A stretch of DNA of 64,000 bases from Pelomyxa schiedti (taxonomy: Eukaryota > Protista > Evosea), in NCBI GenBank assembly GCA_020536535.1, contig JAHLWZ010000807.1, positions 64,001 through 128,000 on the forward strand, given 5' to 3'. Below are positions 1-64,000 of this stretch, piece after piece. The stretch's first letter is position 1. The number at the start of each line of letters is the position of its first letter. Both the position numbers and the translations under genes were made by a program. The notes beneath the pieces are model-generated. The model saw nothing but the letters and a program-made list of their open reading frames with translations. It had not been told where the DNA came from and did no database searches.

Positions 1-3000
1 TGACTTTCACGGAGACCCTCCGCAACAGGAAGTCTGTAGGCTTCTGGTTCATTGTAGGGGGGAGGTAACTCAAGTTCACGGTTGAGAATAGCAAAGATAT
101 AAAGCTTCTCCACCTGAAAAAGTGTCAATAACTTTCAGAAACCAAGATGGGTGTAATTCACCTCAGGGTGGAGACTTCCATAGTCAAAGACATAGTCAAC
201 CATTGATTCAGGAAGGGGGTGCACACGATACACAAGATTTTTCAAAGGGTCAGGAATGATAGCCGCATCCTTTTGGTGGTACTCATATACAAGTCCAGAT
301 TCCATGTCCTTGTTTATACTTGAGAAAAGTTCATCAAGAACTGTGGAACCTTGGAAGAAGTTGACTTGGGCATAAGTCGGTATGGATTGCATGCAGCAAT
401 AAATTTAATATTTGAAGGCAGTTTTTGACCACACATGAAGCCATCGCAAATCATGTTTTTGAATAAAGGCATACAGTTACAAGTATTGATTTCATCAAAG
501 AAAACATAACTAGGACAATTAATTAAATTTGGGTACAACTTAGGCAGTACTGACACGCTTGTCTCTGTAGATACGGACAAAGCCTTTGGGATAGGTCCAG
601 TATTCATAAAAGTGATGATATCCAAGTCCTCTATGCCACCATGTACATTGAGAACGTACAGAGACACTCTCAACAGTGCACACATGAAGCGAATAAGAGC
701 AGTTTTTCCTAAATAAATGTTGGAATCGAGGCGAAGGCACTAAACTGGAGTACCACATCCAGTTTCACCCATAATTATTACGGGAATAGAAGATCTTAGA
801 AATTGTTATTACAAAGGGATTGCAAAAAAAAAGTACCTAATGCGGAGCTGAATGGCAAGGATTTTCATTACATTCTAAACAACTGGGTTAGAAATCAAAC
901 AAAATCCGCAGGGTTGCATGCATCAATTGTCAAAACGTAAGAGGGGTTCGGATCTGGGAAATCAGCTGAAATACCAAGAATGGTAGACAAAAGAATAAGG
1001 CCCTCTGGTCTGGTCAGCTTAGTGTAATCTGGAAATTTTTTTTTTTTGGCCGGGAAAGTTGGCATGCAACAAGTAATACCTTTATTGAAGTCGAATCTAG
1101 CAGTGAATTAAAAAAATTCTCAAGATTGCACACCATACCCATTGAGGGTCAAGACTTGGTTGAGTTCACGTGATAGAACTTGCTCCCCAATGTTGGGGTT
1201 AAGACTAATAATACCAATCCCAAAAGGTAGAACACCATAGCTCATATCAGGGCCAGCTTGATTAAAGAAAACATAACTATACAAAGTGAAAAATAAAGAT
1301 AGACCACAGGAAAGTACGGGTGAGGAGAGTCCTTCCACTGTCTCATGACACTAAAACGCTCAGCAATACTTTTCATCTCATTTAACGTGGTGTCCTCTGT
1401 TTCAACAGCCGCCACAGCTCCCTCAACACTTGAACGATCAGCTGAAACACTCCTCGTAGAGAAGTCATAGGACGTTTGTATACTACAAGCAAGTTAGAAT
1501 TGGGAACTGAACACTTTTCTCAAGTGACCTGAAGTTCACAACAAAGTTCTTGAACTGCGGACATCCAAGGGCACCTAAACAATGGTTGTTGGTACAGAAA
1601 CAAAAAAAGAAAAATAGGCAAACCTGCTACAGCCATATTGGTCAGCAAATCGTAGTAAGATATTTGGAAGAATTGATTCACCATGAACTTTGGCCTTTGA
1701 GATACAACAAATGAAATAATAATCCTAATCACCTTTACAAAATTGGTCCACAGTGTGTATGAAGCGTCTTTGCTTGGGACTGCATATTCACTCAATAGAT
1801 CAAAGCATACAGGCCCAGTAAGGTCTTCAACAGCATCGGGATGGAAGTCAGGGTCTTCTGGCTGTTTTGTTTTTAGATTTCTTTCTTTTCTTTTTCTTGT
1901 TTTTTTTTTTTTTTTTTTGAGACCTTGAAATTCAAAAACTGTTTTTCCTTGTACGCCTGCAGATATTTGCACACAAATTGAAGCTCATAGTTTCGCATGA
2001 AGCCAATCTCAAGGTCTAAAAAATTTTAGAGTAGCACGGTTTATATGAAGGAGACATTCAGGAGATCCAGACAGTGGCTTTAAATCGTAATTATATAGGT
2101 CCAGTGCATCCTTGGCAACAAGAGATACTTCTTGTGGAAGCATGGAGCAGAAGTGCAACCTATTCAAAGTTTGATATAGGATTTATGGGTACCAAATCAC
2201 CTCTTGAAAGTAGAATTCTGATAACTGTTGGCAATTTCTATATAAAAACCATCTGTTTCTAAGCGGTGATAAATGGCACCTGTTAGAGGATCTTGAACAG
2301 TGCCAACGATAAGAAGCTGGAACAGTAATGAGTTCAGCTCTTGTACTGTGAGAAAAAAAAAAAAAGAAGACATATTGGTACCGTTGGTTGCTGTTGGTCC
2401 AACATCTACATGGTAGATGGACCTGGAACCATCTGATTGGCTTATGGTTCCTGTTCCCTTAAACAGCTCGATGAAAGTATTGGCAGCAACGAAGCCATTG
2501 ATTGGGATATGCTTATATCTCGCACCCCACCTGGAAAAATTTATCACATTTAGAAGGTAGAAAAAATTCCATACTTGGATCCCTTTCTTTTCACTGCATG
2601 TGTCTTGCCAGCACCTGCGATATCAGACACGAAAACACATGTATCCATTGTGTAAGAAGTGACAATGTTGGCATATATTGTCTTAAGAGTCCCCTCATCA
2701 AGGGGACTCACTTGTAGCTTACGGTGTGCAAGGGCAGAGACAAGATGCTAAAGAAAATGAATTGCAAGAAGAAACCTGAAAACATACCTGCCCTTCTGCC
2801 TCGGTGCTAATAAATATAAGCTGAGCACAATGAGACATAGGAAGTCCTAAAACAAGTTCCACCACCTAGTTCATGATTGGTGATTGAGGAATCTTATGTG
2901 CGAAACCTTGCTCTGGAGTGTGTATGATAAGGCATTTATGTTGGAGACACAATATAGCCTGTTTGTGTGACCTTGGGATCTTGAGTAACACCATCTTAGA

Positions 3001-6000
3001 AGCAGGATTTCAATTTCTTCAAGTGATGTGTGCTCGTCACACAGTAGAATCTAAGGTTTGTTGGGTTAGACCATTTGGATGCCGCACTGGAGTGGGTTAC
3101 CTCAGATGGCTCTGGGATTCGGCTATTCTGAATGTAAAGTGAAAGCACAAGATCAAAAATTTTACTGGCTGGTGTAATGACCACATAGTATCCTTGCATC
3201 CCTTCCTCAAAAACATACCTGTAAAAGTCAGAAGATAAAAACAATTTGGGTTAGACCTTGAACCACTTGGGACAATTGACTGTCCAACATTTCTGGATAT
3301 TGGAGTGTGCTTGGTGAAAAGATTGAGTAAGTTCCCCAAACTTTCTAGTCTGCTTGTTGATGTTCCGCCACTTGTCCATCCTGAAACTGCTGCAGTAACT
3401 TCAGCAGGAGTAAGGGTAGAATTGACATAGGATAAAATGCTATTCAAGGAGGTAATATGTGAGGATTTTTGTGTGGGGGTCAAGGTTGCTGAATCAAGGT
3501 GGGCAATGATGTTGAGTAGTTGAGCCATGGTGAAGAAGTTGAGGTAGTAGAATTGACTCCGCGCAACTTTCACGATTTCTTGCCATTCCTATTACTATGA
3601 GAACCAAAAAAAAAAAGGTTAATATCTCTTACTGATAGGACTTGCTGTAGTTGTTCAGCACGTTTCTTTAGAATTGTCAGAGTTGAGCTTGCAACAAACT
3701 AAGAGTGATAAGAGGCTATTAAAGTGTTGAAGTGATGTACTGTTTCCCGATGAATGTGAAAATCAAAGTGCCCACTGTTATGCAGATCGGCAAGGGTTTT
3801 ATTTATCTCGACAACCAATCGAAGTTGCTCAACAAATTCTGACATCATAAGTGGTATCATCTCAGTTTCTTTTTGGACTGGAATTTCAGCAAGCATCTGT
3901 TTAAATAAGTTAGGTGCTCCAGAATGCATTTGACTTACTAATCTATTTCGTAAATCAGTCAATTCGTCTAAAGTCAATGATACTCGTTTCCCTGAGTCTT
4001 CTGGGTAGTCCATAATCATATCTACTTTGTGATTCTCGACGGCCCACACATACTGGCCTGTTGTCATCAATTTTCGCAGTGTAAAACATGCTTGCATTCC
4101 TTTGTCTGGTTAAAGGAGGATAAAAGGGCAAAAAAAAAAAAACCAGGGCTGCAAGTCCTTTCAGTGAATATTTTCATCAGAAATTCGAATTGTTCATTTG
4201 CTGTATGTAGGTGGCTGACTTCATCAGGTGATGTGATAACAATTTGCTTGAAGACAGTAAGGAATTCCTCCAATGAGCTGCAGGGGTTAGCAGCAAGCAT
4301 TTTTTTGGATGTCACCATACCTGAAAGGTCTCTTTGGGTACAGAATGGGGGAGAGTAAGTTTCGAGATGAAAGCAGTGAAGCAATCGCACTATAAAAGTT
4401 ATTTTAAGGCTCAGGGGAAGACAAACAACCGTAAAGCAATGGGATCATCTGTATTCGATTTAGAAATGGAAATCAAGCGCTGGAACTCTTCAGTGTTTGC
4501 ATGTCCCTGCAAGGGATTAGTACAGAAAGTGCTTTAGTGAGACAGACCAAAAACCAAGTGACTAGTTCAGGGCTAGAGGTGAACTCATCAAGGTACAATA
4601 ATTGCAAATCACCAAACCCCTCAAAAATCTTTTTTTTTTTTTTTTTTTTTCACCTTAGCATTTGTAGCGACCTCTAGAGTGCTTACTCTTTTTACTGTCT
4701 CAACATAGGTTGTTGTATCCCTGAGCACAAGTGTAGTCCATCGCGCTTCAAGGGCAGAATGCACTGTAGAAAGACTTGCACATAAAGCATCATTCTTAAA
4801 GTCTGTGGCAAACAATGCTTTGAGGAATCTGCAGAATGGAATAAGAACAGAACAAAGAGATGATAACAGCACTTGAGTGAATTTAGAAGCAAAGCAAGTC
4901 TCTTGCGATGGTCCTCGAGTATCCTGAAATTCTCCATAAACACAACATGCTTTTTTGCCCAGGAGGAGGACTCTTTCTCTGTTAATTGACCACCAGACTT
5001 CCCAAGGATCTGAAGCTCCCGTTGGAGATGTTTGGTCTCCACAGGTTTGAAGGTTGTCGTAAGATCTGTCAAGATAATTGATACACATATTTCTTTTACA
5101 TGTGCTTGATACCTGTGAAAAGAATCGTGTAGTTATCCACAGACTGGAATAACTCCCGCCAAAATTTTTTTACTGCTGGTATAAGATTACTTGCCACATA
5201 GTCTAGATCAATTTGTGGAGCTTGTACTTCATCCTTGCTGCCATTAAAACAAAAAAAAAAAGTTTGTGAAAGATATACTTGTGTGGGTGCATGGCCTAAA
5301 AGTGCAGCTGCAGCTGCGGGGGGCGGGGGTGGCGGCGGCGGCGGCGGCGGGATTGGAGTTGCTGGTATAGCAGAGCCCACACTATATTTATTGAGAACAT
5401 AAAAACAGGAGATGAAAGTACTTCTTTTTAGCCAGAGCCGACCAAAGAGACAGGAATAAATCAGAACCTCGGTGATCATAAATCCAGCTCAATAAAGGTG
5501 TTACAGGTAAAGAATTAAATAACCCCTTAGTGAATAAGTGGTGAAGTAATTCAGCACATGGGTACCTTGACTTCAGACAGGATAAGACTGTCCCAGTTTT
5601 GACGGATATTAATGAGATCCTCTGATAATTTCCCAGAATTCAAATTAATTGACATTCCAAAAATGTTGATGAAGCACTGTAGATGTGTAACAACGGTCTC
5701 AAACTCAGACATTGTTGAATACTTGTAGGTAACTCAGAAATGGGTTTTTTTGTATTTAGAAGAGTACCCTCTCTTGGAACAGTGCTGCTGGAATTTTGGG
5801 TATATCACAAGATGTTAAGAGCTCAGCAGAGGCTTCTCTACGTTCTCTCAATAGCTGCACCTCTAGTAAGGTACACCGTTCTGCCATGAAATTCTGGGCC
5901 ACTGTGAGTAATTATGAAATACTTATTAACTGTACATCATAAGTTGTTCTAAGTGTAGCCTTGGCCTGGGTAAGAAGTTCAATAGTTGGTACTTTCTCTG

Positions 6001-7538
6001 GGAAATGTGTCCGGTCATCAACTTTCAAAACCTTTTTGAAAAAAATTAGATGATACAACATTTGACTCAAGGTTACAACATGTAAAGCTCGGACCCAGAG
6101 TCTATGCCACTTCAACAGAGTAGCTAAGTCGGCGGTTGGTTTCTCACTTGAGACAGTGAAATCTTGTCTGAAATATTCAAAAAAGTTACCTATTGGCTAG
6201 ATGAAGGAGGCAGTATAGCAATGTATAAACAAGGGGGCAAGGCTTTTGTCTGTGGAGACTATCATAAAGTTCAACCTGACCTGGATCCAACAATCAGACA
6301 GTGTGATGGAAATTTCTGTTACCTTCTTCTGTTTGGGCAAAGCTGGAGACTGCTCTTCGTGCTGTTCAATGTGAAAAAGAATCTAATGAGATAGCTGGCG
6401 TACCTCTTTCCTCAAATATCCTCAAAACCTCTTCTTTAAAAGGAATTGCCAAAGCTTGTGGCAGATCAGAAACTAAAATAGATCTATCATGCAACATATT
6501 CAAAAGGCTGTAAAGTGGAATCAGTTGTGATTCAAGTGTCTGACAGCCTACGTTCGAAGTGCTCGAGTTATGTGCTCCAAGTGTTTTGAAAAGACATCAA
6601 TTTTGCAAACATTATTAAATATTTGAAGGAGATTTGGAAGCTCAACAGAAACCTAGGTTCCTGAATTAGCGAACCATTAGCCATGGTTGACGAACTTTTC
6701 GCTCCGTCGTTGTGTGGTCGAATGTTACAGTACGGGTTTCTACAATAAAAGCACTTGTCAGCCATCTTTGAATGGCTTGGCTCAGCCTCAAGGATAGTTC
6801 ATCTGTGACAACAGAAAGGGTATTGATGTATTGTAAAACGGGAATGGCCTTAAGGGGGGTAAGTTAAATTTGTTGGAGTTCTGGCAGCTTACTTTCATAA
6901 TGTCAGTTATTTGAGTGAATTCATTGCTCTCAAGAGCTGCACAGACTATATTACAGGCATGCTGTGGAGGACAATTTTGAATTAACCTAAGTTCCTTGTT
7001 TAATGGTAATTTTATCCCTTCAATACATACTGTAGGAAGACATTGAGAGATTTTGCTTGTGATTTAGCTGATCTTGGCCATTCAAAAGTCCTCATGCGGG
7101 ATGTTAATGTATCCATGAAGACCTCAATCATAGGTGCAGAAGGATCAAGAACTAGTGGTTCAACTTCCATGAGCTGGAATAAGCAGTGCATACTGGGTAA
7201 AATGAGAAAATCCTCGATGGCATTGTGAAGAACCTGGGGGCAATTCTAATCATCGAGCACAATATCGGAAGCTTGCTTGTAATAAGAGGTGGTTGACAGA
7301 GGATGAGGTTTCCTTCGTGAAGTGTTTGCATTTCTGTCAGAAAGGCCTTATTTTTTTCCCTTCTAACCATCACAGCGGGTTCCACATAAACCACACCATA
7401 ATGTTTCCCAGCAACCTGAGAAACAACTTCAACAAGTGGAACAAGGGAAAGCCATAAAAACGATCCACATTTGTGCTCTTCCTGAGCAATAGACCGAATT
7501 CCCTTTATTATCCATTCCGCTTGGTCCTTTGTCACCAA
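1..7538 (-). CDS. Giant AAA+ ATPase (midasin/RNF213-like P-loop), multi-exon, partial: C-terminal side runs off the window start
   Basis: Minus-strand exons give a P-loop GETGCG|KTALIRFMCALL (Walker A) split by a 45-nt GT-AG intron (709..753). Walker B VFFDEINTC and sensor-like FIAACNPYR follow in ORF 314..685. The coding frame continues to position 1 (…YNEPEAYRLPVAEGLRES). Long helical ORFs upstream (1520..1972, 2197..2547, 3097..3573, 3699..4097, 4692..5072, 5096..5479 with a poly-Pro run, 7152..7538) are separated by short introns carrying poly-T tracts. The exact family (midasin vs RNF213 vs other) is not resolvable by eye. Confidence 0.55.
709..753 (-). other. 45-nt GT-AG spliceosomal intron splitting the Walker A P-loop codons (…GETGCG | KTALI…)
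   Basis: Minus strand reads gtactccag…tatttag. Splicing joins tgt g + ga aaa act to give C-G-K-T. Without splicing there is an in-frame stop. Confidence 0.6.
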
Positions 7539-7559
7539 CTTTGAAATTTCTTAGATAGT

Positions 7560-9170
7560 TTCTCTAAGGGGAATAATACCTGGGAAAAGTCATACTCTGG
7601 GCTATACAATGAACTATGTGATAGCATCGCAATGAATTCTGGGGGGAAACAAGAAACCATTTTCATTGGAACCCAAGCACCATTAGACCATGTGGATCCA
7701 GTACTCCACCCGCTTCCTGACTCCCACCCAGAACTCCACCCCCCTGTTCCCCATCCAGAGCTCCAACCTGTACTTCTTCCACTAGAAAAATGTTACAAAT
7801 AAAGAAAAATCAGCTTAATGTGAAACCTGTAGGTATCTGTGCCCGATCCAGAGGTATAGACACCGCCACCTGTGTAGGCACCATTTCCCCATGTACTACC
7901 ACCAGTTCCCCAGGATCCTCCTGTTCCCCATGACCATGCCGCTGGCTTCCATACCCTTGAACGTATTACATGTACAACTTCAGCAGAACCTGGCCGCCAG
8001 TTGGAATTTTCTGACTATTTGGGAATTGTACCCCGAGCAAAGCAAAGCATCAAAGCGGCAAGTGGGGTCCACCTTCCTTTCATAGCTTTTATTTTCTCTT
8101 CAGCCCAGTCTTCAACTTCGCGTTGCCACAACTACAAAAAAGGGACAAAATGTTAATTAATTAGTAAGAAAGTAGGTTTGCGTACGTCATCTCGTTCAAC
8201 CAAGCAAGTGAAAGCACAAGAATAACGTTGCAAGAAAATACGGGCATTGGATTCACTGGGGTTCTGGTCAAACTGGTTCCACACCATATTGAGGAATCCC
8301 AAGGCAGCTTCCTTGTTATTCTTAAAGGTGAAATGGTAAAATGAAAGGCCACCTTTCGGTATGCTGAATTCCCACCCCAATAGAATGACCACCCATATGA
8401 TGGTGAGGCTTTGTAAATTGCATAAACTTCGGTTGTTTCTGCGGTTATCTCCCTTTGGTAGTATAAGTAAGATTTTGGCACTGCAACACTTTCACCTGGC
8501 ATCACCACTCTCAAGTTTGACATTGGTTCTGCTTTCAATAACAAACTTGTAATCAAATATTGACCCCTGCCACAAAGTTACCCAAGAACCATTGACGGGG
8601 GATGGTGTCAAACTTTTTGGTGTTTCACAGGGAATGAAATGGAGCCAGACCACAAGCGAAGGTCAGAAGGGTCTCTCTCCAAGTAAGACAAAATTGATGC
8701 AGCAGTAATAACCGGGGTTGTTGTTGTATACTGCATGCCATACATGCCAGCTGCATACTGCGTGACAGGGCGAGTATCTTCCCTCACTCCCACTCTGCCA
8801 TCTTCAAAATTGCCATAAGTTATACACAATCTCAGTAAGCAAACATCCAGGATAGTGATATGTTGAGGTTTTTTTTATTTTTTTTTTTTTAAAAAGCTTT
8901 TTTGTACCAGCGCCAAGTTCATCAGTAGGAACGAAAACGTGAAATGTCACCAGCACGTGATCTTTAACAACGACATCAGTTTGTTGGCTGGGCCTGGTTG
9001 CAGTTGCATTTGACGTCACCGAGGATGTTGGAATTGGCGGCGGGGGATACGACGGAGGCGGCACGGCTGCCCTGGTGGTGGCGCCAGGCACCACCTCAGT
9101 TATGGGAGGAGGAGGCTGAGATTGAGGGGGCCCGACGCCAACTCCTGAGGGTGGGGTTACTTGAGACATG
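7560..9170 (-). CDS. CBM20-like starch-binding domain protein with Pro-rich N-terminus and Trp/Gly/Ser-rich (WG/GW repeat) C-terminal region, multi-exon
   Basis: N-terminal exon: MSQVTPPSGVGVGPPQSQPPPP…VVVKDHVLVTFHVFVPTDELGAG. A GT donor is followed by a poly-A-containing intron (about 8830..8900). Later exons carry …SDLRLWSGSISFPV…, W.GSIFDYKFVIESRTNVKLESGDAR and …VAVPKSYLYYQ…. These fit the CBM20 pattern (tsvtFnV…LGnW…eYKF…WE). Downstream exons (7640..7960) encode WSWGTGGSWGTGGSTWGNGAYTGG and WSSGWGTGGWSSGWESGSGWSTGSTWSNGAW. Exon joins are uncertain. It could be part of the same transcription unit as the upstream AAA gene. Confidence 0.35.
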
Positions 9171-9344
9171 TTGTTATCCGTTTGTTCTTGTTTTTTTGTT
9201 TGGTTTTGGTTACTGGTCAGGAATTTAAAGGAAACAGCAAGCGAGAGGAAATTGGTTTCGGTGATTGAGGAGACAGCTGAGGCCTCAGGAAGAGGGCACA
9301 ATGAAAACGAGAGATAAACCGGGTGATAGTGCGTTGATTTCCGT

Positions 9345-11869
9345 TTGAAGCTGTCACAGTTACTCTTCCTCGGATCTGGATCTGGCAATTTAATCTTATT
9401 GTTTGGGATGATGCACGGGGGTGATGGTGGCACCGGTGGCAGCGGCAGCGGAGACGTAAGTGTTGCGATGTCCAATTCTACGGCGGTTGGATCTGCGAGG
9501 GTTTTGGTGGTTGGTGCGGGGGGGATTGGCTGCGAGCTAGTTAAAGATCTGGCGCTGTGTGGGTTCAGGGGCGTAACTGTTGCTGATTTGGACACCATTG
9601 ACTTGAGCAACTTGAACCGGCAGTTTTTGTTTCGCAGAAACCACATCGGCTCGTCAAAGGCAAAGGTAAGCTTGTCCAAATTCAAAGGGTGGAAGCTCCA
9701 ATTTCCTTTCTTTTCTTAGGCATTCCGTCTCGCATTTTCCTGTTCTTTTTTTTCTTTTCTCCCTCTTTGTCTCAGTACTATTTCGCTTTAAGCTTTGTTT
9801 TAGAACATTTTTCTTTAAAATTCATTGGTTCCAGGTTGCGTGTGAGGCAGTGAATAAGATGAGACCCAGTGCAAATTTTGTACCACTTCACACAAACATC
9901 AAATCTCCTGACTTGGGTGCCAACTTCTTCCAAGAGTTTGACTTGGTGATCAACGCACTGGATAATCTTGGTTAGAATTACGTCTGTGTGCTTTGTTTTA
10001 TTCATCCAGTCAGATGCCAGAAGGCATGTCAACAGGTTGTGTGTGTCGCTTGGTAAACCCCTTATTGAAAGTGCCACTGAGGGTTACCTGGGACAGCTCA
10101 CGACAATCCTTCCAGTAATAAACTGCCTGCTCTCCCCGAGCTGATAGATTGTAGGGCGAGACTGAATGCTTTGAATGTCAACCCAAGCAAGCACCAAAGT
10201 CGTTTGCTGTTTGTACAATCCGTTCCAATCCTTCCGAACCAGTTCACTGCATACACTGGGCAAAAATGCTTTTTGGGTTAATTTTTTCCACCCTTGTGCA
10301 TTCGCTTATTCTTGTTAGCCATATTTGGGGTGTGCAAGATGACTCTAATGCTGTAACTGACCTTACAACCATTGTTTCACAACCTGGTCAGTCTCCTACT
10401 AATATGGCACTTGCTATATTTGACAAGGCAAGTTACTTTCGAATTATAGGTTTGCTAAACCGTTCTCCAAGGTATTTAACAAAGACATTGTGACTCTCGC
10501 CTCAATGGATAAACTGTGGACAGGACGGAAACCACCAACTCCTCTTGTTTTTGATGAGGTGGTATCAGCATCATCCACTAGTTCATCCTCTCCTACCGAT
10601 TTACAAGCAGTGTGGAGCATTGCTACGTGCTGTCACAAATTTGTGGAAAGGTTTTGCCTTGTACTCTTGGGGATTTCCACTAAGAAGTTCTAGTGTTGTG
10701 GAACTGGCGGCCTACAGTGCAACACTATCACAAAAACTAGTCTGGGACAAGGATCATCCAGCCTCACTTTGCTTTGTCACTTGTGCTGCCAATATAAGAG
10801 CTCACATCTTTGGCATCCCTATGCAGAGCCAGTTTGATGTCAAAGGTTGCCCCCACCCTCTTTCCTTATGGACCCATATTCTCTAGCTGTTGCTGGAAAT
10901 ATCATACCTGCCATTGCAACCAGCAATGCAATAGTAGCTGGAATGGTTGCGATTGAAGCCATGAAGGTTGTCACTGGTAACAAGGCTGCCTGTAAAATGG
11001 TAAGCCAAAGAAATCAAGGCTACTAAGTATACCAGTAAAATACATATTATCTCAGACTTTTGCTCTTCCCTCTCTGCCCTTTCCCTCATCCAAATTCTTT
11101 CCTAGCTTGGGAAGAATACCGTGGGGTGTTTATTAGAACCCCCAGGTCCACCCCCTCTTTCATAGAAAAAATACACTTTTAAACCTACAAATGAAGTTTT
11201 AACTCTTTGAAGGTTTTCCTTCGTAGATACCCTGCCAACAAACAATTCTTCCTTCCTTCACGGATTTCTCCTCCAAATCCGCGCTGCTTTGTATGCAGCC
11301 ACAAGTGTATTGACTTGCGCATTGACACGATTGCGTGCACACTTACACACTTTGCTGAAGCAGTTCTTAAGCGAATTTTATCATTCAACATGCCTTCTGT
11401 AATGAAAGAGAGCACGTGCGTTGTAGTATTTTTCAGCTTCTCCTCACCCTTTTTTCCCCAAGTATCATTTTTGAAACCGGGGACGATATGGACGAATATG
11501 AAGCTGCGAACTATGCAAGACAAAAAGTGAAGACACTTCATCAAGTTGGCATTGTGGACAACACCCTTCTAACCGTAGAAGACCTAACACAAGATTTTAC
11601 ACTCGATATCCACATTGTGCACACGTAAGCACAACAACTAAGCAACACAGTACCAATAATCAATTCCACAATACAGGAAGTTCGCACCAGTTGAGGGTGA
11701 GGATGACAAGCTGTTTGAAATTGATGCCGGACAGGTTCAAGTACCTGAAGCAAAACCAACAGCAGCAGCAACAACTCCCGCTGTTGCTCCCACTGTCTCA
11801 ACAACTACAGAGGCTGATGACGATGATGATTGTTGTGTTGTTGTTCTCCCACAAAAGAGGAAACATTGA
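9345..11869 (+). CDS. UBA2: SUMO-activating enzyme subunit 2 (UBA2/SAE2, ThiF-family E1), at least 9 exons
   Basis: Exon 1 (9345..9665): [55 protein letters not shown]. Exon 2 (9835..9970): [45 protein letters not shown]. Exon 3 (10014..10114): [34 protein letters not shown]. Exon 4 (10155..10276): [41 protein letters not shown]. Later exons: …[32 protein letters not shown]…; …[37 protein letters not shown]; [38 protein letters not shown]; …[12 protein letters not shown]…; C-terminal …[11 protein letters not shown]|[16 protein letters not shown]… with stop TGA at 11867..11869. Block-by-block matches to human SAE2 motifs. Introns are 40-170 nt, GT-AG. Confidence 0.85.
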
Positions 11870-11905
11870 AATAAGAGAACCTTTACATTGCAACATTCAT
11901 TTTTT

Positions 11906-14083
11906 TTATTTTGTCTTTTTGTTTGTCCAGTAGCCAATGGGCAGGGTTGTGGAACTTGGGCGAATCGTCAGAGTTCCATCAGAGTTCGAGGTTAGAGTTC
12001 CGTAGATAGTGCCACTGTTGGAAAGGGTAGTGATGAGACTCTCGGCAGTTACAACCCAAGTGGAGCTGGTATCCACGGTCACAGTGATATTGTTGTACCC
12101 GTTGTAGTAGAGCTTGTTGGCCACTTGGGCAAGGCTAAAGTACTCATTTATCGTGAAGTATGTGTTCTGGTAGGAAACCCAGGATTCACTTGCTTTTACC
12201 TATGTGGCTCTGAGTGCGATGTGAAGTTTTCCTTATTGAGCATACTTGGGCGTTTTTAATTGCTAAGCTTCCTTCGTATGTAACATGAATTGTGGCAGTT
12301 GCAGCAATAGCAGCATTCAATGTTGCCCCGTTGGAGAGTGTTACTTCCAGTGAAGGAGCTTTCTGCCCATAGTAACCAGCACCGTGGTAGATATCACCAG
12401 TGACTGTAACGGCGTCAAGAGTGAGTGAGGCTTTGTTGTCAGATCCCGCGGAAGTTGGAGCCGGCCAACCAGCTGCCTCGGAATGGAAAGTGTTGAAGGT
12501 GATAGGACTTAGATTAGAAGTTCCTGTTGTAGTATCATCGTTGTCCATTACCTGCTCCCACTGGTCAGAAATATGAATGTGTGTAAAGATTTATTCCACC
12601 TGCATAAGAATGCCATTGCCAGAAGATATAACGGAGCCAGAGGTGACACTGTACGAAGCAGAACAGCCCGTCATTACCACGAAGGTTGTCCACCCAGTTG
12701 TAACCACAGTTCCTCTTTCAATTACAACTGATGAATTGAATTCATGCGCGGCGAATCCAAAGGTGTCAGACAGAAGTGTGCTGACTTTGCTTTCCGTTGC
12801 TGTGTAAGTCTTTGAAGCAGATCCATAGGCGTCGTAAAGAACATAAGTTTCTCCTGCTACGAGGTCTGTCCATGTGCACTTACCACCAGTTAATACAGCG
12901 CACTGTGTGCCAACGCTTAAGGTTACTCCGTACCAATGAGTTATTGCATCTCCAATGAGGTATGTGCCATAGCCAGAACGGTTTGTATAGGGATTTGGGG
13001 TTTGAAAAGGAACAGTCCCGTCTGAATTGGCCTGTTGCATAGGATAATCTGCCCCCAAGAGTGTAATCTTAGTATTTACGACATTCATCACGGGGTTTTC
13101 TGGAAGGTCGATTGACAGAACTGCCCACTGTGCAGCAGCCACTTCTGAATCTATCATATGCAGTGTTGGATAATCTCCTAGCAACAATACAGTTCGACTA
13201 GTCCCCATGACACCTTAACATTTGGTTGGTGTGCACAACGAAAGAAGGGAAAGAATAAAAACCTAGAGTCCAGGGAGCAGCGACCATAGAAGATTCTCCT
13301 GCATTGTTTACATAATCGCTGTATAAGGTTCCACCCCAGCTGGTAATCTTGCTTTTTTCTACAGAAACTATGCCCCCTGAGTCCACAAATATAGCAGATT
13401 TCGCAACTCCTCGCGTATAGATTGTAGTGTTTGTTATGGAGAGCTTTGTTCCTCCAAACACAGCTATTCCTGCTCCGAGACCAGTGAAGTCACTCGTATC
13501 CTTTCCGTCAGCAGTTGTCACGTCTTCAATTACCGCATTGGAAAGGCTGTAAGCGGCTCCAGAATTCAATATGACAGAGTTGAAACCACTAAACTCGGAG
13601 TAGAGGTCGACGGTAGAGCTTCGCTTGATACAATCAAAAACAGACTTGGCTTTCACACACCCGGTGGAATCAAAGTAGTAACCAGGGCGGTATGCATAAA
13701 CATCCCTTGTCGCTGACTGCTCCAACTCAGTAAGGGAGCCAATTGTGCCAACTGCTGAAGTAGTCACACTTGTTACTTTGCCGGTTGTACAAGCAGAGCC
13801 ATCAGTGGAGCTGATTGGAACTCCGCTGCATAGATATGTGATATATGATGTAGGTGGTGTATATAAGGTGGAATTTGTTCTTTCTGGCACCAAGGAAGAA
13901 TTATAATGCCGTCTCACCTGGAAAGTGAGGTTGGTCTGTCACTAAGAAATGAAACCATTATTACGTGGCAATGAGAGGGGAAAATACATGTGAGGAGGAC
14001 TCTGAGAGAAAGCATAGAGACAACAGAAAGAACAAGGAAAGGTGAATGTTGTGAATGACAGCTCTCGCCACGACGTGTCTCAT
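11906..14083 (-). CDS. Secreted Ser/Thr/Gly-rich right-handed parallel beta-helix (pectin-lyase-fold-like) protein, multi-exon
   Basis: Exon 1 (14083..13988) encodes a signal peptide, MRHVVARAVIHNIHLSLFFLLSLCFLSESSSH. A 67-nt GT-AG intron (13987..13921) follows. Long exons 13917..13198, 13208..12591, 12548..12186 and 12124..11906 are rich in T/S/G/V/N, with repetitive …GGTKLSITNTTIYTRGVAKSAIFVDSGGIVSVEKSKITSWGGTLYSDYV… motifs typical of beta-helix repeats. There are no internal stops over about 2 kb. Function is inferred from composition only. Confidence 0.45.
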
Positions 14084-14532
14084 TGCAATGCCAATGCCTA
14101 GGGGATATTCTGGTATTTCTTTATCTTTGTTTGCTTATTTGGGGCACCACTCCCCCACTCTTTACATTCATTTCCGGAGATCGCAACGCATGTTCAGCAT
14201 TGTGTGTCAGTTCCGGTCATTTTCTACTTTTTTTTTACCAAATGAGGAACGCAGGTACACCTGTTTCCGTAGGTTTCCGTAGTCTCACTAATGTCACGAA
14301 ATTGCACACAACGTGTCCGAAATGCCTTTCGCTAACGTGAGGCTTATTGATGACACAATTCCAGCAGTGGTGTCGTGCTCGAACAGTCTTCAAAGGTGAT
14401 AGATTCCTTCCTCTTCTGGTGACACGAGCGGAGGATAAGACACCACAATATCCTTCCTCATAGTACGTAGTAAAAAATGCTGGTTCCTTTCTGATTTGTG
14501 GTAACAGAAAAAGGAGCACACAACAAAAAGTT

Positions 14533-14814
14533 TCAATCACAAGACTGTTTGTGGTGTGGGGTAGAGTTTTGTTGGCAGTTTTGGAAGTAATGACTGCAGT
14601 CTGGACAAGGTTCCATCCAGGAGATATCCCCGAAAAACTCGCTATCTCCCACGCTGCTACGCCGACAATGTGCACACGTCCCCAGCACATTATTGTGTTT
14701 TTCGTTTGTTAGCAACACGAGAAATTTTCTGTGCTCCTGGGCAAAACTAGGAGATCCGATGTAGAATCTGCTTAAGTTGTGGTACTTGGAGGACTCTGTG
14801 AGGCGTGATAACAT
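14533..14814 (-). CDS. Small zinc-ribbon protein (CxxC-x21-CPxC), N-terminus resembles a mitochondrial presequence (MLSRL…), possibly Zim17/DNL-type-like
   Basis: 93-aa ORF: MLSRLTESSKYHNLSRFYIGSPSFAQEHRKFLVLLTNEKHNNVLGTCAHCRRSSVGDSEFFGDISWMEPCPDCSHYFQN…. The cysteine spacing is identical to Zim17/Hep1 (CxxC-21-CPxC), but the DNL motif is absent. It may not be a real gene. Confidence 0.25.
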   Translation of the reverse strand: MLSRLTESSKYHNLSRFYIGSPSFAQEHRKFLVLLTNEKHNNVLGTCAHCRRSSVGDSEFFGDISWMEPCPDCSHYFQNCQQNSTPHHKQSCD

Positions 14815-15038
14815 TGATGAAGAAAAATTGCCTGTTCTTTTTAATAAACAACCTCAAACAATAATACATAGGGCCAAAACGAATAGTAACAGAATGGGGA
14901 GTGTGGAAGCAGCCTTTGGGGCAGAGTTGGAATTGGAGCCAGACAGTACCACTACATCCACAACAATGCAGGAATCTGGGTCAGTGTGCTGTGTGACCTT
15001 TTTGGTAATTGTAATTACTTTTGTATGCTTGTTGTGAA

Positions 15039-17967
15039 TTAACATACATTGCCTTGGTATAGATCGCTGTTCTCATCAATAACAATATCCTCCATAATGA
15101 GTATTACTTCATCTGTTGTGAAATCCACACAAATAATTGTGAAATTGACTGAGACATCAGTCATTATCACAGTTATTGCTGATGTGCCAGTTTCCCTCTT
15201 CTCACCGGTGCATGAGGAATCCATTCTCAATGAAATAGAGTTCACATAAACATAGTCTGAGCTAGTTCCCAAAGCAGAAGCTATGTCTTGGGAAAACTGA
15301 GAACCAAAGGTAGATGGCAAGGTGGATATGCACTCTGTATTATGTTAGCGTTCCGTGGGGTGGCCAAAACTGCTCACCAGAGAAGACCAATTGAAGGCCA
15401 AAGGTGACTCTTGGTTCATCTGAGAGCGTTACATTCCCTCAAGAAAGACACTAGTAAATACCTGGTTGCTTTACACTGCTACACACGTCAGACCAAATCA
15501 ATGCACTAGTGCCGGGGAAACACCCCCGGGCACAGTCCCGCGATGGTGGCGGAATGCCGGGTCCATAGCAAACAGTGTCTATATAGCATGAGCCGGCGCT
15601 CACACAAGAGCAAACTGCCGCGGGTTTTGGGTCAATCCTGTTACAAATACAATTGGTAGGAACTGTAGCACAATCGACGCAAGCGTCAGTTAAGGTACTT
15701 TTTGTTGGTAAGTAAATTGTGAAAGGGTGTTACAGGAACAATACCAGTACGGAATCGTAGAAAGCTTGCTTGTTTCCCCGTACACATAGGTTGCTTCTAG
15801 ATTTCTATTGTTACAGGTTAATTGTTATTAAGCAGTAGTTGAATTAAAAAATTACAGGGTTTGTAAGTAACCAAGAGCGGACAAAGAAGAAGGGATTGTG
15901 CCTCCAATATCAGTATTACGAAGTGAACTGCACAAGTAAAGTTACTTTACTTGCTTAAGTGAAGAGAAATACAGATCACGCAATGATGATAAGTTCCCAA
16001 AAGTTTCTGGTATTGTGCCAGAAATATCGTTCTGCTGGAGATGACTAGAAAAATCAGCCAAAGTTATAATTGTATGTTGGTTACAGAATTTGTAGTTTAC
16101 TCATGTTCCCAATCTCCAAGGGTATTGTGCCTTGCAGACTATTGTCATTGAGATAAAGTGCTGTTAGTGATGACAAAGAGGAAAAGCAGGCAGGTATTCC
16201 TCCTGTGATATTGTTTACTGAGACATCTCTAACACTGTAAGACTAAACAATAATTTTTCAAAAATACAGGTTCTGTAGCATTTGAAGCAAGCAGAATGTT
16301 GTAGGTATTTGGCTATCAAAGTGATTCCCTCCAAGGTATCTTCAGAAAAATTAGGGAAAGAAAAGGAAATGCAATACTACAAAGAATTAATCTGTGTAAG
16401 GCTAGACAAAGCTGGCAGAGAGCCAGAAAATGAGTTTTCTCCAAGATTTCTTGTTCAATTAAATAAAAAAAGAAAAAAAAATAGCTATTTACATGTATGT
16501 GAGGCTTGACATTGAAGAGAGGGATGCAGGGATTGTGCCACGAATCTCGTTTTGAAAAATAGACCTTTGTTGCATGAGCACGAATGGGGGACTAAAGTCC
16601 TTACAGGGTAACTAGATTTGACAGGTTTGAGATAGATTCTGGCAGGCTGGTCAATCCATTATAATCGATTACTCTTTTGTTTTTTTTTTGTTTGGAAAAA
16701 AATCACTGGAGTGAAAATCGTACAAGGTTCTCAGCCCTGTGTTCACCACAGTGACGTTAGGAAATGGCCCAGAGAACGAGTTCGTGCTAAGGAGACTGAA
16801 AAAGAATTAAAAAGAGGGATAGAGGTCTTTTCAGAGAAACATTTCATTTGCAGGAAGACGAAACAGGCTGGAAGGTATAGTTCCCGTAAAGTTATTTTCC
16901 CGCAAGTCTCTGGCACACCTTAGCGCATACATGATGTTGTGAAGATAACATACAAAAACCAAAGGCTTTGTGCATTTCCAAAGGATGTTGGGATTGAACC
17001 ATGGATTTTGTTTGATTGCAAATCTCTGAAAAAAAAAATGGTTACATTGCCAGTGCATTAGAATGGACATGCGTACAGATCAATGAGTGACCCAATAAAA
17101 TGGAAATCTGGCATGGTTCCTGTTATCGCGTTGTGACACAAAGAACTACTCAATAATGAGCTTTCAAACGTATTGAACAACATACATGCGCTGAAGGAAC
17201 GGAAGGGGCGCCAGTGTATCGAGTGTACCTCCAATCCAGTTGTCATTGAGAGCTCTAGAGATTATCAGTAATAAAATTGATTTCAATGTGCACACAATGT
17301 CCGTAGGTTCACAAGCTGTGATAACGTAGTAGGAATTGTACCCGAAAGAGCACTGTTACTTATCCGCCTTTGTAAGAGACTGCATTTAGAACAAGGAGAA
17401 AACGAAGTTGGCCATACAGCAGTTGAAGGGTGGTGAGATTCCCCAGGGAGTCTGGAAGCGGACCAGTAATGCCACAAGCAAAAAAGACCCTGACAAGAAT
17501 GAGAGGAGTTCCAAAACCAGAGGGAATCAGACATTTCTGTGATGTTTCCAAAAGCTGACACACATGACGGCAGTGATCCCACCATGGGTTCATAAGATAA
17601 CTCCCTAAATTAAACACGCAGGGGTGTGAGTTTCATTACATAATCATTCTGAAATAATTCAACTCCATAAGCAACACATTATTTAGAACAGAATAGAATA
17701 GAATACACACAGTTTCATCAGATGATAGTCACTCCAACAAGTCACCCCTTTTAGGGGCATATCACACGCAGTTGAAAATGTACAGGGATTAACAGAAACA
17801 TTCCCCCAGCCGGTCACACCCATAAGCTTCATTTGGCAAAGGCAGTCCGCCTCCATTTGCCACGAGTCCCTTTTGGCCAAAATTGCGCTGCAGCATTGAG
17901 CCCCGAGCACGACGGCAACGGCTACTACAACGGCTGCAGCAATCCCACAACGCGCACACGGCATCAC
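15039..17967 (-). CDS. Plant-type LRR receptor-like protein: signal peptide, LRRNT_2 cap, more than 10 PS-LRRs spread over many small exons, C-terminal Cys-rich domain, no kinase domain
   Basis: Start 17967: MMPCARCGIAAAVVVAVAVVLGAQ (signal peptide), then …WGNVSVNPCTF…KGVTCW (LRRNT_2). LRR exons: GITGPLPDSLGNLTTLQLL; LSGTIPTTLSQLVNLRTL; NAITGTMPDF; NNFTGTIPSSLF; NEIRGTIPASLSSMSSLTY; GLTSLPESISNLSNLVTL; NNITGGIPACFSSLSSLTALYLNDNSLQGTIPLEIGNMSKL; NDISGTIPETFGNLSSLRDLYF; TDIGGTIPSSLSALGYLQTL. Cys-rich exon around 15700..15500: DACVDCATVPTNCICNRIDPKPAAVCSCVSAGSCYIDTVCYGPGIPPPSRDCARGCFPG. The 3' end around 15039 is uncertain. Confidence 0.7.
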
Positions 17968-18445
17968 GTGCTTGGTGTTTTTATATTAGTTAGTAATTTG
18001 TGGCCAAGGGGCACACTATGAGTGATTCCCTTTTTCGATTTTCCGTTTGGCGACTTCGAAGGCACGCCCTACTGCGATCTATTACCATCTAGTGATATTA
18101 CCGGCTCTTGCACGTCCCTTAGGTGCAATTCTTTGATCGTTACACTAACGGAGATGAGGCTCACTAGTGTCCCTTCCGATCTGGGCGAAGAAGATCATTG
18201 CTGCGTGAGGGTGGCCGTTTTATGCCGTGGAGAAGTGCAGTTTCGTTACGGCATTTGTTGTTACATAAAATCAAAATTTGGTGTCTGCCGGCAAGGGACG
18301 GCACGGAGTGTCGTTGCCGGAATCTGCGCATGTGCCTTCGCTACAAATAAGCATGCGGCATGCTGTGCAACAAAGAATTGTGGTTCCGGCTGTGCAAGAA
18401 TTGTTAAAGTTCCATATAGGGCATAAAGTGAATTTGAATTTGGGC

Positions 18446-20780
18446 TTAAGTACCTTTCATGAGAGCACTGCATATAGCACAAGGAATGTCATTGTCTGTA
18501 GTGGATGGAATGAAGTTGTGTGATTTGTTTTCATTGGTATGGGCTGTGGCTGCTGTAATAGTTGCTGTGTTGCTGTGGGAATGCACGTGGGCGTGGACGT
18601 GGCTGTGGCTGTGAGTGCGGCTGTGACTGTGACTGTGACTATTGCTGCGGTTGCGTGTTGTGCCCTGCAAAAGCACCGAGGATGAAGCGCTTGGTCGTAG
18701 CTTTTGGAACGCTTCGTGAGTTGGGGATGTGTCTTGATCACTGAGAGCTCCGGGATCCATATCCTCGGACTTGGCGCTTGCGGTGGAGTTGCGCCTTCCG
18801 CTTGTTTTTGATCCGCGTTCACTAGAAGATGCATCTTCAGTTGAACGCGGGGTGACTCTTGGTGATTCCCTTTCCATTTCCGGTATGTTCAGCGCTGGAA
18901 TATTTAGTGGAGGGCCACCCTCTTTGTCTCTCCGTTGTTTTCTTTCTTCTCTTGCTTTCTTTCTCTCTTCTCTTGACTTCCTTAGTTCTCCAGTTGGTCG
19001 AAATTCCCCTTCGACGTCTTGGCCTGGGCTTCTGCTCTCAAATGATTCCTGCAGTCCCTCAACTCTCTCTACTTGTCCAGTACTGAGTCTTCTTTCAGAT
19101 CCCCCAATGGCTCTTTCAATTTCTTCTGCTTTTCTTCTAGCATCTTCTAGGCGGTTGTGCTCCCCTGTCATATCTTTGCCTGATGTGGAGAGCGGATTGT
19201 GTATATCCAAAGTTGACTCGTCTTTGTGTTCAGTTTTTATAATGTCAATTTCGTGCTTTGAGTGACTTCGGCTCCTTTTTTCCTTTTTAAGTTCCGGTTC
19301 AGGGGAAGTATCCGGTGTTCCATGAGCCTCGGGAGGGACAAACGCAGGGACAGGATTTAATTCTCGGTCATCACCGTCTTTATGGGTTTCAGTAGCGCAC
19401 GAAGGGTCACTCTTCCTGTCACTGGGTGGAGGTGTTTTCTTCCTCGAGAGTAGTAAAAACGAACCTCCTCCAACGGAAGTTTGGTTCCTAGACTTCGAAC
19501 TACTGAGGCTAGGAGAGCTTTGAGACGGAGTTAACTGGGAGATGTGTGACCGAGAAAGCTTCGGGGATTGGGTCCCAGTCTGTTCTGGCGGGGTATCGGT
19601 GTTCCTGGGGGATAGGGAGGAGCTAGTTGATGGCGGTGGTGCCAGAGAGTTTGAAGGTGGTGCTGCTGGGCCTGATACCGACATACTTTTACTGTGCCCA
19701 TGTCGAAGTGAAAGAAATGTTGCAGCACGACGAACTTGTGATAATGACGAAGGTGATGAAGCAGAGGGTGATGTAGGCGAACTAGAAAGTGATGCATAGC
19801 TAAGACTAGGGGCTGTGAGCCCATTGAGTAATGCTTGGGCCTCAGGACTTAGTGGGAGGGGTTGTTTTACATGCTCACGTGGGGAGGTAGGCGGGGATAT
19901 TCGAAATCGGATGCCGCTATCCTCCTTTACACAAGAAGTAATGTTTTCGGCAGAAGGTGCTCTCCGTCGAGTGGGTGTTTCAACTGCAGCCACTACTGGG
20001 GCGGATTTAACATCCTCTTCTGGAAAAGCTTGTATACTTTATTAGGAGTAAGATAAGGGGAGGGGCTAACGTGGGGGTTCTCCAAAGGCATAGCAGCCAA
20101 TTCCAGATTTGGGATGAACGAATGTATAAAACAAAAGTCTTCTGTATGTCACCAAAAAAGTAACAGTACGGAAAGTGTTACCTTGAAAAATAAAACATCC
20201 TCGTAATAAAATAGCCTTTGAGAGAGATTGTCTTCACGGAAGTAAAGTTCACTGGGTGCCAAATGATAATTGAACCTTCTTGGTCACATGAACACATATA
20301 ACTACGGAGAACAATGTAATAGGCTTCTTTTAATCAGTGGGACTACCTTTCACATGGTGTAAGCCAGGTGATGTCCGCATCATGGCCTACAAGAGTAGCA
20401 ACTATATTCTACAAAGAGTCAATAGGCACTGTAAACAACTCCCTTACTTTTTTATCGCAATCAAACACTAATATCTTTGCTTTACTAGCTGCCCATACAC
20501 GCTTATTAAGATAAATGCATGATGAAAACCGAGCGGCAATATCTGCCAATACTATAGACAAAGAGCAGGGAGGAAGTAAAAATAACCTGTTATCGATCTC
20601 TGAGTAGTCATAGTTAAAGCATCCAGAATAACAACTTTATTCCAACATCCGACCCATACAGTGTCGTCACAGTCACATAAAACCATGAAGTTAATGTTTA
20701 CGGTTTTGTCAAATGTGACACGGTTAACAACTTCACGCGTCTGAGGTACGTTATTTGGCATTCACATGGTTTTGAGATAC
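18446..20780 (-). CDS. WD40-repeat protein with a long Ser/Pro-rich disordered C-terminal exon (1.5 kb single exon 18446..19993)
   Basis: WD-like exons around 20170..20770: …VNRVTFDKTVNINFMVLCDCDDTVWVGCWNKVVILD…; ASKAKILVFDCDKKVRELFTV; TLVGHDADITWL; SCDQEGSIIIWHPVNFTSVKTISLKGYF. A large open exon 19993..18446 is Ser/Pro-rich, with an (HS)n/(SH)n tract near its C-terminus and ending …DNDIPCAICSALMKGT. An acceptor (…cccag) lies just upstream of 19993. The join between the WD exons and the S/P exon is inferred. Confidence 0.4.
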
Positions 20781-21306
20781 CGAAGGATCAACTGAAACAA
20801 TTGTATATTCAGTTGGGCAGGAACTCCAAACTCGTATGGTGTCCTTTGCCGTTACTAACAGAAGTTGGGCTATAGATTGTTTGAACCCATGGAGAGGAAG
20901 TTCTTCTTTTTTTGTCATAGTCTGAAAGAGATGAATTTGAAAAGAGTGAAAATGAGGCGGACCTGTAAGTCGAATACTATTACAATACCCAATTCAGAAC
21001 TGGCCCAAAGTTCGTCCTTTACAAAAATTATGCTATATATCCTTGTTTTATGTTCCAAATCTAGATTTGGCCCTAGGGAAGAGCCTTTACTTTTTGTTAA
21101 GTGCCGCACAGTCCCATCTGCAAAAGAAAACTGGAAGAAATTAGTACAAAGACAAATAGAGGGAAACAACCCACAATGCACCCGCATTTTCAGTGATGCA
21201 CCAGGACTTAGCTTCATCATAGACTTGCCACAAAGATGAAACCTCTGGCAACTCGGGAAGCTCAACACCTAGTTTGGCAGAAAGATTCAGTACCCTGTGA
21301 GAAGGT

Positions 21307-24300
21307 TTAAAACGAACGTGGTTCCTCTTCTTTTTCTTCCATCGGTCTGTGAGGCAGCTCCAGCATGTCCTCAAGCTCAGAAGTCAGGCTTTCAGCTGAA
21401 GGTCTCAAATTTGGAACCCGGTTCCAGCAATTATGCATCATTTTTGCCAACTTTCTAAAATTCGAATGTTACATATGACTAAGCTACTGGGACTAACTTG
21501 GGACAATTATCTGGGATGGTGGGGCGAAGATCCTCTTGAGAGATCGCAATTTTAATATTTTGTTCCCGCCACTCTACACTAGTTCCTTTTTTCCGTGAGT
21601 ATTTCGGATTCTCGGCATATTCTGGGATCAATGTTAAACAAATCCTAAAATGTGACCTGGTACCGTCGTATGGATACATCCTTGTAACAAGTTCATAATA
21701 TACAATTCCAAGGCTGAAGATATCAGATTTTTCATCGTACTCTTCAGAGTGACAATCAATTACTTCTGGAGCTAACCACTAAAATAGTAAACAAAATATT
21801 ATTGGTATTATGGTTTGGATACCTGCCACGTGCTTAGGTTCCCGGCGACTTTTCCTGCCGCTCTAACACTAAGTCCAACTGTGGGCAAGTTAAGAAAACA
21901 ACCAAAGAATCTTATTGTGTTTCATTTATAACCCAAGCAAGTTGAGTTGAAGGATACAATCTGCAACTTTAGCTCTTACAGGTGCTTTAGGGTCAAAACA
22001 AAGCATCTGAAATTGTAAAGGGATAAAATGAAAACTACTCTACAAACAAATATGTTGGGACTCCGTAGATCTCTGTGGACGACTGGGGGCTTAAGTGTAT
22101 GCAAGTAGTACATTCCTATGGTGATGTCCAAGGCAAGAAGGAGTCGGAACCGCCAACTAAATTCCCGTTATGTTAACTAATTATGCATAGAATGTGAAAT
22201 AAACTTCATAGGGAAATTGTATGCTTCTTCTCCATTTGGGTAATCATCCAAAGCAGTTGTAAATGGTGGGGGAATGAAATCTTGGAATTATGAGTCGATG
22301 AATAAAAGTGGAGGATACCTTCTTGAGAATTAGCCGATTTGTGGAGGAGATCAAAAAGAGTGCCACAAGGAATGAATTCCATCACCATCATCGGAGGCGA
22401 CATACATACACCCAGGAGCTGTACAACATATGGGTTATCAAGGGCACTTGAAATATGTTAGGTGAATTTGAGACAACAACATTGTAACCTCATTAGCATA
22501 GCCTCCTTTCTAAATTCGGCAAATTTTTCTTTCGGATCATCACCCTCATGAAAGAGAAGCTCTTTGACGGCAACAACTTGCCCACTCAATTCCCCTTTTG
22601 CGAAAGATTGGTATTGCCGCCACTTACCCTCTTAGAAAACCTTTATAAACTTTTCCAAATCCTCCAGACGCGATCAAAGTGAGATTTGTCAAACTTTCTC
22701 TGCTAATTTGACCTTTTTGCCCAAGAGTAAGCTCTGGGGCAAGTTTGTCCAGTCTCAGTGGAATATTTTCGTTCTAAGGGGGTTACTGATTATTATAATG
22801 TTGTAGACGCACTTTGCAGATCAATGATTTATGAGATGATATGGATTCAACAACTTCATCCAACGTGAACTGGTGTGGTTGTGGTGTTGCTGGGTTGAGG
22901 GGGAGTGGACAATGGTTGCAAGTTATCAATCTTTGTAGCTCTAGCTGCACGGACCTTGGAATTATTAATCTAGTTTGCTGAAATGTATGCGCTTACTTGT
23001 AGAAGCATTCAACGGTAGTGTCCACACATTCCATGGTGTCAGTTAGGACATCTGGTCTCTTGTGAAAGTTAAACACAAGTCCTAGAATGTATCTACACAC
23101 AATATCTTGGTGTGCTCGAACTCTGACAAATAAACTAGGGTTGTTTCCTGATGTGCAATCAAAATAGATATATAAGGTCTGGCATCTGGCATCTTCAAAG
23201 AAATTTGTAAGCACTCTCTAAGGAGGAATCCCATACCAAAGGGAGTGAGAACCTCTAATCTAATATTGTTTTTCCAAAAAGCTTTTCTTCCAATGCCATG
23301 AAAATGAAGAATACGAACAAGAAGTCTTCCAAACAAGCCCATGGGCAAGCAAGGAAAGACAAACACCCTTTCTGCCCCAATAAACACTCAGGCAATATAT
23401 AAAATATACAAACCATATTGTATGAACTTGTCAAGAGGCGAGGCAGGCCAAATTTTTGCAGCATCTGGCGGTTCGTCATCAGGGAGAGCACTGATTTGCG
23501 TCAAACAAAAAAAAGGAGAAAAAACAAAGAAAACCAGGGTACAAGGAACCCCTCGCGACCATCACTCAAGGCTATTGGATGAATAATCAGGTACAGGGAC
23601 AAAAGATCTGTTGAAAGTTTAGCACTAAAAACGTGAAACTGATGACCTATTAAAGAATTGTGATCTCTGACATCATATTTGCCCCATATGTGGAGCAAAC
23701 AATCTCGAGCTATAAACCCATTTATAATCATCGTTGTCTTATTGTGTTGGCTATTACTCTATGTAAACAAACTACCTTGAATGTAATCATGGTGCACATC
23801 AAATCTTTGAAGTGGTATATCGAATTTATGTTAGTTATAATGGCCCCAAATAGGAAGAACTATGCCTGCCAAGTACTGGGGGTTCAGTACAACAAGTTTA
23901 CCAAGTTCTGAGTAACTGTTTTCATAAAAAATGATGGAACCAACAGAGTGGAGGAACTGTGCTGCCTTGTTTCTGGTGAGGCACATAAATTATTCCTGTT
24001 CCTTACTTGTTTGATTTTACTCTCATCCTCAATTTGGACTTGGTTAGCCAGTTCAACAAATTCATTCCAGTGGAGAGTATTAGAAGTTAACCGTTTGCGT
24101 GTTATTTCTTTGTCAAGGAGGATCCAGCTTCCAGGCACCTAAGACCTCTTAAAAGAATGATTTGGTGAATTCACGTCATACCCTCTCTCGAAGGACCATT
24201 TGCTTTGAAATGGAAGTTTTGATGATACAATTCTGCAAATCCCCAATTTTACCCTCCAAAGTACTAACAGGGATGCAGTCCACTAAAGACCCTATGCAGC

Positions 24301-26669
24301 GGAAAAATTTGAAGATGGACTGGCATGCAGCACGTGCGGAGTCTTCAGTGCAAAGGTCTGCATGTGTTCCAACTAGAATAACTGGAGGGGATGGAGGTTG
24401 CTTAACAGTGCGGGCGATTTGTCTGTAAGAGAAATTAGAATATGATTTCTGCGTTTCTGTCCAGTAACCTTAACCAATACTCTATTCTTAGAGTGTCTGG
24501 ATTTTGTATATTGAATAGAACAAGATAAAGTGCACGTCCAGTAAGGAAAAACTTGTGAAGAAATTAGCATATGAATGTTATGGAAGAATCAACTTGATGT
24601 GTTGGTAAAAAAACGCTTTGGCCTAACAATGGGTGTGTGTATTAGTTTCTGGGAAGATGAGATCAAATGTAGTACCTCCCAAGTCTGTTGAAAACAACAT
24701 TCAGTAAACGTAAGTTAAGAAAGATTATAAAGAAGCTACCCCAAACAGTAAATGTAACATCTTTAATCTGGAGATCTGTTATTTCAATTCCATCTGTTCT
24801 GAAGTGAGAGTTCTTCTGCTTTATTTATTATAGTACCTGTGGAAATTCCATTGTGTGTCAAGCCTTGAAACTTCTTTGTCAAAGTGGTTTTACCAACATT
24901 TTCCTTCATCAGAGTGAGCACATAACTGTTATATTGCCTTGCATACATACAGATCCAACAATCATCAACCTGACCCTATTCCAGCGAGTAATGCCGCTCA
25001 ATGCAAGTTCATCCAGGTAATCAGCCATTTCTTCTGATGAATTGCACTTTCGCATGTTTTCAAGTGGATTTGGCAAGTAGTGTAGTTTGTGATACCGGAC
25101 ATGACCAGCAAGGGTGAAGGGCAGAGCAGATAACTAGAGTTTGCAAAAAGGGAAGAAAGGCTTCTTATCAAAACCGGTACAAACTTTATTGTGTCCACAT
25201 GACAGTGTCATTTGTAGACAGTCACCCAGAGATTCGGGCAGACTTGTAAGATCATTATGTTCAAGCTTTGCATAATTAGGGCAATTGAGAAATTAGCCAA
25301 CATTTAGCTCAGTGAGCTCCAGGCACTTGGAAATTGTATCAGAGAGTGCAATCAACTTATTCCCTGTAGGGACGAAATGAGAAATCAAAAAGAAGAAAAA
25401 ATAACAAGAAAGCACACATGATAGGTCCAAAACTTTAAGGCATTTCGTTTCTTGGAAAAAGTTGTGGGGAACTTGTGATATTCTGTTATGTGACAGATTT
25501 AAAGTTGTTATTTGAGCGCCAAAGAGTTGCTCTAAGATGAATTGAGGGACCATATGAATCAAAGTGGTCATACCCACAGGTACCCCGGAGAGAAGGAGAA
25601 AAGGCATTGAGACATCTGGGGGAACTTTGGAAAACTGAGGCACACTTTCTGTTAGTAAATAAGTTCTCACTCCAATGCGGAAATGCTAACCTTGAGCCCA
25701 ATCAAATGCAGATTTTACAATATTGTTCTGGTACATAAACTGATAGGTGGGGTGTTGAATAAGTCCCCAATCTTGTACATGCGGATAATGACTGAATAGA
25801 TAAACAAAGGACTTCCGATCAAGCTTTTTGACTGTAATGACACTATGAAAACGAATTCCGCAGTAGTTGAAGGAAAACTTGTGAATAGGAGCATAATATC
25901 ATTCAATTTGATGTGTACATCAGCAAGTGTTTCATGTATCAGTTTATCAAGTTCTTCATAATGACTAGCATGTGATTTATGTCTTAGAAGAGCATTAATT
26001 TTTTCAGAGAAGACTGGTAAGGGCTCTTTAAGCAGGCCCGGCAATGAAGTTTTCCATGGTCGCCTTTTTCTCCTTAGACAGAAGGGGGTTGGGGAATCAC
26101 TACTTTTTGGGCATTTTCGAAACGTAATATACATCCTCAAAAAATTCCGTGACTGTGGTCTTGTCATCAATATTGAAACACCTCAACATATTGCACGTTT
26201 GATTATCCAAGGAATCTAAGATGTCCTTGAGGTCATTCCAGGCACTGCCATCCCCTTTTCCACCAACACCCACACATGGAAATGTTGTATCAGAAGTCCT
26301 AGGTGCTCTGGGGGTTGAAGGAACTGGCACTGCAGGGCGAAAATCAAGGCCACACAAAACCAATTTGCATTTTGAAGGTGTTGAATCTTCCAACTGTTGC
26401 ATTCTGTGATCTAGTGCGGCAACACCAGCAGGTTCACTCAAATGTGCCAAGTTAAATGCAAACACCACCACTTGCACACCACGAAATATGGATGATGAAC
26501 GCAGTGCAGAAGTTGATGGTTGAATTGATTCCACACTGGAACGTGGTGTTGTGGGAAGAACAGCATCAGGGGGCAGTGGCCCCATTTCAGTTGGTGCGTG
26601 GTGCATATATACAGTCATAGTGAAAGGTGCCTCCCCCTCAACAGTCATCTGCTTTGACACCCAACTCAC
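21307..26669 (-). CDS. LRR-containing TKL-family serine/threonine protein kinase, more than 12 exons
   Basis: Kinase exons verified by splicing. LIASGGFGKVYKGFLR|GELSGQVVAVKELLFHEGDDPKEKFAEFRKEAMLM (about 22650..22450). LSALDNPYVVQLLGVCMSPPMMVMEFIPCGTLFDLLHKSANSQE (22403..). …[30 protein letters not shown] (HRD loop). MLCFDPKAPVRAKVAD|FGLSVRAAGKVAGNLSTWQ (DFG). WLAPEVIDCHSEEYDEKSDIFSLGIVYYELVTRMYPYDG…RPTIPDNCP (exon 21498..21778). A 43-nt intron (21455..21497) precedes K(K)LAKMMHNCWNRVPNLRPSAESLTSELEDMLE…, with stop TAA at 21307..21309. Upstream LRR exons (25293..25700): LNLSHNRISQVPHNFFQETKCLKVLDLS…, LTELNVG. The N-terminal region (26669..25715) is not assignable. The true start may lie upstream of 26669. 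Confidence 0.75.
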
Positions 26670-27339
26670 ATCTTACAAACCATAGTGTTAGGAAGTAATA
26701 GTAGTAAAAAGAAGAAATAAGTACAATAAAAAACAGAAACAACAAAAAAAAACCCCAGGTTGCACAGAAAAAGAATTTGTTCTGGATAAACCTGGGTTGA
26801 TAGTCCCGAAAGCGGAAACGAGTGACCTAACGGTTTCCTTGTCATCCCCGATTATGGTTACAATGATGTCCTCGGGTTTACGGGACTAACCAAGAGGTGT
26901 AAGTGTCAATCAAAATCATTTTGGTTTTTTGTTGTTGTCAAAGGGGAAGAAGGTTAAGGATTGGAGTGGTGTGGGGAAAAAAAAAACCAAAACAATGAAT
27001 AAAAAGTCGTAGTCGTAGAGGCAACACGCGCACCATTTTGTTTCGTGCACTTCGGCGCGTGAAAATTTTGTTTCCTTTATCTGTACTGCGAGTTTCGGGC
27101 CAACCTCTGAACCGCTGAATCTCATTGCTAGATTGAAGATCTTTGTTGGAATGCCAAACACAACGGTGCACAGCAATACGTGAGGGAGTGGGAATGTTGT
27201 TTTCAGAGTCTTGGATGAGAAAGTGACACAACTTCAAGGTCGTTAATTTGGCTTTCGAGTAAGAGCAATTCCCGGTCGATCAAACCGGCACACAAAACGA
27301 AAACACCAGCTTTTTTTTCCGCCCTCGCGATCAACGCTC
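26670..27339. promoter_or_regulatory. Divergent (bidirectional) promoter region between the minus-strand LRR-kinase gene and the plus-strand RCC1-Sec7-PH gene
   Basis: A 670-bp non-coding spacer between two head-to-head gene starts. It contains poly-A/poly-T tracts and no long ORF. Confidence 0.4.
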
Positions 27340-30300
27340 ATGAGCAGCGACCAGGCTAGCGAATCTACGCCAAAAAGCGACAGTGAAGATACCGACGAAA
27401 GCAGCGGAAGCAGGACCGCAAGTAGATCTCATTCGCCAGCCTGTACTGTAACTGGCAGATCTGACGCTGTTCCGTTGGCCACTGAAAACGACGAAGATGT
27501 GCCTTGTACCGCCGTAGTCACTACTGCGGCAATTGCTACCGTAACGGTGATCGCGACTACTCCCGACCCGGAAGTGCTTACTCCAAAAGAACCGGTCGCC
27601 GTGGTGCCTGAAACACAAGAGCCAGTTCCCTCTGAAAGTACTGTTCAAAAGGAAGCTGAGAGCCCAACACAGAAAACAACCGACAACCACACGAGATCAC
27701 ACAGGCACCGGGCGTCACACACGGGACATCACAGGGAGCGAGAAACAAAAGAAGCTGAAACTAAAGATGGAGAGAAGGATGGAAACGGTGACCACTCCAA
27801 GGATCATGACACAAAACATCATAGGGACCATGACAGACACCACGGCGAGTCGCACAGTCGACGAAGAAACAGGAGATACAGTGGAGGTGGTGATGCCGAA
27901 AAGCCTCGTGCATGTCAGTCTCCTCCCGTACCTTTAGATGCCACACTGGTCGCGCATCAAACGAGGTCTAGAGCATCAACTTATGCTGGTGAAGATTTAG
28001 CAGCGGAACTGCAGATGATTGCAACCTCGGGATCTTCTCTAAAAGATGGCAATGAGCCAATAGAGCAAGTAGATGGCTCACATCTGGCAACATTAGATGT
28101 GGATGTAAATGCGAGCTCATCAACGGCTGCATCCACTGCTCCCACTTCTAGCGCAGCGGAGAATTTGCCAGATCCCACTGACAAAACTTCAGTCATTCCT
28201 CAAATCAACGTCACCTCAGAGCCGCTGGCATCCACTGATAGCAACTCAAGCTCACTTTCGTCATTGTCAACTGCCGCCGCTCCTTCCACTGGTGGATCCA
28301 GTACAAAGCCAACTTTGCAAGGTTTTCTTTTTTCCTTCTCGCAATACAAATCCCAACTGCTAGAAAAACAGGTACCGGGCTTTCTCTCCCACGCAGTGCA
28401 AATCAAGGATTTCTCCTTAGCTATTTTGGGAAGTCTGAACCGGGTGCTCATAACATTGATATAGAAAATGTTGTGCAAATTGCAGCTCACGCTACTAGGG
28501 CCGCCGTGAGTTTATTGAGTGCCCCTTCTTTATAACTTACTCTACTACTACCAAAACGTAAGGTTTTACTCCTCAGTGATGGAACCGTAGTATGTCTTCC
28601 TAATGGTCCCCCAGCTTGTGAAATCGGTAAAAACCAAAGCCGATTTCTTGTCAATATTCCTGCGCCGGAACCGATAACTCAAATTGCCTGCTCCACAGCT
28701 TATGTGTGTGCAATTGGAGCCAGTGGGAAGTTATACTTTTGTGAAGACTTGATGGCTCCCGCACCTGCCTTTTCATTCATCAATTTAACTGACGTAGTGG
28801 AAGTTCACGTTGGAAGTTATGGGCTGTTCGCTGCTGCGCTTCAGCAAGATGGGACGTTGTGGACTTGGGGTGCAGATCCACCTCCCCTTGGGGCGCCAAC
28901 TCCAAAGCGAGTGGAAGTGTTTTACCCTGCTGTCTCGAAATCAAAAGTAGATCCCCCACCTCCCCAAGAACAAGTTATCTTCAAGACTTTCGATTGTGGA
29001 GACAAGCATATAGCAGCTGTATCGGACAAAGGCGATGTCTGGATATGGGGAAGCAATCCTCACTCATGTTTGATAAAAGAGTGTCAGGATCCAATTATAT
29101 CCACTCCCCAGCTAGCACTTGACAAGCACAAGATTGCCCACATCTCATGTGGTCGTAATGTAACGTTTGCTTCCGGAGAAGATGGTAAAATCTGGTTCTG
29201 GGGTGATCCAGGCAATCACATTCTCCATCCACTACTTGCAAATGCAGGCTATCTAGGGTACCAGAAGCCTGTTGTACTAGGCTACCTTCCAGGTGGTGTG
29301 CGGATAAGCTGCGGAGTTAACCATTATGCTGCACTTAGTGAAACCGGGGATTTGTGGACATGGGGAAGCAGTGACCGAGCGCAATTAGGCTACATAACAC
29401 AAGCCGTTGTCACGGATTCTTTCGTTCAGGACAATCCACCGCAGTGTGTGGCCATACAAGTGAAACAAGTAGTTTGTGGTAGTTCATATACACTCATGCT
29501 TAGATACCCTCTAAAGCATTCCATGGACGTTTTAAGTGCTGTTACATTTGCAGCACATATGAGATCATCCTCTAATCTTAAGGATAGTCGGAGATCCGCC
29601 CCACCCATTCTGAATTCTTTAGTACAACCCACAACAACGTCGACACTGTCTCTCGCAGTGTCGCAGCTCGCTTCAACCTGTGCCCTGGCCACAACCCTCC
29701 ATATTAAGTCCACCACCACACCAGTCAATAATGCCCCCATGTCTGAGGAAGTGATATCCCTCTTTAAAACATCGCCATCCAAGGCAATCAAAAAGTTACT
29801 GGAACTGGGACTAATCACGAATGCTCCTCGGACACTTGCAACCTACCTCTTCAGTAACTGCGACCTTCTTTCTCCATCATCACTTGCCGATTTTCTCGGA
29901 TCGGAAGGCAGTGAACAAGTCTTGTCTGAATTCACTAATCTCATCAACCTCAGCCATTTGAATTTTGAAATGGCTCTCAGACGATTTATGTGGATCGCGC
30001 ATTTGCCTGGCGAGGCTCAGAAAATCGATAGGATGATGTCCTGTTTTGCAAGACATTACCTGGAAGTCGCAAGCGAAACTGGAATGTTCAAGAATAGCGA
30101 CGCTATATACATTCTTGCAGTAACGTTCCATTATCCCCCGCTGTTGAATTGTCAGTCCACTAACCCTTGCATACTTACTCTTTGACAGTTTTCCTGTATA
30201 ATGCTGACGACGTCTTTCACAAAACAACAATGCGGGTATCCACCTCCCACAATGGACAAATGGATAAGCGGAAATAACGATACCGAAGCAGCCGGTCTTC

Positions 30301-30711
30301 CAAGGTAGCGAGCCCTTTTCAATAACTCTCAGGATTGAACTGAACTTTCCAAGGGACTTCCAAGAGCACCTCTACAACCAAATAGCGGACACCCCATTCG
30401 ATGCCGGCACTCCCTCCAGCAAATTCCTAGTGATGCAAGGGATTCTGTCCCAGCCTCAGCGAGTCTTCCTCAAGACCACGTCCTGCCACCTCAACCACAA
30501 CAACTTCTACCAAGGAGACACCAAAATACCACTCTCCACCATCATAGCCATCAAGCAAGCCGGGGCCACATTCACCATCAAGCTTGCCGACGGCAAGGAT
30601 AGGGTGTTTGAGGCCAAGACAGTTTACACCGCCAACACCTGGATCAACGCCTTCCGCACCGTTTGCTCCAAAACAACTGCGATTACCACCCTCCCAGCCT
30701 CAGGCCCTTGA
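27340..30711 (+). CDS. ARF guanine-nucleotide exchange factor with unusual architecture: disordered N-terminus, RCC1-like beta-propeller repeats, Sec7 domain, C-terminal PH domain
   Basis: The N-terminal ORF 27340..28330 is acidic, Ser/Thr-rich and His-rich. RCC1 repeats (about 28560..29560): DGTVVCLPNG, GKLYFCEDL, DGTLWTWG, GDVWIWGSN, DGKIWFWGD, GDLWTWGSSDRAQLG, VVCGSSYTLML. Sec7 (about 29880..30330): EFTNLINLSHLNFEMALRRFMWIAHLPGEAQKIDRMMSCFARHY…SDAIYILA|FSCIMLTTSFTKQQ…GLPR|IELNFPRDFQEHLYNQI (FRLPGEAQKIDR motif). Sec7 splices: a 69-nt intron at 30120..30188 and a 28-nt intron at 30305..30332. PH domain exon 30333..30711: FLVMQGILSQPQRVFLKTTSCHLNHNNFYQGDTKIPLSTIIAIKQAGATFTIKLADGKDRVFEAKTVYTANTWINAFRTV. 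Stop TGA at 30709..30711. Confidence 0.8.
30305..30332 (+). other. Putative 28-nt GT-AG micro-intron (gtagcgagcccttttcaataactctcag) inside the Sec7 domain
   Basis: Without it the Sec7 domain ends at an in-frame TAG before its conserved DLPxEyL..LY..I segment, and the PH exon has no start. Splicing gives …AAGLPR|IELNFPRDFQEHLYNQI. Confidence 0.5.
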
Positions 30712-30977
30712 CCTCACATTCACTTCATACCATGCCCATACTGTACCCTTTAAGTTTTTTTTTATTTTTCAACTCGTTTCTGTTCCTGTGGTGCAGGGGA
30801 AAATGCTAAGAACTTCATTACACCACGCCACACATTTTTTTTTGTGGCAAACAATTTCCAACTTGGTTCTCAACATGTCATTTGGGTAAACGAGCTTGCC
30901 CCAAATTTCCGGCAACAAAAAGGCCAGCGATCGAAAAGTAATCAGAAAAAGAAAAAAAAAAACCGTAAAACACAAAG

Positions 30978-32805
30978 ATGATAGGGTCGACAGCCGTATT
31001 ACCAAGTGAGCATTGTGTTTGTTGAATGGTTTTTGTTATTAATTTTGTGGTTGGGTAGTTCCTGCTACATCCGGAATTGCGAGCGGGGCGAGTTACGCAG
31101 ATGCTGTAAATGCACTGGAACAACTGGACAAGATTGTGGACTCTCTGTTTGGTCACCTCTCACAAAAGGTTACCGAACAGAGCAACAGGCTTGGCTCGGC
31201 TGCTTCCAGGATAATATCCATGAAGGTCCCTTTTTCACCCTTTGATTTTATTTTTTTTTTTTGCTCAATTGGTTGTTGTGGTTGTTCTTTTTGACGCTGT
31301 TATTGTATGCATTGAGATAAACTTACATGTCTTCGTTTCAGAATAGAATCACTCGTTTGTCGGAAGAAAAGGATCGCGCTGTTGTTGTACGCTCGCCTGC
31401 AACACACCCGAATCCTCACCCTGAGGGGTTATTGCCTTCACTGTTCTCTGGCTATGTCCCACCACCTGTGACGCGCTGTGCGAAATTTCCTCACAGGCAG
31501 CAGGTTATTGTAAGTTGTCCTTCTAAAAAAGCCAATGCACTTACATGAGGTTTAGGTAGATAGAATAGACGAGGATCCCATTACCTCCAGTCAACGTATT
31601 GCCCCTCTTTTGTATGAAATTCAGCAGGCAGCCATTGGTGCTCCAGTATCGGATGGCCTTGGTATTTTCTTCTCTTCTCTTCATTTCTTTCCTAATTTCC
31701 CGAAATTAGGCGCCGTCAGTGAGGCAACTACCTCGATCTCCAGCCTGGTGCTGTTCAACTCTTCTATTACGCCAAATACAAACAACGCCTCCTGTGACAA
31801 CTTGCGTACGAGATTCTCCAAAGAGGTTCGCCCTATGCTAAAAGTACCAACTCCTCAAATTCCTCCTGCCCCATCCAGTTTGTTGACTGAAATGGTATGA
31901 ATCTTTGTGTTTTCGGTTAACTGACATGAATCCAGAAAGAATTCCACTCCCGGTATATCGTGGAATTACCACCAGCTGAAAAAGCCCCCAAATTGTTATT
32001 ACCAGACATGCTAGGCCTCACCAATGCCGCTAAAGTTTGTGATTTTGGAGAAGGTATGTCTCATCCTGAGGCGTGGACAACTTGTTCATCCAAAAATCCA
32101 GATGAGGATGCCTCTGAGGATTCCCAAGTCCAAATTCCTCCTCCTGAGGAAGCTCTCCCAGTTCCCAATAAACCAACTGTTACCCCACAACCAGCAACAT
32201 ATACTGAAAAGGTAGTGATTCCACCACCTGTGGCAACGAAGGCAACTTTACCTGTCCCACCAGCTGTTCCTCAGCCCCAACCAACACCAGGTTTCAAGGC
32301 AACCCCCCCACAGAAGCAAATCCCGCCCCCTACAGCCACGCCCCCGCAGAGCACCCCCTCCCGCCTTGTCCCACCTCTCGCTCCTTTCTCCGCCGCGCCC
32401 GCCAGTTCCGCCGCGGCCACTGCAGGCCCTCGCCCTTTGGCCTCCGCCTCGGGGCCCACCGGCACTGCCGCTTATGTGATTCCTGCAGCCCCTCCACCTC
32501 CCAAGAAGTGGCCCCTGTCTCGTGAACTCCTGCAGCCTGCCGCTGCACCCCCACAAAGCTTCCAGCAGCAGTTGGCAGACAAAATAGCACTGAGGCAACA
32601 CCACAAGGATGTAGCCCCCCCTCTGGAATCGCCCCCATCACAGCAACAGCAACGCCAACGGCAGCAGCAGCAGCAACAACAGGAGCAACAAACAGTGAAG
32701 GCTCCCCCTTCAATGACAGGCACCTGGGCCCAAATATCTGCCAAAATCATCCCCCGCAGAGAAGCCGTTGCTGATTCTGATGACGAGCAGGACGACGATT
32801 TCTAA
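30978..32805 (+). CDS. WASH1: WASH complex subunit 1 (WASH1/WASHC1) homologue: WAHD1 N-terminal domain, Pro-rich region, C-terminal WH2-like + acidic tail
   Basis: Exon 1 (30978..31005): MIGSTAVLP. Exon 2 (31058..31224): IPATSGIASGASYADAVNALEQLDKIVDSLFGHLSQKVTEQSNRLGSAASRIISMK. Exon 3 (31342..31509): NRITRLSEEKDRAVVVRSPATHPNPHPEGLLPSLFSG…. Later exons: …SEATTSISSLVLFNSSITPN…; KEFHSRYIVELPPAEKAPKLLLPDMLGLTNAAKV. Final exon 31960..32805 is Pro-rich and ends …QQLADKIALRQ…ADSDDEQDDDF. Segment-by-segment resemblance to human WASH1: [75 protein letters not shown]. Confidence 0.8.
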
Positions 32806-33064
32806 ATAGTAATGAAACGAAAAAAAATCAATGATTTAAGGGCCTCTATGTGCCAACCCATGATGATCCTCTTTAATCTACTTTTTTGGCTGGAAGACAA
32901 GTTGCCACTAAGAGGCCCTTGAAGAGAAGTACAGCTGCACCAGGAGAAAAGTTTTAATGGGAGGTTGTACTGTTGGGAGTTTCATCAAATTTGTTTTCCT
33001 GCAACAAAGTTTCTACTGAAAGTCAAGGTATTTTATTTTACATGGCTGGTTACAAGTGCCAGCT

Positions 33065-33945
33065 TCAGTCACCGTAATAGGGTATAAAACGGCCTGTTCG
33101 ACGGTATCCAATAACACCACCAATTGCAGCCAAAGTCAGAAGTGCTGCGAAGCAGAGGCCAACTACAATCATTTTCTTTGGGTAGCCCTTGGCAAGCATT
33201 GCAATCAGAATTCCAACTGCCGGAATCACAAAGGTAATGTGGAAGGCCAAAGTGCCACTGAAGGGAGCAATATGCACGTCGTTCACAGTGATTCCAAAGA
33301 TTATGAAAAAAACAAACAAGAATGCGTAGAGAAACAGAGACACCCATGCTGTCATTGTGTGTGATGTGAACACAGTGTACTAGTTACCGTGAGGTAAGTT
33401 TATGTGAAACAAGTGGAGAAGAAAAAGTACCTTTGGAACAGGGACAACAGTGTCGTGTGACATGCTCCAAAGTAGTCTGCACACATTCGCGATGTAAATC
33501 GTGCTCAGTATCATGTAAGCAATTTGCAAAAAGCACCAGCAGTACAAGTACCAGTACCAAATTTCGTTTCGGCTGTGCGGTTCCACCATCATATCCAGGC
33601 AAAACCCAGAGGCCAGGTCCAGGCACCCCCAAATCGCGAAGGCAAGAGCACTTCCTGTGCGGGAGATGTAAATCAACTGGGTTAGGGATAAAAAGAGATG
33701 AAACCGGAAAGATGTTCATTCTTCCACGTGAATAGTACATAATGCCAGAAACAATGCAAGTATATGGCAATTGCAAAAGTGAATACCCCCATCAAGCTAG
33801 TTGTCCAATTGGCCATTGACGCAATCTGATTGAGGAATGTGAATGGCAAAGGAAGTAAACTGCATCATTATTACCGAGATAGCCAAGTTGGCAATGAGCA
33901 GGAAAACCCAGAGTGCGAGTGTCTTCCGCCTCTTCTGCTGTGACT
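33065..33945 (-). CDS. Small multi-pass membrane protein (3-4 predicted TM helices), family unknown
   Basis: Exons: MLCESQQKRRKTLALWVFLLIANLAISVIMMQF… (about 33945..33800); …SALAFAIWGCLDLASGFCLD…YLYCWCFLQIAYMILSTIYIA (33380..33676); MFTSHTMTAWVSLFLYAFLFVFFIIFGITVNDVHIAPFSGTLAFHITFVIPAVGILIAMLAKGYPKKMIVVGLCFAALLTLAAIGGVIGYRRTG… (33065..33373). Confidence 0.45.
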
Positions 33946-33996
33946 CACACAACATTGACAATGTCGATGATCCTCTGAAACCGCTGTGCGTTCACT

Positions 33997-34559
33997 TCAG
34001 TAAAAAATTACAGTGACCCACACCCTAAATGATGGCAAACGAACATACGTTTCAATGTATTCCTTGACAGAGCAACATCTTGGCAGCATTGACTTGTTTT
34101 GAGGGAACAAAGCACAGCCCAATGCAAACCCCTTGAGGCTCATCGCTTTCCCGTTCTTTTCTTGTTCCACAATGCCCGTGATGCTGTTAATTTCAAACCG
34201 CGACGCTTCTTCATGGTCATGCTTCCACTGTTTCTTCACATCCTCAACTGATACGAGGTGGTTGTCTGTTGATTCTCCTGTTTGTACAATCACACTTAAA
34301 ACAAGTTGGAGGTCCATCACACACCTATCGGAGTGGTTGCTGGGAGGGCACAGAAGACGGAGGCACACTGTTCCCACAGGTGCAACGGAATCAAAGAGGA
34401 TTCAGGCAGTGGTTCTTTCTTCACCAACTCAACACCCTCTGGTGGTTTTTTCTCTTCGTCATCTACAACGACCTCCTTGAGCTCAATGTGCTTCAGCTCT
34501 GGCGTTTTCGACTTCATTGGTGTGGTTTGAATTGAATTTTGGTGTTTGGTGTTACCCAC
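33997..34559 (-). CDS. Hypothetical protein (Lys/Glu-rich, begins MGNTKHQ…), two or more exons
   Basis: ORF 34317..34559: MGNTKHQNSIQTTPMKSKTPELKHIELKEVVVDDEEKKPPEGVELVKKEPLPESS…. ORF 33997..34377: …NHLVSVEDVKKQWKHDHEEASRFEINSITGIVEQEKNGKAMSLKGF…. No family recognised. Confidence 0.3.
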
Positions 34560-35269
<710 letters not shown>

Positions 35270-36301
35270 TCTATTGTCGGCCGCCCACGCCATACGCAAG
35301 CCATGCCCGGACCGTGCAACCAGGACGCCTACTTTGGGGACGAGGCCCAGAGCAAGAGAGGCGTCCTGACCCTCATGTACCCAATCGAGCACGGCGTCGT
35401 CACCAACTGGGACGACATGGAGAGGATATGGCACCACACCTTCTACAACGAGCTCTGCGTTGCTCCCGCGGACCACCCTGTCCTGCTCACAGAGGCCCCA
35501 CTCAACCCAAAGGCCAACCGCGAGAAGATGGCCCAGCTCATGTTCGAGACATTCAAAACACCCGCCATGTACGTGGCCATCCAGGCGGTCCTGTCCCTCT
35601 ATGCCTCTGGTAGAACCACTGGCATTGTGATGGACACTGGCGATGGTGTCACCCACACGGTACCTATCTACGAGGGCTACGCCCTGCCACACGCCACCCT
35701 CAGGCTCGATATTGCCGGCCGCGACCTCACTGACTACATGATGAAGATTCTCACTGAGCGCGGCTACTCGTTCACCACAACCGCTGAGCGCGAGATTGCG
35801 GGTGATATCAAGGAGAAGCTCGCATATGTTGCCCTGGACTTTGATGCCGAGATGAAGACAGCAGCTGAATCCTCGTCCCTTGAGAGGAGCTACGAGCTCC
35901 CAGATGGACAAGTGATCACGATAGGAAACGAGAGGTTCAGGTGCCCAGAGGCCCTGTTCCAGCCGCCATTCCTCGGCATGGAAGCCGCGGGAATCCACGA
36001 GACATGCTACAACTCCATCATGAAGTGCGACGTCGATATCCGCAAGGACCTGTACGCCAACATTGTTCTATCTGGTGGCACATCAATGTTCCCAGGGATT
36101 GCTGACAGGATGCAGAAGGAAATGACCACCCTAGCACCAACAACAGTGAAGGTTATGGTCATCGCACCACCTGAGCGCAAGTACTCCGTGTGGATAGGAG
36201 GATCTATCCTCGCCTCGCTAAGCACATTCCAGCAAATGTGGATCAGCAAGGAAGAGTACGACGAGTACGGACCTGCCATTGTCCACCGCAAGTGCTTTTA
36301 A
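35270..36301 (+). CDS. ACT: Actin, exon 2 (divergent N-terminal segment …[18 protein letters not shown]…, otherwise canonical)
   Basis: [15 protein letters not shown]…[73 protein letters not shown]…[77 protein letters not shown]. Stop TAA at 36299..36301. Confidence 0.95.
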
Positions 36302-36665
36302 GTCACAGTTCAGACAATGACCAGAGGTTGAAGCTGGAACTTTCATTGAGCAGCGATTGAAACGAACAGAAAGGCTGGGAGTCTTGTAGAATGTGGAACA
36401 CAGGTCCTATGCTTCCATCCTCTCGTTCCATGTGTGCCACTGGTTTGGCCACCATGCAATCAGATGGAGTTGGTGCAAAGGCACCTTTTTCCTGCCAACA
36501 CACACCCTTTTCTGGCTCCTGAATTTCCTGTTTTCTCTGGTTATTGACGGACAAATTGACAATAAAAATCTCAGTTTGTGGTTAATTCTTCTGTCTCCCT
36601 TTACTGTTATTTTGGACTGTTACTTCCAGCTCTTAGGTATTTGGCAGTAACAACAGCAGCCGCAT

Positions 36666-37943
36666 GTGCCAAGTTTCAACTTCAAGGAACCGCGCTCCCA
36701 GATGCTAACGGCGCGGGCTCAGTTGGCAGCTCTGGTCACGTCGTCGCACCGCCGTTGTGGAGCCAGCAGCCCCGCGGCCCCTGTGTGTTCCAACACGGCC
36801 CTGATGTCCTCGTGGTGGCGCGGCACCATCCTGCGCACAGCCTCCCGCGTCGTCCTGGTCCTGAGCCCCACCGGCTTCGACTCCAACGGCTCCTACACCT
36901 TCCGGACCCCCGCTCTCTCCCTCGGAGTGTCCCCGCTGCTCCACAGCCTCACCCACACAGTCTCGAAGCGGGACAGCAACGAATGCAGGTGGCTGTCCCC
37001 GAACACGGGCGTGCAGAGGGACCGCAGCAGTGTGCCGACGGCGTGCGAGCTGCACCTTGTGGGCTATGGCGGCGGTGATGGCAACCCCGCTCAGTTGGGA
37101 CGTGAGGCCGTGCGTGTGCTGGCTAATTTTGGGGTGGTGTCAGATCGGCACCTGGCTGAGGCATTCAACGAAAAATGGGCAATAACGTGTGATAGCGCGT
37201 GGCCAAGCTTGGGGGCAACAATGACCATCAGGAGTATACTGCGGCATGACTTGTGCATGGACTCATCAAAGGTACTGTCGGAGGAGATCCTCCATCCCGT
37301 GACATTACTCGTTCCTGGGGTTGGCAAACTAAGGCGCCTCGATGCTAAAGTGGAAATTAGTTTCAATATGACAGTCCCAGATGAGGCCCTGATGGTGCTC
37401 GTCAACTATTCTAGCTGCACCTGCACGTACCATTTGTTTGATGTTCAGCACACGCACGAATCCAAGGGAATTGCATTTGTGAGTACCACGACCACAAACC
37501 TACAGTATAGGCCGGATTTCTCATTGATAATGAGGCGAACCAGTGGTGATGTTGTTTTCATAGCAAAGACGGATCGTCGCCTCTCATACCGTTATCAAAG
37601 CAACGTCTTTCGAGTTGAAGTGGCCACTGGGAATTTCAAGCGGATCAGGGAAAGGTGTACAGCCCTGACACAGCTCAGTTCCTCTGTGTTCTGTGTCTGG
37701 TCACTCAATGACCTGACATATGAATTATGGGACTGCAACAACACTGACAGGCCACTCGTTGTTGTACCCCAAAACGATGGTGGCTGCACACAGGTTGTTG
37801 GGGGGAGGAGATTTTTGTTTGGAGTCACAAGGAACGGGGAGATAGCGGTGATTGACCCGTCATCAGGCTTGATTGTACTCACTTTGGGCGATCTTCCAGC
37901 CAACCCCCCTTTTGAAATCCTCCTGCGTGATTCCTTTTTGTAA
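36666..37943 (+). CDS. Hypothetical protein. The 5' third (36690..37100) lies in a GC-rich island and its real start may be internal (e.g. MTIRSILRHD… near 37214). The C-terminal part is beta-rich.
   Basis: A 425-codon open frame. The first 130 codons are Ala/Arg/Ser/Pro-rich low complexity typical of translated GC-rich DNA. The opposite strand is also open there. Downstream reads …VFRVEVATGNFKRIRER…LVVVPQNDGGCTQVVGGRRFLFGVTRNGEIAVIDPSSGLIVLTLGDL… with no recognised family. Confidence 0.3.
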   Translation: MPSFNFKEPRSQMLTARAQLAALVTSSHRRCGASSPAAPVCSNTALMSSWWRGTILRTASRVVLVLSPTGFDSNGSYTFRTPALSLGVSPLLHSLTHTVSKRDSNECRWLSPNTGVQRDRSSVPTACELHLVGYGGGDGNPAQLGREAVRVLANFGVVSDRHLAEAFNEKWAITCDSAWPSLGATMTIRSILRHDLCMDSSKVLSEEILHPVTLLVPGVGKLRRLDAKVEISFNMTVPDEALMVLVNYSSCTCTYHLFDVQHTHESKGIAFVSTTTTNLQYRPDFSLIMRRTSGDVVFIAKTDRRLSYRYQSNVFRVEVATGNFKRIRERCTALTQLSSSVFCVWSLNDLTYELWDCNNTDRPLVVVPQNDGGCTQVVGGRRFLFGVTRNGEIAVIDPSSGLIVLTLGDLPANPPFEILLRDSFL

Positions 37944-38069
37944 GACCATTTTCTACAACCAACCCCTGTTTTTATCTGAAACATTCCTATGGTTCTCGTG
38001 ATTGGCCGTTGAGGCAATTGTTGAAAAGAAAATTCCAAACAGCACAAAAAACCTTTGAGTAAAGTATGT

Positions 38070-40642
38070 TCAATCATTGGCTTGCGTGAGTGGCTTTTTT
38101 TGTGAGAGTAGAGGCTCGTCGGCAGTGGCTCGTGTGACTCTGAAGAGCTTGTACCCCAACAGTATGCTCACAACTATAAGCACCAGGCAGACCAAACCCA
38201 AAAATGCAACTCCAACAAGCAGTTCTATCTCCTCTTCATTCACTTCCTCCGGTAATTCGCAATATTCAGAGTACAGGGGTCCAGCTTCACTTATTCCACG
38301 CCTTACAGCAAGGCAACGGAATCTATCAGTTCTAACCTGCATTAATTGTGAGGTGCCGGTGTGTTATACTCAATGACAATCGTACTTCCAACCAATTCCG
38401 GTCTACAACAGAGGATGCACTCCATAATCTTTCAGCAACCTGTATTCAACTGAGCTGAGGAAAATAATGAGAAGGAACACACTGCAGGGCTCCTTGTAAG
38501 CCCACGCTGATCCCATGAAAGGATATCAACGCTCTCCCCCCATGTTGCAGCTTCCCCGCCGAGTACATGTGCTTCATCAGCAGATGTGAGATTTTTACCG
38601 AGTACTGGGTCATTGCTATGGAATCAGGTCTTGCTTTAAACAATACAGCCACATACTTGTACATGTCAACATAAGTCCATACCCACAGCCAATGGGTGCT
38701 GCATTCAGGGCACCCATATGTAGTGCAAAGAGGAGCCTGCATATCTTGGTACCACCCTAGCACACGTTAACACACTAAAGGGTGAAACTGTAATGACACC
38801 ATAAAGCTGAATTGCGTCATAACCAGCTTTGACGGCATCTCTCAAAGTGGTGTTGGTCCTCCAAGCGGCAACAATGGTGTTGGGGAGTACACTTCCATGA
38901 TAGAAGGCTTCCTCCCACACAATGGGCATCTTGGAATTCCTGAACCCCACTAAGTACGACATAAAAAAACCAGGAGCAGACTTGGTGACAGAGTTTTGTG
39001 CATATAGTGTCATGTATTCCTCAAGTTCATCCCAGTCCGATATTCCATTTTGAGACATCCAATATAGAATACTGTCTCTCTCCACGCTGTTATCCCAGCA
39101 ATCAGTGTGAACTATGGAAAGTTGGTTACTTTATTGCGTGCATTGATATTCTTTTTCTTCTTAATCATAGCTATGTAGCGGTGCTCTACCTTCATCTCCG
39201 CCCACATGAACGTAGTCACTACTGAATACAGACAAAGAATCTTTAATAAGACTATCAATAATGTTGAAAGTAAGATTATTTGCAGGATTCAGAGGAATGC
39301 TAGAGGATAATTATAAGCCTATCTGATAAGTGGGAATTGTAACCGGTTTTCGGGGTAAGTAGTTTGTGCATCAAGGAGATAATCCCAGCAGTCTGCAGTT
39401 ATGCCGGGATAGCCCAAGCCCCATGAGGCTGTATGTCCCTTGTTTTTTGTTTGCATTTGCCTTATGATCGGTTTCATACCGGCATATCAAACTCTGGGAT
39501 AACTATTACACCAAGAGATTTGGCATGAGATACCAAATCCTCCAAGTCATCATGAGAAAAATATGCGTCGTCATCAAACTTTCCTTTTTCCGAGAGTTCT
39601 TCATACTCCGGATTCTCATAAGGAAAGGATTGGGAATCGGTGAGATGAATGTGTAAAACATTCATCTTCATGGCAGCTATCCCCTCAATAATTTGTTTTA
39701 TCTGTGTCTTACTTAGCAATGACATAGTGGGGACCTATACTTTTGAGATTGGTAAGAAGTGCCTCGAGGTATCGATCATCATTCCACGCCATCTGAATCT
39801 GGGCCAGTCTTCAATAACAAGGGGTGTGTGTTGAACTGTGAAAGCAGTCCCGTTCCACTCAAGGAGTTGCGCAACTGTCTCAAAAGCTAGAACCCGTGAG
39901 TCTGGAGTTTGTGTTGAAATCTCGTAGCCTCAACCTCTGAGAGTGCCCCATACATTCGCTGCTACGATATAAATTTTGTCTGACACGTGAATGGAGTATG
40001 TTTCATTGACCTCTATATCCAAATCAGGGAATGTATTGTGACTCTCCATTTGCACTAAAATCTCAGAAATCTTATAGGGACGTAAGAGGGCAAATGAGAA
40101 GGGATAAAAAAAACAAAAAAAGAAGACGAAGAGGGCACCGTATCCTGTGCAGGTATGGTGTTGTTCAATTGAACCGAAATCTGCTGGTGCAGTGATAATA
40201 TCCAAGGTGAAACCTTCATCTGTTGTTCTATTGGTACTGTAACGCACCTCGAGAACGCACTCTCAATAATCTGCACGAAATTGAGTGAGTCTGCTCGTAC
40301 TTTTTTTTTTTTTGTGTGTGTGTGTACTAGTACAGGGGGCGGGGGATAAACATTAAACACCCCAATGGGAATGAAAGAATGAAAGAGAATGAATGAGAAT
40401 GGCCAGACCTGGTTTGCGTCGTGGTCCAAGTCGCCGTCGAGGGTTGTGATGGACAGAGACGGCGTCTGAGCCACGGCCACGGCGCCCATGCCGCACGTGG
40501 CGTGCTGCGGCTGCGGAAACACGAGCAGGCTGTCGCTCCCGACCACGCCGCCCGCCGCAACGCCAGCCCAGCTCATCGCGACGGTGCATGTGACCCACAC
40601 TGCAACTGCCGAAACGGCGATGGCCCACTTGCCCTGCTTCAT
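38070..40642 (-). CDS. HEX: Beta-N-acetylhexosaminidase (GH20) with signal peptide and an unusual C-terminal transmembrane anchor + short cytoplasmic tail, multi-exon
   Basis: Exon 1 from 40642: [26 protein letters not shown]…[13 protein letters not shown] (classic hexosaminidase N-terminus). GH20 N-domain: [43 protein letters not shown]. Catalytic core (39474..39725): [64 protein letters not shown]. Further exons: 38705..39085 and 38446..38763. Last exon 38342..38070: …[24 protein letters not shown] aligns with the human HEXB C-terminus ([26 protein letters not shown]). It then continues [61 protein letters not shown]. Confidence 0.85.
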
Positions 40643-40982
40643 TGGGGCTGCCTTTGGTTTTTTTTGTTTTTTTTTCTCTTGTTACAACCCTTCGAAGAAG
40701 GAAGGCGATCTTGCCCACTGGGTGGGAGTCTCACCACTGAAGTGTATACTCAACACCAGATGGGGATGTGTTGTGCGAGAGCATTCTGGTTCTCAATCTA
40801 TAGGGCTGGGTGATGAGGACCACTCCAGTTCACTAATTTAGAGGGAGTGCACTGAAGCTGTTTCCTGGAAACGATCGAGTTTCAGGAAAACTCTGAGATG
40901 CCACAGAACAACAAAAAAAACCAACCTTGCGCTTGTTTTCTTAGTTCTGTGCTGTTGGTGGTGTGCCTACAAAAACGCACAA
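40643..40982. promoter_or_regulatory. Bidirectional promoter region between the hexosaminidase gene (-) and the MFS transporter gene (+)
   Basis: A 340-bp spacer between two head-to-head starts. The hexosaminidase first exon immediately adjacent is a GC-rich island. Confidence 0.4.
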
Positions 40983-42911
40983 ATGACCGAGAGAGATGGC
41001 ACGCAAGATCTGCGGCAGTCTGGTGGTCCCACGTACGTTCTCGACAAAGTCGCACCGCAGTCTTCGTCATCGCCTTCGGCGTCGCGTGTGAAGGAAGATC
41101 TGATTGGCGGAGAGGGTGACTCCTCGTCACCTCCCGTTTCGGAAAGCAATAACCCGCTGTTACGATGCATGTTTCCTGTTGTTACTGACGAGGAAGACCG
41201 ACAAATGGCAACTGGTTGCAGGAGCAACAAATTTTATGTCTTGACAGTTCTCAGTGTGGCAAACGCCATTTCGTTTTGTGTGAGAATGTTACCTTCCTCA
41301 ATGAAGGACATGATGAAAGATGATTTAAGTCTAACAGACACTGAGACAGGTTTTTTCCTTCTCTCATCACTAAAAGTTTCATTGGCTCATCTTTGAATAG
41401 GACTGGTCTACACAGCGTTTTTGATTGCCTTTGTGATTTTTTCACCAGTTTTTGGCACTTTTGTTGATAAGGGAATGTCGAGAAAGGTTTTGTGATTCAT
41501 AACGTTATTTGTTTTAAATGCCGCACAGTGGATGATTGTTATTGGTATTTTTATATTTTCTGTGGGATCTTGCGTTACTGCTTTCTCTGAGAGTTTCTGG
41601 TTTCTCCTTTTACCGAGGGTATTTGTTGGCATTGGGTCAGGTTTTCGCTCACTTCCCTTTTGGTCCATATCTTACACAAAATAGCTGCTTTTTCCGCTGT
41701 CGCACCTTCACTTTTGTGCGATTTCTTCCCCCCTGATAGAGTATCTAAAGCTATGTCATTATTTTTCGCAATGATTCCTGTGGGCACTGCTTTTGCATTT
41801 ATTATTGGTGGCTTTCTGGGGGATACGATTGGTTGAAGGGTCACCTTTGCAGGCAGTGCGGTATTCGTTGCTGTGATATTTGCTATTCTTCCTTTGAAGG
41901 AACCAAAGAAAGGAAGATACGATGTTACCAAGAACTCTCCTTCTCCAGGAATACTACAAGGCTTGAAGGTATAGGAAGCGAATGTTTACATCTCCTTAAC
42001 GTAATAAAGGTACTCTTCACTAATCCAGCATATCTCTTTGTTGTAATTGGTCAGACACCTCTTGCTGGAGGCCTCACAGCCATGGCTGACTGGTTACCTG
42101 CATATTTTTCTCGGTACCTTTTTTTTTGTTGTTATTTTGACATAAATTTTCATATTTTCACATTTATAACTTAATCCAGCCTTTTAATATAGAACATATG
42201 ATATGTCAGCAACACTTGCAGGTTTACTTGTGGGTGGAATTGTTGTAGTTGGAGCGGTAGCCGGAACATTTTTGGGAGCTGTACTTGGTGATTTATCCAA
42301 AAGATTTACAAAGCAGCCTTATTTCTTTGTCTCATACATGGGACTCATATTGGCCACACCTCTCACTATCGCTATCCTCTTGATGAATATTAAGTACCTC
42401 GCATGTAGTTTAATTTTCGTATCTGTATCTGCCGTGTATATATACGTAGGTAGTATCTCTTCTCCCTTGTATATCTCTGAGGGTCTTTAAGGTCCAATCA
42501 ATGCTGTTCTCAACAACAGTGTCGATGCCAACTCACGGAGTAGAGCCATGAGGTACAATTCTCATATGCTCTATAAATATTTGACCAATTTCCAGCCTTA
42601 ACCTACTAATTGTAAACTCCTGTGGGTCTTCATATAGCTCTGCTGTTGTGGTATCAACCACTTGCAGTGTTTACAACACTTTAATTCACCTGCAACAGGG
42701 AGCAATCTCCGATTCTACCGGGAAACTCGACATGGCCCTTTTAGTTGTACCGATTATGTTCTTCCTGGCCTGTGTGATATGGATTGTAGCATGGCTTGTG
42801 GTGAAACAATCCACAGCTGGGGAGGTAGCACCCACAGTCCTAGGAGACCCACCATTGCCCTCCGAGGGATCAGTTTCCCCCAATGTGGAATTGGATTCGA
42901 ACACCCTGTAA
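40983..42911 (+). CDS. Major facilitator superfamily transporter, Spinster-like (SPNS), multi-exon
   Basis: Exon 1: …RSNKFYVLTVLSVANAISFCVRMLPSSMKDMMKDDLSLTDTETG. Later exons: LVYTAFLIAFVIFSPVFGTFVDKGMSRKVL; …AMIPVGTAFAFIIGGFLGDTIG…; VLFTNPAYLFVVIGQTPLAGGLTAMADWLPAYFSRYL; MSATLAGLLVGGIVVVGAVAGTFLGAVLGDLSKRFTKQPYFFVSYMGLILATPLTIAILLMNIKY…; last exon ORF 42648..42911. TM-rich throughout, with the MFS/Spinster signature (GLLQTVF…GDRYNRK-like). Confidence 0.8.
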
Positions 42912-43699
42912 ATTGAACATCACCAATTTGGTCGCTACCAATTTTCGTAGATTCTGAAGATCAACGGCAGTGGAGCAAAGGTGCACACACCAAAAGGGAA
43001 ACAAAATCCCACAATTCCGCTCTCTGTTGTGGGGGTGTCGTGCGAGGGTGCCGAAAAGAAAACAAATCTCCAAGAAAAAAATGGCCATTTCTTTCTTCAG
43101 TCTTTTGGACCTTCGTGGTCCCAGTCTTTGGCACCTTTTTGGTGTCTGTGTCGGCGCTGTAGAACCATGCACACTGGCACTTTTTTTAAAAAAAAAAAAA
43201 AAAGGGGGACATCGATGTGATGCGGTGTTAATGTCTATGTAATGTTTGAAGCAACAAAAAAGAAAAACTCACGGAGAGGGTGCGGACAGCTACGTAACTT
43301 GCGGTGGGAAGGAACGGTGTCGTGTCGCTCGCGTGTTGTGCGGGCGAAGATCCCAATCAATACAACTGACTCAGATCCATTCTGGGGGGTATTGTAGCTG
43401 GGCTGCTTCACGGTGTATATACCCAACGGTATTTTTATTTTTCTTTACTCCACTTCATGGTGTTTTTTTTTTTTCCCCTAGGAATTGTTGGCGGTGTGAA
43501 ACGCATTCGTTTGGCACTCGGCGTTTGTATTTGTGTTGCGAATTTAAGGAACTAGTTTGACTGTTGCCAGGCTGTTGCGTTCATCTCTGTCCCGACTGCC
43601 GGCTGATCTATGCTTTGTATCTGGGAGCATGATTCTTCTAGGATTGGAATTTCCCATTACGGGAGCAACAGGGTGTGTAATTCCCAAGCTCCTCCCTCC

Positions 43700-43890
43700 C
43701 TCTCAGCCAAACTGAGTTTGAGGTATCTATTGCTTCCTTCCTTCCTTGTGATTTTCTGTTGTTTCTTATGACATGACAAGATTAGGATGTTTTTAATTAA
43801 ACACCACTAGTGTGCCCTCTCCTAAGAGCTGAATTCGAGGTAACTAGTAATCCTCATTTCTGTTGTTCTAATGACAAGATTAGGATTTGC
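43700..43890. repeat. Imperfect tandem duplication of an approx. 85-nt unit in an intergenic region
   Basis: Unit 1: …ctgagtttgaggtatctattgcttcc…ttctgttgtttcttatgacatgacaagattaggat. Unit 2: …ctgaattcgaggtaactagtaatcctcatttctgttgttctaatgacaagattaggat. About 75% identity. It sits between the MFS 3' end and the DUSP gene. Confidence 0.5.
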
Positions 43891-44932
43891 ACCGTGTCAA
43901 TAAAGCCTACCTATTCTCATTGGACCGTGACGTGATAAGTTCTCACTACTCCTCCCCTTTGTAATTTTTTTGTAAAAATAAAACACAACACTGTTCTTCC
44001 GGCTTTAGTTCATTGAAAAATAATTCGGTTTTTTCAGTTAAAAGGAAACAAAAAAGTGGCCAATTATTTATTTATTTTATTATGCAACTACTCAAAATAT
44101 TCTAGAGAAACGACATTCATTCATGGTGTGGTGGTGACTGGTGGTGAGTGGATTCATGGAATTCTGCTGGCCTCTCAATTGGGGTTGAGAGGGCAGTAGC
44201 AGTCGAAAATACTACTGGACCAATTCCACTTAGCAGGGTTCATATCTATAATTTTGTTAGAAGCAAGAACTCTAGGGAAAACCAGTGACAAGCATGGCTC
44301 CAACGCGTAGCAGACCTAGAAAAAACGGACCCGCCAAAGAAAAGAAAATAGGTTCACAAGGAGCGGAAAGCACACCTCAAAGAGCAAGTGTAACCGGATC
44401 AGAACGAGTAAGTCCCCACTGTGTTACAATTTGTATTTCGTAGTAAATTAATTAGTTAATAAATTAATTTACTGTCCAAACCCAAGGTTAACGAGGGGAA
44501 AAATAGCTTACGACGGACACGCACGAATGAATCGCAAATTGCCAGCAAACAGTGCAGCAACCGCGGAGATCACAACAGTCACATGGCAAAACGGCTGCGG
44601 ACCCGGCCGCACGCCATGCACCACCGCACGCACCAGAGCCCCACCGACGAACAACAGCCGCGCATCGCCTTCGTGTTTTATTTTATTTTGTTGTATCGGA
44701 TCTTGGGGAAAGGGTCTGAATGAGCCTGATACCAGAGATGTAGGTGCAGACACATCAACCAGGACATCAACCAAACCCGCGTCCCTGTACGCTGTTCAAG
44801 ATCCCTCTTTTCGCTTTTTATTGTTCACCCGTGTAGCTCGTTCGTTCTTTCTTTTTGTGACAACGAAAAATCAAAAAAAAATACTTCGGATGAGCCATTC
44901 GCCTGCGGATCCAGCTGAGATCTTGCCCGTGT

Positions 44933-45813
44933 GTGCTGAAACGCGACCTTTTGGACACACATTTGCTGATGCAAATACTACCGACACACTCTCGTAGCAG
45001 AGATTTTTATAACAACCGATCTAACGACACGACGCACACCGCGTGGTTTCAGGGACGACTGTGGCTGGGAAGTGCACTAGTTGCGTGCAATCGCGATTGT
45101 CTCGTATCGCATGGCACTTTTTACGTGCTCAACGCGACGTCTGAAGTCCCCAATTTCTTCGACGGCGATACACGCTTCACATACTGCAGGCTTGGTCTCG
45201 ATGACTCGTACGACGAGGACCTCTTGTGCCACGCTGACACAATATGCAATTTTATCAGTGCGTTTGGCCTTACCCCCACTTTTGTGATGAAATCCTCGCA
45301 CAACTTTAACTACCTTTCTTTCAGACACTGCCAAGGCAAATAATGGCGCTGTTCTCGTTCATTGTCAAGCAGGCAAGCGGCCTCGAATTTTTAACAATTG
45401 ATAAAATTCAACTAATTGCTTTAATTAGGGATATCCAGATCCGCGTCTGGTTCATTGCTCAAACATTCCCTACGAAGCATAACTCAGTTACAGCTGTTCT
45501 CATTTACCTCATGAAACAGGAGAGAATGACACTCAAAGCTGCCCATGCTAAGGTTCAGGCAGCAAGGTGTAACATTGGTCCAAACATAGGTCACCTGCTT
45601 TCCTCTGCTTTTCTCTGATATTGTGCAGGTTACTATGGACAGTTGATCCGCATGGAAAAGGAATTGTTTGGGTCCAACACAGTTTCTGAGGGGGGTTACA
45701 TGTTGGACCAGCTCGTAGCAATGGGATTTAACCCTGAACAAGCAAGAAGAGCCCTTGAAAACAGCCACAATAGATTGAATGAGGCAATAACTTTCCTAAT
45801 CACCAATGTCTGA
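44933..45813 (+). CDS. Dual-specificity protein phosphatase (DUSP catalytic domain) fused to a C-terminal UBA domain; 5 exons: join(44933..45257,45325..45372,45429..45449,45488..45589,45629..45813)
   Basis: Exon 1: …FQGRLWLGSALVACNRDCLVSHGTFYVLNATSEVPNFFDGDTRFTYCRLGLDDSYDEDLLCHADTICNFI. Exon 2: NTAKANNGAVLVHCQAG. Exon 3: (G)ISRSAS. Exon 4: VTAVLIYLMKQERMTLKAAHAKVQAARCNIGPNIG. Exon 5: YYGQLIRMEKELFGSNTVSEGGYMLDQLVAMGFNPEQARRALENSHNRLNEAITFLITNV*. The active site HCQAG|ISRS is only restored by splicing a GC-AG intron (45373..45428). Phases were checked by hand. Upstream exons are possible (e.g. MAPTRSRPRK… at 44295 with a GTAAGT donor). Confidence 0.8.
45373..45428 (+). other. 56-nt GC-AG (non-canonical donor GCAAGC) intron interrupting the DUSP catalytic motif
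   Basis: Only this splice restores HC-x5-R (HCQAGISRS). An unspliced read gives HCQAGKRPRIFNN*. Confidence 0.6.
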
Positions 45814-45936
45814 GCCTCATTGAATCTCGCCATAGGTTTTAAATAAAAATTTCCAACAAGATATGCATAGGCAATTACCCAAGAATATTTATATGTGCAA
45901 AATGGATTATTTTTTCTTTACATCTTTACAAATCGA

Positions 45937-47240
45937 TTATTCATTCCTGTGCTTCTTTTCCTTCTCCCTGAGTTTGTTCCACTTCTTCTGTTTTGTAGTG
46001 TACAAGGCAAATCCATCTTCCAATACATGCAGAGCTTCATAACAAGTTGGCCTTGAATAAGGTACTGCACTCCAACACGTTTGCAGGAATGAGGACAAGA
46101 CCTGAGGGCATGAACTTGGTATAGTTGGCCTTATGCGTTTCTGTGCCACTTGTACAAGTATTTGAAATTCGGCCTGAATCATTGTGTATTCACTGTAAGG
46201 CCGCACATGCTCACCCTAAAAGTTTTTTTAAAAAGTTGACTATCATGTGTTTTAGTACCTTTAGACATCTGACAACCATCTACATAAAAACGAATCAGAA
46301 TTATAAGGAAAATAGTCCTTTTGTGGGAAAAACGTTTACCTCCCACAGAATAATCGAGAAACTGTATATATCAGACTTGTCTGTGTGAATTCCACCAGTG
46401 AAGACCTCCTAAGGTCCATTGGTTTTGTTGTGGTGTTTGAAGAGACATACAGGACAGCTATAGGCATATGTACCTCTGACTTTATACAGTGTTTCAGAGT
46501 CATCATTTATTCGCGTAGTGCCGAAATCGCTTGTTGTGTAATTTTTAAGAACATATGTGGGGGTATATGAATTTTACCATAACTTGGCGGAACCGTTATC
46601 AGCAATTAGAATGTTGGATGATTTTAAATCCCTGTGGAGAAGCTGGGGTACCCATGAATGAAGGCACGATAGTCCTCTCAGTGTGTCACAGGCGTACATG
46701 AAAACATTTTCCCATGTGAAGGCGGTGTCACTCTTCATGACTCTGGAGGACGGTGTTAATAAGACCGTTGTTGGAACTTATGGGAAAGATTGGCAGGTAC
46801 GTTTCTAGGCTGCCTCTTGAGCAATACTCCAAAACGAGGCAAATGCGAGGTTCTAACACAGCCCCGTAAAAATATACAATATTCGGAGATCGCAGTTCAC
46901 TGAAACGGTTAGTTATTCACAAAGAGAACTCGGTGTCGTTTCAATACCTCAAGAGGGAGAACTCCTTTTTGAAGTCCTGTATTGCACGGCTGTCAGGTTT
47001 TTCTTTCAGTACTTTGACAGCCACATACTGATTACGCCAGACTCCTTTGTACCTGTTGAGAGGAAGGTAAGTATATTAGAAGGATTTTTGAGAACGCACA
47101 GTTTGGCAAAACTTCCAGCCCCGAAAGGCTGCTTCTCTATGTGTTGCTTGATTTCACTCCATTGGATAGCCCACTGTTGTGCGTCCTCTTTTGTATTGTA
47201 ATTGTGAGAATTGGGGTAAATAAGTTCATATGACAACTCA
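45937..47240 (-). CDS. Protein kinase (catalytic domain exons). The gene probably extends upstream through Ser/Pro-rich exons to a Pro-rich N-terminal exon (48797..50140).
   Basis: Possible Gly-loop …KQPFGAGSFAKLCVLKN… (47006..47236). …KNYTTSDFGTTRINDDSETLYKVRGTYAY (DFG, about 46440..46540). FTGGIHTDKSDIYSFSIILWEV (subdomain IX, about 46320..46390). GEHVRPYSEYTMIQAEFQILVQVAQKRIRPTIPSSCPQVLSSFLQTCWSAVPYSRPTCYEALHVLE…* (45937..46206). Upstream ORFs 47365..47721 and 48109..48675 are S/P-rich. ORF 48797..50278 has a poly-Pro start MHGNKGSSWPDGPPPPPP. The joins are inferred. Confidence 0.6.
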
Positions 47241-48796
47241 TTGGTGATGACTTTCTGGAAGGAGAAGGGGAGTGGGACTCCCTTCTTTCAGATCTTGAAG
47301 AAGCGTTTCGTTCAGATCTCGAAGAAGAGTGTGGAACTGGGTGCGTTCTTTCCGGGGCAGATGTCTACACACAAGTTAAATTAATGGTTAGTAGCAGGTG
47401 AATAACTTTCAGAGAAGGGGGAGACTCTCGAAGGGATGTGCCTGTGACTGGTGCCGATGCTGTCAATGAACCCTGCTCGATACTGGGGGAGGGGGTACTC
47501 TCTCCTGAAGATTGAAGAGATTTGCTTGGAGGTAAGCAATCTACGGGACCAGTATTTTCGTGAAAAGGTGGGCTATGGCCACAATTCTGGCAGAGTCCAC
47601 CTACAGGAAGGTGTCTGGGCCATAAAAATTGCACAAAAACAAGTACCATAATTGGTCCCATAGTATTGATCACATTCACAATTTTCTGTTGTACACGCAC
47701 CTCGTTTGATGGAACCCACACCAGTTGTATCTTGATTTGTTGGGAAATGAGTTAGTAATGGGCGTTATACCTGGTGAGATTATGAGAATTTTCTGTGTTT
47801 TTGCAAGATGGATTCTAGTACGAGGAGACACATCCTAAATTGAAAAAAAGAATTAACAACCATTTTGGAGTGAACAAGCAACTACAGCAAAATCGGAATT
47901 GCCTGACTCTGGCAGTGCCACTCTATCATTTTATTAGGTTTTCTTTCTCCCAGTTTGGGTACCTTTCTTCAGTAAAAGAATTGTGTTGTTCACCACTTGT
48001 AACTAAACTGTACAACGTTGAGAGTTATTTCCCTTGTCGGCTCTATACCTTTGTGATGCATCTTCGACTGAAGAAGGTCCATTTCCATACTCTGCCTAGG
48101 TGAGAGGATTATATTTTGAGTACAATCTTGAGAGCCATTAGTACCTGAGGAGTAAAAACGGGATATGCCTGGAAAAAACTATTTAGACTTTCAGTATCCA
48201 TGATTTCGAGAGCCAAAACAAAGCTTTTCTGAGTACAATTGAAAAAGAAAAAATGGAGGAGAGAAAGTACCACAGCAACATTCACATTTTCTTGGTTTTC
48301 TAGAACTTTCTGCCTCAGTGGCAAGGACAGCTGGTTTTCATAACGGTAGTATACCTCTTCAAGTGCATGTGGACAGTAACGACTGTACTCGTTGCTTGCC
48401 GTATGGGAATTGGGGGTGAAGGGAGCTTCAATTGTGGTGTTTGTCGAACTTGCAGGGGGAATTGAAGTGGGGTTGCAGGAGGGATTGCATGTGTGAGAAG
48501 CTAATGCTGAAGCACATTCATGTGCAAAAGATGCATCACATACAGCGTCAAGATGTGGTTCACGCTTTTCAATGTGATATCGTAGACATGGCCAGGCATA
48601 TTTATCACAAAGAAGGATCAACAGAGTATCATATTGAATAGTAGGTGCTGAAGTCACGGCAGTTTGTAAAATCAACGGAGGGGGTGATTCACAAGGGCTG
48701 TCTGGGATATCTGAAGATGAGCGTTGCCTTGTTCGGTCCTTTCTTCCAAAAAGTTTCTGGAAAAATCCTGTAGTGGCACAAAGTTAGACCACCCCA

Positions 48797-50140
48797 TTAC
48801 CCAAAGGTACAAGTCACACCTGGGGATGGTGTTACAGCAGAACAAGAGGATGAATATTTCCTTGTTTTAGGTGGCGATGAAGGTGCTGCAATCGCCTGCT
48901 GTGATGTCGGCGGTGTAACAAGCACTGTAGCTGGCAGCACTTGAGCCTGGGGAATAGGAGGAGGGATTGGTGGGTTCTGAGTCGCGGGAGGGAGGAACAT
49001 GTACGAAATCAACGGAGATGCCGCCGGGGATAGCTGTGGTGACACCAGCGGGGATTGAGAAGGCGAAGCACTGCACGAGGAAGAGCCTCCCTCGCCCTTC
49101 AGCTGCCACTGATGATTCTGACTGTGATTCGGAGCCTGGAACATGTTAGAACTGCCCCCACGCGCGGGAGAGCAAGAGGAGGATTGGTTCTGCAGAAACG
49201 GAGGAGGCGGTGGGATTGCACTATGGTGCGAGTGCGACGATGGCGGCGGCATGGAGCTAGATGACGCCCCCGTCCTATGGTGAGGCTGCTGTTGTTGGTG
49301 GTGCTGTAGCCTGAGTGGCATGTGTTGGTTATATTGATTCGTACTTGTAGTAGTAGTAGTATTAGTAGTAGTAGTACTAGTGGGGTTTGTATTTGCATTT
49401 GTATTTGCATGGTTCTGGTTGTGCAGTTTGTGCCCAGACTGTGAACGTGGGACACCCCCACCATTGCCATTACCATTACCACTACCACTACCACTACCAC
49501 TTCCATTGGTGTTGTTGTAGTTGGAGGAGCGGGACGGCGAGGGCGAAGGGTGCAGCACAGAAGGGCAGTCCGTGACGTAGTGGGGGTAAGGGGGGGGCGG
49601 GATCCCCTGGTGCAGGGCGCCCGAGTGCGAGGGCGGCGAGGGAGGCGGCAGGGGCGCCGGGGACATGGGGGGCGACAGGGAGCCCGGGGCGCCCAGCACC
49701 GAGTCGTCGCTGCTGCTGGTGCGGATGCGGTACAGGCGCGGGGGCGCCGCGGGGGGCCCGGCCGACGGCGGGAGCGGGAGCAGCGGGCCCGAGGCGTAGG
49801 TGGCCACGGTGCCCAGCGCCACCCCGCCGTAGTAGCTGCCGCTGCCGCTGCCGCCGCCGGGCTGAAGAGGCGGCGCAGGAGGCGGCGGAATGGGGGGCAG
49901 CCCCGAGAACATCTGCGGGGCCGACGTGGACAGCGGCGCCTTGCGTATGGGGAACGGCGGCGGCGTGGTGCTGTTGGGCCACGGCGTGTCCGTGTTCCGC
50001 GGGGAAACCAGGGCGGCGGTTGGCGGGGCAGGGGGAGGAGGCGGGGGGATGTGGTAGTGTGTCAGCGGGGATATTGCCTGCTGCAGCGGCGGGGGGGGCG
50101 GCGGCCCGTCCGGCCAGCTGCTTCCTTTGTTCCCGTGCAT
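48797..50140 (-). CDS. Pro/Ser/Gly/Asn-rich low-complexity coding exon (probable N-terminal region of the kinase gene above) overlapping an extreme GC island
   Basis: An open frame of about 1.4 kb encoding PPPPPP, GSGSGSGNGNGNGGG, TTTTNTTTTT and HHQQQQPHH tracts. The 49500..50160 segment is about 75% GC and is open in several frames on both strands, so strand and frame are assigned only by continuity with the kinase gene. Confidence 0.35.
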   Translation of the reverse strand: MHGNKGSSWPDGPPPPPPLQQAISPLTHYHIPPPPPPAPPTAALVSPRNTDTPWPNSTTPPPFPIRKAPLSTSAPQMFSGLPPIPPPPAPPLQPGGGSGSGSYYGGVALGTVATYASGPLLPLPPSAGPPAAPPRLYRIRTSSSDDSVLGAPGSLSPPMSPAPLPPPSPPSHSGALHQGIPPPPYPHYVTDCPSVLHPSPSPSRSSNYNNTNGSGSGSGSGNGNGNGGGVPRSQSGHKLHNQNHANTNANTNPTSTTTTNTTTTTSTNQYNQHMPLRLQHHQQQQPHHRTGASSSSMPPPSSHSHHSAIPPPPPFLQNQSSSCSPARGGSSNMFQAPNHSQNHQWQLKGEGGSSSCSASPSQSPLVSPQLSPAASPLISYMFLPPATQNPPIPPPIPQAQVLPATVLVTPPTSQQAIAAPSSPPKTRKYSSSCSAVTPSPGVTCTFG

Positions 50141-50540
50141 CAAGCGGTGTTCGTGCTGGGGTGAGCGCGCGCGTTTGATCACGAAACAAACCAAAAAAAA
50201 AGAGGGGAAAAAAAACGGGCTGGGGAAGACGTTTGATTGATCAATGGCTTCACTTCCATGTTTGAACCGAGCGAACATTTCGTAGATGAAAGTTTCAGGG
50301 AGGCTTGGTCACTTGCGTTACCAGAATTACCTCACGTAGGTGTTCCTACCTCCGTGGTGGTGAACAAATGAAAGGTATGAGCGTGCAGAGTCGAGCACTT
50401 GCTGGTTTGTAAGTATTGCTGCCCCGGGTTCACTGTAGAGAGAGGGAAATATAAGGTGACGGTGTGATGCTGAATGTGTGTCGTTTTGCGTTGTGGTTTG
50501 TTTGCTTACCTTTCGGGTGTGTATTGGGGGTAGTGCAGTG

Positions 50541-51240
50541 TCATGGTCGCGAACACAGCAGCCGCTCTGTCATAGAACTGGAAAGAATGCAGGCGGGCGG
50601 GAGTAAGTAGTGGTTATAATAAGGGGGCAAAAGGTATACCAGTTTGGCGGTGTCGGTGCACAGGAACTCGGGTATTTGGTGCTCAGTTACAAGTTGAGTG
50701 GCACCACCTGGGCGAACTCCACGGAAGAAGAAGTCGGTTGTGGAATTCCACGTTGAAGAGAAGGCGTTATAAGCCTGATCCATTTGCGTCCACATTTCAT
50801 CTTGAGCTTTGAGGCTTGAAGTCCGACTGATGGGAAAATGAATGAGAAATGTAGAAAAAATTGGAAGCTGACTGTTCTCGCTCAGACATCAGTGTGCCTG
50901 TTCCTTGTATCCTCGGGTCTTGCAACATAAAAATAACCGCCTTTATGCCGGCCATGACAAGCTTGCCTGCGCATTGATGGCACGGTTCGAGACTTGTATA
51001 AACTGTTACTTCGCGAAGAAATGATTGTTTCCATGATGCAGATGCACTGTCTAGAGTAACACTCATGTTGTGTGGATGCCTGGCAAATTTGTTAACCAAA
51101 AAGAAAAATACGGTATATAAGATCACCTGAAAAGGGTATCTACCAAGCGTTCTTCAGCATGTTCAGTGGTGCTCTCAAAAATTTTATTGTGGTTGAATGC
51201 GTGCAATATTATACTCCCATCTGCAAAGAGAATGCACTTA
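50541..51240 (-). CDS. CDA-fold zinc-dependent nucleotide/tRNA deaminase (TadA/ADAT2- or cytosine-deaminase-like), 3 or more exons
   Basis: Exon (about 51240..51130): …ILFADGSIILHAFNHNKIFESTTEHAEERLVDTLFR (HAE motif). 47-nt intron. Exon 51126..about 50860: HPHNMSVTLDSASASWKQSFLREVTVYTSLEPCHQCAGKLVMAGIKAVIFMLQDPRIQGTGTLMSERE (PCxxC motif). Short intron. C-terminal exon to 50541: …AYNAFSSTWNSTTDFFFRGVRPGG…. A possible first exon lies at 51469..51711 (MWTSMTGKAYLCDPSLIIEAQPRLTPFEAE). Confidence 0.65.
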
Positions 51241-51891
51241 ATTTTGCCTCAAACACGATTGTCCTGAGAAACCTTTACGGACAGCAAAACATGCTATGTT
51301 ATGCCCAACATAGGTTGGTCTGTCAATTTGATAAACCCACTGCCCTCTAATCGCACAGGGTGTATTGCTAGCTTCCATCTCCCTTTGCACTAAAAAAATG
51401 TAGTGAGGAACGTGTTGTCTCTAAGTTTGTATGATTTTATTCCCCCCAGTAAGGGAAATACTTATTCTTTAACTCACTTGCACGGTGAGGATATGTCCCA
51501 AGTAAGCCATACATATTTCCATTAAATTGATCAGCAAGTATTGAGGCCAGACATAAGCAATATATCTTATTAAGATAAGGAGGGAACGTGAACGAAATGA
51601 GGAAATGCGTACTTGCTGCCTTTCCGCTTCAAAGGGTGTGAGTCTCGGCTGAGCTTCAATGATTAGTGAAGGATCACAAAGGTAGGCTTTTCCTGTCATG
51701 GAAGTCCACATTTGGAAAACGCTAACAGTACAATAAGAACGTGATAAAAAAAACAGAATTAAGATCAGTGAACCTTTGGGTATCTTGCTTCGCCTGAGTC
51801 ACTTGAAGATGTAGTGCAATCATTCTACATATTGGAAGAATCAAGTCCACATTAGCCGCACCTGCAACATAATTCGCGGTGAGTAGAGAAC

Positions 51892-53035
51892 TTAATCAAA
51901 AGAGCCAAAGGGGAAGCAACTTGGAGTAGCGAAATGGGTTACAAAAGCATCTTCACGTGCCGTTTCAGATTCAAAGCAAGACTGTAAGGTTCTACAAATT
52001 TTAAGGGTGGCGACAATAGCCTCACTTGGAGCAGATTGAAATTCGTTCATGAACCTCGTAAGTGCTTCGTTTTTCATTTGCTCTAAGAATTTACAAAAAT
52101 ATGAAGTTAGACAATAGAAAGAATGTGTGGTTGTGGGGTATTGTAGAACGTTGAAAAGCACCAGTTGCAGTGAAAGGCTCCCTTTTACTGTGATACAGCT
52201 TCTCCAATGTATTTTCAACCACGATGGCCTCCCGTTTCAATAGACCAACTACAACTTCGCAGATACTAGGATTTGACGCCATCACCGAAGAAGACATTAC
52301 TTGAGAAGAAGCACCCATCAATTCAGGTGTTGTTGTTGCAGTTGTTGTTGCAGTTGCAGTTGCTGCTGAAGAGGTGCTAGTAAACAGAACGCTTGAAGTT
52401 GTAGGCATAGAGGTCAGCAATGGCATCACAACAGCCCCAGTCGGCGATGTTACATGCGTAGTTACCAACATTGTGGGAGCCGCCGCGGCCGCCGCCGCCG
52501 CTGCGGCAGCGCGCTTGGATGCGCCGCGACCTTTGGTGGTCTCACGGGGCGGTGGGGCTGTGATTGAAACCCCGGTCGTTCTCGAGATTGCGGTCAATGC
52601 TGAACGAATGACAGCTTGGTATAACTTACAGAACTTGAGTTGTTGCTTCGAGAACTCCTTGATGGAGCGAACGGTATGTTTCGGCGACAGAATAGAGGAA
52701 AGCCCGAGCACACTGGACGAAGAACAGCATGCTGAAGAAGAGATGCTGCTCGAGACAACTACGGAAGTAGAACAAGCAATTGGTGCCGGAGTCGTCGTCG
52801 GGGGAGGAGGCGTGGAGCAGGGCGTGGTAATGGTGCTATTAATAGCACTGGCAGTGGCTGTGGTGCCAGGTTGGTTCTGAATGGGATTTGGTGTTGTGGG
52901 AGTGGGCTGGGGTGTATCAACAGGGAGAAGGCCAAATGCGGTCTTGTTCACTTTGGTGCCGAAGGGTGTCACAAATGACAAGAGCGACTCGTCCCCAACT
53001 CCACCTCGTTTGCTCCCTCTTCTAGTTGCCATCAC
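51892..53035 (-). CDS. Hypothetical Ser/Thr/Ala-rich (likely nuclear) protein, 2 or more exons
   Basis: ORF 52091..53035: MMATRRGSKRGGVGDESLLSFVTPFGTKVNKTAFGLLP…poly-T/S/P…KEFSKQQLKFCKLYQAVIRSALTAISRTTG…poly-Ala…NTLEKLYHSK. ORF 51892..52218: …FLEQMKNEALTRFMNEFQSAPSEAIVATLKICRTLQSCFESETAREDAF…. No family recognised. Confidence 0.35.
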
Positions 53036-53219
53036 GGAACGAAACCGCCTGGGTTGTGTTTTTTTTTCTTCTTAGTCGGCAACTTTGATGATTCTTTTCG
53101 CTCCCTTCTCCACACGTAAAAATTATTGTTTTCGCGTATGAACGAGGGAGCTCTTCCTTCGGAAGGCCTTAACGTCAAACAAACTATTTTTACCTTTTCC
53201 TTGCTGGTACTCCTGTGAG

Positions 53220-54115
53220 TTACAGGGGTGTGAAGGAAAATCTTGAGAGCTTTGCATAGGTGGTCTTTTGAGCTGGAGTCAAGCCTGACATCATCCAGAA
53301 GTTAATGTGCACCACCAGCTCATCAGAGGATTGTGGGATTGGGGGCACGGAAGAAGACCAGCTGTGCACAGTGGTCCCTGTGGAATCATCAGTTGCCACC
53401 CAACTTATCTTGTTTGAAGTCCATGTGAATTCATGTGTAGAGTTTGCTACACCCCGTGTCATTTTCCACATTTCTATCTGGCCTGAGTGTGTTTGTTTTG
53501 GTCATTATGGTTTGTCTATTACAATGTTTGGGTTGTGGGAGATAACCTGTCCCTCCTGGTTGGTTCACATAGTCCGCATTGTTTGCTGATGGTGACACAG
53601 CGCCCCACCTGGCAAATTCAATATCAATCTCCAAGGTGTCGTTCTTGTATAGAAAGAGTCCCAAAACAATATTACGGTCAACATCTGAATCATAAGACAA
53701 ATTCAAGGTGTTAATGCCCGCTCCTACTCCCGCAGTGTAACTATTACTTGAATTACTAATTACTTAAACATATGTGAGTCGCAAAGAACCGACCAGTGAA
53801 CTCTTCCACAGCGCCATTGACACCAAACGAGTAAGTTCCGTATCCCAAAGCATTTGACAGGTACACCTCAGAACAGCAGTAAGGCCTGGAAGTCGGGTCG
53901 CTTGGGTCCGGGGCCACCGACATCACCAGGTCGCCCTCTGTTCCCGACTCGACGTACGCATTGGCCGCACAGAAGTAGTTTGGCCCGGGCCCTGACTTCA
54001 CTCCGTGGGTGTCTCTTTGCGTCCATGCGTATCCACTCCACGCCAGGCTAGAAGCCCACACGCACGACAAGTACGCCAACACGACGACGACTACGACTGT
54101 TGAACGGACGCTCAT
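53220..54115 (-). CDS. Secreted GH16-like (concanavalin-A-like fold) glycoside hydrolase, 3 or more exons
   Basis: Start MSVRSTVVVVVVLAYLSCVWASSLA (signal peptide). …SGPGPNYFCAANAYVESGTEGDLVMSVAPDPSDPTSRPYCCSEVYLSNALGYGTYSFGVNG…. Middle exon …NDTLEIDIEFARWGAVSPSANNADYVNQPGG (ExDxE catalytic motif). C-terminal exon …HEFTWTSNKISWVATDDSTGTTVHSW…. Confidence 0.6.
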
Positions 54116-54661
54116 CGGTTTTTTTTTATCTCTTGATTATGGGGAAAGGAAAGGAAGACAAGTTGTTGGAGGAGGGGAAAATGTTTTTTTATTTGTATTT
54201 CATTGGGCTTGGGGGGATTTGTTTTTGTGGTTGTGCACTCCAACCTGAGGAAGAGAGACGTAAGCAGTCAGTTCAGTGTAGCCAAAGAGCAGAGTGAGTG
54301 TGTCACAGACAAAACAGCAGTCACAGGGCGCGAGTTATAATATTTAACTAGTACGCATTGTAATTAGTTTGGGTTTGTGTGTTTTTTGTTTCAGGCTCGG
54401 AGTATGTCTCGGTAGAAGCTTGTGTAGCCACGGCACGTAACAGAAGATAAACACAGAAAAAGAAGGCAAGGGAGCATGTAAAAAAAAGCAGAGGGCCCAA
54501 AGTGTGTGTGAGGAGCACCAAAAAAGAGAGAAGCCAAGCCGGGCTTAAAGGAGAGAAGGAGGGAGGATACTTGTTTTATTAAGTTTGGTGTACAATACAA
54601 ACAGTAAAACAAGGCACGGGTAACATAAGGGAAAGGAGAACACATACCAACACTAAAAGTT

Positions 54662-55524
54662 TCATTGTCCTCCAACTTCATTTCCATCAGAAGCGGGTGG
54701 TGCCGTTACATTGTCCGCAGAAGTAGCTGAAGTCTCCTCAGTCTTCGGAGCATCATCAACCTTGACATCTCCATGATCCCTATCGCGGTCACGATCACGG
54801 TCACGGTCGCGATCCCTGTCCCTATCTCTTTCCCTTTCTCTATGGGAACTATGCGAGTCACGATGGGTGCTGTGGGAACTATGATGCCTGTCGCGATCCC
54901 TTGAGTGAGATTTTGAGCGCTCACGAGAGCGGTCGCGGGAACGATCACGGGAGTGATGATGATGGTGGTGATCACGTCTTGGAGAGCGGGAGTGAGATCT
55001 AGAGCGAGATGAGCGCCTTGGAGATGGAGACCTGCGTCCTCGGCTGTTGGGTTTAACGGAGTCAGAATCATTACGGAAATAACTATTATTACTACACAAT
55101 ATTAGTGAACTATACAAACGACCTTTCAGGACAATCACGAGCCCAATGTCCCCAGGCGGAACAGTTGAAGCACTTTCCTTCCCCAGGTACACGAGAGCGT
55201 CCACCAGTGGAGAACTCCACAATTAAACGAGAACCATCAAGATCCTAGGAAATAGGTAAAAAACAGTGGAAATACTTCAATAATGAATATTGAGACCTTG
55301 CCGTCCATTCCGGAAATTGCGTCCTCAGCGTCACGAGGGTCGTCGTACTCCTTCGCGACGTAAAAAAATACAATAATTTGAGCAAAACTACATACCACAA
55401 AAGCGTATCCGAACTTAAGGTCACATCTCACGATTTTACCATAGTGCGAGAACTTGGACTCCAGATCCGATTGTCGCGTTCGTTGGTTTAGGTTACCAAC
55501 GTATACTCGCGTGTTCGGCATCAC
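54662..55524 (-). CDS. SR splicing factor of the SRSF7/9G8 / plant RSZ type: RRM + CCHC zinc knuckle + RS/RD-rich domain, 4 exons
   Basis: Exon 1: [43 protein letters not shown]. 45-nt GTATGT…AG intron. Exon 2: [18 protein letters not shown]. 51-nt intron. Exon 3: [41 protein letters not shown]. Intron. Exon 4: …[97 protein letters not shown]…*. Confidence 0.85.
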
Positions 55525-56175
55525 CGCTCGGCTCTTGGTTTTTGAAAAAAAAAAGGATCCAACTTAAAGCAAAAAAGCGGGTGATGCAAAACAAAAAACG
55601 CAGTTGTTTACAAAATCGACGGTTCTATTCTAATACAACTGCGACTTTCTTTTCTAAGCAAAAAAAAAAAAGGGAAACGATTCCGTTTAAACACACTGTA
55701 TGTAAGTGGCTGTTGTCACTGACGGACTAGTTTTATGGTTGCGCCGGGGCCGGCACGTTCTATTATGAGACTAGCCATCTGGATTTGTAATTAAGGCAAT
55801 AGAAGATGTGAATTTGGTGTACCTCTGAGGCCTGTGGCGTCTCTATGTATTCTGGATAGTGACGATTTCCTACAAATCTGAGGTGGTTGTTGGCACTGGG
55901 GGCTATTGGTGGGGTTTTTTTTTTTTACTTGATTACTACGTGTCTCTCGTCGGAGATAGTAATTTGCTCGACTTCGCGATAGTTGAAGGTTTCTCGTACT
56001 TCAAAAGATTCCGGGTCCAGTCGGAAGAAGTTATCTAACCTGTTGTGACTAAATCCAAAGCAACGCCATCAAAAATACACACGACAAACGGAATATTCTT
56101 TTTTGGTCTAGAAGGAGGGGAAAAAATCAGTAAAAGATACCAAATACTCAGGGTTGCTTACGTCTCCAATACCAG

Positions 56176-57009
56176 TTGGTCCTGAGGACAACAAAATCTA
56201 CATCCAAAGGCGTTTTTTTCTCTTGCCTTTGTTTAAGAGCATCCTATTTTGATGAGGGTTTGTCATTGATTGCACACTTCACACCTCTCTTGTGGGATCC
56301 TCTTTTACTCCTCCAAATGCATGAGCTAATCCCCGTAGTAACCACTCAGCCCCATCAATCCATCTGTCAGTAAGGGTTGTGGGAAATTCAGGAGGGTGGA
56401 CCATTGGCGATGTGGAGAGAATTGAGGCTGGGGTGGGAGAAGTAGAGACAGAAGTACTGGTCGAGGTTGCGGACCCAGGGATGGGTATTGGGGCCGATGT
56501 TGCAGTGGTCGTAGCTGCTGCAGTGGAAGTTGTAGTGGCAGAAGCGCTTGGGGCTTCTACAGATGAAGTAGTAACTACTGTGGATGTCTTAACTGGAGTA
56601 GCTGTAGAATAAATGGTGTGGTGTTATCAACTAAGTTTTTCCTTTTTACAATTTTATAGGTCACTATTCTTACTTGGTTTCTCAACTGCAGGGGGTTTGG
56701 CAAGCATCTGTTTCAGCTTCCCAGAGGAAAAAAGTGTATTCAACTCAGAAACAGTGCCGACCTTTTGACCGAAAATCTTTGACAAACGTGAGTAAAAAAG
56801 AAGAGGGACCTGTAACTGCGTACATAAATTTGTGGGAAAACCACACTTCCGCCGTTCTGATTAAGAAGAAACAAGAACAATGGTTGGTCAAGTGCACAGT
56901 CGTATATCTTAACGTCCTTTTTGGTCACTCCACAATCCGATAATATTCCGATGACTGAGAGTAAAAAGTCAGGGAGTGCAAAACACGCAGTTGTATTTAC
57001 TTTCTTCAT
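56176..57009 (-). CDS. Hypothetical secreted protein with Ser/Thr/Ala-rich linker and conserved-looking C-terminal segment
   Basis: MKKVNTTACFALPDFLLSVIGILSDCGVTKKDVKIYDCALDQPL… (signal-like N-terminus). Later …TPVKTSTVVTTSSVEAPSASATTTSTAAATTTATSAPIPIPGSATSTSTSVSTSPTPASILSTSPMVHPPEFPTTLTDRWIDGAEWLLRGLAHAFGGVKEDPTREV*. The exon joins are not resolved. Confidence 0.3.
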
Positions 57010-57555
57010 TTAATTTAAATTGTAAGGTTTTTCTTCTTGCTTGTCCACTAGTTGGTTTTTACTTTCGTTAGTGTCTTCGTACTGCCGCTGCGCGCCGTAG
57101 TCACGATTTACGTAAACCGCGATTCTGGGAGTTCTGGCAGTTGTTGCAGTTCCGTTGGTTGCCGTAGATTTGCTCATGCTTCCTCTTCTAGGGGGAGATC
57201 CGAATGCCGGTGTCTCCTGGTGCATCACACACCAATGATACTTTGGTTTTTTCTTTTTTTTTTTTTTTTTCTTTCCTTCCCTCTTCCACGTTTCGTAGTC
57301 AATCAGCGAAATGTCAAAGCACAAAGTGATCGGTTTCGTCCTGCCCGAGTGTTACCACTGAGGTACAGAACCTGAAATTTCCCCTGCCAAAGTACACTGT
57401 TGTTGGCACATTTTTCCGTAGACAACAGGTACAGGGGTCGTCCAGTTAACAAAAGATCCACAAGGAAGATTGGGAACCCAAGATGGAACGAAGCACACGT
57501 CAACTGTCAAGTGTAATTTTATTTCCTACCGAGTGTAAGTCTGTTTCACTTAACC

Positions 57556-60500
57556 GTGCTAAGTTCCCATGCCGCAGAAATTACCACATTTCCCAAATCA
57601 CAATTCCGTGTACTGTTTTCCAAACAAAACAACGCAACAACAAAAACCCCAAACGAGCCTCCAGGGCAAATGTCATCATCCTCGTCACCCTCTTCCTCGT
57701 CGTCATCGTCCTCACAAGAACACCATCATCACACACGGCATACTGGTAAACACAGAAACCACGAGCACCACAGCCGTCACGATCACAAACACAACGAAAT
57801 AGCACCAGAGAACAACCGGGAGAACTCTTCTTCTAGAAGCAGGCACGAAAAGGACGAAGAGCAGGGGAGTAAAACCACCACAGACATCATGATTGCTGAC
57901 GAACAGAGCGCTAAATCTGCTGACGGGAATGAGACTGAGAACCCATCTCAGTCTTCAGTCTCTGTGGAGGGGACTGAAAAGCTGCCGTGGAGTATGAGAC
58001 TGAAGAAGTTTTTCTATGGGGTTTTCAGAGAGGCCCTGTTGGCAAAGCTTCTGGCTGCCCTGCTTGCCAAATTGGGCAGATTCAATTCCAGGCACCCTTT
58101 TTTGGTGATTGGAATAGGTTCCACTATCGCTATAGGGCTTGCCTTTGGATTATTTGCCGCTGAGGTAGAAAGCAGGCCTGTGGCTCTATGGGTTCCGGCT
58201 CACATCAGGAGCAATGAGGAAAGAAAGTTCTATGATAAAACATTCAGCCCATTTTTCCGCATTGAGCAGATTATTACTACTGCCCCTGCGGAGGGTGATA
58301 ATGCCCTAGAGACGGACACACTACTGGAAATGCTCGAGCTAGAAAACCTCGTTTATAATATAAGTGTAATGCACCAGGGCAGAAGTTACACACTGAATGA
58401 CATATGCTATCGGCCTACTTCTTTTGCCCCATGTGTGGCCCAGACAGTGCTGGACTATTGGTATGATAAGCCAACACAGAAGCACAGTGCTCAGAAAATT
58501 GAAGATGATACCGACCTGTTTTACACCGTGGCCCACGCTGCAAAGACTCCGCTTGGGAACCCAATAATGAGAGACAATGTTGTGTCACCGATTCTTAATG
58601 ATATCAACCCCACATTAAAACCTTGCTTTCTGACAACTTACCTGGTGCGGAACACTGATGAGCTAAGGGGGGCAGCGGAAACCTGGGAGAGGGAGTGGCT
58701 GAAAGTGTTGGAAGCGAAACAACCACTACTGAACCGATCAAGCATCTGGTATGCCGCAGAGGTGCGAATATCCCCACTTTATCATCCAAATATCCCATAG
58801 AAATATAAAGAAATTGATTCCCAAATAACGGAGTAAATCACTGAGTTCATGGAGAAAAGGTTTCAATTCAAGACGAACTGAAAAAAGAGATCTCTGCCGA
58901 TTCATATGTCATTGCATCTAGCTATATAATTATGTTTATTTACGTTGGGATCACGCTTGGCAAATTGAATCCAGTTCACTCCAAATTCATAATTGGATTT
59001 GCAGGAGTCTTTATAATCGTTATAGCAATTGTTTCAGCGTTTGGTTTTTCGTCTCTCATCAGCATACCTTTTTCTCCAATAAGGTTTGAATGAACTTTCA
59101 TCGTAATGTTTGTTTGACCTGTTAATGCAGTGCCCAAGTTGTACCTTTTCTTGTACTAGCTACAGGAATTGATGACATGTTCATAATTGTGAATGGCTAT
59201 CATGAACTGGAGGAAAATGAGCGGGCTGCAGAAGAAGGTACTATTTAGCATAATTAATATTTGAAATTAATTGCCTTTCAAGGGGAGAATGAAAGTGAAG
59301 AGGAAAAAGCCGAAAGGGCGAGAAAAGAAAGGAAACGACTCAAATCAATGTCCTCAAAAGAGTTGTGGGCAGTTGTGGAAGAGAAAATGGGAAGAACTCT
59401 TGCCCATATTGGTCCCAGCCTCACATTATCACAAGGCTCCAATTTTATTGGAATGATGGTTGGCAGGTTTGTAAATATCCAAAACCTTCAATGATAACAA
59501 GGCTAGTGTTACAGGAATGCCCGCCATGAATATGTTTTGCTGGCAAGCTGGCTTTGCCGTCATTATGGTACTATTTCTTGAGTTGACTGTATTCTGTAGT
59601 TTTGTAGCTCTGGACGCTTTCAGAGAGTTGGTTGATACCCTTTATCCTCTATCCTTCATGACAGTATTCAGTCTTACCGTGTGGACCTTTTGTGCTGCAT
59701 CAAACTTGACCCTGAAAAATATGAAAGCAAGAGTGTGGCTTGTGATTGCAAGTGCAAAAAATGGCTGCAAATGGGAATAGTTCGCAAGTTTATCTCGGAC
59801 TACTTGACACCTTTTATCCTTCATAAATATTTCCGCTGGGGAGTTGTAAGTAAACCTCGTTCCTCGTAGTTTTGGCCTTTGAACCTTTTTATCAGATTGG
59901 AGTCTTTTTAGCTTTATTTGGTGTAAGCATCTGGGGTACTACGACAGCTGAAATGGGCCTTGGCGTGAACGACGTCATGCCTAGGGGCTCCTATGTTGTC
60001 CCTTTCAATGACCATCGTGAGGATTACTTTGGACACCTCGGTTGATATTCCGAGTATTGGCATTTTGTGACCGTTTCTAGGTCCCCCTGTGTATCTTGTT
60101 TTTGGAGAGCATGCCTACGAAACAAACGAAATTCAAGATGAAATAACTTCCTTGGAGGATAGTCTTGCTGCCAGTGAATATACGCAAGATAAAATACTTT
60201 CTTGGTTAGATGACTACATGTATGTAATGCTAACTTGTTACCTTGAATAATGTGCATCAAGAGTCTGGTGCGTATCCATGCACGGGAAAAACATGACTAT
60301 TGACCCCATTAACCCCACTAAACGGCGTATACCTCCTGCCGATTTTCTGCCTTGGCTTCATGACTTTCTCAGTGATAATGTGACCACAATGTCGCCCCTT
60401 GGTCTTAATATCCTTCTTTCTCCTTCATATCTTAGTAACAGTTAAAATAGGTCCTTCTCATAAAGAGGATATTACATTCGACCCAGTAACTGGGAATATT

Positions 60501-61482
60501 ACTGCCAGTAGGGTTTTTGGTTACTACATTGGTCTAACAAGTTCCCAAAGTAATCTCCAGGTTGTAATTCTCTTTACCAAAATCACTACAGTGTATGTCG
60601 ATGCGATGAATGAAGTTAGGGATAGAACGGATCCATCTCCTCTTCACCCTGATAAAGTTGGGAAGCCCCTATTTCCGTATTCTGTTTACTATGTATTCTT
60701 TGAGCAGTACAACATTCTGTGGTTTGAACTACTTCAAAATTTCTTGATTACCCTTGGTGTGACTGCTGGTTGATCCCCTTCGCCATTTAGTCATCGTAAT
60801 TACAGTTATCATTTTTGTTGTTTGCCTTCTTCTACTTGGCTCATGGATTGGAACTACCATTGTCATAGTTTTGCTTATTCTCGAACAGGTTGATATTCTA
60901 GGTCTAGGTGAGCTACCAAATCTTTACACCCTGAACCTAACTGTGATATTTTCCAGCCACTTTATGGGGAATAAATATGAATCCCGTAGTTGTGTGCAAT
61001 ATGGTATGCGGAAAGTCAACTCAAATTAATAAAAAGGCTAATCCTAAAAAATCCAGTGCATGGTCACAGGTATATGTGTGGAATTTACCCCACACATTGT
61101 ATGGGCAGCCGGAACCCGAGAACTGAAAGGCAAATCCGCCAAAGAGAAGACCAGATATGCACTCAGGGAAATGGGTCCCAATGTCACACAAGGAGCCTTT
61201 TCCACACTGCTTGGAATCATTGTTCTGAGCTTTGCTAAATACGAACTGTTCCGGTATGAATACTCTACCAATAATTCTTTTCACTGACAATATTTTTACT
61301 TCAGAACACTCTTTTTCCGCTTGTACCTTCTGTCTCTCGGAATTGCTTTTCTTCACGCCGTCGTTTTACTGCCAGTTGTAATGTCTATATTCTTACGGTC
61401 TCCAAAGACCTGGTGCAAAAGTGGTTCTGAAAAAAATGATGCAGTTATGGTAGAACTGGAGACCAAACCCTCTTCACAATGA
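57556..61482 (+). CDS. Patched/NPC1-like sterol-sensing-domain (SSD) RND-superfamily membrane transporter, more than 10 exons, His-rich N-terminus
   Basis: Exon 1 (57556..58800): His-rich low complexity, then …FFYGVFREALLAKL…GRFNSRHPFLVIGIGSTIAIGLAFGLFAAEVESRPVALWVPAHIRSNEERKFYDKTFSPFFRIEQIITTAP…. SSD exons: FIIGFAGVFIIVIAIVSAFGFSSLISIPFSPI; VPKLYLFLYLATGIDDMFIIVNGYHELEENERAAEE; MPAMNMFCWQAGFAVIMVLFLELTVFCSFVALDAFRE. Second half: …IGTTIVIVLLILEQVDILGLGELPNL…; VEFTPHIVWAAGTRELKGKSAKEKTRYALREMGPNVTQGAFSTLLGIIVLSFAKYELFRYEY; …LLPVVMSIFLRSPKTWCKSGSEKNDAVMVELETKP…*. The start could be the Met near 57670 instead. Confidence 0.8.
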
Positions 61483-61564
61483 CACAAAAACCAAGAAGTA
61501 ATAGTAACAATAAAAAAAGTTTTGTGTAATACTTTGGATTGAAATGCAAGGAGGTTTTAAAAGG

Positions 61565-63998
61565 TTAAGGGTTACTACTTCCAGTTTTACAGACGAGAGC
61601 AAGAACTTCCGCAACAGTTTCCATTATGCTGCTGTTTTTTATTGCTGTTGGGAATTGTTCAAGGAGTGCAGCCAGAACATCAGAACCCTCTTTGACCAAC
61701 AAAGGGTGTTCACTTCGGGCAAGGAACAGTGCACTGTCAATTGCACCACCTCCCACATTGACAAGGTTGTCAATAAGTTCGGCGTGGACTGTTCCTGGTT
61801 GCATTAGAACGCCCAGAATCTTCACCATAATGCGGCAGGATTCGAACTGAACCCTGATGTCACGTGGCTTTTTGCTTGTTGCGGGGGTGCTGGTTGTGGA
61901 TTCCGCTCTAGGTGAAGATGTAGAGGAAGATGTGGTTGTGGATGTGGATGTAGTTGTGGATGTAGCTGTTGTTGCCTCGTCTTCTGGTTTGTTGTCTTCC
62001 TGTTCCGGCTCTACAATACCACGCTCGCCTCTGGTAAGAGTTGTGAGGGACTGTAGAAATGCAGCTTGACACAACTCCAGAGATACTACTAAGCTAATGG
62101 AGGGATCAGACAGCAGCATACGTAGAACTCCGATGGCGTTAAAAAGAACAACGGGGTTTGATCCTTGCTCCACAACAGCACATATAGCCGGAACTATGTT
62201 CTTGTTTGCAGTTGACGAGTCGGTGGTGGGTGGGCACAAAGTTGTGCGGCATGCTGGCACGGTTAAGATATTGTGGACTATATGCAAGACACGAAGTTGA
62301 AGAGGCTGGTTGGTTACATGATTGAGCAAAATATCAATAATTGCTTCCCAAGCTCGGCCTTGTATTATTTTTGTGCAATATGTATTATCTTCACAAGCCG
62401 AGAGGGCGTGAAGAACAGTCGCACAGTGCGTAGGAATTTCGCGGTCAGCTACATGTAACGCATCACATAGTAACTGCCCCACCTCCTCAAGCCTTGAGGC
62501 GAATTGCGCACAGACAACGGAGTTCTCTACAGCAGTTGTATAGGCCTTAAATAGTGCGGCATCCATCCTTGTTGCACGGGGGGGAAGTGGTGCTCTGCCG
62601 GCTTTAGGTGGAGGGGGTGGAGGGAAGCTCCACTGGCGCTTCGCCATAGCACCACCTATTAGTGCTTGGGAATGCACTAATGCTGCACCAACACCACCAG
62701 CAAATGCACTTCGCAACAGCCTATCATCAGCGATTTTTGCTAGAAGCTCAGCTGCCAAAACAAACGGTGACATCTCGTCATCGAAAGGTAGCCATGTGCA
62801 TGGCTCACCATCATCGTTTTCACCTGCTGGTTGTTCTCCTTCATCTATCGCACGTGTTGAAACATCTGGTGAAGTATAGACAACTTCACTGAGTAACTCG
62901 ATACCACCTGCCTCTTTGAGTGCCACCCGTGCATCATGAGAGGTGCATAACTGTGTGAGTAATTCCATTACTTCTTTTCGAGCATCAATGGTGGACTTGG
63001 AGGCCGGGGAGAGAGATTTCAGTAACGGCGGAATAGCCCCAAGTTGAATAGTTTGAGAGGAACAGTCAGTGTGGTCAGCCAGATTGAACAGTGCGTGAGC
63101 TGCCATAGCCGAGACGGTTAGGTCGTCAGAACTTAATAGATGTATGAGAGCTGGGATGACTCCACATGTTGCTGTGATGAGTAAGAAGTTGTGATAAAAT
63201 GGGTTTGACAAACCAAGGGCAGATTGTAGTGTACTAGAAGTGGACCCCATGTTAGCTACACAACACGCAACTGTACGCTGCAATTGCCTATCTTCCACCA
63301 AAAGTAACTCAGGAAGCCAAAAGTAGAGTGTTGGAGGAGCATTTGGGCTCGCTTGTGCCACGGTACTTGTGAAAGTTACAGTTGGAATAGGCGACTCCCC
63401 GAATATAGCACTTGCGCCATGGAGGATTTGTTGCCGGTTATCTTCATTGTCAAAGCACAAGTTGGTTAGGCCACGAGCCACTTGTAACTGTGCAGCTCTC
63501 ACCACAGTGAGGTCCTGTGGGTGCAGTCGATGATATTCCATTACTCTCACCAACAATTTAGCAAGTTTGATCATAGCTCCGTGCTTTCCCAGAGGGTCTC
63601 TAGGTCCATCTTGTCTGTTAAAAAAAACCCTATTAAAAAAGGACCTCCGGAACTCAGCACAACAACGTCATAGGATACTTCTTTACACCATGATAATAAT
63701 ATAATAATTTTAATTAATAATGAAAAAGGGAAAAAAACAACCTACAAATGTCAGCAACAAGTTTGGCGGCCATCTTGGGCGCCTCGAACAAGGGACCGTC
63801 CAGAGCGCCGAGGATTTCATCGCAATTATGGGCCAGCTCGTCACGCGCCAGCGCCGCATCACATTCTTCGTCACACGCAGCCGCTATAAGCGACGCCAAT
63901 TGTTCCAATCGCGAGAACGTCGGAGTACAAGCTGCAGCCGACGACATAACGAAGGTCGCGTCGAGATACCTTTCGTAGAAACGCAAAAAAAAAAACAA
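61565..63998 (-). CDS. Armadillo (ARM)-repeat protein, 2 or more exons. The N-terminal exon reaches about 63950 and may continue past the window end.
   Basis: A 669-codon exon 61565..63574 with repeated ARM-like units (…LGAIPPLLKSLSPAS…, …ALKEAGGIELLSEVV…, …ATCGVIPALIHLLSSDD…, GSNPVVLFNAIGVLRMLLSDPS…). Upstream exon: …DRQDGPRDPLGKHGAMIKLAKLL…. A further exon 63714..63998 begins MSSAAACTPTFSRLEQLASLIAAACDEE…. Confidence 0.7.
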
Positions 63999-64000
63999 AA

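What the first reader, a model, noticed from the sequence alone, without database searches (positions are those of the whole stretch)
27340..30711. RCC1 beta-propeller fused to a Sec7-PH (cytohesin-like) ARF-GEF module
Cytohesin-type ARF-GEFs are normally coiled-coil + Sec7 + PH. Here a full set of RCC1-like repeats sits N-terminal to Sec7-PH in one reading frame, preceded by about 330 residues of acidic/His-rich disorder. The RCC1 signatures are WTWG, WIWG, WFWG and CG..YT. The Sec7 signature is FRLPGEAQKIDR-like (HLPGEAQKIDRMM). The PH domain closes the protein. RCC1 propellers are usually Ran/Rab GEFs or chromatin or lipid binders, so this architecture could couple two GTPase systems or target ARF activation to a specific membrane. 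I do not recognise this arrangement as a described family.
Basis: partly seen in the sequence, partly recalled or inferred. Interest (0 to 1): 0.55.

Follow-up and report, generated by a model that had tools for sequence, protein, structure and literature searches.

The report
RCC1-propeller ARF-GEF of Pelomyxa
This is a real, transcribed gene of the anaerobic amoeba Pelomyxa schiedti that joins a seven-bladed RCC1-type propeller to a cytohesin-like ARF activator (Sec7 plus a stripped-down PH domain); this domain combination is conserved in a few related amoebae, is filed in GenBank only as "cytohesin-like", and I found no paper describing it.

Summary
Window 27340-30711 (+) is one five-exon gene with four GT-AG introns of 49-69 nt. 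It encodes 1048 aa and is identical to GenBank KAH3757191.1 of Pelomyxa schiedti, which is auto-named "pleckstrin homology, Sec7 and coiled-coil domains 1".

Architecture:
- about 335 aa of Ser/Thr/Asp/Glu/His-rich disorder;
- a seven-bladed RCC1-like propeller (Pfam RCC1 and RCC1_2 above cutoff; the AF2 model's best PDB match is human RCC1);
- an S/T-rich linker;
- a Sec7 domain (Pfam 1.3e-40, closest to cytohesins, catalytic Glu intact);
- a short, divergent PH-like domain that fails the Pfam cutoff but has PH topology and aligns with Grp1 Sec7-PH.

One exon carries blades 2-7 plus two-thirds of Sec7. An intron-less RNA contig spans blades 5-7 through the 3' UTR. The two-transcript objection is therefore refuted.

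The architecture recurs in a P. schiedti paralog (39% identity) and in an unidentified ENA assembly (46%). A sister lineage carries a WD40 propeller in place of RCC1. The main survey of Sec7 families does not list it.

Best reading: a lineage-restricted, cytohesin-derived ARF-GEF whose propeller serves targeting or regulation. This is inferred, not shown. It is a new variant of a known kind, of moderate interest.

The parts
27340..30711 (+). Complete CDS of the RLD-Sec7-PH gene. Exons are 27340-28321, 28372-28505, 28563-30119, 30189-30304 and 30354-30711. It encodes 1048 aa, with stop TGA at 30709-30711.
   Evidence: The splice model was built. Its translation is identical to P0172 = GenBank KAH3757191.1 of Pelomyxa schiedti.
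27340..28406 (+). N-terminal low-complexity, disordered region, aa 1-339. It is rich in Ser, Thr, Asp, Glu and His and carries His/Arg patches (HTRSHRHRASHTGHHRERE; HHRDHDRHHGESHSRRRNRR). It contains intron 1.
   Evidence: No Pfam hit. The same kind of His/Arg-rich IDR precedes the propeller in P0001 and in L001, where it lies in the same exon as the first RCC1 strand.
28322..28371 (+). Intron 1, 50 nt, GTTTTC...AAACAG.
   Evidence: Chosen over the alternative 28372-28433 because it restores GFLLSYFGKSEPGAH, which matches GVLFFFGKSRPGAH in the paralog. It gives the GenBank protein exactly.
28407..29510 (+). RCC1-like domain, aa about 340-688: a seven-bladed beta-propeller. It contains intron 2 at 28506-28562. 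The blade motifs are YFGKSEPG, CLPNGPPACEIG, LYFCEDL, WTWGAD, WIWGSN, WFWGDPGN and WTWGSSDRAQLG.
   Evidence: Pfam RCC1_2 1.2e-19, RCC1 1.4e-10 and WD40_RLD 9e-38. The AF2 model has pLDDT 75, pTM 0.80 and 28 strands. Foldseek top hits are human RCC1 1a12 (E 3.2e-19, TM 0.67) and HERC2 RLD1 (TM 0.68/0.73).
29511..29741 (+). Ser/Thr-rich linker between the propeller and Sec7, aa about 689-765.
   Evidence: It lies inside the uninterrupted exon 28563-30119. It is covered contiguously by RNA contig L002. No + strand AATAAA occurs between 27003 and 32167.
29742..30396 (+). Sec7 (ARF-GEF catalytic) domain, aa 766-944. It is interrupted by introns 3 (30120-30188) and 4 (30305-30353).
   Evidence: Pfam Sec7 1.3e-40. 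The best PDB sequence hits are cytohesin-1, -2 and -3 at 1.9e-28. The AF2 Sec7 superposes on ARNO, cytohesin-1 and BIG1 at rmsd 1.8-2.0 Å. Both introns are absent from RNA contig L002.
30012..30014 (+). Codon GAG for the catalytic 'glutamic finger' (E856) in HLPGEAQKIDR.
   Evidence: It aligns with the E of FRLPGEAQKIDR of cytohesin-1. It is invariant in all family members.
30421..30672 (+). Short, divergent PH-like domain, aa about 953-1036. It has 7 beta-strands and a C-terminal helix containing the conserved Trp (TANTWINAFR). It lacks the beta5-beta6 hairpin and the cytohesin basic PIP motif.
   Evidence: Pfam PH scores only E 0.055. hhalign against cytohesin PH gives probability 64%, E 6.7e-5 over 79 columns. 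MAFFT puts it in register with the FFNP linker, the beta1 strand and the C-terminal helix Trp. Foldseek finds Grp1 Sec7-PH 2r09 at E 5.7e-15 over 311 columns, against about 184 columns and E about 6e-11 for Sec7-only entries.
29056..30748 (+). Genomic span matched by the spliced RNA contig L002 (Logan SRR23919877_24886, 1575 nt). It covers the end of RCC1 blade 4, blades 5-7, the linker, Sec7, the PH-like domain, the stop codon and 37 nt of 3' UTR.
   Evidence: blastn is 100% identical over 29056-30119 and 30347-30748. The middle piece is 98.4% with 2 gap openings at the blastn piece ends, and both introns are missing. The contig encodes aa 538-1048 in one frame at 100% identity.

Best explanation
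The locus is one bona fide protein-coding gene of Pelomyxa schiedti (Archamoebae, Amoebozoa). It encodes a lineage-restricted, cytohesin-derived ARF guanine-nucleotide exchange factor.

Shown:
- One gene and one transcript encode IDR, then a seven-bladed RCC1-like propeller, then an S/T linker, then Sec7, then a short PH-like domain.
- Sec7 is cytohesin-type and keeps the glutamic finger and both Sec7 signature motifs.
- The whole architecture is conserved at 39-46% identity in a paralog and in a second organism.

Inferred:
- The Sec7 domain is the catalytic part and activates ARF-family GTPases by the standard Glu-finger mechanism.
- The propeller takes the place of the cytohesin coiled coil. 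It works as a protein- or membrane-interaction platform that decides where or when the GEF acts, not as a second exchange factor.
- The PH-like domain has lost the Arg that is essential for PIP3/PIP2 binding in cytohesins, and it has also lost the C-terminal polybasic autoinhibitory helix. It is therefore unlikely to work as a phosphoinositide sensor. It more likely serves as a structural or regulatory partner of Sec7.
- Membrane affinity may instead come from the His/Arg-rich N-terminal region. This last point is speculative.
For: Gene and transcript:
- The model is identical to KAH3757191.1.
- A single 519-codon exon spans the RCC1-Sec7 junction.
- The intron-less RNA contig L002 covers 29056-30748.

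Domains:
- PDB sequence hits are to cytohesins at 1.9e-28, with FRLPGEAQKIDR~HLPGEAQKIDR aligned.
- The AF2 Sec7-PH model has pLDDT 85. Its best match is Grp1 Sec7-PH across both domains.
- The AF2 propeller has 28 strands. Its best matches are RCC1, HERC2 RLD and RPGR.

Conservation:
- Paralog P0001: 39% identity, 97% coverage, E 5.6e-155.
- L001 ortholog: 46% identity, with introns at the same three positions.

Loss of the PIP motif:
- In the alignment the Grp1 R284 position is T, L or V in the three RLD members. The beta5-6 hairpin and the polybasic tail are absent.

Precedent for swapping the N-terminal module:
- Amoebozoan ARCC is Ank-Sec7-PH (PMC6727740).
- The WD40-Sec7-PH-like sister proteins are P0110 and L003.
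Against: - There is no biochemical or localisation data for any member.
- RCC1-like domains can themselves act on GTPases. Examples are RCC1 on Ran, and HERC1 RLD1 as a GDP-release factor for ARF (PMC6692442). The assignment 'platform, not catalyst' is therefore only a prior.
- In the window copy the second Sec7 motif is somewhat degraded: IMLTTSFTKQQ against IMLNTSLHNP in the relatives. GEF activity of this particular paralog is not guaranteed.
- The PH call rests on weak sequence signals and on an AF2 model whose alignment contained cytohesins. That biases the model towards the PH fold.
- Transcript evidence does not reach exons 1-2. The junction between the IDR and the propeller rests on the GenBank model, on homology, and on the single-exon arrangement in L001.
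Confidence: 0.68

Rival explanations
1. Dual-GTPase device. The RCC1-like propeller is itself a GEF, GDP-release factor or effector-type binder for a second small GTPase (Ran, Rab, Arl or ARF). The protein would then couple two GTPase cycles, or form a feed-forward cascade onto ARF.
For: The propeller is complete and strongly conserved among the three members, including a family-specific loop WGDPGNHI.HP..A..G(Y/F)(L/M)G(Y/F). HERC1 RLDs bind ARF1 and release GDP from ARFs (PMC6692442). Plant RLD proteins act genetically in the GNOM ARF-GEF pathway and were proposed as Rab-E GEFs (PMC6941992).
Against: Most RLDs outside RCC1 itself are interaction platforms (my own knowledge of RPGR, HERC2, UVR8, Nek9 and alsin). 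No specific similarity to RCC1/Prp20 orthologs was seen: identities are 14-21% and equal to those with other RLDs. In sister proteins the same Sec7-PH lineage carries a non-GEF WD40 propeller at that position. That suggests a generic scaffold role.
Confidence: 0.17
2. Annotation or assembly artefact. Two neighbouring genes, an RCC1 protein and a cytohesin, have been merged by read-through of an ORF or by the gene predictor.
For: The database also holds a 365-aa product (P0023) that starts at an internal Met in the last blade and covers only the linker, Sec7 and PH.
Against: P0023 is only the Met-to-stop ORF called on RNA contig L002. The 440 nt upstream of that Met continue in frame, with no stop, through RCC1 blades 5-7. 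A single 1557-nt exon spans both domains. The same fusion, with the same intron positions, exists in two other loci, one of them in another organism. No + strand AATAAA occurs inside the gene.
Confidence: 0.02
3. Catalytically weakened or pseudo-GEF. This paralog keeps the Sec7 fold but acts mainly as an ARF-binding scaffold, while the other paralog (KAH3767991.1) carries the GEF function.
For: In the window copy Sec7 motif 2 reads IMLTTSFTKQQCGYPPP. The paralog, L001 and P0110 keep IML(N)TS(L/R)HNP. The PH-like domain is also most degraded in this copy.
Against: The glutamic finger and the whole motif-1 helix (LNFEMALRRFMWIAHLPGEAQKIDRMM) are intact. Sec7 scores 139 bits end to end over profile positions 5-182 of 183. 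The gene is expressed and spliced.
Confidence: 0.1

Closest known systems
Cytohesins (cytohesin-1, ARNO, Grp1): coiled-coil + Sec7 + PH + polybasic tail
   Same: The Sec7 domain is most similar to cytohesins by sequence (1.9e-28) and by structure. A PH-type domain follows directly after a related FFNP-like linker. GenBank already names the protein after cytohesin-1.
   Different: No N-terminal coiled coil was seen; instead there is a 335-aa IDR plus a seven-bladed RCC1-like propeller. The PH is about 30 residues shorter, lacks the beta5-6 hairpin, lacks the R284-type PIP-binding Arg and lacks the C-terminal autoinhibitory or polybasic helix.
ARCC (ankyrin-repeat-containing cytohesins) of Amoebozoa, alveolates and haptophytes (PMC6727740)
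   Same: The evolutionary logic is the same: a cytohesin-derived Sec7-PH core that acquired an N-terminal repeat-domain interaction module in a protist lineage.
   Different: The module here is an RCC1 beta-propeller, not Ank repeats, and there is no Ank hit in Pfam. Distribution so far is only P. schiedti and one unidentified ENA assembly.
WD40-Sec7-PH-like proteins of Mastigella eilhardi (P0110) and ENA ERZ21831265 (L003)
   Same: They carry the closest non-RLD Sec7-PH module, at 37% identity over Sec7-PH. They share the family motifs LNFEMALRR, FSC.ML.TS, MQGIL and F.AKT.(Y/F)T..W.
   Different: They have a coiled coil and a WD40 propeller in place of the RCC1 propeller. Their PH-like domain keeps an Arg at the Grp1 R284 position.
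HERC1 (p619): RLD-containing giant E3 ligase
   Same: It links an RCC1-like propeller functionally to ARF. RLD2 binds ARF1 and clathrin, and RLD1 releases GDP from ARFs in the presence of PI(4,5)P2 (PMC6692442).
   Different: It has no Sec7 domain, so any action on ARF is through the RLD itself. Its remaining architecture is unrelated (SPRY, WD40, HECT).
Alsin/ALS2 and plant RLD/PRAF proteins
   Same: An RLD is combined in one polypeptide with GEF and/or PH modules that act in membrane traffic. Alsin has RLD + DH-PH + VPS9 (my own knowledge). Plant RLDs have PH + RLD + FYVE + BRX and act in the GNOM ARF-GEF pathway (PMC6941992).
   Different: Neither contains Sec7. In plants the ARF-GEF link is genetic and acts in trans, not as a fusion.

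Membership tests
Sec7-domain ARF-GEF superfamily | Sec7 domain matched end to end above the curated threshold | tested here: met
   PF01369 scores 139.4 bits against a cutoff of 22, covering profile positions 5-182 of 183. AF2 and Foldseek give rmsd 1.8-2.0 Å to the ARNO, cytohesin-1 and BIG1 Sec7 domains.
Sec7-domain ARF-GEF superfamily | Catalytic glutamic finger in the FRLPGE motif | tested here: met
   HLPGEAQKIDR has E856 (codon 30012-30014) aligned to the cytohesin-1 Glu. The residue is invariant in the family.
Sec7-domain ARF-GEF superfamily | Nucleotide-exchange activity on an ARF GTPase | not testable with these tools
   This needs a biochemical assay.
Cytohesin subfamily | Sec7 most similar to cytohesin Sec7 (reciprocal-best-hit type criterion used in PMC6727740) | tested here: met
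   The top PDB sequence hits are cytohesin-1, -2 and -3, ahead of BIG, Sec7p, RalF, IQSEC and GBF. The top non-family database hits are metazoan cytohesins.
Cytohesin subfamily | PH domain immediately C-terminal to Sec7 | tested here: inconclusive
   It is below the Pfam threshold (E 0.055). Supporting evidence is hhalign probability 64% and E 6.7e-5, AF2 topology of 7 strands plus a helix and a Foldseek alignment to Grp1 Sec7-PH over 311 columns. The AF2 alignment contained cytohesins, which biases the model.
Cytohesin subfamily | N-terminal coiled-coil dimerisation or adaptor domain | tested here: not met
   The sequence upstream of Sec7 is an S/T-rich linker, an RCC1 propeller and a low-complexity IDR. 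No coiled-coil-like segment was seen. A dedicated coiled-coil predictor was not run.
Cytohesin subfamily | Phosphoinositide-binding basic signature (Grp1 K273/R284 etc.) and a C-terminal polybasic or autoinhibitory helix | tested here: not met
   In the MAFFT alignment the K273 position is Q, R or V and the R284 position is T, L or V in the three RLD members. The tail after the PH helix is short and non-basic. This is alignment-based, so moderately uncertain.
RCC1 superfamily (RCC1-like domain proteins) | RCC1 repeats above the curated threshold that form a seven-bladed propeller | tested here: met
   RCC1_2 scores 69.9 bits against 22 and RCC1 scores 42.1 against 21.7. There are seven WG-type blade motifs. 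The AF2 model has 28 strands. The best Foldseek matches are full-length RCC1, HERC2 RLD1-3 and RPGR, at TM 0.62-0.73.
RCC1 superfamily (RCC1-like domain proteins) | Orthology to RCC1/Prp20 (Ran GEF) or Ran-GEF activity | not tested
   Only generic RLD similarity was seen: 14-21% identity to all solved RLDs. No phylogeny was built, and activity is not testable here.
ARCC (Ank-Sec7-PH) | N-terminal ankyrin repeats | tested here: not met
   There is no Ank family hit at E <= 1 in Pfam.

The most novel reading that the evidence does not exclude
Pelomyxid Archamoebae may possess a previously unrecognised ARF-GEF subfamily, which could be called 'propeller-cytohesins'. In it, interchangeable beta-propellers (RCC1-like or WD40) replace the coiled coil in front of a Sec7 plus mini-PH core. 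In the RCC1 version the propeller would bind or exchange a second small GTPase, so that one polypeptide wires two GTPase switches into a cascade onto ARF.
Probability: 0.15. Interest if true: 0.6.

Novelty: new variant of a known kind. Interest (0 to 1): 0.36.

Why it matters
ARF-GEF subfamilies are defined by what is attached to the Sec7 domain, because the attachments decide where and when ARF is switched on. The standard survey recognises GBF1, BIG, cytohesin, EFA6, IQSEC, FBX8, TBS and ARCC. An RCC1-propeller version is not among them.

This locus, together with its paralog, an ortholog in a second organism and WD40-bearing sister proteins, shows another independent re-tooling of the cytohesin core in Amoebozoa. 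It offers a natural test of whether RCC1-like propellers talk to the ARF system, which has so far been suggested only for HERC1 and for plant RLDs.

The practical consequence is modest. The GenBank name ("...coiled-coil domains 1") is misleading and hides the architecture.

Tried and rejected
- **Alternative intron 1 (28372-28433, model A).** Rejected. It deletes the conserved GFLLSYFGK strand and does not give the GenBank protein.
- **Exact look-up of the spliced protein.** The look-up of P0001 found no record.
- **Bacterial-type promoter and terminator scan of 27000-31200.** Counts equal the shuffled expectation, and the scan is irrelevant for a eukaryote.
- **AATAAA scan.** No + strand site lies inside the gene. 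This is weak evidence, because the poly(A) signal usage of Pelomyxa is unknown.
- **Neighbouring ORFs.** I checked them for a small GTPase or any functional link. The adjacent ORFs gave no Pfam hits.
- **Synteny between the window and L001.** Only the gene itself matches.
- **A bacterial origin for the propeller.** Bacterial RCC1-repeat proteins top the hit list. Their scores are sums over many repeats, and their per-domain scores equal those of eukaryotic RLDs. No HGT claim is made.
- **Other RLD+Sec7 proteins.** Among the 150 best hits of the exhaustive search of 1.84 billion representatives, only family members carry both domains. A weakly similar convergent fusion scoring below about 145 bits would be missed.
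- **The word-indexed search with the Sec7-PH profile.** It was clearly incomplete, since it missed P0001 itself. I did not use it to argue absence.
- **Supplementary tables of PMC6727740.** These are not held as text.
Full report
**What is at the locus**

The window is eukaryotic, with about 45% GC and short GT-AG introns. Three-frame translation and splice-site enumeration give a five-exon gene on the + strand. The exons are 27340-28321, 28372-28505, 28563-30119, 30189-30304 and 30354-30711. The introns are 50, 57, 69 and 49 nt long. The 1048-aa product is identical, residue for residue, to P0172 = GenBank KAH3757191.1, 'pleckstrin homology, Sec7 and coiled-coil domains 1 [Pelomyxa schiedti]'.

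**Checking the observation**

Pfam finds three families above their curated cutoffs:
- Sec7 at 1.3e-40 (aa 766-944);
- RCC1_2 at 1.2e-19;
- RCC1 at 1.4e-10.

It also gives a sub-threshold but long WD40_RLD match at 9e-38.

The critical junction is nevertheless intron-free. Exon 28563-30119 is a single 519-codon ORF containing RCC1 blades 2-7, the S/T-rich linker and the Sec7 catalytic motif HLPGEAQKIDR.

The N-terminal 335 residues are low-complexity (S+T 27%, D+E 15%, H 5%) and have no domain hit.

**One transcript or two?**

The exhaustive representative search returned a 365-aa protein, P0023, that is 100% identical to the linker-Sec7-PH part. It is the Met-to-stop ORF called on a 1575-nt Logan contig of run SRR23919877, here called L002. 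That contig:
- matches the window at 100% over 29056-30119 and 30347-30748, with the middle piece at 98.4% and 2 gap openings at the blastn piece ends;
- lacks introns 3 and 4, so it derives from spliced RNA;
- continues in frame through RCC1 blades 5-7 in the 440 nt upstream of the called Met, encoding aa 538-1048 without a stop.

No + strand AATAAA occurs anywhere between 27003 and 32167.

Transcript evidence does not reach exons 1-2. Their linkage rests on three things:
- the GenBank model;
- the conserved strand GFLLSYFGKSEPGAH, which only the chosen intron 1 restores;
- the ortholog L001, where the disordered N-terminus and the first RCC1 strand lie in one exon.

**Domain anatomy**

*RCC1-like domain.* Seven WG-type blade motifs are present. 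An AF2 model (pLDDT 75, pTM 0.80) has 28 strands, that is, 7 blades of 4. Its best PDB matches are whole seven-bladed propellers:
- human RCC1 1a12 (E 3.2e-19, TM 0.67);
- HERC2 RLD1 (TM 0.68/0.73);
- RPGR, HERC1 RLD3 and UVR8.

Identities of 14-21% show no special affinity to any one RLD family.

*Sec7.* Its closest solved relatives are cytohesin-1, -2 and -3 at 1.9e-28. BIG, Sec7p, RalF, IQSEC and GBF follow. The glutamic finger and motif 1 are intact. Motif 2 is slightly degraded in this copy, IMLTTSFTKQQ against IMLNTSLHNP in the relatives.

*C-terminal domain.* Pfam PH reaches only E 0.055 on the isolated tail. Several other lines support a PH fold:
- MAFFT puts the family in register with cytohesin PH domains from the FFNP-type linker, through beta1 (MQGIL~EGWL), to the Trp of the C-terminal helix.
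- hhalign of the family tail against cytohesin PH gives 64% probability and E 6.7e-5 over 79 columns.
- The AF2 model of aa 761-1048 (pLDDT 85, pTM 0.83) shows seven strands followed by a helix at aa 957-1034, with pLDDT 87-93.
- Foldseek ranks Grp1 Sec7-PH (2r09, E 5.7e-15, 311 aligned columns) and BRAG Sec7-PH above all Sec7-only entries, which have about 184 columns and E about 6e-11.

The AF2 input alignment contained cytohesins, so this is supportive rather than independent evidence.

Relative to cytohesins, the domain lacks the beta5-6 hairpin. The Grp1 R284 position is T, L or V in the three RLD members. There is no polybasic or autoinhibitory C-terminal helix.

**Relatives**

- *A paralog in the same species.* P0001 = KAH3767991.1 (971 aa) aligns over 97% of the core at 39% identity, E 5.6e-155. 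It has the same order of His/Arg-rich IDR, RLD, Sec7 and PH-like domain.
- *A third member in another organism.* It lies on a 497-kb contig of ENA assembly ERZ21831265 (L001); the organism is not identified. My 1120-aa model is 46% identical to the window core. Its introns are at the same three positions as window introns 2-4 and are only 36-43 nt long. Flanking genes show no synteny.
- *A sister lineage.* The Mastigella eilhardi transcript P0110 (1154 aa) and locus L003 of the same ENA assembly share the Sec7-PH-like core at 37% identity, including the family motifs. They carry a coiled coil and a WD40 propeller instead of the RLD.

Among the 150 best hits of the exhaustive search of 1.84 billion representatives, only family members contain both an RLD and a Sec7. 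Close orthologs therefore appear absent from other sampled organisms. Weakly similar convergent fusions scoring below about 145 bits could have been missed.

**Comparison with what is known**

The reference survey of Sec7 families (PMC6727740) recognises:
- GBF1, BIG and cytohesin as ancestral;
- EFA6, IQSEC, FBX8, TBS and ARCC as cytohesin-derived, lineage-specific families.

ARCC is Ank-Sec7-PH in Amoebozoa. RCC1 is never mentioned, and Archamoebae do not appear in the main text. No held paper combines Pelomyxa schiedti with Sec7.

The protein passes the Sec7 tests. Its Sec7 is cytohesin-type. It fails the coiled-coil and PIP-motif features of canonical cytohesins and the Ank feature of ARCC. 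It is best described as a further cytohesin-derived architecture.

Functional links between RLDs and the ARF system have precedents. HERC1 RLD2 binds ARF1 and clathrin, and HERC1 RLD1 releases GDP from ARFs (PMC6692442). Plant RLD proteins act in the GNOM ARF-GEF pathway (PMC6941992).

**Mechanism**

What is shown:
- one expressed gene with the stated domains and an intact catalytic Glu;
- conservation of the whole arrangement across paralogs and across a second organism.

What is inferred:
- Sec7 activates ARF-family GTPases.
- The propeller replaces the coiled coil as the targeting or regulatory module. The WD40 swap in sister proteins argues for a generic scaffold role.
- The mini-PH is no longer a phosphoinositide sensor.
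- The His/Arg-rich IDR might supply membrane or pH-dependent affinity. This is speculative.

Rivals, with my confidence in each:
- a genuine dual-GTPase device in which the RLD acts on or binds a second GTPase (0.17);
- a weakened or pseudo-GEF paralog (0.10);
- a merged-gene artefact (0.02, effectively refuted).

**Verdict**

It is not categorically new. It is another variation on the cytohesin theme, confined so far to pelomyxid amoebae, and already present, mis-named, in GenBank. Interest is moderate (0.36). It would rise if the propeller proves to engage a second GTPase.

Noticed in passing
P0110 (Mastigella eilhardi, EukProt) and L003:3700-6100 (ENA ERZ21831265 ctg81783l): These are sister proteins with a coiled coil, a WD40 propeller and the same Sec7 plus short PH-like core. 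Two different beta-propeller types therefore sit in front of one Sec7-PH lineage in pelomyxid Archamoebae.
   Followed up: partly
L001:3417-6896 (ENA ERZ21831265 ctg81923l): This is a third RLD-Sec7-PH member, from an unidentified organism with about 42% GC. Its introns are only 36-43 nt long and lie at the same positions as window introns 2-4. One intron shows a CTAAC branch-point-like motif close to the acceptor.
   Followed up: partly
window 27685-27880 (aa about 116-180); also P0001 aa 40-60 and the L001 protein at about aa 300-345: The otherwise unalignable N-terminal disordered regions of all three family members contain His/Arg-rich patches such as HSHTRHHSHERERHKHHHHRRRR. These could be metal-, pH- or membrane-sensitive. 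No function was tested.
   Followed up: no
window 18446-19993 (-): This is a 515-aa Ser/Pro-rich ORF with no Pfam hit. It ends in an alternating His repeat (HSHSHSRTHSHSHVHAHVHSHS), which echoes the His-rich composition of the GEF N-terminus.
   Followed up: no
window 48797-50278: This is the most GC-rich stretch of the window (54.5% over 48001-50000, with strong positive GC skew). It has long overlapping ORFs on both strands that encode Pro-, Gly- and Gln-rich low-complexity sequence. It is probably one proline-rich gene with spurious antisense ORFs.
   Followed up: no
window 35303-36301 (+), 57556-58800 (+), 61565-63574 (-): Other recognisable genes in the window are an actin exon (by eye, 332 aa), an NPC1-like protein (PF22314, 1.9e-17) and an armadillo-repeat protein (PF00514, 1.7e-11). 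None has an evident functional link to the GEF.
   Followed up: partly
whole window: AATAAA occurs 75 times on both strands, against 51 ± 6.7 expected from shuffles. None lies on the + strand inside the GEF gene.
   Followed up: no
database behaviour: The word-indexed protein search missed the identical GenBank protein. That protein is clustered under a 365-aa fragment representative. In the Sec7-PH profile search the tool also missed P0001. Absences from that tool should not be read as true absences.
   Followed up: yes
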